Source: Armatimonadota bacterium (GTDB lineage: Bacteria; Armatimonadota; Zipacnadia; Zipacnadales; UBA5352). From it: DNA of 42,322 nt. The notes beneath the pieces were generated by a model, which searched no databases, was not told the origin of the DNA, and worked only from the letters and a program-made list of their open reading frames with translations. The stretch spans positions 1-42,322 of the forward strand of contig JAYENL010000003.1 of assembly GCA_034722055.1 (NCBI GenBank). The letters run 5' to 3'. The translations under genes were made by a program, and so were the position numbers. Numbering within the stretch: position 1 is the first letter of the stretch; each line of letters opens with the position of its first letter. Below, piece by piece: positions 1 through 42,322 of the stretch.

Positions 1-885
1 GGCCAGTATGCGGCCGGCGCCGCGCGAGAGCGCAAGCTGAATCCGGATCTCCTCGGCTCCTCCGACGTCCAGCGGCGCGTAGCCGACATGCAGCCGGAGG
101 GGCATGGGCTGGCGGAAGAACGTGCGCACCGGCAGCTCCGCCGTCAACTCGTACTCATCGTTAACGACGTCCGCCGGCAGGAAGCGCAGGATCAGGCGAT
201 CCACCCACGGACGGACCTGCGGCTCCTGGGTGCGCAGGGCCATCCAGTTCAGCAGCATCGCCGAGCCCTCGCCGAGCTCGCGCGCGACGACCGCCGGCAC
301 CGTGTGCGTGGCCTTCTCGTCCCAGGTCTGCCCGGCCAGCCGCGCCTCGCCGGTGCCCTGGAAGATCACCACGTCCGGGTCGATGCTCTCGGCGGTGAAG
401 GCGTTGCCGACGAAGGCTGGGGTGACCTGCGGGGGCTGGGTGTCCGCCAGCGGATGGTTCGGCTGCAGGCACTCGATCTCGAAGCCGCGCCCGTAGTGGC
501 AGGACCACTCTGCCTCCTCGCGGACGCCGAACATCCGCAGCAGGGCCCGGGACTCGGACTTCACCGGCCCATCCTCGCACAGCAGCCGGCCGCCCCCGCG
601 CACGTACTCCACCAGCGCGTCCCCGATCTCCTCGGAGACCACGTAGCTGTGCGCGGTCGCGATGGCGGCGACGCCCTCCCGCCGCTGCGGGTGCAGCACA
701 TCCGCGTCGCGGATCACCCGGTAGCGCACCTGCAGCTCCCCCAGCCGCTCCATGAGCTGCGCCTGGTCGGCGTTGGGATACTCCGCGCGGTTGTACTCGC
801 TGTCCAGCACGCCAACGACCTGGGCGTGGGCGGCGGCGCCGATTGTCAGCGTCAATGCAAGCACGCTGAACGCACTGCGAGCCAT
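1..885 (-). CDS. Secreted protein, N-terminal part only (runs off the window); possible class I glutamine-amidotransferase-like/trimerisation domain typical of glycoside hydrolases
   Basis: Not in the ORF track because no stop lies in the window. ATG at 885 follows AGGGGAG. Reads MARSAFSVLALTLTIGAAAHAQVVGVLD (signal peptide ending AHA-Q) and later LVEYVRGGGRLL; both ends read open by manual translation. Confidence 0.75.
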   Translation of the reverse strand, partial: MARSAFSVLALTLTIGAAAHAQVVGVLDSEYNRAEYPNADQAQLMERLGELQVRYRVIRDADVLHPQRREGVAAIATAHSYVVSEEIGDALVEYVRGGGRLLCEDGPVKSESRALLRMFGVREEAEWSCHYGRGFEIECLQPNHPLADTQPPQVTPAFVGNAFTAESIDPDVVIFQGTGEARLAGQTWDEKATHTVPAVVARELGEGSAMLLNWMALRTQEPQVRPWVDRLILRFLPADVVNDEYELTAELPVRTFFRQPMPLRLHVGYAPLDVGGAEEIRIQLALSRGAGRILA

Positions 886-1027
886 GGTGTCATCTCCCCT
901 TCCGGTCGGCGGGTTCCGTTTCGCCGTGGCGCGCAGCCATCCTCCAGTGGAGGTCACGAGACGCACGCCAGCGAAGCGCCGGACGTGCTGGGAGGCATTC
1001 GAGGCCGCGTAGAGGAGTGCATCTATC

Positions 1028-2050
1028 ATGGTGCAGGTCCCATCCTATCTCGCCGACTACGCCGAGATCTACGAGGACGATCCGCGCGCCGCGGCGCTGC
1101 AGTGGTTCCGGGAGGCCAAGTATGGGCTGTTCCTGCACTACGGGCTCTACTCGCTGGTGGGCCGGCACGAGTGGCTGCAGTTCCGCGAGAAGATCTACGT
1201 CGAGGAGTACGCCCGGCTGATGGATGACTTCAGGGCGGAGAGCTTCGACGCAGAGCTCATCGCCGACCTCGCGCTGGACTGCGAGATGCGCTACATCACC
1301 ATTACCACCCGCCACCACGACAGCTTCTGCCTCTTCGACACCGAGGAGACCGACTTCAACGCCGTCAACGCCCCCTGCGGGCGGGACCTGATCGAGGAGC
1401 TTGCGGACGCCTGCGCCGACCGGGGGCTGGGGCTGTGCCTTTACTACTCCCACGGCCGCGACTGGCGCCACCCCCACGCCCCCAACAACGACCGCTGGGG
1501 CGGGAATGCCCGCCCGGACTACGATCCGCCCGAGCCCACCTACGCCTACGGCGATGACCACGACCTTCAGATCTACGTTGAGTTCGTGCACAATCAGATC
1601 GACGAGCTGCTCACCGGCTACGGGCCGGTGGCGGCCATCTGGCTGGACGGCATTGCGGTGCCGCTGCAGGGCCCGGCCGAGGAGCTGCGCTGCCAGGAGC
1701 TGTACGACTTCATCCACTCCAGCCAGCCGCAGGTGCTCATCAGCTACAAGCAGGGCCTGCTGGGCACGGAGGACTTCTTCGCCCCCGAGCACGAGGCGGT
1801 GGAGACCGGCGGCAAGCCGGGCGAGATCTGCACCACCATGACGCCCGGCTCGTGGGGATACATGCGCGAGAAGGCCGGCCAGCACCTGACTGAGCAGCAG
1901 GTGTGGGAGAAGCTGCGCGCCGCGGGTGCGGCGGGCTATAACCTGCTGCTGAACACCGGGCCGCTGGGCGACGGCTCCATCGACTCGGAGGACATCCCGA
2001 CCCTCAGGCGGGTCGGCGAGCGGATCCGCAGCGAGGGATTCCCGGAGTAG
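1028..2050 (+). CDS. Alpha-L-fucosidase (GH29), no signal peptide
   Basis: WFREAKYGLFLHYG, TTRHHDSFCLF, CLYYS, IWLDG nucleophile motif, NLLLNTGP; RBS GAGGAG at 1012. Confidence 0.9.
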   Translation: MVQVPSYLADYAEIYEDDPRAAALQWFREAKYGLFLHYGLYSLVGRHEWLQFREKIYVEEYARLMDDFRAESFDAELIADLALDCEMRYITITTRHHDSFCLFDTEETDFNAVNAPCGRDLIEELADACADRGLGLCLYYSHGRDWRHPHAPNNDRWGGNARPDYDPPEPTYAYGDDHDLQIYVEFVHNQIDELLTGYGPVAAIWLDGIAVPLQGPAEELRCQELYDFIHSSQPQVLISYKQGLLGTEDFFAPEHEAVETGGKPGEICTTMTPGSWGYMREKAGQHLTEQQVWEKLRAAGAAGYNLLLNTGPLGDGSIDSEDIPTLRRVGERIRSEGFPE

Positions 2051-2505
2051 CCGCGGGCCGGCACCACGGGGTTCATCCATCTCTTCAGTGCGAGGAGGAA
2101 TCGCAGGGAGCGCGACGAATACACAAGCCACAGAGTTCGCCCTCGCGACGTCGCGAGGATGGCCACCGCCGTGTAGAGCGACGTGAATGCGAGCTGCTGA
2201 TTAGCCGTACAAGGTTTGAGACGGAGTCCCTCAGGGGCGGTCCGCCGCGGTCCTCCCCCTGCCGTGGCGGGCCGCGTCTCTTCTCATGAGAGGCGCCGCA
2301 GACTGCAAGGGACCGGCGGGGGAGGTGGCGAACAGGGAGGTAGCAAGGGGCCGCTGACCGAAGGCGCCTGTGGGGGACGGGCCGATCCTCAAGGGTGTCG
2401 GTGAGTCGATCCGAAGGACGATCTTGCGGGTAGGCCCCCCCGGAGGGGCATGGCGTCCACTGTGATGTACGCGGTGCCAACCTCCAGCTACAGAGAGGTC
2501 TGAGG

Positions 2506-3504
2506 ATGCACATCCAACGCGACGTCACGGACGAGGAGCGCGAGTTGCTCCGAGCGATGGCCGGTGACGCCGCCTCGCGAGACTCAGAGCGCAAGCGTGC
2601 TCGGGCTGTATTGAAATTCCTTGAGACAGGCGATACCTCGGCTGCAGCAGAGGCTGCCCGCCTGTCTGAGAGCACAGTGCGCAAGTGGGTTCGGCTCTTT
2701 GACGCAGAAGGTTGGCAGCGACTGCTGGCCGTGCACCAGCCGAGAGGCGGGGACTTCCTTGCGAGGTACGACCAAGGCTTCTGGGCCGAACGTCTTGCAG
2801 GAGGTTACCTCGACAGGAGCTGGGACTATCGGGCGGTGCCCTACGGTACGTCCCGCAGCGAACCGTTCACCGACATGGAGACATTCCGTGAGTATGCAGT
2901 CGGCGAATTCATGCTCCAAGCTTGGTCCGCTGACCAAAGGTGGAAACGGCCAGACCTCGTTACAATCCCGCGCTCTGTACTTCGACAAAGGGCGGGACAT
3001 GACGAGTGGATCCCCGACCTGATACACTGGGACAATGAGCGCTGCCAAGTCTACGTGTCGCAAGCCGCGGCCGCCATCGAGGTCGAGACGAGTCTGTGGA
3101 TGGTCGGGCGGGCGACCAAGCCACTGAGCTACACCGTGAAAGAGGAGGATATCGCGGCATTGCGCAACTGGGTTTCGGCAACGCACGTGCCGCTCTATAT
3201 CATGCAGGTCTTCTATGATGAGGCTCACGTGGTCGGATTCGCGCACTTGGAGGAACTCATAGGCGAGACCGTACCGGAAGGGGAACCCGTGGAGGCCGAG
3301 GTAGACGAAACAACGGGGAAAGCCACGTACATGGTTCCACTGGATGAGGGAGTACGCTTGGGCGCAATCCCCGAACCTGACGTTGAGGGGCGAGTATTCA
3401 AGGCCGAGAACGGCCGAGTCACCGTCTATGGCCGTCTCGTCGGCTCACAGATTATGGCGACCTCGCGGGATGTCCTTGAGCGTCTGGCTGCTGGAGAGCT
3501 ATAG
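2506..3504 (+). CDS. Type II restriction endonuclease, AccI family, with N-terminal HTH
   Basis: Ordered motifs QGFWAE, AVPYGTS, KRPDL, AIEVETS, TVKEEDI..W, VPLYIMQVFYD match R.AccI-like blocks (QGDWAE, KRPDL, GIEVRSS, PKVEDI, QVFFD). Residues ~1-80 look like an HTH. Adjacent to a methyltransferase gene. Confidence 0.85.
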   Translation: MHIQRDVTDEERELLRAMAGDAASRDSERKRARAVLKFLETGDTSAAAEAARLSESTVRKWVRLFDAEGWQRLLAVHQPRGGDFLARYDQGFWAERLAGGYLDRSWDYRAVPYGTSRSEPFTDMETFREYAVGEFMLQAWSADQRWKRPDLVTIPRSVLRQRAGHDEWIPDLIHWDNERCQVYVSQAAAAIEVETSLWMVGRATKPLSYTVKEEDIAALRNWVSATHVPLYIMQVFYDEAHVVGFAHLEELIGETVPEGEPVEAEVDETTGKATYMVPLDEGVRLGAIPEPDVEGRVFKAENGRVTVYGRLVGSQIMATSRDVLERLAAGEL

Positions 3505-3506
3505 GC

Positions 3507-5108
3507 ATGTGTGAAGCCAAGGCGTATGCTCGGCTGGACGAGCTCGAGCGCTGCCGGCAGGCGGAGCAGCGCGCTATTGAGCGCGCGATGCCTGAGGTGT
3601 ACCGGAGGCGGTGGGGGCAGTTCGCAACACCTCCTGGCTTGGCCACGGCGATACTCCGTACATGCAGGCAGGTCCTTGGGGAAGCCGGTCTCGTGCGTTT
3701 CCTGGATCCTGGGGGGGGCACCGGAGTGTTCTTCAGGGCATTGCTCGAGGTGTTCGGGCCGCGGCGGGTGAATAGCGCAGTCTCGTATGAGGTGCTTCCT
3801 GTAGTTGCCGCAGCAGCCCGGAGGCTATGGTCGGACCTTGGGTTGCAGGTCCGGTGCGAGGATTTCACGCGCGCTAGGCCGGAGTGCAACGGCCAGAAGC
3901 GCCCCAACCTCATCGTCTGTAATCCTCCGTATTCGCGTCACCATGGGTTGAGCAGGGAGACCAAGGTTCGTCTTGGGCGGAGGACAACCGAGTTGACTGG
4001 AGTCGAGGTCGATGGCCTCGCTGGTCTCCACGTCTACTTCATGCTACTCGCAGACCAATGGCTTGACGAGGGCGGCTTGGGCGCGTGGCTCATCCCGTCC
4101 GAGACGCTCGACGTTAACTACGGGGCGGCGATTCGTCGGTATCTCTCGTCACGCGTTTCACTCGTACGAATCCATCGCTTTCCACCAACCAGCGTCCAGT
4201 TCGACCAGGCGCTTGTCAGCTCTTGCGTTATCCTCTTCCGCAAGGAACGACCGCACCCCAGTGACATCGCGACGCTAACATGGGGAGCGGACCTCGAGGC
4301 GCCCGATCAGGTACATCGACTAAGCATTGACCAGCTATGTGGGGCGCCTAAGTGGGGAAAGCTGATGGCGACGTCACCCGAACTGGGCGCGCGCACAGCA
4401 GGTACCGGGGATCTGACCATCGGGGACCTCTTCCAGGTGCGTCGTGGCATCGCGACGGGTGCGAACCGGTTCTTCGTGCTCGAGAGGCAGCACGCGGCCG
4501 AACTGGAACTGCCCGCGGCCTTTCTGCGCCCAATCCTGCCGAGTCCCCGCTACATCGAGGCCGACGTGGTTGAGGCGGACGAGGAGCAGTGGCCTCTGGT
4601 TGAGCCCTCCCTTGCGCTACTCAATTGCGACTTGCCCCGCCGGCAAGTGGAACGAGACTACCCGTCACTCGAAGCCTATCTTGTCTCAGGCGAGCGGATG
4701 GGCCTCCACCAGCGATACCTTCTATCCCGGCGCAGCCCATGGTACCGTCAGGAGACCCGGCCGCCCGCGCCATTGCTCTGCACGTACATGGCGCGACGCA
4801 AGTTGGGGACGCGTACCTTCAGGTTCATTCGCAACCGTTCAGACGCGATCGCGCTGAACGTGTACCTGATGATGTACCCTAAGCGCGTCCTACAGGCTGC
4901 TGGGGCCTTTGAGGCCGGATTGCTTGACAGAGTACACGACGCACTTCGGCAGCTCTCGGACGCGGCATGCGTCCGTGAGGGCCGCGAGTACGGCGGTGGT
5001 CTGCACAAGCTCGAGCCTTCTGAGCTTTGCAGACTGCCAGTGCCTCTCGCTGACGAGGATCGCAGACTCCTGGCACGTGCAGACCAGCTTGTACTTCCCG
5101 GGCTCTAA
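3507..5108 (+). CDS. N6-adenine DNA methyltransferase, gamma class (SalI/XamI/Eco57I-like)
   Basis: GQFATP (motif X), FLDPGGGTG (motif I), NPPY (motif IV), RRGIATGANRFF, GREYGGGLHKLEPSEL; starts 2 nt after the nuclease stop. Confidence 0.93.
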   Translation: MCEAKAYARLDELERCRQAEQRAIERAMPEVYRRRWGQFATPPGLATAILRTCRQVLGEAGLVRFLDPGGGTGVFFRALLEVFGPRRVNSAVSYEVLPVVAAAARRLWSDLGLQVRCEDFTRARPECNGQKRPNLIVCNPPYSRHHGLSRETKVRLGRRTTELTGVEVDGLAGLHVYFMLLADQWLDEGGLGAWLIPSETLDVNYGAAIRRYLSSRVSLVRIHRFPPTSVQFDQALVSSCVILFRKERPHPSDIATLTWGADLEAPDQVHRLSIDQLCGAPKWGKLMATSPELGARTAGTGDLTIGDLFQVRRGIATGANRFFVLERQHAAELELPAAFLRPILPSPRYIEADVVEADEEQWPLVEPSLALLNCDLPRRQVERDYPSLEAYLVSGERMGLHQRYLLSRRSPWYRQETRPPAPLLCTYMARRKLGTRTFRFIRNRSDAIALNVYLMMYPKRVLQAAGAFEAGLLDRVHDALRQLSDAACVREGREYGGGLHKLEPSELCRLPVPLADEDRRLLARADQLVLPGL

Positions 5109-5149
5109 CGCGTCTACCAGCTCGAGCAGGCGGCGCTGCATCCACAGTC

Positions 5150-6421
5150 ATGTACTCCATCACGCCCCGCAACGTCTACGTCCACGAGAGCGTGCCGGGG
5201 AGCGCTGAGGCGCTGGCGCGGATGGAGAGGATGCTGGGCTGCATCCGGCCGGATGAGGAGCCCGTCGTCGATGACGAGGCGCTCGATGATATCTCGCGGC
5301 AGAAGCGCTGGGATCGCGTCACCAGGTGGCGGACCGGGCAGTATCACCGCACGCGGGACCCGGACATCATCCTCAGCACCTACGCCTGGCGGGACGCTCA
5401 GGCGCAGGCGGCCTTCGATGAGCGCTTCCCGCACCTGCGCTTCGCGAGGCTCAACGGCGCGGGCTTCGTAGGCTACCGCAATGGCGAGGCGCTGCTGGCG
5501 TCGCGCGGTGGCATCTGTCAAAACGCCTACGACCTGCACTCGGCGTGGGGCTGCCTGCACGCCTGCGACTACTGCAACATCGGCGAGTTCCTCATCATCC
5601 ACCTCAACCTCGAGGAGACGGTGGCGCGGCTGGATGACGTGCTGGCCGAGTACGCCTGGTGCCGGCTGTGGAAGTACGATAACCAGACCGACCAGATCAC
5701 CTTCGAGCCGGAGTACGGTGCCTCGGAGCTCATGGTGAGTTACTTCGCCGGACGCGAGGACGAGTACCTGCTGCTCTACACGAAGTCCGACAACGTGGAG
5801 CATCTGCTGGACCTGGACCACCGCGGCCACACCATCATCTCCTGGACGCTCTCGTGTGAGACCGCTGCCCGGGAGATCGAGAAGGGGACTCCGACCACGT
5901 CCGAGCGTATCGAGGCCATGCGCCGCTGCCAGGAGGCGGGCTACCATGTGCGCTGCCGCTTCTCGCCCATCATCCCCATTCGGGGGTGGCGCGAGGAGAA
6001 TGCGGCCATGGTCGAGGAGCTGCTGCCCGCGGTCCGCCCGGATGTCATCACCATGGACCTGCTGGCGCACCTGCCGGGCGAGAGGCTGGCGAAGTGCATT
6101 GACGTGGAGCTGCTGGACCCGCGGTGGCTGGCGGCGCACCGGGCGCTCTACGAGGGCCAGCATCCGGGCAAGCCATACTCCCCGCACGGCAAGCAGATCT
6201 TCCCGCACGAGCTGCGCGCGGAGCTGTACCGCTTCATGGTGGACCGCATCCGGGAGCGGGACGCCGAGGTGCCCATCTCATTCTGCGACGAGACGCCCGC
6301 CATCTGGGCGGAGTTCTCCCGCGCGGAGCTCGGCCACGGACCGGAGCGCTACGTCTGTACCTGCGGACCGGACTCGGTGCCGGGCAATCCGCTCCTGCGG
6401 ACGGTCGAGAGCCAGGCCTGA
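5150..6421 (+). CDS. Radical SAM protein, spore photoproduct lyase (SplB)-like
   Basis: WGCLHACDYC (CxxxCxxC), YTKSDNVEHLLDLDHRGHTIISWTL, EKGTPTTSERIEA, FSPII, C-terminal CxC. Confidence 0.8.
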   Translation: MYSITPRNVYVHESVPGSAEALARMERMLGCIRPDEEPVVDDEALDDISRQKRWDRVTRWRTGQYHRTRDPDIILSTYAWRDAQAQAAFDERFPHLRFARLNGAGFVGYRNGEALLASRGGICQNAYDLHSAWGCLHACDYCNIGEFLIIHLNLEETVARLDDVLAEYAWCRLWKYDNQTDQITFEPEYGASELMVSYFAGREDEYLLLYTKSDNVEHLLDLDHRGHTIISWTLSCETAAREIEKGTPTTSERIEAMRRCQEAGYHVRCRFSPIIPIRGWREENAAMVEELLPAVRPDVITMDLLAHLPGERLAKCIDVELLDPRWLAAHRALYEGQHPGKPYSPHGKQIFPHELRAELYRFMVDRIRERDAEVPISFCDETPAIWAEFSRAELGHGPERYVCTCGPDSVPGNPLLRTVESQA

Positions 6422-6431
6422 TCGGGCGGCG

Positions 6432-8480
6432 CTACAGGATCCACACCGCGACCTCGTTGGCGGCCAGGTCGAGCTCGATTGCGTCGCCGCCGGCTGGAGT
6501 GCCCGTGCCATCCAGATGGTGCAGCGTGCCATCGTCTGCGGCGCCGGGGGCAGTGAAGGCGCTGCGCTCGACGGCGACGCGCCCCCGCGCTGCAGTGCCG
6601 GGAGCTGCCGCGATGACCGCAGGGCCCTCCGGCGAGTCATAGCCCCAGGCCACGAGGCCCTCATCGCCGTCGATCTCCAGCCCCCGGCGGTCGATGAACC
6701 GGGCGTTGACGGTGCGGTCAGCGGTGCTCCTCCGCAGCGCCGCCAGCGCGCCCACCAGGTTCGCCAGCTCCGGCTCGTCCTCGACGGTGCCCTCCCCGCC
6801 GTGGACCATCAGGCACAGGTACATGCCTAATGCGAAGGCCAGGGCGGCGCGCTCCGGCTCGCTGTCCACCACCCACGCCAGCATGGTGTGCGGGATCCCG
6901 TAGCGAGTGGTCACGACGTCATCCGCGGCGGCGGGGTTCGAGATGCGCCAGGACATCCACATGTCCACCCACGGGGTGGCCAGGATGTCGCACTCCTCGC
7001 CGATCACGATCGCGGTGGGGTCGTTCGCCAACAGCTCCCGGCGAACGTCGGCGATGAGGCTCAGCGCCTCCCCGTGCGTTCGCTCCGGATTCCAGCCGTC
7101 CTCGAGGAAGCCGTAGTCCGGCCAGACCTCGAAGGGCTGATCGTAGAACATGGAGGTGTAGCCGATGTCCAGGTATCCGCGTGTGAGGCGCAGCACCCGC
7201 TCCCGGTGCGCCTCGGAGAAGGGGCTGTAGACCCAGCTTTCAGGGCCCAGGTAGGGCGTCTTGAGCCCTGCGTGGTGGTGCGAGCCCGAGAAGTTCTCGG
7301 TGCGCGCGGTACCGTCGTAGCGCCTCTGCACCTGCCCGCTGATTGCGCCATCGCGCAGAGCGCGCGTGGCCACGGGGTGCCGGAAGTTGATGAGCGCGCT
7401 GGTGCGCGTCCCGTGCGCCTCGGCCTGCCGCAGCCCCCGCGCCAGCAGCTCCCGCTCCTCGTCCCGGTAGTCCAGCAGGTCCAGGTCGGCCTGCTTCGCG
7501 TAGTTGCCCAGCGTCAGGGAATCCCAGACGCAGAGATGGTCCACGCCATATCTTCTGCCCGCCTCGGCGACCTGCGGGATCTGCTCCAGCGGCCGGATGG
7601 GCGAGCCGTCGAAGCCGCGGAAGAAGACGTTCTGGAAGCCGATCATCGACCGCAGATGGTGGCGGGAGGCATCGGGAGTGAACATGCCGCTGAACCACTC
7701 GCGGTAGCGATCCGCGGTCTCATGCCAGTCTCCGCCGTGAGCCGCGAGTCCGATGGGAGGCGACTGCCAGCGCTCGCCGGCGGGGATGACGGTCTGGTGG
7801 GCCCAGCCGAAGGCCAGCCGCATTCCCGGGCCGTAGCCGGCCAGATTCTCGAGGGCGAGAATGCAGTTGCGCGGCTCGGCCATGTAGCTGAGCAGCCCCA
7901 GGCCGCCGGTGGCGCCCGAGATGTCGAACCACGGCGCGTAGAGGCTCACCGGATAGGGCAGGCTGAGCCGCTGGTGGTTGCGAGCGTAGGTGTTGCCCGC
8001 CGGGCGGGGGAGGGAGTAGGGGTCGGCGAGGGTGCAGGCGCCGAACGCCATCTGGTCAGTGCCCGGTCCGTCAAGCCCCGTCCAGCATCCCAGCCACGGG
8101 AAGATGACCTGGTTGATCTCCCACTCCGAACGGTTCTGCAGCTCCAGCGCCAGGAGCAGCTCGTCGGTCCGCTCCGACGGTTCGATCCGAAGCTCGATCT
8201 GCACATCCAGCCGCCGGCCGTCCGCGGCCACAAGGTGGCTCCACCGCAGGACCGCGCCCCTGTCCCGCTCGTGAACCTCCGGCGGGGACTGATCGCCGCA
8301 GTCAGCGTAGCGCGACGACCAGCGCTCACCGGGCACCAGCAGGCGCACCAGGCCGACCGGTCCCGGATCGGGCTCGACCCTCGAGAGATGCGAGACCTCT
8401 CTTGCCCTGTCCTCGAGCTTCTCGAGGGCTCCGCTCCGTGGGTTGACGACCATGAGCGTCCGACCGCTGGCGATCTCCAC
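6432..8480 (-). CDS. Putative glycoside hydrolase (DUF6259-like: beta-sandwich plus TIM barrel)
   Basis: HGGDWHETADRYREW, MFYDQ, IVIGEECD. Start placed at GTG 8480; ATG 8453 is an alternative. Confidence 0.6.
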   Translation of the reverse strand: MEIASGRTLMVVNPRSGALEKLEDRAREVSHLSRVEPDPGPVGLVRLLVPGERWSSRYADCGDQSPPEVHERDRGAVLRWSHLVAADGRRLDVQIELRIEPSERTDELLLALELQNRSEWEINQVIFPWLGCWTGLDGPGTDQMAFGACTLADPYSLPRPAGNTYARNHQRLSLPYPVSLYAPWFDISGATGGLGLLSYMAEPRNCILALENLAGYGPGMRLAFGWAHQTVIPAGERWQSPPIGLAAHGGDWHETADRYREWFSGMFTPDASRHHLRSMIGFQNVFFRGFDGSPIRPLEQIPQVAEAGRRYGVDHLCVWDSLTLGNYAKQADLDLLDYRDEERELLARGLRQAEAHGTRTSALINFRHPVATRALRDGAISGQVQRRYDGTARTENFSGSHHHAGLKTPYLGPESWVYSPFSEAHRERVLRLTRGYLDIGYTSMFYDQPFEVWPDYGFLEDGWNPERTHGEALSLIADVRRELLANDPTAIVIGEECDILATPWVDMWMSWRISNPAAADDVVTTRYGIPHTMLAWVVDSEPERAALAFALGMYLCLMVHGGEGTVEDEPELANLVGALAALRRSTADRTVNARFIDRRGLEIDGDEGLVAWGYDSPEGPAVIAAAPGTAARGRVAVERSAFTAPGAADDGTLHHLDGTGTPAGGDAIELDLAANEVAVWIL

Positions 8481-8525
8481 TGCGCTGCCACCCCTCCCGG
8501 GAGTCAACTGGAACGGCGACGGCAG

Positions 8526-8555
8526 GGCGGGCTGGGCAGCCCGCCGCTCCGTACG
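8526..8555 (-). repeat. GGAG-footed REP-like hairpin
   Basis: Reverse complement GCCGTACGGAGCGGCGGGCTGCCCAGCCCGCC nearly matches 40519-40550. Confidence 0.7.
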
Positions 8556-8711
8556 GCAACGGCAGACGGCTCAACGTCACAGAGATCCGACGCGAAGCCT
8601 GGCTCGGCGGACACAGGCCACCATCTTCGCCCCTGCCGCTTCGCCGCGGCGGCCTTCCCCGGAAGTCGCCCGGCACCTCCTCACCTGTTACCTGGCGGCA
8701 ACTCGGGGGAC

Positions 8712-8965
8712 CGGGCGGGCGAGGGCGCCCGCCCCCCAGAGGGCCTGGGTGTGGGCCGGCGGGGGTCGCCACCGACCTGGGGAGAGGGACGCCGAGCAGG
8801 CCGGCGAGGGCCCTCGCCCCTGAGGTAGTGGGTGTGGCCGCGGCGGGGTCGGTGGTGGTCTGGGGAGAGGGGACGGCGAGCAGGTGAGCGAGGGGCCTGC
8901 CCCCAAAGGGAGTGAGTATGGTCGTGGAGGCGGTGGGTGGCGACCTGAGGAGAGGAGACGGCTGG
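8712..8965 (+). repeat. Degenerate G-rich tandem repeat, 3 units of ~84 bp
   Basis: GCGAGGG at 8719, 8804, 8888; CTG(G/A)GGAGAGG at 8777, 8860, 8945. Confidence 0.7.
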
Positions 8966-9040
8966 CGGGTCGGCGAAGCCGCCGGTGTCATGTGCGCATC
9001 ATTTCCACGGAGCCCCCGATCCGCGCCGGTGCCGCGGCGG

Positions 9041-9616
9041 ATGCGTGGGCGCGTGGCGATCGTCCTGCTGCTGGCGGCCGTGGGCATCGTTGCGGTTGGC
9101 GGGCTGACCATGCGCCTGGGGCCGCGGTGGCCGCGGCGGCTGCTGTTCCGCGGGCCGGCGGGGGTCGTGATCCACCACACCGCCACCGGGGCCAGGGTGG
9201 AGGGGCATGTGGTGGACGCCGACCGCATCGCCGCCTGGCACCAGAAGCGCGGCTTCAGCGCCGAGTACCGTGGCCGCGTCTACCACATCGGCTACCACTA
9301 CGTGATCCTGCCCGACGGCACCGTGCAGCGCGGCCGGCCCGACTGGATGCTGGGCGCTCACACCTACGGATACAACGACTACCTGGGCATCTGCCTGGTG
9401 GGCAACTTCGACTCCAGCGCCAACCCCGATCGCCGCCAGCAGCCGGCCGAGCCCACCGGGGTGCAGATGGAGGCCCTGCGCTCGCTGCTGCGGGAGCTGA
9501 TGACGAAGTATCGCCTCCGCCCCGAGGACATCCATGGGCACTGCGAGTTGGCGCCCACCGCCTGCCCGGGCGATCGCTTCCCCCTCCAGCGCCTGCGGAA
9601 GGAGCTTGGCGGATGA
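9041..9616 (+). CDS. N-acetylmuramoyl-L-alanine amidase (Amidase_2/PGRP-like) with N-terminal signal or anchor
   Basis: VVIHHT, IGYHYVILPDG, GAHT, GICLVGNF, HCELAPTACPG (His/His/Cys zinc ligands); hydrophobic N-terminus from ATG 9041. Confidence 0.9.
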   Translation: MRGRVAIVLLLAAVGIVAVGGLTMRLGPRWPRRLLFRGPAGVVIHHTATGARVEGHVVDADRIAAWHQKRGFSAEYRGRVYHIGYHYVILPDGTVQRGRPDWMLGAHTYGYNDYLGICLVGNFDSSANPDRRQQPAEPTGVQMEALRSLLRELMTKYRLRPEDIHGHCELAPTACPGDRFPLQRLRKELGG

Positions 9617-9733
9617 TGCAACTTTGCAGCATCGGGGGAGGTGGGGCGACCGGAGGCACCGAATAGCACCTCGGTCCGTCCCGCACTGATACCTGCCGAT
9701 GACCGCAGACAGACGTCGGATGCAGGAGGACAG

Positions 9734-10075
9734 ATGATGGACCAACAGGTCAGTCCCGCCGTCGTGATCATCGTGCTGGTTCTGATCGCAGCCATTCTCG
9801 TCGGGCTCTACTTCCTGGTGTTTGGGGAGAAGCGCGGCGAGGAGCCCGAGGAGGGCCCCGGAATGATGGGGCCGGGGCCTGGGGAGGCGGGTCCGGAAGG
9901 CGGTGAGCCCGCCGGCGGGCCCGAAGAGGAGGACACGGGTGAGGCCGCCGGCCAGCCCGAAGAGGGCGAGGAGACCGAACAGGGCGAGGCGGACCAGCCT
10001 GCGGAGGATACGGGTGCGGAGGACAGCGGTGACGAGGGGGAGGATGAAGGGACCGAGGCGGAGGCTGGAGGCTGA
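9734..10075 (+). CDS. Single-pass membrane protein with an acidic, low-complexity E/G/P tail
   Basis: RBS GGAGGA; MMDQQVSPAVVIIVLVLIAAILVGLYFLVFG followed by an acidic disordered tail. Confidence 0.75.
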   Translation: MMDQQVSPAVVIIVLVLIAAILVGLYFLVFGEKRGEEPEEGPGMMGPGPGEAGPEGGEPAGGPEEEDTGEAAGQPEEGEETEQGEADQPAEDTGAEDSGDEGEDEGTEAEAGG

Positions 10076-10172
10076 CGCCGTCAGTGAGTGTTGGATACGC
10101 GGCGGCGCGGGCGCACCCGTACCCAAGGCCCGCGCCGCCCTACTTCGCCCCTGACGTTTGCCGGGCCCAACG

Positions 10173-12122
10173 GTGACTGCTGTGCGGACCGCGGGTCCCG
10201 GGCAGGACCGACTGAGCCGCCAGGACCAGGCACAACCGGTCACGTGGCGGGCCGTGCTCGTCGGTCTGCTGCTGGCGGTCCCGAACGTCTTCTTCGTCTG
10301 CCACGGCTACATCTGGGGGCAGAGCCGGCCCACCACCGTGTCGCTGTTCTTCAACGCCGTCGTCACCCTGCTGATCGTGATGGCGGTCAATGCCGGCATC
10401 CGCCGGCTGCGCCCGGCATGGGCTCTCGCGCGCGGCGAGCTGCTCGTCATCTTCACCATTCTCAGCGTCGGCTCGGCCATGGTGGGCCTCGATCAGCTCC
10501 AGACCATGCTCCCGGTGGTGGCCTACCCTGTCTGGCACGCCACTCCCGAGAACGACTGGGAGGCGCTGTTCCTGCAGGACATGCCCTCCTGGCTGACGGT
10601 CACCGATCCCGATGCCCTGTGGGCCTACTACGACTTCCACGGGCCGCTCTTCGCCACGCCCTGGTGGCGGCCGTGGGTGCGCCCGGCCCTCATCTGGTCG
10701 GGCTTTTCCCTCGCTTTGTTCGTCGTCATGCTGTGCCTGAATACCTTCTTCCGGCGCAACTGGATCGAGGAGGCGAAGCTGAGCTACCCCATCGCTCAGA
10801 TTCCCCTGGAGATCACCAGCGGCCGGCGAAACGTCTTCCATGACCGGCTGCTGTGGATCGGCTTCGGACTGGCCTTCCTGGTGGACGCCCTCAACGGCTT
10901 CCACGAGATCTTCCCCAGCGTCCCGGCCCTGCTGGGGAGCCGCGGCGCCCGCTACGACCTCGGTCGCATGGTCCACTCCCGTCCCTGGAACGCCATCGGC
11001 TGGACCCCGCTGAACGTCTTTCCCTTCGCGGTGGGGCTGGCCTTCTTCATCCCGGTGGACCTGGCGTTCTCCATGTGGTTCTTCTACCTGCTGTGGAAGG
11101 CCCTCAAGATCGTGTCAGCGGCGCTGGGCTGGGGGGACCTGCCCGGCGCTCCGTGGATCAAGGAGCAGAGCTTCGGGGCCTACCTGGCGCTGGCGGGGTT
11201 CTGCCTGTGGGCGTCGCGGCGGCACATCGCGGAGTCCGTCCGGGGCGTGATCGGCGGGCGAACCATCGATGACTCCCGGGAGCCGATGCCCTACTCCTGG
11301 GCCCTGGTGGGCGTGGTCTGCGGCATCGCGGCGCTGGTGTTCTTCTGCCAGCAGGCGAAGATGACATTCTGGCCGGCCTTCGGCTTCATCGTTCTCTACC
11401 TGCTGATCTCGGTGGCCATCGCCCGGATTCGGGCGGAGCTGGGCTCGCCGGTGCACGACCTGCACTTCATCGGCCCCCAGGTGATGCTGACGGAGGCCCT
11501 GGGGGCGTCGGCGCTGGGCAAGCGCAACCTGATTCCGTTCGCCTACTTCCACTCCATCACGCGCGCCCACCGCAGCCATCCCATGCCCCATCAGATCGAG
11601 GGCATGAAGCTGGCCGATGAGTCCGGCGTGAGTCAGCGTGGCCTGGCCGCGGTGATGGTGGTGGCGGCCGGATTCGCACTGCTGCTGGGCTGGGGAGTGC
11701 TCCTGGACGCCTTCTTCCGCCACGGCGGGGGAGGCTGGTCGGGCAAGGGCCGGGAGGCCTTCTCACTGCTGGATCAGTGGCTGACCAGCCCCGGCGAGCC
11801 CAACCTCTACTCCTGGGGAGGCTTCGTGTGGGGCGCGGCCTTCACCGTCTTTCTGACCTGGATGCGCACCCGCTACATGTGGTGGATCTTCCATCCCGCC
11901 GGCTTCGCGGTGTCGGGGAGCTGGTCGATGGCGCTCTTCGCGCCCTCGATTCTGGTGAGCTGGCTTGCCAAGACCCTCATCCTGCACTACGGTGGGATGA
12001 GCGCCTTCGCGCCAGCCTCCACGTTCTTCCTGGGGCTGGTGCTGGGGGAGTTCGTTGCGGGGGCGGGCTGGGGCACAGCCGGCATTCTGATGCACCGCCG
12101 CATGTACAACTTTTTGCCCTGA
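10173..12122 (+). CDS. Polytopic membrane protein, DUF6785/DUF6784-like (putative transporter)
   Basis: Many TM segments; LARGELLVIF, W..EAKLSYPIAQIP, RIRAELG, PMPHQIEGMKLA, FHPAGFAV, FFLGLVLGEF. Start uncertain (10158 or 10173). Confidence 0.75.
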   Translation: MTAVRTAGPGQDRLSRQDQAQPVTWRAVLVGLLLAVPNVFFVCHGYIWGQSRPTTVSLFFNAVVTLLIVMAVNAGIRRLRPAWALARGELLVIFTILSVGSAMVGLDQLQTMLPVVAYPVWHATPENDWEALFLQDMPSWLTVTDPDALWAYYDFHGPLFATPWWRPWVRPALIWSGFSLALFVVMLCLNTFFRRNWIEEAKLSYPIAQIPLEITSGRRNVFHDRLLWIGFGLAFLVDALNGFHEIFPSVPALLGSRGARYDLGRMVHSRPWNAIGWTPLNVFPFAVGLAFFIPVDLAFSMWFFYLLWKALKIVSAALGWGDLPGAPWIKEQSFGAYLALAGFCLWASRRHIAESVRGVIGGRTIDDSREPMPYSWALVGVVCGIAALVFFCQQAKMTFWPAFGFIVLYLLISVAIARIRAELGSPVHDLHFIGPQVMLTEALGASALGKRNLIPFAYFHSITRAHRSHPMPHQIEGMKLADESGVSQRGLAAVMVVAAGFALLLGWGVLLDAFFRHGGGGWSGKGREAFSLLDQWLTSPGEPNLYSWGGFVWGAAFTVFLTWMRTRYMWWIFHPAGFAVSGSWSMALFAPSILVSWLAKTLILHYGGMSAFAPASTFFLGLVLGEFVAGAGWGTAGILMHRRMYNFLP

Positions 12123-12245
12123 GGTCGGCCCTCTCGTACCTTGCCGGCAGGAGTCAGCCGCCCAGCCGGCGAATGAGCGCTCCTGCGGCCCGGTCGTGCA
12201 GCACCCGCGGCCCGGCAGGCTGCCGCGAGGCGAGGAAGGTGGCCC

Positions 12246-13169
12246 ATGGCCTGTCACGCCGAGCACGAGTATCTGCTGGACGTGGCCCTCGCGCACCTGC
12301 CCGAGGAGGTCCGGGCGTGCGTAGATGAGGGAACCGCGCACGAGCTGTGCGTCCTTCCCGACCGCGTGGGCGAGTGGCCATGGCACAAGCCGCCGCTGTC
12401 GCTGTGGGTCCTGGAGCTGGGCGGCGGCGAGGTGCGGCGGGCCATGGAGGCCGGGGATCGGGCGGGTGCGGGGTACACGCTGAGCCTGCTGCACCACTAC
12501 GCCGTGGACACGTTGGCTGTGTCGCACGCCTGGCTGGACTTCCTCGGCGAGATGGAGGACTTCGAGAGCATCGAGGTCCTGGCCGAGGACTATCACGATC
12601 CGGTGGAGAACTGCATTGTGGGGGCGCTTGAGGGCCTCAGCGTCCCTGACACGGCGCGGACCGGCCGCCTCCGTGAGCAGTGGCCGCGGAGCGTGAGGCG
12701 CTGCTACGCCATCGGCGCGGCGATCCACGAGGCGTTCCTTGGTGGAGAGGACGTCCTGGAGCTGTGCCTGGAGGGGGTCAGGAACACCGCAGAGTGCATG
12801 CCGGCTCTGGTGGCTGCGCTGCTGAACGGGGATGTCGGACTCGCCGGGAAGGAGCAGGTGCGCCTGGCCGGCGAGCTGTGGCCGCTGGCGGACCTGCTGA
12901 CCTGGTCGGGTGAGAGGATCGCCGCGGAGGCGACGTCTGACCAGGCCGTGGCGAGGTGGCAGGCCCGCAGGGGCTACGCGGACGCCGACATCTTCTTCGC
13001 ACCGGAGAGCTGCGGGCCGGCCGCGCTTAAGGTGCGGGAGCACTACCTGGCGGGCCGCAGACAGTGGCGGGAGGAGATCCTGCCGCAGACCTATGGCGTG
13101 ACGCTGCCGCCGCGTCGGCGTATCGGTCGCAGAGACGAGGATGGTTCCGGCGCCGAACCGGGGGTTTGA
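12246..13169 (+). CDS. Hypothetical protein, possible zinc-dependent phospholipase C/P1 nuclease-like fold
   Basis: His near the N-terminus, VLPD, LHHYAVD..VSH, YHDPVE follow the metal-ligand spacing of this fold. Confidence 0.5.
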   Translation: MACHAEHEYLLDVALAHLPEEVRACVDEGTAHELCVLPDRVGEWPWHKPPLSLWVLELGGGEVRRAMEAGDRAGAGYTLSLLHHYAVDTLAVSHAWLDFLGEMEDFESIEVLAEDYHDPVENCIVGALEGLSVPDTARTGRLREQWPRSVRRCYAIGAAIHEAFLGGEDVLELCLEGVRNTAECMPALVAALLNGDVGLAGKEQVRLAGELWPLADLLTWSGERIAAEATSDQAVARWQARRGYADADIFFAPESCGPAALKVREHYLAGRRQWREEILPQTYGVTLPPRRRIGRRDEDGSGAEPGV

Positions 13170-13227
13170 GGCTGTGTAGCGTGCACGAGCGCGCCTAACA
13201 TGGTGCTGAGTCATGGGGAGGTCCACT

Positions 13228-14250
13228 ATGAGCGACACGAAGATCGTCGTGACCGACTACATCGAGGACGACCTGGACTGGGAAGTCGAGGAGATGGCCG
13301 AGCGCGATGTCGATTTCGAGCACTATCAGCTCAAGCTGGCGCCGGAGGACGAGCTGGTGGAGAAGATTCGCGACTGCGATGTCGTCATCGTCAACATGGC
13401 GCCGATGCCCGAGTCCGTGATCAGCCAACTGGAGCGCTGCAAGCTCATCATCCGCCACGGCATCGGCTACGATAACGTGGATGTGGAGGCCTGCACCAGG
13501 TACGGCATCCGGCTGGCGAACATCCCCGACTACTGCGCCCAGGAGGTGGCGGAGCAGGCCGTGGCGCTGATTCTGGCCTGCGCCCGGCGACTCTTCGAGA
13601 GCCGCCGCATCCTGGAGCAGTCCAGCGCCAACGGCATCTGGGACTTCTCCGAGCTGGGCGACATCCACCGCATGCACGACCAGACGCTGGGCATCGTCGG
13701 CTGCGGGCGCATCGGCTCCCGGGTCTTCCGGATGACCGAGAACATCTTCGCGCGGCGAATGGTCTGCGACCCCTACATGGGCGACCGGCGCCTGGCGGCA
13801 CTGGGCCTCGATGAGCGTTACTCGCTGGAGGACGTCCTGCGTGAGGCCGACTTCGTGACCATCCACACGCCGCTGAACGAAGAGACGCGCTACATGATCG
13901 CCGAGCCACAGCTTCGGATGATGAAGGAGACCGCGTTCCTTATCAACAGCGCCCGCGGAGCTATAGTGAGCACTGAGGCGCTGGTCAGGGCGCTGAGGGA
14001 GGGCTGGATCGCGGGGGCGGGCATTGACGTGTACGAGGAGGAGCCGCCGCCGGCGGACCTGGAGTTGTTCGACCTGCCCACGGCCACCCTCTCGGCGCAC
14101 CTGGGCTGGTGCTCGGTGGAGGCCGGATGGGACATCCGCTACAAGATCATGGATGACGTTGACCGTTACCTGGCCGGTGAGCCCCCGCGCTTCACGGTCA
14201 ACACCGAGGTGGAGGAGAAGCTGGGCGGGAAGGCCTACCGGGAGGTGTGA
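13228..14250 (+). CDS. D-isomer-specific 2-hydroxyacid dehydrogenase (CtBP-like)
   Basis: RHGIGYDNVD, NIPDYC, GIVGCGRIG, HTPL, INSARG, DVYEEEP, SAHLGW; RBS GGAGG before ATG 13228. Confidence 0.92.
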   Translation: MSDTKIVVTDYIEDDLDWEVEEMAERDVDFEHYQLKLAPEDELVEKIRDCDVVIVNMAPMPESVISQLERCKLIIRHGIGYDNVDVEACTRYGIRLANIPDYCAQEVAEQAVALILACARRLFESRRILEQSSANGIWDFSELGDIHRMHDQTLGIVGCGRIGSRVFRMTENIFARRMVCDPYMGDRRLAALGLDERYSLEDVLREADFVTIHTPLNEETRYMIAEPQLRMMKETAFLINSARGAIVSTEALVRALREGWIAGAGIDVYEEEPPPADLELFDLPTATLSAHLGWCSVEAGWDIRYKIMDDVDRYLAGEPPRFTVNTEVEEKLGGKAYREV

Positions 14251-14310
14251 GGGCTGCGGCCCCCTCCAGCGGCCGCCCGGTCGTTCGTTCGCCATGATTG
14301 CCATGCACGA

Positions 14311-14333
14311 GTCGGGCTGGAAGCCCGACCTAC
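14311..14333 (-). repeat. GTAG-family REP (GTAGGTCGGGCTTCCAGCCCGAC)
   Basis: Identical copies at 25010-25032 (+), 40320-40342 (-) and 40653-40675 (-). Confidence 0.9.
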
Positions 14334-14376
14334 GCGATGAGGAGATGCGTGCCTACGCGGTGAGGAGATGCGTGCC

Positions 14377-15678
14377 ATGCCCAAATACGATCTTCCCGGC
14401 CCGAAGTCGGCCGAGCTGCTTGAGATGTCGGACACCTACGAGGCCGGCGCTACCAGCCGCCAGCAGCCCTTTGTGTGGGATCACGCCAAGGGTGCGAAGG
14501 TCTGGGACGTGGATGGCAACGAGTACATCGACTGGACCTCGGGCGTGCTGGTCACCAACGTGGGCCACTGCCACCCGCATCAGGTGGAGGCCATCCAGAG
14601 GCAGGTTGGACGCCTCATGTGCCCCTACGACTTCCCGACGCCCGAGCGTGTGACGCTGGCCAAGCGCCTGGTGGAGATCACGCCCGAGAACCTCGACGCC
14701 TGCTTCATGCTCACCACGGGCTCAGAGGCCACCGAGGCCTCCATGCGCATGGCCAAGCGCTACACCGGCAGGCACGAGATCATCTCGTTCTACGGCGGCT
14801 TCCACGGCCGCACCGGCATGGCCATGGCGGCCGCCGGCAAGCAGGGCACCAAGCGTCAATACGGCCCCGTGCTCAGCGGGCACGTGCAGTCGCCCTTCGC
14901 CTACTGCTACCGCTGCCCCTTCGACCTCACGCCGGACGTGTGCGACTTCAAGTGCCTCCGCTTCCTCGACACCGTGGTTGAGACGCAGACCACGGGCGAT
15001 ATCGCCGCGGTCATCACCGAGCCCTACCAGGGCGGCGCCGGCTTCATCTTTCCGCCCGAGGGCTGGCTGAGCGAGCTGCAGAGGTGGTGCGAGGAGCACG
15101 ACGTTCTGTTCATCCTCGACGAGGTGCAGTCCAGCTTCGGGCGCACGGGCAAGATGTTCTACGCGGAGCACGAGGACCTGACGCCCAACTTCATGCCCCT
15201 GGGCAAGGGCATCGGCTCGGGGATCCCGACCGCCTGCATGATGACGGAGCAGCGCATCATGGAAGTGTTCGAGCGCGGCGAGGCATCCTCGACCACGGGC
15301 GGCAATCCCGTCTCCTGCGCCGCCGCCCACGCGGTGCTGGACATCTTCGAGCGCGAGAGTCTGGTCGAGAACTCCGCGACCATCGGCGAGTACATGAAGG
15401 GCCGGCTGAAGGAGCTGGAGGCCAGGTCCGAGTATGTGGGTGAGGTTCGCGGCCGCGGCCTGGTCATGGGCATGGAGTTCGTCGAGGACTCCGAGACCAA
15501 GGAGCCCTCGAAGGAGATCACCTGGCGCGTGGTCGAGGCCTGTGCGCGAGAGGGCCTGTGCTGCGGCGTGGTGGGCTTCTACGGCAACGTTATCCGCGTG
15601 GCCCCGCCGCTGGTCATCGACCGGGACCTGGCCGAGCAATCCTGTGGTATAATGGAGTCGGTGGTGATGAGCCTGTGA
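14377..15678 (+). CDS. Class III PLP-dependent aminotransferase (GabT/ArgD-like)
   Basis: WDVDGNEYID, GSEATE, GFHGRT, DEVQSSFGRTG, GKGIGSG (PLP lysine), VRGRGL. Confidence 0.93.
   Translation: MPKYDLPGPKSAELLEMSDTYEAGATSRQQPFVWDHAKGAKVWDVDGNEYIDWTSGVLVTNVGHCHPHQVEAIQRQVGRLMCPYDFPTPERVTLAKRLVEITPENLDACFMLTTGSEATEASMRMAKRYTGRHEIISFYGGFHGRTGMAMAAAGKQGTKRQYGPVLSGHVQSPFAYCYRCPFDLTPDVCDFKCLRFLDTVVETQTTGDIAAVITEPYQGGAGFIFPPEGWLSELQRWCEEHDVLFILDEVQSSFGRTGKMFYAEHEDLTPNFMPLGKGIGSGIPTACMMTEQRIMEVFERGEASSTTGGNPVSCAAAHAVLDIFERESLVENSATIGEYMKGRLKELEARSEYVGEVRGRGLVMGMEFVEDSETKEPSKEITWRVVEACAREGLCCGVVGFYGNVIRVAPPLVIDRDLAEQSCGIMESVVMSL
15643..15653 (+). promoter_or_regulatory. Extended -10 promoter (TGTGGTATAAT) inside the 3' end of the aminotransferase gene
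   Basis: Perfect TRTGnTATAAT made from the rare codons TGT GGT ATA, 37 nt before ATG 15691. Confidence 0.65.
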
Positions 15679-15690
15679 AGGGGGGGCGCC

Positions 15691-16170
15691 ATGGCGAGTG
15701 CTGAAGAACGTCTGCTGACCTTCTGCCGCGACGTTTACTCAGACCATCGCGAGAGGCATGCGCGGAGCCAACAGATAGCCTTGGGCCTGCTTGCCTTCAA
15801 TGGTGTTCTGATCGGGATTCTTGCCACGATGGTGTGGGAAGTGGTGGAGAGTGGCCACGCGGCAGATGGCCGTTGTCCATGGCTGATGGTCATGGCGCTG
15901 CTGCTTGCGGTGATCGCGGCTGGCATCCACGTTGTTGTCGCGACGCGCGTTACCGTCGCATGGCCTGACCCGATGCTGTTGTGCGACAGATATCGAGAAT
16001 ACCCAAAGGTCGCCGACGCGCTGTTCCTGGCCGAGATATATGCAGAGGCCACATCGGAGAACCAACCAGTCGTCGACCGCAAGTTCCAGATGATTGCTGT
16101 TGCGAACGGCCTGACTGGCCTTGCTTTTGTGTCCGCGCTGGTGGCCTTGCTGCTGCTCGTGACGGGATAG
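15691..16170 (+). CDS. Hypothetical 3-TM membrane protein with atypical codon usage
   Basis: Three hydrophobic segments (2 TM, soluble loop, 1 TM); more A/T-ending codons than its neighbours. Confidence 0.75.
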   Translation: MASAEERLLTFCRDVYSDHRERHARSQQIALGLLAFNGVLIGILATMVWEVVESGHAADGRCPWLMVMALLLAVIAAGIHVVVATRVTVAWPDPMLLCDRYREYPKVADALFLAEIYAEATSENQPVVDRKFQMIAVANGLTGLAFVSALVALLLLVTG

Positions 16171-16195
16171 GCAGGATCTGGCAGGAGGGGAAGGC

Positions 16196-16363
16196 ATGCG
16201 AAGAGAACAGGATCAGGACACAGTACACGAGGACGAGGCCCCTCAGGAAGAGGAGCCCAAACCGGCAGACTTTATTGTGCACGTCACAGAGGGGATCGAT
16301 GCTGGCGAGAGGATGCACCGCAAGGATCAGAAGGGCGATACCGAGAACCGTGATGCTGGCTAG
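16196..16363 (+). CDS. Small charged hypothetical protein (55 aa), below the size range of the ORF track
   Basis: RBS AGGAGG; MRREQDQDTVHEDEAPQEEEPKPADFIVHVTEGIDAGERMHRKDQKGDTENRDAG, stop TAG. Confidence 0.6.
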   Translation: MRREQDQDTVHEDEAPQEEEPKPADFIVHVTEGIDAGERMHRKDQKGDTENRDAG

Positions 16364-16449
16364 AGCCCCCCTGCTGTGCTGGGAAGCGCGCACTCCACCG
16401 ATTTAGAGGAGGACCCGGAACTCGCAGCTTCTTTTCGTAAAGCGCCTCG

Positions 16450-16480
16450 GGGCGGGCAACGGTTGCCCGCCCTGTATGTC
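16450..16480 (+). terminator. Possible intrinsic terminator or hairpin
   Basis: GGGCGGGCAA-cgg-TTGCCCGCCC (10-bp stem) followed by a weak T-containing tail. Confidence 0.45.
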
Positions 16481-16535
16481 TTCCTGCCCAGGCAGGATGT
16501 CGTTCGACGGCTGACACCATAGGGAGTGCTGTCAC

Positions 16536-18740
16536 ATGTCCAGCAGTGCTCCACCGGAGGGGTTTGACCCCGGAGAGGACGTTCGGCTGTGCGCCGAGGC
16601 CGACCTGCGGCCCGACGGGCGGTTCGGCCGCGAGTGGCTGGTCGTGGGCGAGAGCAGGCTCTGGGTCGTCAGCGATGGCGACGCAGCGCCGTCTGCACGC
16701 CTGGAGCTGCCACTTGAGGAGCTGGGCGAGCCGAAGGCCCGCACCCTCGTGGGCGGCGGGGCCCTGGAGGTTTCGCGCAACGGCGAGCGGATGGAGCTGG
16801 TGCGCTACACCGCCTCCCGCTCGGCGCGCTTCGGCGCGGCCGCACAGGTGCTGGGCAAGTGGCTGGAGGGCGAGGAGGCGGAGGTGCCCGAAGAGGAGCA
16901 GCGGTACTGCCCCCGCTGCGGCATGCCTCTGGCCGAGGGCACCAAGGTCTGCCCGGCGTGCCTTCCTCGGACGCGGACCCTTCGTCGGCTCATCGGCTAC
17001 CTGGCGCCGCGGTGGAAGCCCGCCGTGGGCCTGGCGCTGATGGCGCTGGTGCACACCGGCCTGGGCCTGGTGCCCCCGTATCTGCAGAAGCCCCTGATGG
17101 ACGAGGTCCTGGCCCCCAAGGGCGAGCAGCGGCCGTTGGACGAGCGCCTCCGCCTGCTCGGGCTGCTCGTGCTGGCGCTGCTGGTGGCCCACGTGCTAAT
17201 GGCCGTCATCAGCGCCCTGCGGAACTGGCTGGTGGCCTGGCTGGGCAATCGCATCAGCCACGACATCCGCGTGGGGCTGTATCAGCACCTGCAGTTCCTC
17301 TCCCTGGGCTTCTATGACAAGCGCCAGATGGGCACCGTCATCTCGCGCGTCAACCAGGACACGGGCCGACTGCAGGAGTTCCTGGTGTGGGGCTCTCAGG
17401 ACCTGGTCACCAACCTCCTGCTGATCGTGGGCATCTCGGGCATGCTCCTGGCGATGAACGCGAAGCTGGCCCTCTTCGTGTTTCTCCCGGCGCCCATCGT
17501 GATCCTGCTCTCGACCACCGTGTGGAGGCGCATCCGCCACTACATGCACAAGTTCTTCCAGCGGTGGAGCCGGCTCAACGCGGTGCTCAACGAGAGCCTG
17601 TCGGGGCTGCGGGTTATCAAGGCCTTCGCGCAGGAGCCCAGGCACATTGACGACTTCCGCACCCGCAGCGACGAGCTCGCCATCTCCGGAACCGGCGTGG
17701 AGCGCGTGTGGTCGATCCTCTTCTCGGGCCTGTCGCTGGTGATGATGCTGGGGACGCTGCTGGTGTGGTACGTGGGCGGCCGCGAGGTGCTGTTCGGGCC
17801 CATGACGCTGGGCACGCTGATGGTCTTCCTGACCCTCGTGGGCATGTTCTATCAGCCGTTGCGCTTCATGTCCATGCTGCTGAACTGGGCGTCGCGCTCG
17901 CTGGCGGCAGCCGAGCGGGTCTTCGAGGTGCTCGACACCGCCCCGGAGGTCGATGAGGCTGAGGACGCCGTACCCATGCCCGATATCCAGGGGCGGGTGG
18001 AGTTCCGCGACGTGACCTTCGGCTACGAGCCGCACCGTCCGGTGCTGAAGGGCATCTCCTACGAGGTGGCGCCTGGCGAGATGATCGGTCTGGTGGGACA
18101 CAGCGGCGCGGGAAAGACCACCACCATCAACCTGCTGTGCCGATTCTACGATGTGGATGAGGGCCAGATCCTCATCGACGGTGAGCCCATCAGCAAGATC
18201 AGACTCGAGGACCTCCGCCAGCAGATCGGCATCGTGCCCCAGGACACCTTCCTGTTCGCGGCCACCATCGCTGAGAACATCGCCTACGCAAAGCCCGGCG
18301 CCACCAAGGAGGAGATCATCACTGCGGCCCGCGCGGCCAACGCCCACGAGTTCATCCTCAAGAAGCCCGACGGCTACGAGACCCTCCTGGGGGAGAAGGG
18401 CCAGGGTCTCTCGGCCGGCGAGCAGCAGCGCCTCGCCATCGCCCGCGCGGTGCTGCACGATCCGGCCATCCTCATCCTCGATGAGGCCACCTCGCAGGTG
18501 GACGTGGAGACCGAGAAGGGCATCCAGGAGGCCATCCAGCGGCTCGTCGAGGGCCGCACGACCTTCGCCATCGCCCATCGGCTGTCCACCCTCAAGTACG
18601 CCGACCGCCTGATCGTGCTCAAGGAGGGCGAGATCGCCGAGATGGGCACTCACGACGAGCTGCTGGCCGCCGAGGGGGAGTTCCACCGCCTCGTGCAGAC
18701 CTACCAGGAGATCTCGACGGTCCGGGCGGTGGAGCGCTGA
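16536..18740 (+). CDS. ABC exporter (fused TMD-NBD) with N-terminal soluble domain and CxxC..CxxC zinc ribbon
   Basis: CPRC..CPAC, TM domain, GHSGAGKT, LSAGEQQR, ILDEAT, IAHRLST. Confidence 0.93.
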   Translation: MSSSAPPEGFDPGEDVRLCAEADLRPDGRFGREWLVVGESRLWVVSDGDAAPSARLELPLEELGEPKARTLVGGGALEVSRNGERMELVRYTASRSARFGAAAQVLGKWLEGEEAEVPEEEQRYCPRCGMPLAEGTKVCPACLPRTRTLRRLIGYLAPRWKPAVGLALMALVHTGLGLVPPYLQKPLMDEVLAPKGEQRPLDERLRLLGLLVLALLVAHVLMAVISALRNWLVAWLGNRISHDIRVGLYQHLQFLSLGFYDKRQMGTVISRVNQDTGRLQEFLVWGSQDLVTNLLLIVGISGMLLAMNAKLALFVFLPAPIVILLSTTVWRRIRHYMHKFFQRWSRLNAVLNESLSGLRVIKAFAQEPRHIDDFRTRSDELAISGTGVERVWSILFSGLSLVMMLGTLLVWYVGGREVLFGPMTLGTLMVFLTLVGMFYQPLRFMSMLLNWASRSLAAAERVFEVLDTAPEVDEAEDAVPMPDIQGRVEFRDVTFGYEPHRPVLKGISYEVAPGEMIGLVGHSGAGKTTTINLLCRFYDVDEGQILIDGEPISKIRLEDLRQQIGIVPQDTFLFAATIAENIAYAKPGATKEEIITAARAANAHEFILKKPDGYETLLGEKGQGLSAGEQQRLAIARAVLHDPAILILDEATSQVDVETEKGIQEAIQRLVEGRTTFAIAHRLSTLKYADRLIVLKEGEIAEMGTHDELLAAEGEFHRLVQTYQEISTVRAVER

Positions 18741-19324
18741 TGGCTGACGACAGGGGGGACATGCAGGAGCCTCAGCCCGACGAGAGCCCGGCCGGCGAGC
18801 AGGACGAGGGCGACGAGACCGGGGCGTCCGAGTACTCTCCGGAGCTGCCGGTGCTCGACGCCGAGGCGATGAGCTTCCGCCAGCAGGGGGGGCGCCTGCA
18901 GGTGCGGCTGGATGACGAACAGGAGTGGCGGGACGCCAGCGCCGTGCGCCTCTTCCCGCTCAGCGAGTCGGACCGCTGGATCTCGGTGGTGGACGAGGAG
19001 GAGAAGGAGATCGGCCTGCTGCTGGAGTTGGACTCGTTGGGCGAGGAGGCGCGCGAGTGCGTGGAGGCGGAACTGGAGCGGCGCTACCTCATCCCGCGGA
19101 TCGTGCGCATCCTCTCCTGCCGCCAGCGCTTCGATGTCATGGAGTGGACCGTGGAGACCGACCGGGGAGAGGTGCGCTTCCTGATGCGCGACATCCGCGA
19201 GAAGGTGAAGCGGCCCCTCCCGCGGCATGTTACACTGGAGGACGTTGAGGGTAATCGCTACGACATCCCGGATGTGGAGGCCCTCGACACGGCCAGCCGT
19301 CACCTGCTGGAGGAGCGCGTCTGA
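18740..19324 (+). CDS. DUF1854-like protein
   Basis: VRLFPLS..WISV, EIG, ELERRYLIPRI, WTVETDRG, DVEGNRYDIPD; TGATG overlap with the ABC gene, the usual partner of this family. Confidence 0.8.
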   Translation: MADDRGDMQEPQPDESPAGEQDEGDETGASEYSPELPVLDAEAMSFRQQGGRLQVRLDDEQEWRDASAVRLFPLSESDRWISVVDEEEKEIGLLLELDSLGEEARECVEAELERRYLIPRIVRILSCRQRFDVMEWTVETDRGEVRFLMRDIREKVKRPLPRHVTLEDVEGNRYDIPDVEALDTASRHLLEERV

Positions 19325-19379
19325 GCGGCAGCCGGCCGGCGACGGGGCGGTGATTGGGGTCGCTCCCGGACGGCGCGTG

Positions 19380-19925
19380 TCGTGTCCTCCGGAGGGGTGG
19401 GCTTCCTTGCCCGCCCGGTCGTTGTCGCGGGCCCCATCCTTCGCGTAGGTCGGGCTTCCGGAGATCGCAAGCGATCTCAACGACAACGACAAACGGCGTG
19501 CGGAGGAGGGCCTCCGCACCACGGGCAAGAGCGTGTGTGCCACCGAAGGGCAGTCGTTGTCGTGCCGTGAGGAGGGGCGGGCTTCCTTGCCCGCCCGGTC
19601 GTTGTCGCGGGGCCCATCGTTCGCGTAAGTCGGGCTTCCGGAGATCGGAAGCGATCTCACCGACAACGACGAAACGGCCCACGGACAGGAGTGTCCGTGG
19701 CACGGAACGGCGGGGGCTGTCGTTGCCGTGAGGTTGCAGCCTGTGGCGTGTAGCTTGCGGCCTGAGTGTCCGTGGCACGGAAGGGCGGGGGCTGTCGTTG
19801 GCGTGAGCTTGCAGCTTGTGGCTTGTCGCTTGCGGCCTGAGTGTCCGTGGCACCGAAGGGCAGGGGCTCTGTTTGTCGTTCGCTCGTCGCTCGCAGCTCG
19901 TGGCTCGTCGCTCGCAACTTGCAGC
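19380..19925. repeat. REP mosaic: 2 units of 180 bp, 3 units of 75 bp and a heptamer run
   Basis: ~100-bp near-identical blocks at 19391 and 19571; GAGTGTCCGTGGCAC at 19689, 19764, 19839; GCTCGNN heptamers at ~19882-19925. Confidence 0.9.
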
Positions 19926-19945
19926 TCCCCGAAGGAGACCAGCCA

Positions 19946-21184
19946 ATGGCTAACCGCTATCTCGACGCGGCCGCGCGGCTTCATGACGACGCCGTCGATC
20001 TGCTGTCCGAGCTGATCAGCTTCGAGTCCACCTCCGGGAATGAGGGCCCGGTGATGCGCCGCGTCCACGAGCGCATGGGCGAGGTCGCCGATGAGGTCCA
20101 GTTCGTGGAGGTCACCGAGGCCATCAAGGATGACCCGGACTACTCCTATCCCGTGGTCACCGAGTATGGCGACCGGCCCAACGTCCGCGCGGTAAAGCGG
20201 GGCTCCGGCGGCGGGAAGTGCGTGATCCTCAACACCCACCTGGACGTCGTGCCGCCATCGTCCGGCCACCTGGACCCCTTCGACGCACGCATCGACGACG
20301 GCGTCATCTACGGCCGCGGCGCCTGCGACGCCAAGGGCCAGGTCACCACCGTCTGGCTGCTCTTCAGGCTGCTGGATGAGCTGGGGGTGCAGCTCGACGG
20401 CGACATCATCGCGCACCTCGTGATCGAGGAGGAGATCGGCGGCAACGGGACGGTCGCGATGGTCCGTCACGGCGACACCGCCGACGCCTGCGTGGTCCTG
20501 GAGCCAACGAACCTGGTGCTGCTGCCGCAGGTGCGCGGCGCGGTGTGGTTCGACGCCACCGTCTACGGCCAGGCCGGCCACTCCGGCACACCCGGCGGCA
20601 CGGTCAGTGCGCTGCTCAAGGCCGTGGACGTCATCGAGATCTTCACCGAGTACCACGATCGTATCCTGGCCGAGTCCCGCGGGCACTACCCGCTCTTCGA
20701 CCAGTTCGAGAACCCCATGCCCCTGACCATCGGGCAGCTCGAGGCCGGTGACTGGCCGGCCCAGGCCCCGCGGCGCGCCACGCTCAAGGGCGTGCTGGGC
20801 CTGCTGCCCGACCGCACCAAGGAGCAGGTCATGGAGGAGATGGAGGCGGCTGTGCGGGACTGTGGCGACGACTGGCTGGCGCGAGAGGAGAACTTCGAGA
20901 TCGAGTTCACCTACCGCCACGATGCCAACGTCATCCCGCCGGATCACCCCCTGGTGCTGGCGCTGCAGGAGGCGCTGGAGGCGGTGGGCAGGGAGCCGGA
21001 GGTCTCGGCCATGACCGCCTCGTGCGACGCCTGGATGTACAACAACCAACTCGAGATCCCCACGGTGGTCTTCGGCCCCGGCGACCTGGGCGTGGCGCAC
21101 TCCGACCGCGAGCAGATCCCGGTCCAGGAGATGCTGGACGCCGCCGCGGCGCTGGCGACCTTCGCGGACGGCCTCTGCCGCTGA
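19946..21184 (+). CDS. M20 family metallopeptidase/deacylase (ArgE/DapE-like)
   Basis: NTHLDVV, YGRGACDAKG, EEEIGG, LEPT, GPGD..AHS..E; RBS AAGGAG. Confidence 0.92.
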   Translation: MANRYLDAAARLHDDAVDLLSELISFESTSGNEGPVMRRVHERMGEVADEVQFVEVTEAIKDDPDYSYPVVTEYGDRPNVRAVKRGSGGGKCVILNTHLDVVPPSSGHLDPFDARIDDGVIYGRGACDAKGQVTTVWLLFRLLDELGVQLDGDIIAHLVIEEEIGGNGTVAMVRHGDTADACVVLEPTNLVLLPQVRGAVWFDATVYGQAGHSGTPGGTVSALLKAVDVIEIFTEYHDRILAESRGHYPLFDQFENPMPLTIGQLEAGDWPAQAPRRATLKGVLGLLPDRTKEQVMEEMEAAVRDCGDDWLAREENFEIEFTYRHDANVIPPDHPLVLALQEALEAVGREPEVSAMTASCDAWMYNNQLEIPTVVFGPGDLGVAHSDREQIPVQEMLDAAAALATFADGLCR

Positions 21185-21331
21185 GACGGTGCCTGGCACG
21201 GGGAGCATGGCCCGCGGCAGCCCGCCTGTGCAGGAGGCCGCAACACCTGCAGTGGCGAAGCTACCCCCGGCGTGCCCACCGTGACAGCGCGCGATGGTAC
21301 ACCGTTCCTTGCCTGCGAGGGCTGATTCAGG

Positions 21332-21793
21332 ATGAACCGAGAGGACGCCGTCTGGTACTACCGGCTGGGCGGGCAGACCCTGGGGCCCGTATCGTGGGCT
21401 GAGATCGAGCAGTTGCTGAGGGATACTGCGGAGGGCGACCGGCTGCTCGTCGCCAGGGGCGGCGACGAGGGCTGGAGCAGAGCCGCGGACGTGATGAGCC
21501 AGCACCCGGAGTTGAGGCCCGAGGAGCCGGTGCCGTCGGCGGCAGCCGAGGAGGTCATCGAGGAGGCGGGTGCGGACGACTGGGCGCTCTCGGACCTCGA
21601 CGAGCCCGAGCCGGCCCCGGCGGCCCCCGTGCAGCAGCCGCGGGCCGTACCCACCGGCGGCATGAGGCCCCAGCACGGGCTCGGTAAGTGGCTCGGCCAG
21701 GCCTGGGAGATTGTGGCGGGCAACCTTTGGGCCTTCGTCGGCGCGGCCTACAGGTGGCACTTCCGCGACCTGGCGGACGTGGCCGCAGGATGA
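21332..21793 (+). CDS. GYF_2 (DUF4339)-like domain protein, possibly internally deleted
   Basis: WYY..GGQTLGPVS..EI..L...LVARGG..GW, then a P/A/E-rich linker and only a stub of a membrane domain. Confidence 0.65.
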   Translation: MNREDAVWYYRLGGQTLGPVSWAEIEQLLRDTAEGDRLLVARGGDEGWSRAADVMSQHPELRPEEPVPSAAAEEVIEEAGADDWALSDLDEPEPAPAAPVQQPRAVPTGGMRPQHGLGKWLGQAWEIVAGNLWAFVGAAYRWHFRDLADVAAG

Positions 21794-21849
21794 CCTCAGC
21801 CCGGGCAGAGGACGCACCTGAGAACACGCAGCAACGGAGCGAGTGACAT

Positions 21850-22887
21850 ATGCTTGCACTGCAGAAGGTCGAGAAGGGCGTAGGCAACATCGAGCTGCGG
21901 GAGGTGCCCGAGCCCGAGCCGGAGCCGGGATGGGTGAAGATCGAGGTGAGGGCCGCCGCGGTCTGCGGCACCGACATGCACATCCGCCACGACACCTTCC
22001 CCTACTGGCCCCCGGTGACCCTGGGCCACGAGTTCGCGGGCGTCATCGCGGAGCTTGGCGAGGGCGTGGAGGGCTGGGAGGTTGGGGATCGCGTGGTGGC
22101 CGAGCCGCACACGCTGGCGTGCGGAGAGTGCTGGCTGTGCCGCCAGGGTCACGTGCAGATCTGCGAGCACAAGCGCTCCCCGGGGTGGGGAATCGACGGG
22201 GCCTTCGCGAAGTACCTGGTGATGGAGAGTAAGCTGCTGCACGCCCTGCCGGAGTCGGTGAGCTTCGACGCGGGCGCGCTGGTGGAGCCGTTGGCCAACA
22301 CCGTCCACGACGTGGGGGAGCGCGGCACCGTGGAGCCTGAGGATTTCGTGGTGGTGCTGGGGCCGGGGCCCATCGGCCTGCTGGCCGCGCAGGTGGCGAA
22401 GGCCGCCGGCGCCAGGGAGGTGCTGATCGTGGGCACGCCCGCCGACGCCGACCTCCGCCTGCCCACCGCCCAGCGGGTCGGCATCGACTACGTAGTGAAT
22501 CTCGCCGAGCAGGATCCGGTGGAGCTGTGCATGGAGCTGACAGGCGGCCGCGGTGCGGACCTGGTGGTGGAGTGCTCCGGGGCGGCGCCGGCGATCAACC
22601 AGGCCGTGGCGCTGGTGCGCAAGAAGGGGCGCATCTGCGTCATCGGCATGACGGGCGAGGACCGCATCGAATTCACCTGGGATGACGCCATCTTCAAAGG
22701 CATCGACGTCTACTTCAACATCTCCACCAGCTACACGAGCTGGGACCGGGCCATCTCCATGATCGAGAAGGGCAAGGTGGACGCCGAGGCGCTCATCACT
22801 CATCGGGAGCCGCTGGAGAACTGGGAGCAGGTCTTCGACGACCTCGAGGAGCAGCAGGGCATCAAGGCCCTCCTGATTCCGGACTGA
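21850..22887 (+). CDS. Zinc-binding medium-chain dehydrogenase (sorbitol/threonine dehydrogenase-like)
   Basis: CGTDMH, GHEFAG, CGECWLC..C, GPGPIG. Confidence 0.93.
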   Translation: MLALQKVEKGVGNIELREVPEPEPEPGWVKIEVRAAAVCGTDMHIRHDTFPYWPPVTLGHEFAGVIAELGEGVEGWEVGDRVVAEPHTLACGECWLCRQGHVQICEHKRSPGWGIDGAFAKYLVMESKLLHALPESVSFDAGALVEPLANTVHDVGERGTVEPEDFVVVLGPGPIGLLAAQVAKAAGAREVLIVGTPADADLRLPTAQRVGIDYVVNLAEQDPVELCMELTGGRGADLVVECSGAAPAINQAVALVRKKGRICVIGMTGEDRIEFTWDDAIFKGIDVYFNISTSYTSWDRAISMIEKGKVDAEALITHREPLENWEQVFDDLEEQQGIKALLIPD

Positions 22888-23001
22888 GGCGGGGGCTCCG
22901 GTTCGCGGTTGCAGGAGAGGACGGCGGGCCGGCGTGGCCCCGATTGCTCGGCAATCACGCCTCAGGCGGTCCGGACGGCGAGACCGCGGGAGACACGATC
23001 T

Positions 23002-23736
23002 ATGGCAACCTACCTGGCGTTCATGGCACACCGGGACGACGAGCTCAACATCGCCGGCACCCTCATGCGGCTGCTGGAGGACGGCCATCGCTGCGTGGTG
23101 GCCTGTATCACCAACGGCAGCCGCGGCGGGCTGGCAGATCGTCCCGAGGAGGAGCGCAAGCGGATCGCGCGCTCGGAGTTCGACGCCTCCACGAGGATCA
23201 TCGGCGTGGAGACGCGGTGGCTGGACATCAACGAGCACGATTTCCCCAAGCCCAACTGGCAGATTGAGGCCCGCAAGCGGATATTCGAGGTGCTCTGTGA
23301 GGTGGACCCGGACTGCCTCATCCTCCACCCCGGTCCCCCTCTGCCGCAGTACGACTATCACGAGCACCACTGGCTGGCCGCTCAGCTCCCGTACGCGGAG
23401 AGCTACTCCGCCTCCAACCCCAACTACGCGCGGCCGCGGGGGCTGCAGGAGATGAGCGCTGTCCCGCCCATCTACCACATGTGCCCCATCGGCACCCCCA
23501 TGGTGCCGGACCGCTACGTGAACATCACCGACTACCTGGAGCAGAAGATCGAGGCAGCGAGCTGCTACGAGAGCCAGGTGGAGTTTCTGGCCGATCACGA
23601 CAGGATCAACTTCGTCGAAGTGCACAGAGCGCAGTCCATCGTCTACGGCTCCTACTGCGGGGTCCCGGCGGCCGAGGGCTTCTGCACCTCGCCCGCCTGG
23701 AACCGCCTGGTGGCCGAGGCCGGGCTGCCCGAATAG
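23002..23736 (+). CDS. PIG-L/LmbE family deacetylase
   Basis: AHRDDE..AGT, TNGSRG, R..E, DYHEHH, YVNITD..EQK..A..YESQ, AEGF. Confidence 0.85.
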   Translation: MATYLAFMAHRDDELNIAGTLMRLLEDGHRCVVACITNGSRGGLADRPEEERKRIARSEFDASTRIIGVETRWLDINEHDFPKPNWQIEARKRIFEVLCEVDPDCLILHPGPPLPQYDYHEHHWLAAQLPYAESYSASNPNYARPRGLQEMSAVPPIYHMCPIGTPMVPDRYVNITDYLEQKIEAASCYESQVEFLADHDRINFVEVHRAQSIVYGSYCGVPAAEGFCTSPAWNRLVAEAGLPE

Positions 23737-23753
23737 GCTGAGGAGGTACCCAC

Positions 23754-24815
23754 ATGCCGGACACCACGATGGGCTTCGGAATCGTGGGCTGCGGACTCGT
23801 CTCGCAGTTCCACGGCGCGGCCATCACCAACTCCCCCAAGGCGGAGGTCGTCGCCGCCACCGACCTCGACGAGGATCGCCTCAACGAGTTCGTCGCCAGC
23901 TACGGCGGCGAGAAGGCCGGCAGCTTCGAGGCCCTGCTGGAGGATGAGCGCATCGACGTCATCAACGTCCTCACCCCCAACGCCATGCACGCACAGTTCG
24001 CCGTCCCGGCGCTTGAGGCGGGCAAGCACGTCATCGTCGAGAAGCCCCCGGAGATGACGCTGGCAAAGACCGACCGGATGATCCAGGCGGCCCAGGCCAA
24101 CGACCGCAAGCTGGCCATCTGCCTGCAGGTGCGCTTCCGGGAGTCCATCCGCGCCATCAGCAGCGCCATCGAGCAGGGGCGGTTCGGCCGCCTGCTGGAG
24201 GGCGACGCCTACATGAAGTGGTTCCGCGACACCGACTACTACCTCATGGATGACTGGCGCTCAAAGCGCGAGCAGGGCGCTGGAGTGACCATCCAGCATG
24301 CCTTCCACTACATCGACCTGCTCCACCACCTGATGGGCCCTGTCAGCGTGGTCGATGCCCGCATGACCAACCTCACCCACCCTCAGGTGCAGCTTGAGGA
24401 CACGCTGAAGGCCTTCCTGTACTTCGAGAGCGGCGCCGAGGGCCTCATCGAGGCCTCCACCGCCCTGTGGCCGGGCGAGCCGCCGCGCATCGAGGTCAAC
24501 GGCGAGGACGGCGTCGCCATCACCCAGGGCGAGGTCATGCTCACCTGGCAGTTCCGCGAGGAGCGGCCCGAGGACGAGGAGGTCCTGCAGATCGGCCGCG
24601 ACACGGTGGCCGCCGGCGGGACCGGCGCCGCGGACCTGTCCTACGAGGAACACATGTGGGTGATCGAGGACATGGTGGACGCCATCGTCGAGGACCGCGA
24701 TCCCTTCATCACCGCGCAGAGCGCCCGTCACAGCCTGGAGATGGCCCTGGCCATGTACCGCTCCGCCGACACCGGCGAGCCCGTGGAGCTGCCGCTGGAC
24801 GAGGACGTCTTCTGA
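23754..24815 (+). CDS. Gfo/Idh/MocA family oxidoreductase
   Basis: GIVGCG, TPNAMH, GKHVIVEKP, GAG..QHAFHYID. Confidence 0.93.
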   Translation: MPDTTMGFGIVGCGLVSQFHGAAITNSPKAEVVAATDLDEDRLNEFVASYGGEKAGSFEALLEDERIDVINVLTPNAMHAQFAVPALEAGKHVIVEKPPEMTLAKTDRMIQAAQANDRKLAICLQVRFRESIRAISSAIEQGRFGRLLEGDAYMKWFRDTDYYLMDDWRSKREQGAGVTIQHAFHYIDLLHHLMGPVSVVDARMTNLTHPQVQLEDTLKAFLYFESGAEGLIEASTALWPGEPPRIEVNGEDGVAITQGEVMLTWQFREERPEDEEVLQIGRDTVAAGGTGAADLSYEEHMWVIEDMVDAIVEDRDPFITAQSARHSLEMALAMYRSADTGEPVELPLDEDVF

Positions 24816-24879
24816 ACGGCTCTAACGACGCCCGGCCCGCGGACGCATCATCCCCTGCAGCCCGCGGAGCCGCCCGAAG

Positions 24880-25527
24880 CTGTGTCTGTAGGGCGCCGAT
24901 CTGTGCCGCGCCGAGGCCGTTGCCGTATGTCGTCCGTGGCACGGGCACTCCTGCCCGTGCGACGTTCGTCTGAACCTCCGCACGTCACTCTCCGCGTACC
25001 AACCTTCGCGTAGGTCGGGCTTCCAGCCCGACATTCTGTGCAGGGCCGGAGGATAGGCAGGGTGCAACGGCAGCGAACAACCGGGAGGGAACGTAGTCCC
25101 TCCCCTCCAAACGGCTGGACAACGACAAACGGCAGACGCGGCAGCGGTCCGCGTCTCACAGCGAGCGCCGCTTCAGGGTCACCCCCGCCTCGACTGGCGA
25201 ACGGCTGGGCCGGAACAGAGGCCGGCCCCTCCAAACGGCACGCCAATGGCACATGGGCCCGCGCTGCCGTCGCCGTCCGGAGCGGCGGCGTCTTCAGACC
25301 CGCCAGTCGTTTGTCCTCAGCCGTTGCCGTTGTTGTTCCGTGGGACGCACACTGGAGACCTCTGGTCTCGGTGCGTGCGCCATTTGGCGTTGTCGGTGAG
25401 ATCGCTTGCGATCTCCGGAAGCCCGACCTACGCGAAGGATGGAGACAATGACAACGGCTGGGCCGGAACAGAGGCCGGCCCCTCCAAACGGCTGGGCGAC
25501 GACAACGGCGGGCGCGCTCCACCGCGG
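24880..25527. repeat. REP mosaic between convergent genes
   Basis: GTGGCACGGGCACTCCTGCCCGTG (~24937), GTAG REP at 25010, GGGCCGGAACAGAGGCCGGCCCCTCC twice (~25207 and ~25460), variant GTAG REP at 25392-25431. Confidence 0.88.
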
Positions 25528-26838
25528 CTACTCCCGTACTGACCGGAGGGCTCTCAGCGCCGCCTGCACCATGGTCTCCTCGGTGCCCTTCGCGGCGCGG
25601 GCGGAGATCGCCAGCCACGTCTCATACCCGCCCTGATCCAGGGCATGGTCGGTCGGCAGGTAGCCCAGGTAGTCGTTCGCCAGCTCCACTGTCATGGTCC
25701 GCGCGAAGGGCGAGCTCCGCTTGATCGCCAGCCCGTACTCCACGAAGGTCTCCCCCGGGATGCCCACCATGCCCACGTCGCCGATGCGCATGGCCTGCAC
25801 CTGCGTCTCCTGCTCTACGGGGAGCGTCTCCACCTCCTGGCGCTCCTGCGCATAGAGCTCCTGCCGGGACTGGTGGACCTGCTCGATGGCATTGACGCCG
25901 CCGGCCACCACCCGCTCCTGCTCCTCGGCCAGGGTCCTGCGCCGGAAGATCGGATACTCCGACGCCGCCGCGACGGTGACCTCCTCCGCCTGCCGCTCGC
26001 GGAGCTGCCTCCAGGCCTTCCAGCACTCCGCCGCCAGGGCATTGCCCACCCGCACGCGATGGTACTGGGGTGAGGGCGGCGGCTCGGCGGGCCTCGTGAA
26101 GTCGATGTTGTTCGTGTCGCCGCAGCAGCCGTTGGCCATGATAGCCACGAACTCGCCTCCGGCCATCCGCTGCAGGGCCTCGGCGAAGGCCGCGAAGTAG
26201 TCCGCGGAGATCTCGCCCGGCCGTCCCCCGCCCACGTAGTGCAGCGAGTAGTTGGCGATGGCGGCGATGGGCTCGCCGTCGGGCGTCTCCGCCACCAGCA
26301 GCCCCACCTCCGGATCGGTAGGCCCGGCCGGTCGCACAAGCTCGTCGCCGCCCCGCGGCGGGTTCATCCGCACCTGCCCGTCCCTCATCCACCACCGCCG
26401 GTTGTGGGTCTCCTCGGGGCAGAAGCCGCTGGTGTGGCCGATGACCGCCGGCTGCAGGCGGTTCTGCGCCAGCTTCACCGCGTCCCCCATGCGCGGGACG
26501 GCCCACTGCGCGTACTCCTCATCCACGGGCTGCATGAAAAGGTGCGCCACCGGCGGGCCGTAGTGCGTGTGCGTGGCCGACATCATGATGTTGCCGGCCG
26601 GGATGCCGGTCAGCTCCTCGGCGCGGGCCTTGGCCTGGTCGAAGCGCTCCCGCGTCACGAACAGCAGGTCATTCTGCACGTAGGCCACCTGCGTATCGCC
26701 CTCATCGAAGACCAGGGCCTTCGCCTGCAGCGGGTAGCCCACGTCCTCCGACCTGCGCTGCGTCATGCTGCCGCTCATCAGCCCGCCCAGCAGCGGCGTG
26801 ATGTCCACCGACCCGGCCCCGACTCGAAGCTGTGCCAC
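25528..26838 (-). CDS. Neutral/alkaline ceramidase-like amidohydrolase, paralogue 2
   Basis: SVDITP, SATHTHYGP, NRRW, GPTDPEV, NYSLH, SADY, NGCCGD, PGETFVEYG, ELANDYLGYLPT, GGYE; GTG start after GGAGG. Confidence 0.85.
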   Translation of the reverse strand: MAQLRVGAGSVDITPLLGGLMSGSMTQRRSEDVGYPLQAKALVFDEGDTQVAYVQNDLLFVTRERFDQAKARAEELTGIPAGNIMMSATHTHYGPPVAHLFMQPVDEEYAQWAVPRMGDAVKLAQNRLQPAVIGHTSGFCPEETHNRRWWMRDGQVRMNPPRGGDELVRPAGPTDPEVGLLVAETPDGEPIAAIANYSLHYVGGGRPGEISADYFAAFAEALQRMAGGEFVAIMANGCCGDTNNIDFTRPAEPPPSPQYHRVRVGNALAAECWKAWRQLRERQAEEVTVAAASEYPIFRRRTLAEEQERVVAGGVNAIEQVHQSRQELYAQERQEVETLPVEQETQVQAMRIGDVGMVGIPGETFVEYGLAIKRSSPFARTMTVELANDYLGYLPTDHALDQGGYETWLAISARAAKGTEETMVQAALRALRSVRE

Positions 26839-26840
26839 GG

Positions 26841-28172
26841 TCAATCCTCCTGACGGTCGGCGACCTCTCGCAGGCACTCCAGCGCGGTGGTGACGAACAG
26901 CTCCTCGCTGCCCTTGGCGACGCGCGAGATGCTGGACAGCCACGTCTCGTAGCCGCCCTGGTCGAGGCCCTCGTCGGTGGGCACGTAGCCGATCCAGTCG
27001 TTCGCCAGCTCGATGGTCATGGTGCGCTCCAAGGGCGACTGGCGCTTGATGCTCAGCCCGTATTCGGCGAAGAACTCGCCGGGCAGCCCCACGATCCCCA
27101 GGTCGCCGATGCGCAGCGCCTGCACCACGGTCTCGATCTCCAGCGGCCACTGGTCGATGCGCTCGCGCTCCTGCGCGTAGCCCTCCACGCCGTCGGACCA
27201 CTTGTCGCCGATCTGCTCCACGGCCCGCTGGCCGCCCGCGACCACGCGCTGCTGCTCCTCCTCGGCGGTCCGCCGGCGGTACTTCGGCGTGGCGACCGCG
27301 GAGGCCATGGTGGCCTCCTCCTGCCGCCCGCGAAGCTGGCTCCAGCGCTTCCAGCACTCCGCCGCGAGGGCGTTGCCGACCCGATCCACATCGTAGTCGG
27401 GGTAGGGCCGGGGCTTGCCCGGCGGCGGCTGGGTGCGGTCGATGTTGTTGATGTCCCCGCAGCAGCCGTTGGCCATGATGGCCACGAACTGGGCGCCGGC
27501 GAGCCGCTGCAGCGCCTCCCCGAAGGCGCCGAAGTAGTCCGCCGACAGCGTGTTGGCCGCCCCGCCCACGTAGTGCAGGGAGTAGTTGGCGATGGCCGCG
27601 ATGGGCTCGCCGTCCGGCGTCTCGGCCACCAGCAGCCCCACCTCGGGGTCCGTCGGCCCGGCGGGGCGCATCAGCTCGTCGCTGGCGACCGGCGGGTTCA
27701 TACGCACCGAGCCGTCCGTCATCCACCACCGGCGGTTATGCGTCTCCTCCGGGCAGGAGCCGGAAGTGTGGCCGATGACCGCCGGCCGCAGGCGGTTGTG
27801 AGCCAGCTTCACGGCGTCCCCGATGCGCTGCACCAGCCAGTCGATGTACTCCTCCTCGTCGTCGAGGCTGAACATGCTGTAGGTCGCGGGGCCGTAGTGC
27901 GTGTGCGTGCAGCTCATCATCATGTTGCCGGCCGGGATGCCCGTCAGCTCCTCCGCGCGGGCCTTGGCGCGGTCGAACTGCTCGCGCACGAGCAGCAGCA
28001 GGTCGTTCTGCACGTAGGCCACCTGCGTCTCGCCGTCATCGAAGACGACGGCCTTGCTCTGCAGCGGGTAGCTGACATCCTCCGCGTGCCGTGGGGAGAG
28101 AAAGCCGGACATGCGGGTGCCCAGCCCCGGCGTGATGTCGATCTGCGCTGCGCCCACCTGAAGATCGCCCAT
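26841..28172 (-). CDS. Neutral/alkaline ceramidase-like amidohydrolase, paralogue 1
   Basis: Same motif series (IDITP, CTHTHYGP, NYSLH, SADY, NGCCGD, PGEFF, GYVPT, GGYE). Confidence 0.85.
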   Translation of the reverse strand: MGDLQVGAAQIDITPGLGTRMSGFLSPRHAEDVSYPLQSKAVVFDDGETQVAYVQNDLLLLVREQFDRAKARAEELTGIPAGNMMMSCTHTHYGPATYSMFSLDDEEEYIDWLVQRIGDAVKLAHNRLRPAVIGHTSGSCPEETHNRRWWMTDGSVRMNPPVASDELMRPAGPTDPEVGLLVAETPDGEPIAAIANYSLHYVGGAANTLSADYFGAFGEALQRLAGAQFVAIMANGCCGDINNIDRTQPPPGKPRPYPDYDVDRVGNALAAECWKRWSQLRGRQEEATMASAVATPKYRRRTAEEEQQRVVAGGQRAVEQIGDKWSDGVEGYAQERERIDQWPLEIETVVQALRIGDLGIVGLPGEFFAEYGLSIKRQSPLERTMTIELANDWIGYVPTDEGLDQGGYETWLSSISRVAKGSEELFVTTALECLREVADRQED

Positions 28173-28309
28173 CGCGATCGTCCCTTCCCGGCGTGATCAC
28201 GTATGCGTCGGCGCCAACTTCGCCGGCCCACGCCCTGGACCTGCAGGTGAGGGCATTTCGGGCGGAGAAAGGTATCAAGGGACCAGATGAGGTCGTGAGC
28301 GGTGATTCC

Positions 28310-29059
28310 ATGGCCGATCGATCCGGCGCCTCTGGACTCAGCGCGGTGGCTCGGGGGGCGCGGCATCCGGCGTCGCTGGTCATCGCGGCGGCGACGGTCG
28401 CGGCCGGGCTGCTGGTGGCGCCATGGCTGGCCGCTGCGGGCGTGGTGCTGTGGCTCGCGGTCAGCTACGCCCTCGGCCGCCGGCCGACTGCGGCGCCGCC
28501 GACCATCGACACCGGCGGCCTCCCGCCCAGCATCCAGCGCGACCTGGCGGGCGTGCAGGAGGCCGTGGAGCGGTTGCGGGAGTCCATCGACAGCCTGCAG
28601 CCCGGCCAGCGGGAGCTGTTCGCGGGGTTGGAGGAGGAGGCGGAGGAGCTGCGCGAGGCCGCCGCCCGGCTGGCACTGGCCGCCGGCGCACTGCACGCCC
28701 GGCTCGCCCGGCAGCGCCCGGAGGAGCTGCAGTCGGAGATCGACGGGCTGCGGGAGCGCCTGGAGGTGACCGGGGAGGAGGAGGCGGCGCGCCGGCGGCT
28801 GCAGCAGTCCATCGAGGCACTGCAACGGCGGCTGGCGCGGCGCAGTGAGCTGATGGAGCGGCTGGAGCGCTACCGTTCCACGCTCGGCGGCATGCAGACG
28901 GAGATCGAGGATCTGGCGGATCGCGCCGGCGGCCTGGCGCGCGGCGAGGAGTGGGCGGCTGACGAGGCGGTGGAGGAGCCGCGGCGGCGCATGGACAGCC
29001 TCAAGGCCTCGGTGGCCGCCGCCGAGGAGGTCATGGGCAGGGACGTGGAGACGGCCTGA
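28310..29059 (+). CDS. Membrane-anchored (2-TM) coiled-coil protein A
   Basis: N-terminal hydrophobic hairpin then a long helical region; start at 28295 or 28310. Confidence 0.75.
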   Translation: MADRSGASGLSAVARGARHPASLVIAAATVAAGLLVAPWLAAAGVVLWLAVSYALGRRPTAAPPTIDTGGLPPSIQRDLAGVQEAVERLRESIDSLQPGQRELFAGLEEEAEELREAAARLALAAGALHARLARQRPEELQSEIDGLRERLEVTGEEEAARRRLQQSIEALQRRLARRSELMERLERYRSTLGGMQTEIEDLADRAGGLARGEEWAADEAVEEPRRRMDSLKASVAAAEEVMGRDVETA

Positions 29060-29084
29060 CTGACGCCGCCGCGAAGGAGGGGCC

Positions 29085-29822
29085 ATGCGCCATCGCGGCT
29101 CGTGCTCGCCGGAGGCGCTGCTGGTGCGCGCGCTGACCGATCCCTGGTCACTGGGCATCGGCGCAGCGGTCGGCGGCGTGGCTCTCTTCATGTCGCCGAC
29201 CATCGGGGCATTGCTGGTGCCCCTCTGGGTGCTGGCGGTCTTCGTGATCTACCAGGTGCGCTGGTCGGCACTCCGGCTCCCGGTTACAATACAGCGGAGA
29301 GTCGAGGCCATCGAGGCGGCCCTGGCTGACCCCCAGGAGTCCCTCGGCGCGCTGCCCGGCGACACGCGGAGAGTACTGGAGGATGGGCGGCGGAGCCTGG
29401 CCGACCTGCGGCGAGCCGTGCATGCCATCGCGGGGCGGGCCGCGGCGCTCTCCCGCCGCCTGGAGTCGATCCCGCCGGCGGACATCGAGGAGGCCCTGGC
29501 CGGGCGGCGGCAGGCGCTGGCGAGCCCGCGTGACGCACAGGCGCGTCGAGAGATCGCGCGGTCGATCCAGGTGCTGCAGACGCGCCTGCGTCGCCGCCGG
29601 GCGCTGCAGGAGCGCCTCGGTCGCTACGAGGTCACCATGAGCGCGCTGCAGACCGACATCGAGGACATGACCGAGCGGGTCGCGATGCTGGCGATGGGGG
29701 ATGAGGGGCGGAGCGGAGATCTGCCCGCCCACCAGCTCGCCCGGCTGGCCGCGGGCGTCGCGGCCCTGGAGCAGGTCATGGGCAGCGAAGCGCAGATCGA
29801 GACCGACACCGAGAGTGCCTGA
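29085..29822 (+). CDS. Membrane-anchored (2-TM) coiled-coil protein B, paralogue of A
   Basis: Shares LPxxIQR, SIxxLQxRLxRR, ERLxRY..T...QT(E/D)IED and VAAxExVMG with A; RBS AAGGAGG. Confidence 0.78.
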   Translation: MRHRGSCSPEALLVRALTDPWSLGIGAAVGGVALFMSPTIGALLVPLWVLAVFVIYQVRWSALRLPVTIQRRVEAIEAALADPQESLGALPGDTRRVLEDGRRSLADLRRAVHAIAGRAAALSRRLESIPPADIEEALAGRRQALASPRDAQARREIARSIQVLQTRLRRRRALQERLGRYEVTMSALQTDIEDMTERVAMLAMGDEGRSGDLPAHQLARLAAGVAALEQVMGSEAQIETDTESA

Positions 29823-29870
29823 CATGTTCGCACACCGGGCACCGCCCGGATACACCTGGAGGTGACGTCC

Positions 29871-30689
29871 ATGTGGGCGCGCATCAAGGCGATCTTTCGC
29901 TCACTGTTCGGCTGGCTGCTGAGGGGCATGGAGCATCCGGAGATGCTCCTGCGGCAGTACATGGATGACATGCGATCGCAGATCCCGAGACTCAACGCGC
30001 AGGTCGCCGAGGTCATCAAGCACGAGAAGCTGCTGGAGATGGAGGCGGAGCGCAAGCGGCAGACCGTGGCCGAGCTGGAGCCACGGGTGGAGGCCGCCGT
30101 GAAGATGGGCCCGGAGAAGAAGGAGGCCGCCAAGCGCCTCATCGTCTCCCTGGAGACCGCCAAGGGCGAGCTGGCGGAGCTGGAGGAGCAGCTTGAGCGG
30201 GCGCGCCAGAACTCCCAGAACATGATGCGCCAGCGCACCGCCTACGAGCAGCGCATCAAAAGGCAGATCGATGAGGCCAAGCGGCAGCTCTCCCGCGCCA
30301 AGCGGGCCGAGGTGGAGAAGCAGATCGCCTCCACCATGGCCAGCTTCGAGGTGGGCGACGCCTCCGACACGCTGGAGCGCGTCACGGAGCGCATCGACGA
30401 GGAGCTCGCCCGCTCCAAGGCCCGCCAGGAGGTGGCCTCGGACACGCTCGAGAGCCAGATGGCCGAGCTTGAGCTGGACGTGGCCGACCAGCAGGCGGAG
30501 CTGGCCTACGTCGAATACCAGCGCCAGCTCGGGCTCATCCCCGACGAGGAGGCGGAGCGGACCATGGAGTCCGTGGCCCAGGAGGGGGAGGGGGAGCACG
30601 TCACCGGCCCGCCCAGCCACGAGGAGATGGAGGAGATCGAGCGGGAGATGCAGGCTGAGCAGACCGAAGAGGCCGAGCAGGAACAGTAG
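29871..30689 (+). CDS. pspA: PspA/IM30 (ESCRT-III superfamily) protein with acidic C-terminal tail
   Basis: Amphipathic N-helix MWARIKAIFRS, MEHPEMLLRQYMDDM, long coiled coil, LERVTERIDEE..A; RBS GGAGG. Confidence 0.88.
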   Translation: MWARIKAIFRSLFGWLLRGMEHPEMLLRQYMDDMRSQIPRLNAQVAEVIKHEKLLEMEAERKRQTVAELEPRVEAAVKMGPEKKEAAKRLIVSLETAKGELAELEEQLERARQNSQNMMRQRTAYEQRIKRQIDEAKRQLSRAKRAEVEKQIASTMASFEVGDASDTLERVTERIDEELARSKARQEVASDTLESQMAELELDVADQQAELAYVEYQRQLGLIPDEEAERTMESVAQEGEGEHVTGPPSHEEMEEIEREMQAEQTEEAEQEQ

Positions 30690-30700
30690 GCTGAAACCGC

Positions 30701-32431
30701 ATGTCCGAGACCGCTCAGAAGCTGCCACTGCCGCCATGGGCCGAGGACGTGCGCGGCGCCTTCACCAGCGGCGCCGCCTCGGTCTTCCTGCTGCACGGGG
30801 TGCGCGACCTGGTGCCCTTCGGGGAGCGCTACGTCCCCCTGCCCGAGTTCCTGCACCGGGCCTTCTGTGGCGGCAAGCGCACTGTCTTCTACGACATCGG
30901 CTCGGGCATCAGCCTGCCCACGCCGGAGGACGAGAAACAGTTCAAGGCCTTCCTGGACGTGCGCGCCGCCCGTGGCGATCCGCCCCTGGCGATGCGCGAC
31001 AGCTACCGTCCGGAGCTGACCATCCCGGTGCTGCATGAGTACCTCATGAGCCGGGACCGCGTGGCGCTGATCATCGACTTCGTGGACAAGGTGTTCCCGG
31101 CGCAGGAGGAGCGGTTCATGAGCGCCGAGGAGCGGCGGCTGCTGGCCACCGTCCGCTCCTGGTCCACCGACCCCCGGCTGATGCGTCGCAACAGCTTCGT
31201 GCTGCTCATCGCCGAATCCCTCACGGATGTGCACGAGGACCTCTACACCCGCGGAGGGGGCACCGCCCTGGTGGAGCTGCCCCTGCCGGACGAGCCGCAG
31301 CGGTTGGAGTACATCAACCAGCTCCTCGAGCTGGACGAGGACTCGGACGCCCCCGCCTCCGACGACGACGACCTGGCGCTGTCCCGGCAGGTGCTGGCCC
31401 AGACGTCCAACGGCATGACGCTGCAGCAGATCGCCGCCATGATCCGCTCGGCCCACGCCGAGGGTCGGGCCCTGGACCTCGCGGAGGTCGGGCGACACAA
31501 GCGCGACGCCATCGAGGCGGAGATCGGCGAACTGGTGGAGTTCACTGAGTCCCCCTTCGGCCTCGACGCCGTGGCCGGCGTGGAGAGGCAGAAGCAACTG
31601 CTGCTGGACACCGTGCGCGCCCTTCGCGAGGGCCGCACCGGCCTGGTGCCCAAGGGCATCCTGCTGCTGGGGCCGCCGGGAACGGGCAAGACCTTCACCA
31701 TGCAGTGCTTCGCGCGGGACATCGGCATCCCGTTCGTGGAGCTGCGCAACATCTTCTCCAAGTACGTGGGCTCCACGGAGGCCAACCTGGAGAAGCTGTT
31801 CCACTACCTGGAGGCGCTGGCGCCCATCTTCGTCTTCATCGACGAGTTCGACCAGAGCTACGGGCGGCGCGTGACCACTGACAGCGACTCCGGCGTCTCC
31901 CGGCGCGTCTTCGGGATGTTCAACAACTTCCTGTCCGACGATTCCCATCAGGGGCGCATCATCTTCGGTGCCGCCACCAACCGCCCCGACCTCATCGACC
32001 ACGCCACCATGCGGGCGGGGCGCTTCGACCTGAAGATCCCCTTCCTGCTGCCCAACGCAGAGGCCCGCGACGCCATCCTGCGCGTGACCATCCGCAACCT
32101 GGGCGTGGACTTCGAGGACGGCGATCTCGGCGAGGTCGCCGAGGGCACGGGCGGCCACTCCGGGGCCGACCTGCGCGAGCTGGTGCGCATCGCCCAGCGC
32201 CGGGCCTTCAGCGAGGGCCATGAGCAGGTGAGGGTGGAGGACCTGGTCTTCGCGGTCGAGGATTACATCCCGCCGGGCATCTCCCGCGCCGACGAGATCC
32301 GCGCCATGGAGCTGCAGGCGGTGGCGAATACCACGTCGCGATCGCTGCTGCCCGACCACTACATCGCGGCCCTGGAGAGCGGCCGCCTCCACGAGGACCT
32401 CCGCGACCTGGAGCTGCGCCTGGGGTGGTGA
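30701..32431 (+). CDS. Classical-clade AAA+ ATPase with degenerate N-terminal and intact C-terminal AAA modules
   Basis: Second module: GILLLGPPGTGKT, pore loop SKYVG, FIDEFD, ATNRPD, RAGRFD, SGADL. First module relics: FLLHGVRD, LIIDFVD, LPLPDEPQR. Confidence 0.9.
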   Translation: MSETAQKLPLPPWAEDVRGAFTSGAASVFLLHGVRDLVPFGERYVPLPEFLHRAFCGGKRTVFYDIGSGISLPTPEDEKQFKAFLDVRAARGDPPLAMRDSYRPELTIPVLHEYLMSRDRVALIIDFVDKVFPAQEERFMSAEERRLLATVRSWSTDPRLMRRNSFVLLIAESLTDVHEDLYTRGGGTALVELPLPDEPQRLEYINQLLELDEDSDAPASDDDDLALSRQVLAQTSNGMTLQQIAAMIRSAHAEGRALDLAEVGRHKRDAIEAEIGELVEFTESPFGLDAVAGVERQKQLLLDTVRALREGRTGLVPKGILLLGPPGTGKTFTMQCFARDIGIPFVELRNIFSKYVGSTEANLEKLFHYLEALAPIFVFIDEFDQSYGRRVTTDSDSGVSRRVFGMFNNFLSDDSHQGRIIFGAATNRPDLIDHATMRAGRFDLKIPFLLPNAEARDAILRVTIRNLGVDFEDGDLGEVAEGTGGHSGADLRELVRIAQRRAFSEGHEQVRVEDLVFAVEDYIPPGISRADEIRAMELQAVANTTSRSLLPDHYIAALESGRLHEDLRDLELRLGW

Positions 32432-32434
32432 AGG

Positions 32435-32970
32435 GCAGCTAACAGTCGCCAGCGATCAGCTATCAGCGAACGGCAACGAACTACGGCCCAAGGCCTCTCC
32501 TCCCCACAATCCCTCTTGGCCGTCTGTCTCGTGTCGTACGGCTTACCTTTACCGGAGACTGCATGGCAGTCTCACGGAGGTCGCACGGCGACCTCAAGAC
32601 CTTCGGTCTCATGCGGAGGGCTGTTGGCCGTGGAGGGGCCGCCTGAGGGCGCTCCTCAGGAGCGCGCGAAGTCGGCCCGCTGCAGGCGAAGTGACGCAAT
32701 CGGCGGCCTGGACGGCCAACGGCCGGGCCGGCTTCGGCTGCAGCGAACGATGCTGGAGCCTCAGACGGCCCCTCCGGACGGCAGACAGCGAATCGCCACT
32801 CGCCACGATGTGGGTAAAGGTAAGGTCGTACGGAGGGGCGGGCTTCCTTGCCCGCCCGGTCGTTCGTCATGCCGCTTGGAGGGGCGCGACTACGCTCGCG
32901 CGCGATTGTGGTCATTCGGTGGTGACCGCACGCGGAACGGCGCACGCACAGGAGTGTGCGTGCCACGGAA
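32435..32970. repeat. Intergenic mosaic: heptamer run, IR-bounded structured element (32535-32832), GGAG and GTGG REPs
   Basis: CTTACCTTTACC (32542) pairs with GGTAAAGGTAAG (32813); GGAGGGGCGGGCTTCCTTGCCCGCCC at 32832 is identical to 19571. Confidence 0.8.
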
Positions 32971-33098
32971 CGCCCCAATCTGAGGCCGCACCCTTGCCGT
33001 CGCGGCAGGGCTACGGTGCCCCGCGCTGAAGGACTCCGCGCTGTGACAAGGAAGCTACCGTGGCCGTATGAGCGTGACCCATCGCTGGAGGTCCGAGG

Positions 33099-33950
33099 AT
33101 GAAGGTCTACATCGTCACTGACCTGGAGGGCGTGGCCGGCGTCACGCAGTGGGACCCGCGCCACGAGGGTAATAACGCCGCCACCGCCCTGGCGCGACGC
33201 CGATTCGCCCGCTGGCTGACCGAGGAGGTCAACGCCGCCGCGCGAGGCCTCTTCGCCGGCGGCGCCACGGAGGTTATCGTCAACGACGGGCATGGCGCAG
33301 GGCAGACCATCGACGTGGAGCATGTTGATCCCCGCATAAAGATCTTCCATGGCACCGAGCGGCCCAACTACTGCACCGGTCTCGACGAGACCTGCGACGC
33401 CATCGCCAGCGTCGGCACCCACGCCAAGGCCGGCACCGAGCACGGCAACCTGGCGCACACCATGGGCACGGGCGTGCGAGGCTACTGGATCAACGGCGTC
33501 AGCGTGGGCGAGACCGGCCTGCAGGCCTTCCTGGCCGGCGAGTATGGAGTGCCCTACGTCTTCTGTGCGGGCGACGAGTGGGCGGTGCGGGAGATGCAGC
33601 AGCTCGTTCCAGGCTGTGTGGGCGCCGCCGTCAAGTACGGCACCAGCACGCTCTCGGCGCTCACATGCACGCCCCAGCGCGCCCGCGAGATCATCGAGGA
33701 GGGCGCGGAGCGAGCCATGCAGGGCATCGGTGAGGTTGAGCCGCTGGAGCCGGGCTCGCCGGTGCTCTTCCGCGAGGAGCACCACGAGCCGGTCTTCGAC
33801 CCCGAGGAGCCGCGGGAGGGCTGCCGGATTATCGACGCCCACACCCTCGAGATCGAGGCGGACACGCTCAAGGACCTGCTGGACATTAAGTACGGCTATG
33901 ACCCGGACTGGACGCCGGCGTGGGCGCAGCCCTGGTTCGAGGAGGCTTGA
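33099..33950 (+). CDS. M55 family metallopeptidase (DppA D-aminopeptidase-like), paralogue 1
   Basis: TDLEGVAG, EVNAA, NDGHG, GTHA, LAHT, GETG, AGD, VKYG. Confidence 0.92.
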   Translation: MKVYIVTDLEGVAGVTQWDPRHEGNNAATALARRRFARWLTEEVNAAARGLFAGGATEVIVNDGHGAGQTIDVEHVDPRIKIFHGTERPNYCTGLDETCDAIASVGTHAKAGTEHGNLAHTMGTGVRGYWINGVSVGETGLQAFLAGEYGVPYVFCAGDEWAVREMQQLVPGCVGAAVKYGTSTLSALTCTPQRAREIIEEGAERAMQGIGEVEPLEPGSPVLFREEHHEPVFDPEEPREGCRIIDAHTLEIEADTLKDLLDIKYGYDPDWTPAWAQPWFEEA

Positions 33951-33954
33951 AGCC

Positions 33955-34806
33955 ATGCGCATGCACATCATGACCGACCTGGAGGGCGTGGCAGGCGTCT
34001 GCCAGTGGGAGAACCGCGACGACACCGGGCCGGCGAATGCCCTGCGGCGCCAGCGGCTGAGCCGCCTGCTGGCGGGAGAGGTGAACGCGGCCATCGAAGG
34101 CCTGCTGGCGGCCGGCTTCGACGAGGTCATCGTGAATGACGGCCACGGCTCGGGATCGACGATCGATTACGACATCGCCGACCCCCGCGCGCTCTACTAC
34201 CACGGCCGGGAGCGCCCCTTCTGGCTGCCGTTCCTCAGCGACCGGTGCGCCGCCACCGGTGCGGTGGGCGCGCACTCCAGGGCCAGCACCCCCAGCGGCT
34301 GCCTGGCGCACACCATGAGCGGCGCCATCCGCAGGTGGACCATCAATGATCTGGAGGTGGGGGAGACCGGCCTGCAGGCCCTCATCGCGGGCTACCACGG
34401 CGTGCCGTTCATCTTCGCGGCCGGCGACATCTGGCTGTGCCGGGAGATGGAGGAGACGGTCCCCGGCTGCGTGACGGTGCCGATGAAGTACGGGACAAGC
34501 AAGCACTCGGCGATGGCCCTGCCGCCGCAGCGGGCCTGTGAGCTGATCCGGGAGGGCGCCGAGCGGGCCATGGAGGCCATCGACTGCGTGGAGCCGCTGG
34601 CGCTGGAGTCCCCGGTGCTGTGGCGCGATGAGCGGGTGGACCCCACCTGGGATGAGGAGGAGGACCAGCCTGAGGGCATCACCATCGTCAATGCGCACGT
34701 CCGGGAGATCGTCGGCGAGGACCTCATGGACGTCATCCAGAAGGTGTACCCGAACTACGACTACGACTTCGCGCCCGAGGAGTGGACGCCCGGCGTGCGA
34801 ACGTGA
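33955..34806 (+). CDS. M55 family metallopeptidase, paralogue 2
   Basis: TDLEGVAG, NDGHG, GAHS, LAHT, GETG; ATG 33955 after GGAGG. Confidence 0.92.
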   Translation: MRMHIMTDLEGVAGVCQWENRDDTGPANALRRQRLSRLLAGEVNAAIEGLLAAGFDEVIVNDGHGSGSTIDYDIADPRALYYHGRERPFWLPFLSDRCAATGAVGAHSRASTPSGCLAHTMSGAIRRWTINDLEVGETGLQALIAGYHGVPFIFAAGDIWLCREMEETVPGCVTVPMKYGTSKHSAMALPPQRACELIREGAERAMEAIDCVEPLALESPVLWRDERVDPTWDEEEDQPEGITIVNAHVREIVGEDLMDVIQKVYPNYDYDFAPEEWTPGVRT

Positions 34807-34879
34807 TGTGCAGTCGTTGCCCTTGTGGCTCGGGCGCCCGGCTCCCAGGATGCTGGAGCACTTTGGGCATCACAAACGG

Positions 34880-35060
34880 CGCACGGACAGGAGTGTCCGG
34901 AGGCTCGCAAGCGAGCCAGGTTGCGGAGTTCGCTAGACCGCAAGCGGTCTGCACGCGAACGTCCGTGCCACGGAAAGACAGCGCTTGGAGGGGCGGGCAT
35001 CTGTTCCCGCCCGGCCATTGGCGTGCCGTATGGAGGGGCCGGACCACCGTCCGGCCCGCC
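34880..35060. repeat. REP mosaic
   Basis: Interrupted GTGG REP at 34881-34971; GGAG REPs at ~34987 and ~35032 (the latter is the reverse complement of ~40365). Confidence 0.8.
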
Positions 35061-35181
35061 GTTGAGGCAGTGCCGTCGAGAACGTTTGCGGTGTCCGAGG
35101 GTTGCCGTCCGCCGTCTCTGTCGTTGTCTGCTGTTATCTGCCGTTATCTGCCGCGCGTTTGGCACACCCACGTGAGGAGCG

Positions 35182-36426
35182 ATGCACGTGTCAGCAGAGA
35201 AGAAGGCGCCGCCGGTGGGCATCTGCCTGGTCGGCGTCAACAACTTCGCCAACAGCCATAAGCGATCAATCGAGCAGATAGTGGAGGAGGGCCTGGCCGA
35301 GTTCACCTGCGTGGTCATTCGCAGCCCCGAGAGATACCCGGATGCCGTCGAGGAGTATACGCAGCGGGGCATCACCATCTACAACGACTATGACCGCATG
35401 TTGGAGGAGGAGAAGGGGCGCGTGGACCTGGTGGCCCTGCCCGTCGCCATCCACACGCACGCGGAGGCCTCCATCGCGGCCATGGAGGCCGGCTACGACG
35501 TGCTGGTGGAGAAGCCCCCGGCCGCCACCGTGCAGGACGTGGACGCCATGATCGCCACCTCCGAGGAGACCGGGCGCTTCTGCGCCGTGGGCTTCCAGAA
35601 CCAGTCCAAGCACACCGTCCGCGAGCTCAAAGCGCTCATCTGCGACGGCGAACTCGGCCAGGTGGAGCGCATCACGGTCATGGCCGAGTGGGTCCGCGAC
35701 GACGCCTACTACGCGCGCAATGCCTGGGCCGGCCAGATGGTCCTCGACGGCCGCTATGTGCTGGACGGGCCCACCAACAACGCGCTGGCGCACTACATGT
35801 TCAACGCCCTCTACTGGGCCAGCCCCACCTGGGGCCACGCCGACAGCCCGGCGCGCGTGCGCGGCGAGCTGTATCGCGCCCACCCCATCCCCGGCGAGGA
35901 CTCCTCCGCCATCGCGGTTGAGACGCTCGGCGGCGTGCACATCGTCTACGTTACGACGCTGGCCGGCTGGGAGACGCGCGGGCCCATCATCCGCGTGGAG
36001 GGCACCGGGGGCACCGCGCACTGGGACTTCCAGGGCCCCACGCAGATCGAGTACGCCGACGGCTCCGAGCGCGTTATCGAGCCCGACGGGCGGCGGGAGC
36101 ACGACGAGGTCTTCCGCAACGCCATCCGCTACATGCTGGGCGAGGACGATGAGCTCAACGCCCCCATCGCCATGACGCGGCCGATGACCGTGGCCGTCAA
36201 CGGCGCCTACGAGTCCGGCGGCCCGCCGCGGACCATCTCCGACGAGCACGTCACCCGCGAGCGGCGCGGCGAGAAGGTCTTCACCGGCATCAACGGCATC
36301 GGCGAGCTGCTGGATGACTGCTACCAGAGGCACATCACCTACTCGGAGGCCGGCGCGCCCTGGGCCTACGAGACCGAATGGTTCGACACCAGCGAGTACT
36401 CCCACTTCGACATGGACCTGGGCTGA
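35182..36426 (+). CDS. Gfo/Idh/MocA family oxidoreductase
   Basis: ICLVG, IHTH, VLVEKP, VGFQ, NALAH. Confidence 0.88.
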   Translation: MHVSAEKKAPPVGICLVGVNNFANSHKRSIEQIVEEGLAEFTCVVIRSPERYPDAVEEYTQRGITIYNDYDRMLEEEKGRVDLVALPVAIHTHAEASIAAMEAGYDVLVEKPPAATVQDVDAMIATSEETGRFCAVGFQNQSKHTVRELKALICDGELGQVERITVMAEWVRDDAYYARNAWAGQMVLDGRYVLDGPTNNALAHYMFNALYWASPTWGHADSPARVRGELYRAHPIPGEDSSAIAVETLGGVHIVYVTTLAGWETRGPIIRVEGTGGTAHWDFQGPTQIEYADGSERVIEPDGRREHDEVFRNAIRYMLGEDDELNAPIAMTRPMTVAVNGAYESGGPPRTISDEHVTRERRGEKVFTGINGIGELLDDCYQRHITYSEAGAPWAYETEWFDTSEYSHFDMDLG

Positions 36427-37307
36427 TGGACGCCAAGGCGTCCGACGAGGGACTCAGTGGCGTTGAGGAGCAGCCGCCCGGGCGGCTGCTCCCCGGCACC
36501 TGCATCGAGGTCATCAACGAGGACATCCAGCGCGGTCGCATCCGCCACGCCCTCTTCGACTTCGATGGCACCGTCTCGCTGATCCGCCAGGGCTGGCAGG
36601 GCGTGATGGTGCCCATGATGGTGGATGTGCTCCAGGAGCTGGACACCGGCGAGTCCCGGGAGGAGCTCTCCGCGCTGGTGCGGGAGTTCGTGGACCGGCT
36701 GACGGGCAAGCAGACCATCTACCAGATGATCGAGCTGGCCGAGCAGGTGCGCAAGCGCGGCGGCGAGCCGCGCGATCCCCTGGAGTACAAGCATCGCTAC
36801 CTGGAGCTGCTCTGGGAGCAGATCGAGGGCCGCGTTGAGGGGCTCAAGAGCGGCGAGATCGACCCCGAGCAGATGCGCGTGCCGGGCTCGCTGGAGATCC
36901 TGCAGGCCCTGCGGGAGCGGGGCGTGAAGATGTACCTCGCTTCCGGCACCGACCGGCCCTACGTGCTGGACGAGGCACAGGCCGTGGGCGTGACAGAGTA
37001 CTTCGAGGGCATCTACGGCGCGCTGGACGACTACGAGAGCTTCTCGAAGGCCATGGTCATCGAGATGATCATCGACGAGCACGACCTCCACGGGCCGGAG
37101 CTGGTGGGCTTCGGCGACGGCTACGTGGAGATCCAGAACGTGGCCGACGTCGGAGGGATCGCGGTGGGCGCGGCGACGGACGAGGAGCGTCGGGAGGGCA
37201 TCGACGAGTGGAAGCGCGATCGGCTGATCGTGGCCGGCGCGGATCTGATCATCCCCGACTTCCGCGAGCACCAGCGCCTGCTGGCCTGGCTCTTCGCGGA
37301 GGAGTGA
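36426..37307 (+). CDS. HAD family hydrolase (phosphatase)
   Basis: FDFDGT (motif I), LASGT, FSK, FGDG; TGATG coupling to the upstream gene. Confidence 0.88.
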   Translation: MDAKASDEGLSGVEEQPPGRLLPGTCIEVINEDIQRGRIRHALFDFDGTVSLIRQGWQGVMVPMMVDVLQELDTGESREELSALVREFVDRLTGKQTIYQMIELAEQVRKRGGEPRDPLEYKHRYLELLWEQIEGRVEGLKSGEIDPEQMRVPGSLEILQALRERGVKMYLASGTDRPYVLDEAQAVGVTEYFEGIYGALDDYESFSKAMVIEMIIDEHDLHGPELVGFGDGYVEIQNVADVGGIAVGAATDEERREGIDEWKRDRLIVAGADLIIPDFREHQRLLAWLFAEE

Positions 37308-37311
37308 GGAC

Positions 37312-38283
37312 ATGCCATACGAGACCTTCGACCGCAGCCGACTGCGCCTGAAGTCCCTGTCCGAGCGCGAGCACCGCTACGACCTGTCGCTGTTCCAGGA
37401 CCTGGATGACGCGCCCGAAGAGGTGGAGGACCCCGAGCTTGCGACGCTCGCGGAGCGCATCGTGGCGGCGCGCGAGCGCGGCTCGCAGGTCATCTTCGCC
37501 ATCGGCGCCCACGTCATCCGCCGGGGCGTGGCCCGCTTTCTGAGTGATCTGATGGAGCGCGGCGTCATCACGCATATCGCCGGCAACGGCGCGGTGGCCA
37601 TCCACGACTTCGAGTTCGCGCTCATCGGTGCCACCTGCGAGTCCGTCGCGCAGTACATCAGCACCGGCCAGTTCGGGCTGTGGGAGGAGACCGGGCGTCT
37701 CAATGACATCGCCAGGGTCGCGGCCGAGGAGGGCATCGGCTACGGCGAGGCCATCGGCCGGGAGGTAGCGACCGGCGACTACCCGCACGCGGACATCAGC
37801 CTGCTGGCGGGCGCGTATCGGCTTGGAGTGCCCGCCACCGTCCACGTCAGCATCGGCCAGGACATCCACCACGAGCACCCCAACTGCGACGGCGCGGCCC
37901 TCGGCGCCGCCAGCTACACCGACTTCCTGATCCTCGCGCGCTCCGTCGAGGGCCTGGAGGGCGGCGCCTACCTGACCTTCGGCACGCAGGTCATGGGCCC
38001 GGAGGTCTACCTGAAGGCCCTGGCCATGGCCCGCAACGTGGCGGTGCAGGAGGCTCGGCACATCGCGGACTTCACCACCGCGGTCTTCGACCTCAAGGAG
38101 CTGCCCGATAACTACCACGAGCAGCCCGCGCAGGGCGACCCGAACTACTACTTCCGCCCCTGGAAGACCATCCTGGTGCGCACGGTGGCTGACGGTGGCG
38201 AGAGCTTCTACTTCAACCTCGATCACGCGGTCTCCATACCCAGCCTGTGGCGGCTGATCGTGGATCGGCTGGAGGATGACTGA
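37312..38283 (+). CDS. Deoxyhypusine-synthase-like (GSU2086-like) protein of unknown function
   Basis: GAHVIRRG, IAGNGA..IHDFE, VHVSIGQDIHHEHPNCDGAALG, PEVYLKALAMARN. Confidence 0.65.
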   Translation: MPYETFDRSRLRLKSLSEREHRYDLSLFQDLDDAPEEVEDPELATLAERIVAARERGSQVIFAIGAHVIRRGVARFLSDLMERGVITHIAGNGAVAIHDFEFALIGATCESVAQYISTGQFGLWEETGRLNDIARVAAEEGIGYGEAIGREVATGDYPHADISLLAGAYRLGVPATVHVSIGQDIHHEHPNCDGAALGAASYTDFLILARSVEGLEGGAYLTFGTQVMGPEVYLKALAMARNVAVQEARHIADFTTAVFDLKELPDNYHEQPAQGDPNYYFRPWKTILVRTVADGGESFYFNLDHAVSIPSLWRLIVDRLEDD

Positions 38284-39364
38284 GCAGATGGAGACTGTCG
38301 GGTACGACGCCCTCTCGGTGGATCGCCTGGAGACGATCATCGCGCGCTGGCGGCGATCACGCATCGCCGTCGTGGGCGACTTCTTCCTCGACCGCTACCT
38401 CATCATCGATCCGGAGCTGACCGAGCCATCGCTGGAGACGGGCCTGGATGCCTACCAGGTGGTCGAGAAGCGCCCGCAGCCGGGCGCCGCGGGGACGGTC
38501 GCAGGCAATCTTGTGGGACTTGAGATGCGCGGAGTATTCGCCGTCGGCTTCACGGGTGACGACGGCGAGGGCTTTGAGCTTCGCCAGGCGATGGACGAAC
38601 TGGGTCTCCACAGTGACGGTGTCGTTACGGCTCGTGAGATGATGACGCCGACGTACACCAAGCCGCTGGTGCGGGAGGAGGACGGCTCCCTGCGCGAACT
38701 GAACCGCCTGGACATCCGCAATCGGCGGCCCATCCCGACAGAGATCGAGGACGAGATCATCGAGCGTGTGCGGTGGCTGGCAGGTGAGGCGGCCATCACC
38801 ATCATCTCCGACCAGGAGGATGATCCCGAACTCGGCGTAGTCACGCCGCGCGTCGTTGATGCGCTGGCCGAGATCGGCCAGGAGTACCCCGACGGCATCT
38901 GGGTCGATTCTCGCGGCGACATCTCGCGCTTTCGCAACTGTATCATCAAGCCAAACGCATCCGAGGCCTGTCGCGCGGCCGGGGTGGAGTTGGATGGCGA
39001 GCCGACTCTCGAACAGGCCCGCCAGGCCGGTGAGCGGCTGCTGGAGCAGACGAATTCGTGGACGGTTGTCGTAACGGTCGGCGGGCAGGGCGTGGTGGTC
39101 GTCACTGACGAGGCGCAGCCCTTTCACGTGCCGGCAGTGCGGGTGGAGGGCGAGATCGACATCGTGGGCGCGGGGGACAGCTTCACCGCCGGGATGGCCT
39201 CCACCCTGGCCATCAGGGGGACAAGCCTGGACGAGGCGGCCATCGTGGGCAACCTCGTGGCCTCCATCACCATCCAGCAGATCGGCACCACCGGCACCGC
39301 CTCGCCGGAGCAGGTCCTGCAGCGACTCGAGGACGTTCACGCCGGGCGCATGCCCGGAGCATGA
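38276..39364 (+). CDS. PfkB family carbohydrate kinase (RfaE/HldE kinase-domain-like)
   Basis: VVGDFFLDRY, PGAAGTVA.NL, GFTGDD, KPNASE, DIVGAGDS, GT. Confidence 0.9.
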   Translation: MTEQMETVGYDALSVDRLETIIARWRRSRIAVVGDFFLDRYLIIDPELTEPSLETGLDAYQVVEKRPQPGAAGTVAGNLVGLEMRGVFAVGFTGDDGEGFELRQAMDELGLHSDGVVTAREMMTPTYTKPLVREEDGSLRELNRLDIRNRRPIPTEIEDEIIERVRWLAGEAAITIISDQEDDPELGVVTPRVVDALAEIGQEYPDGIWVDSRGDISRFRNCIIKPNASEACRAAGVELDGEPTLEQARQAGERLLEQTNSWTVVVTVGGQGVVVVTDEAQPFHVPAVRVEGEIDIVGAGDSFTAGMASTLAIRGTSLDEAAIVGNLVASITIQQIGTTGTASPEQVLQRLEDVHAGRMPGA

Positions 39365-39381
39365 CGAGAGGATGAGACCAC

Positions 39382-40161
39382 ATGGCAGTTCAGTTCGGAT
39401 GCTTCACGCGGCCGTGGAGCAACTACTCCTGGGAGGAGTTCCTGGAGGGCACCGCGGCTGCGAACTATGGCCTGGTCGGCACGATGCGGATGGGGAGCGA
39501 GTGGATCATCGGCCCTGACACGCCCGAGGGCGTGGCGAAAGAGCGCCGGGAGGAGGTCGAGGACGCCGGCCTGGCGCCATCGACCTGCCTCATCAGCTTC
39601 CCGCTCGATCAGGGGCAGGACGCCGCCGAGCAGGGCCTGCGCGACTTCATCGACAGCGCCGCCGCCTTCGGTGCACGATACCTGCTGAGCTGCGGCACGG
39701 CCCGCGGCCCCAACGAGGACCTCTACTACGACACCATGGCGGCCTGCTGTGACTATGCGCAGGAGAAGGGCGTCATGCTCGCGCTCAAGCCCCACGGCGG
39801 CATCACCTGCACCGGCGCGGACCTGCTCCACGCCGTGGACCGCATCGACCACGAGAACTTCGGGATCTACTACGACCCGGGCAACATCATGCACTACAAG
39901 GGCCTCGACCCGGTCACCGAGCTGCGGGTGTGCGCCGAGCACGTGGTGGCGATGTGCATCAAGGACAGCCTCGGCGAGCTGGAGGGCGTGAGCATCCTGC
40001 CCGGCACCGGCGTGGTGGACTTCGAGGGCGTCTTCGAGGTGCTCTTCGACGCCGGCTTCGACGGCCACTGCGTGGTGGAGTGCCTGGGCGGGGAGACGCT
40101 CGAGGAGGTCAACGCCAACGCCGCAGAGACGCACAACTACCTGGTGGAGCTGGCGCTGTAG
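39382..40161 (+). CDS. Sugar phosphate isomerase/epimerase (xylose-isomerase-like TIM barrel)
   Basis: LKPHGG, YYDPGN, CIKD, PGTGVVDF, GFDG..VVE. Confidence 0.85.
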   Translation: MAVQFGCFTRPWSNYSWEEFLEGTAAANYGLVGTMRMGSEWIIGPDTPEGVAKERREEVEDAGLAPSTCLISFPLDQGQDAAEQGLRDFIDSAAAFGARYLLSCGTARGPNEDLYYDTMAACCDYAQEKGVMLALKPHGGITCTGADLLHAVDRIDHENFGIYYDPGNIMHYKGLDPVTELRVCAEHVVAMCIKDSLGELEGVSILPGTGVVDFEGVFEVLFDAGFDGHCVVECLGGETLEEVNANAAETHNYLVELAL

Positions 40162-40214
40162 CGTGGTGGGCCGGCCTCGGGCCTCCGGCGCTCGTACGGT
40201 CCCTCCGGGGGCAT

Positions 40215-40760
40215 ACGGCCCCAGGGCGGAAGCCCGCGCTACAGAGTGGAGCGCATCCGTCCGCGTCGTCGTGCATCCGCCGTCCGGAGCGGCCGGGCTT
40301 CAGGCCCCCGGCGACGGCGGTCGGGCTGGAAGCCCGACCTACGCGAAGGATGGAGACGACGACGGCGGGCCGGACGGTGGTCCGGCCCCTCCACGCGAGC
40401 TTGCGCTCGCGTAACGGCAGCCGCTGCCCTCCGGAGCGGCGGGGCTTCAGGCCCGCCGGCCGTTGCCGTGTGTGTCGTCCGTGGTGCGGGGCCCTCGCCC
40501 CCACGCCGTTGCCGTCACGCCGTACGGAGGGGCGGGCTGCCCAGCCCGCCCGGCCGTTTGTCGTGCCGTCTGGAGGGACGCGACCACGGGAGGTGCCATG
40601 CACATTACCCGCCGGGCCGTTGGCGCCGGGCTTCAGGCCCCCGGCGACGGCGGTCGGGCTGGAAGCCCGACCTACGCGAAGGATGGAGACGAGGACGGCG
40701 GGCCGGACGGTGGTCCGGCCCCTCCACGCGAGCTTGCGCTGGCGTAACGACAGCCGCTGC
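40215..40760. repeat. REP mosaic with a ~136-bp direct repeat
   Basis: 40292-40427 is repeated at 40625-40760 (offset 333); each copy has a GTAG REP and a GGAG REP. Confidence 0.92.
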
Positions 40761-40853
40761 GGACCGCCGCCTTCCGGCGTTTCCGCCATGATCGCAAGCT
40801 GAAGGCCCGCTCGGTGGGGCGCTACGAGCACTCGCAGGGGGCGGGGACTACGC

Positions 40854-40882
40854 TTGTCCGGGCCATGACCCTATGCTATACT
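40854..40882 (+). promoter_or_regulatory. Sigma70-type promoter for the phosphofructokinase gene
   Basis: TTGTCC, 17-nt spacer, TATACT, with the extended -10 TG. Confidence 0.7.
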
Positions 40883-40938
40883 TCCGTCGCAGCCGCACGG
40901 AAGATGGAGTCACCAACTCACGCAGGGAGGGCCATGCA

Positions 40939-42171
40939 ATGCCTCTGACCGGTAACGCGATCATCGGCCAGTCCGGTGGTCCTACGATCGTCATCAACGC
41001 CAGCCTGGTCGGCGCCATCCAGGCGGCCTGGGACCTTGACGAGATCGAGCACTTCTACGGCGCGCTCCACGGCATGGATGGCGTGCTCAACGAGGACCTG
41101 TGCGACCTGTTCCGCGAGGACCCCGATCTGGTGGAGGAGATGCGGCTTGTGCCCTCCGCCGGCCTGGGCACCTGTCGGCTCAAGCCCACCGACGAGGACC
41201 TGGAGCGTGCCATGGAGGTCTTCAAGGCCCACAACGTGCGCTACTTCTTCTACACCGGCGGCGATGACTCCCAACTCTGCTGCCACAACGTGTCTGAGCT
41301 GGCCAAGAGCAGCGACTGGGACATGCACATCATCGGCATCCCCAAGACCATCGACAACAACCTCGTGGTCACCGACACCTGCCCAGGCTTCGGCTCCGCT
41401 GCCCGCTACGCCGCCACCTGCTGCCAGTACGTCGGCCGTGACGCCGAGGCCTTCGGCACGCTGGAGGTCGTGGAGGTCATGGGCCGGCACGAGGGCTGGC
41501 TGACCGGCGCCACCGCCGCGGCACGTCCCGAGCCGGATGCGCCGCCGCACCTGGTCTACCTGCCCGAGGTGGAGGTCACTCGCCAGCAGCTCATCGACGA
41601 CGTGCAGAGGAAGTACGATCAATACGGCTACTGCGTGGTCGCGGCGTCTGAGGGCTTCGCCTTCAAGGGCGAGGAGCGGGCGACCACGTCCGACAAGGTG
41701 GACGAGTTCGGTCACTCCCGCCTCGGCGGCGTGGCGCAGTGGCTGGGCGAGGTGCTGGAGGAGGCCATCGGGGTTCGGGCGCGGTACGACAAGCTGGGCA
41801 ATCTGCAGCGATCCTTTGCCGCCACCACCAGCCAGGTGGACCTGGACCAGGCCTATGCGGTCGGGAAGGCTGCGGTGGAGTGGGCCGTTGAGGGGCAGAC
41901 CGACATCATGGTCACCATCGAGCGCGAGAACGACGACCCCTACGAGTGGGAGGTTGGCGCCACCTCGCTGATGAGCGTCGCCGGCGAGTCCAAGGCAGTG
42001 CCGCGGGAGTGGATTAACGAGGAGGGCAACGACATCACCGAGGAGTTCGTGACCTACTGCAGGCCGCTCTTGAGGGGGCGGGCCTGCGAGCTGGACCCGG
42101 GTTTCACCAGCTTCCCGCGCTTCCACAAGCACACCATCGAGAAGAAGTTGGAGCCCTACGAGCGCGAGTAA
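40939..42171 (+). CDS. pfp: 6-phosphofructokinase, probably pyrophosphate-dependent
   Basis: GQSGGPT.VINAS, TGGDDS and PKTIDN (the Asp/Lys pair of PPi-type enzymes), EVMGR, SEG; RBS GGGAGG. Confidence 0.9.
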   Translation: MPLTGNAIIGQSGGPTIVINASLVGAIQAAWDLDEIEHFYGALHGMDGVLNEDLCDLFREDPDLVEEMRLVPSAGLGTCRLKPTDEDLERAMEVFKAHNVRYFFYTGGDDSQLCCHNVSELAKSSDWDMHIIGIPKTIDNNLVVTDTCPGFGSAARYAATCCQYVGRDAEAFGTLEVVEVMGRHEGWLTGATAAARPEPDAPPHLVYLPEVEVTRQQLIDDVQRKYDQYGYCVVAASEGFAFKGEERATTSDKVDEFGHSRLGGVAQWLGEVLEEAIGVRARYDKLGNLQRSFAATTSQVDLDQAYAVGKAAVEWAVEGQTDIMVTIERENDDPYEWEVGATSLMSVAGESKAVPREWINEEGNDITEEFVTYCRPLLRGRACELDPGFTSFPRFHKHTIEKKLEPYERE

Positions 42172-42196
42172 CCTCAGCGGCAGTCGAGGCGAATAC

Positions 42197-42224
42197 GAGC
42201 CGCCGGTGCAACTGCCGGCGGCTC
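42197..42224 (+). terminator. Hairpin after the phosphofructokinase gene
   Basis: GAGCCGCCGG..CCGGCGGCTC 10-bp stem; no U-tract. Confidence 0.5.
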
Positions 42225-42279
42225 ATCCCACGTCGCATTGGATGTGCATGTGAGGCCCCGCGCCCACAAGGCACCATCT

Positions 42280-42302
42280 GTGGCGCAGGCTTCCAGCCTG
42301 CG
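42280..42302 (+). repeat. GTGG-footed REP
   Basis: GTGGCGCAGGCTTCCAGCCTGCG has the same GGCTTCCAGCC core as the GTAG REP. Confidence 0.75.
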
Positions 42303-42322
42303 GTCGTTCGCGTCGTTGGAGG

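Follow-up and report, generated by a model that had tools for sequence, protein, structure and literature searches.

The closest described system is a dyad of 'PspA + inactive-classical-AAA + classical-AAA', described from genome comparisons by Ravi et al. (mSystems 2024; PMC11237479). In the passages of that paper used here, an analogy with Vps4 is drawn and an ATP-dependent membrane remodelling comparable to that of Snf7/Vps4 is proposed. The partners given in its Text S2.2 and Table S3 include 'TM + Snf7-like' and other coiled-coil proteins, Clostridium, Mycolicibacterium and Handelsmanbacteria supply the examples, and the term 'Armatimonad' is absent from the main text and from the supplement consulted. 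The original prediction for the locus described below, that such neighbourhoods had been noted in comparative genomics and had received no functional characterization, stands on both points, since our literature searches found no functional study of the PspA-AAA pairing; the neighbourhood and the Vps4 analogy had, however, been published in more detail than it implied. The module is already catalogued (Ravi et al. 2024), and what is new here is a motif in the C-terminal tail of PspA and a predicted docking surface for it on the first domain (D1) of the ATPase.

The question on which the module bears is the disassembly of bacterial ESCRT-III-type polymers (PspA, Vipp1). A 2025 review (PMC7619361), in the passage cited here, says of a Vps4-like regulator that it 'appears absent in bacteria', and in the relevant part of Makarova et al. 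(2024) vps4-containing ESCRT systems are restricted to archaea and eukaryotes. A dedicated and widespread AAA motor for PspA, if true, would alter this view, and the module may offer an insight into the recycling of PspA polymers in bacteria.

Gene organization and the membrane proteins

The locus belongs to an uncultured Armatimonadota bacterium (GTDB lineage Bacteria; Armatimonadota; Zipacnadia; Zipacnadales; UBA5352), assembly GCA_034722055.1, contig JAYENL010000003.1, of which positions 1-42,322 of the forward strand (42,322 nucleotides, hereafter the window) were analysed. Open reading frames and junction sequences gave a cluster of four co-directional genes at 28310..32431 on the plus strand: TM1 (28310..29059; 249 aa; ATG start preceded by GAGG, with orthologues aligning to this start), TM2 (29085..29822; 245 aa; AAGGAGG upstream), pspA (29871..30689; 272 aa; GGAGG upstream) and the AAA gene (30701..32431; 576 aa), which begins 11 nt past the pspA stop codon. 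The other intergenic gaps are 25 nt (TM1-TM2) and 48 nt (TM2-pspA), so that the layout first noted is exact to the base, and the gene identities proposed from the sequence, two paralogous 2-TM helical proteins followed by PspA and a tandem AAA ATPase, were all confirmed. The flanks carry metabolic genes; profile scans of the four genes and the flanks detected neither a protease domain nor a separate protease gene, and the cluster contains no transcription regulator. The expected lack of pspB, pspC and pspF was borne out for PspB (PF06667) and PspC (PF04024) by profiles across the whole 92.7%-complete genome, and for PspF-like proteins among the four genes and the flanking genes. The cluster thus differs from the proteobacterial PspF-PspABC system, in which PspB, PspC and a regulator are present, and resembles known Psp systems in that PspA is encoded alongside a small membrane partner, the 2-TM layout being like that of PspM (Rv2743c).

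TM1 and TM2 share 31% identity (E 2e-25), and each starts with an N-terminal pair of hydrophobic helices. In the AF2 model of TM1 (pLDDT 90.2), a 2-TM hairpin (helices 20-35 and 38-57) is followed by a five-helix bundle (73-248); the hairpin is bordered by basic stretches on either side, which suggests an N-in/C-in topology with the bundle placed in the cytoplasm. Relatives have a single-copy TM partner, to which TM1 is orthologous (42-49% identity to the family f1 gene). The second copy was found in this window only among the 101 Armatimonadota loci examined, the others having at most one. The two TM-family matches at one of these loci (L069) are fragments of a single gene.

The suggestion that the TM proteins form an ESCRT-III-like hairpin or nucleate PspA found no support. 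Comparison of the TM family with the PspA family by hhalign gave probabilities of 3.1% and 3.3%, no PspA or Snf7 match (E 0.05) for 42 TM-family members was included in the first 25 of 63 matched families listed, and PF03357 matched nothing at the locus even at E 10. Fold searches returned generic helical bundles (best Z 11.3) and no ESCRT-III protein, helical proteins being hard to place. For PspM (Rv2743c, PF25587), neither the genome search at E 10 nor the Pfam scans matched TM1 or TM2; a language-model feature search with the 2-TM partner placed the Rv2743c cluster at rank 17 (score 0.92), which is a lead only. By its description, the dyad of Ravi et al. is like the present locus in having PspA beside a two-AAA protein with an inactive N-terminal copy, often with a membrane-anchored helical protein. 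In contrast to that description, the membrane partner here is duplicated and has no detectable Snf7 or PspA homology, and the locus is without the ABC transporter/PBPB-OmpA extension.

The tandem AAA ATPase

The ATPase consists of a degenerate D1 (30701..31540, approximately residues 1-280) and an intact D2. The catalytic core of D2 (31670..32029) runs from Walker A (GPPGTGKT, residues 324-331, 31670-31693) through the pore loop (SKYVG, residues 353-357, 31757-31771), Walker B (FIDEFD, residues 379-384, 31835-31852) and the sensor-1 region (ATNRPD, 31973-31990) to the arginine fingers (RAGRFD, residues 438-443, 32012-32029), and PF00004 and AAA_lid_3 match residues 320-448 and 475-515, respectively. 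All marks of the classical AAA clade are present in D2, including Walker A/B, an aromatic-hydrophobic-Gly pore loop and two arginine fingers. In 52 aligned sequences, these residues (K330, T331, D381, E382, R438, R441 and G357 among them) are invariant apart from position 355, where 28 sequences have W and 24 have Y.

A profile of residues 1-300 matches p97/Cdc48 D1 at E 2e-13, and a Foldseek search with the AF2 model of this region (pLDDT 89.5) retrieved Cdc48/p97/katanin at E ~1e-9. LHGVRD stands in place of the P-loop and IIDFVD in place of Walker B. No P-loop is found at the Walker A position of D1 in the alignment, and the Walker B glutamate position is occupied by F, Y, A or D. Judged by these residues, D1 is inactive in ATP binding and hydrolysis. 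A dead first module and an intact second one with SKYVG and RxGRFD on a Cdc48-like scaffold had been predicted, and both proposals agree with the motifs as located and with the profile, fold and D2 scores.

The unfoldases nearest to D2 are VAT, p97 and Cdc48 (200-228 bits to VAT/p97), and the protein shares with them the tandem classical AAA arrangement and a D1 homologous to p97 D1. It differs from them in the absence of the double-psi-barrel N domain, D1 beginning at about residue 10, and in the loss of Walker A and of the Walker B glutamate from D1; the score with the Cdc48 model TIGR01243 is 131.7 bits, below its cut-off of 802.65. With ESCRT-III/Vps4 (CdvB/CdvC) the locus has in common an ESCRT-III-superfamily polymer protein encoded alongside a classical-clade AAA protein. 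Vps4, however, has one AAA cassette and not two, no MIT domain was detected here by profile scan, and residues 1-300 fold as AAA, so that a dead AAA domain would be the recognition module. With the CdvC model NF041006 the score is 82.3 bits, where 650 would be required, and D2 matches best with Cdc48, FtsH and PAN models. The relation to Vps4 is analogy, not orthology.

Conservation of the module and the PspA tail motif

PspA, the sole PF04012 match in this genome, is a PspA/IM30 protein of the ESCRT-III superfamily (E 5.8e-26; 91.9 bits, above the cut-off of 33.9), the match extending over profile positions 3-209 of 220. Its N-terminal amphipathic helix alpha0 (residues 1-19, 29871..29927) is kept in the alignment of linked PspAs and is presumed to bind the membrane, by analogy with what part of the published PspA/Vipp1 work reports (10.1101/2025.06.13.659447).

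The N-domain of the ATPase is present in 97 of 401 Armatimonadota genomes, of which 95 have a PF04012 match, as against 211 of the 304 others (as read from the result tables). In 55 of 100 ATPase loci fetched from this phylum, pspA was a co-oriented upstream gene at a distance of no more than 3 kb; it lay farther away in 2 and on the opposite strand in 1, and 30 had none and 12 were truncated at a contig end. The linked loci (55/88 assessable) fall in three deep ATPase clades by FastTree; the ATPase families f13, f19, f36 and f46 are wholly unlinked. Beyond the phylum, 47 loci of full-length relatives (29-37% identity, save two Armatimonadota entries at 79% and 58%) were from Acidobacteriota, Verrucomicrobiota, Planctomycetota, Gemmatimonadota, Pseudomonadota, Myxococcota, Bacteroidota and Sericytochromatia. 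In 37 of these, covering at least seven other phyla, pspA was within 4.5 kb of the ATPase gene on the same strand, and the TM family was present in 23. The gene orders (P, pspA; T, TM; A, ATPase) were PA (15), PTA (9), TPA (5), TAP (5), TA (3), AP (2), PAT (1) and A alone (7). Maintenance of the linkage despite this shuffling argues for a functional linkage. Conservation of ATPase homologues beside pspA, on which the idea of a PspA-dedicated ATPase had been made to depend, was thus found both inside and outside the phylum.

KTMxP are the only majority residues in the aligned tails of ATPase-linked PspAs. In the present PspA, the corresponding segment is R230-T231-M232-E233-S234-V235 (30558..30575), a candidate ATPase-recognition motif with the consensus K/R-T-M-x-P. 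The pattern [KRQ]TM occurs within the last 70 residues, and equally within the last 50, of 41 of 57 linked PspAs and none of 20 unlinked ones from the same phylum, a difference that could partly reflect common descent because the linked PspAs are mutually related. A relaxed form, [KR].[MLI](.P or end), defined only after inspection of the sequences, was found in 32/57 and 24/38 linked PspAs and in 0/20 unlinked ones (means for shuffled tails, 3.7, 2.7 and 1.0, respectively). Twelve PspAs from other phyla terminate exactly in K/R-x-M/L/I. In all five genomes in which the ATPase does not adjoin pspA, the motif is still present in the PspA encoded elsewhere. This conserved tail motif, recognized by alignment, is an addition to the published description; neither the motif nor D1 docking appears in the portions of Ravi et al. 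(PMC11237479) consulted.

Predicted docking of the PspA tail and the mode of action

The tail motif was singled out from conservation before the complex was modelled. A complex prediction with the ATPase, as a monomer, and PspA residues 195-272 gave a score of 0.62 (runs of 0.53, 0.65 and 0.62), the best of three controls reaching 0.01. Of 157 solved complexes 116 attain this mark, as do 2 of 215 mismatched pairs, counts that hold only roughly since the alignments here were self-made. The runs share at least 47% of contacts, the pLDDT of the partner, at least 53, is modest (54-64), and the contacts of lowest error are those of PspA 230-235 with D1 residues 17-24, 52-58 and 159-166. Conservation at the predicted interface does not exceed that of the remainder of D1 (means of 0.44 and 0.48, respectively, among linked sequences). 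The K/R-T-M motif of PspA is thus predicted to dock on dead D1, and the controlled modelling supports the binding of PspA to the ATPase that had been suggested. A short C-terminal motif of a polymer subunit that docks, in the model, on an N-terminal ATPase module without catalytic activity would be comparable to MIM-MIT in ESCRT-III/Vps4.

The evidence fits disassembly, recruitment or regulation alike. We favour, as slightly more likely than not (a probability of roughly 0.55), the reading that the tail of PspA is recognized by D1 while D2 draws subunits out of PspA polymers, a resemblance to Vps4 that would rest on analogy, not on common descent. The module would then have three components, namely PspA, a dedicated AAA unfoldase and a membrane anchor, of which there are two copies here. 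PspA would polymerize via alpha0 on the stressed cytoplasmic membrane; the ATPase, presumably hexameric as other classical AAA proteins are, would use its dead D1 ring as a platform recognizing K/R-T-M in the flexible tail, and the active D2 ring would pull PspA subunits from the polymer, probably by threading. The result may be disassembly and recycling of the polymer, the job of Vps4 for ESCRT-III, on a Cdc48-like scaffold that would have arisen separately, and the most likely role of the 2-TM helical-bundle proteins, in the same compartment, is to anchor the system to the membrane or to place it there. A bolder version, to which we give somewhat less than an even chance, is that the K/R-T-M tail is the bacterial counterpart of the ESCRT-III MIM with dead D1 in the role of MIT, and that a full ESCRT-III machine of polymer and disassemblase, with an unrelated membrane-anchor family as its third part, was assembled independently by bacteria in at least eight phyla. 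With a Cdc48-like motor and a dead ring as its recognition module this would be convergent evolution, and a MIM-like motif with a MIT-like dead ring, if true, contradicts the 2025 review (PMC7619361).

The tail-D1 docking and the conserved neighbourhood would be explained equally well if PspA were an adaptor and not the substrate, its tail bringing the motor to damaged membrane for the extraction or unfolding of different clients (the 2-TM partner, for instance, or membrane proteins that are damaged) in quality control of the Msp1, FtsH or Cdc48 style. D2 is nearest to general unfoldases, and the TM family accompanies the ATPase without pspA between them or at the locus (L023, L127; the TA order in 3/47). 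We consider this unlikely, as the module is without a protease domain or gene, PspA is the one universal partner across phyla and is itself the type of polymer that AAA motors disassemble, and the motif in the twelve PspAs noted above is the very C-terminus, as expected of an entry point for threading.

Binding of PspA to an AAA protein, as predicted here, is also known from Proteobacteria, where PspA is an inhibitory binding partner of the AAA+ protein PspF (the relevant passage of PMC7619361). A regulatory pair of this kind, in which membrane stress frees the ATPase from PspA for an output unrelated to PspA polymers, appears still less probable. Profile scans of the ATPase show no output domain, DNA-binding or otherwise, and the protein belongs to the classical clade with a substrate-threading pore loop, not to the NtrC type; moreover, the predicted contact is with the PspA tail, whereas PspF binding has been assigned to PspA 1-144 (as cited in the part of PMC13051332 consulted). 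It is highly improbable that the cluster serves anti-phage defence or is some other unrelated system in which an AAA ATPase happens to occur, because the matches of D2 to PADLOC IetA models (E 1.1e-30) and NCBIfam IteA (7.9e-27; 94 bits against a cut-off of 510) are limited to the generic AAA core (residues 317-526), an IetS-like protease partner is absent, the flanking genes are metabolic and the conserved partner is PspA.

Polymer disassembly by the ATPase is directly testable, since the tail motif and the D1 surface can be mutated and the carriers of the module include culturable or well-assembled records of Chitinophaga pinensis, Lysobacteraceae and Luteolibacter.

Operon structure and association of pspA with the ATPase gene

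The four genes of the operon are all located on the plus strand of the window, the ORF calls being TM1 at 28310-29059, TM2 at 29085-29822, pspA at 29871-30689 and the AAA ATPase gene at 30701-32431. The junction sequences gave intergenic gaps of 25, 48 and 11 nt, in exact agreement with the original prediction of four tightly spaced co-directional genes, and the Shine-Dalgarno-like sequences GAGG, AAGGAGG and GGAGG precede the starts of TM1, TM2 and pspA, respectively. The operon's PspA matches PF04012 with 91.9 bits (cut-off 33.9) and is the single PF04012 match in the whole genome (6.1 Mb, 330 contigs, 92.7% complete), in which neither PspB nor PspC was found by search, as expected from the earlier claim that their genes are absent.

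Among 401 sampled Armatimonadota genomes, the ATPase's N-terminal domain was detected in 97 (51 of 208 genera) and PF04012 in 306, and comparison of both tables showed that PspA is also present in 95 of the 97 ATPase-bearing genomes. A total of 100 loci around ATPase matches were searched with HMMs built iteratively from the proteins of the window. In 55 of them, or 55/88 of the assessable loci, a same-strand pspA gene was located upstream at no more than 3 kb, the remainder having pspA farther off (2), on the opposite strand (1), absent (30) or beyond assessment owing to a contig end (12). In a FastTree phylogeny of 95 ATPases, which gives local support values only and is subject to long-branch caveats, the loci with linked pspA fall into three deep clades, one containing the order and class of the window, one consisting of family f39 and one long-branched (f15/f31/f28), and several clades are unlinked (f13, f19, f36 and f46). 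At 14 of 30 unlinked loci, 19 ORFs next to the ATPase gene were compared with Pfam and proved unrelated (MFS, acyltransferase, GGDEF, ABC and glycosidase), revealing no alternative common partner. At two loci of close relatives, L023 (genome G302) and L127, the TM and ATPase genes are directly adjacent and pspA is not interposed; the PspA of G302 is encoded elsewhere in the genome.

The same association was observed in other phyla. With the N-domain profile, 658 clusters out of 1.84 billion representatives were matched at E ≤ 1e-30, and a scan of a genome collection with a 12-sequence full-length ATPase alignment yielded 47 full-length relatives (L126-L172), after 33 further rows aligned to the second AAA domain only were left out. 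Two of the relatives are from Armatimonadota (79% and 58% identity) and the other 45 show 29-37% identity, their record titles including Sericytochromatia, Acidobacteriota, Gemmatimonadota, Verrucomicrobiota, Planctomycetota, Pseudomonadota, Myxococcota and Bacteroidota. Of these 47 loci, 37 have a same-strand pspA gene no more than 4.5 kb away, and 23 also carry the TM family. With P for pspA, T for TM and A for ATPase, the gene orders were PA (15), PTA (9), TPA (5), TAP (5), TA (3), AP (2), PAT (1) and ATPase alone (7). Adjacency to pspA, on which the original prediction had staked its interpretation, is thus kept in both surveys.

ATPase domains and the PspA tail

In Pfam, the ATPase contains one AAA cassette (residues 320-448) followed by a lid (475-515). 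This second domain (D2) carries Walker A GPPGTGKT (324-331), the pore loop SKYVG (353-357), Walker B FIDEFD (379-384) and RAGRFD (438-443); among 52 family members, K330, T331, D381, E382, R438 and R441 are invariant and residue 355 is W or Y throughout. Residues 1-300 gave no Pfam match. A 72-sequence profile of this region, however, matched the D1 domain of p97/Cdc48 (E 2e-13) with IIDFVDKVFP aligned to the Walker B strand, and its AF2 model (pLDDT 89.5) matched Cdc48, p97 and katanin in Foldseek (E ~1e-9, probability 1.00), indicating that residues 1-300 are a degenerate AAA domain (D1). Its P-loop site is occupied by LHGVRD and a short beta-hairpin, and the Walker B glutamate is replaced by F, Y, A or D. 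In 3 of 72 N-domains a stray GK[ST] tripeptide was seen at about position 57-59 of the aligned region, off the P-loop position. D2 is nearest in similarity to VAT, p97 and Cdc48 (200-228 bits). The ATPase reached only 82 bits with the CdvC/Vps4 model (cut-off 650) and 132 with the CDC48 model (cut-off 803), and it belongs neither to Vps4 nor to Cdc48 proper. Motifs, profile and fold matches confirm the earlier assignment of a dead first module and a live second one on a Cdc48-like scaffold. Among family members, the Chloroflexota protein P0190 is annotated with a LAGLIDADG homing endonuclease, suggesting an intein, and P0122, P0133, P0149 and P0239 are forms of ~820 aa with ~240-250 extra N-terminal residues ahead of D1.

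The C-terminal tails of linked PspAs are variable and acidic apart from one short common motif, K-T-M-x-P being the only majority residues beyond the RQLG helix in an alignment of 57 linked PspAs; in the PspA of the window the motif is R230-T231-M232-E233-S234-V235. [KRQ]TM was present in the final 70 residues of 41 of the 57 linked PspAs, against a mean of 1.4/57 in shuffled linked tails. It was in none of 20 unlinked sequences from the same phylum, of which 15 belong to genomes lacking the ATPase and 5 are second PspA copies in genomes that encode it. Other phyla show a looser motif, K/R-x-M/L/I followed by x-P or the protein end, present in 24/38 of their PspAs, 32/57 of the Armatimonadota set and 0/20 of the unlinked ones, although these relaxed definitions were set after the data were seen and related sequences are not independent. 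A count of tails showed that 12 of the 38 terminate exactly in the K/R-x-M/L/I tripeptide. A third, still looser pattern also matched 7/20 unlinked tails and was uninformative. In five genomes with the ATPase gene apart from pspA, the PspA encoded elsewhere keeps the motif (EKTMEP, SRTMEP, PRQLSP and, twice, terminal GRQL).

Complex prediction pointed to the same segment. The full ATPase as a monomer scored 0.62 with PspA residues 195-272 (individual runs 0.53, 0.65 and 0.62), the best of three controls reaching 0.01; this multimer modelling, as proposed at the outset, supports binding of PspA to the ATPase. Of 157 solved complexes 116 attain this level, compared with 2 of 215 mismatched pairs, a calibration that is rough here because the alignments were self-built. 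Contact agreement between the runs was at least 47% and partner pLDDT at least 53, and the lowest-error contacts are predicted between PspA 230-235, the motif, and D1 residues 17-24, 52-58 and 159-166. As no solved complex of this kind is known to us, it seems unlikely, though possible, that the score derives from a structure already familiar to the predictor. Against the predicted contact, the D1 interface showed no extra conservation (0.44 versus 0.48 for the rest of D1), and the ATPase was modelled as a monomer.

Membrane proteins and the proposed mode of action

The two membrane proteins, TM1 and TM2, are paralogous (31% identity, E 2e-25). TM1 is orthologous to the gene that relatives carry in single copy (42-49% identity within family f1), and TM2 is a diverged extra copy, unique to the window among 101 loci. 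Because a word-indexed search with TM2 returned its self-match alone, its relatives were found through gene neighbourhoods. The AF2 model of TM1 (31-sequence alignment, pLDDT 90.2) shows hydrophobic helices at 20-35 and 38-57 and a five-helix bundle at 73-248; the hairpin is bordered on either side by basic residues, and the bundle should therefore be cytoplasmic. An ESCRT-III-like hairpin, which the original prediction had proposed to look for, gained no support. Alignment of the TM family to the PspA family by hhalign gave probabilities of 3.1% and 3.3%, no PspA or Snf7 family was among the 25 listed of 63 Pfam families matched by 42 TM-family members at E 0.05, and PF03357 (Snf7) was without match at the locus. 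Foldseek of the TM model returned nothing at E ≤ 0.001, and VIA-align returned generic helical bundles only (best Z 11.3, below the tool's meaningful level for helical proteins). In a language-model search, the mycobacterial PspM family came up at rank 17 (score 0.92), a hint that was rejected since PF25587 gave no match. The TM family is a conserved, uncharacterised third component, for which co-occurrence and topology suggest a role as anchor or recruiter. At L069:8723-9704 (genome G273) a TM-family gene is split into two overlapping ORFs by a frameshift or an assembly error.

The original prediction held that the TM proteins recruit or nucleate PspA filaments which a Vps4-like ATPase recycles; this interpretation is partly supported, in that the linkage and the type of ATPase are borne out, and an ESCRT-III-like nature of the TM proteins gained no support. 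In the reading that we favour, with a probability of about 0.55, PspA polymers would form on membrane under stress, the ATPase would bind the tail motif of PspA with its dead D1 ring and thread and extract PspA subunits with its live D2 ring, and the 2-TM proteins would keep the system at the membrane. PspA might instead be the recruiter for a membrane quality-control unfoldase, which we consider rather unlikely, and an inhibitory, PspF-like pairing of PspA and ATPase appears improbable. A defence system is very improbable, only generic IetA-like matches being found, on D2.

Extraction of PspA subunits by the ATPase would make the module, by analogy and on slightly better than even odds, ESCRT-III/Vps4-like in its working. 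The module is not a member of that system, from which it differs in an ATPase without MIT domain, with two cassettes and of Cdc48-like descent. In Ravi et al. (mSystems 2024, PMC11237479), a dyad of PspA with an inactive plus active classical AAA is already described, accompanied by a divergent Snf7 protein with a membrane anchor or by further coiled-coil proteins, a context taken to suggest ATP-dependent remodelling comparable to Snf7/Vps4. This kind of module had thus been described computationally, the present operon being a case from Armatimonadota in which the membrane partner is duplicated. According to a 2025 review (PMC7619361), a Vps4-like ATPase 'appears absent in bacteria', and in Makarova et al. 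(2024) ESCRT systems containing vps4 are restricted to archaea and eukaryotes. No functional study of the PspA-linked ATPase was found in full-text literature searches covering a minority of subscription journals, and one could exist. The tail motif and its predicted docking to D1 give the biology of this module, which is important, a concrete test.

Surroundings of the operon

The window has a GC content of ~68%, and the stretch is contained in four DNA runs, all from one brine-metagenome study. Scans detected no promoter-like site and one terminator-like site on the wrong strand (chance level), and neither Rfam nor tRNA scanning of the window gave a match. The neighbours are unrelated metabolic genes. 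Downstream, after a 667-nt stretch (32432-33098) free of Rfam match, tRNA and repeat, lie two tandem paralogous M55 D-aminopeptidase genes (33099-34806; PF04951, E 3.5e-66 and 3.5e-56) and a Gfo/Idh/MocA oxidoreductase gene. Upstream, two tandem paralogues of ~430 and 443 aa on the minus strand (25528-28172), divergent from the operon, match PF04734 (neutral/alkaline ceramidase) weakly in their N-terminal part (E 7.6e-07 and 1.5e-11). The 700-nt gap between these ceramidase-like genes and an oxidoreductase gene contains repeated DNA (24916-25518), consisting of a 66-nt unit in three copies with 61-100% identity, a repeat pair of 34 nt and an inverted repeat of 26 nt with 96% complementarity.
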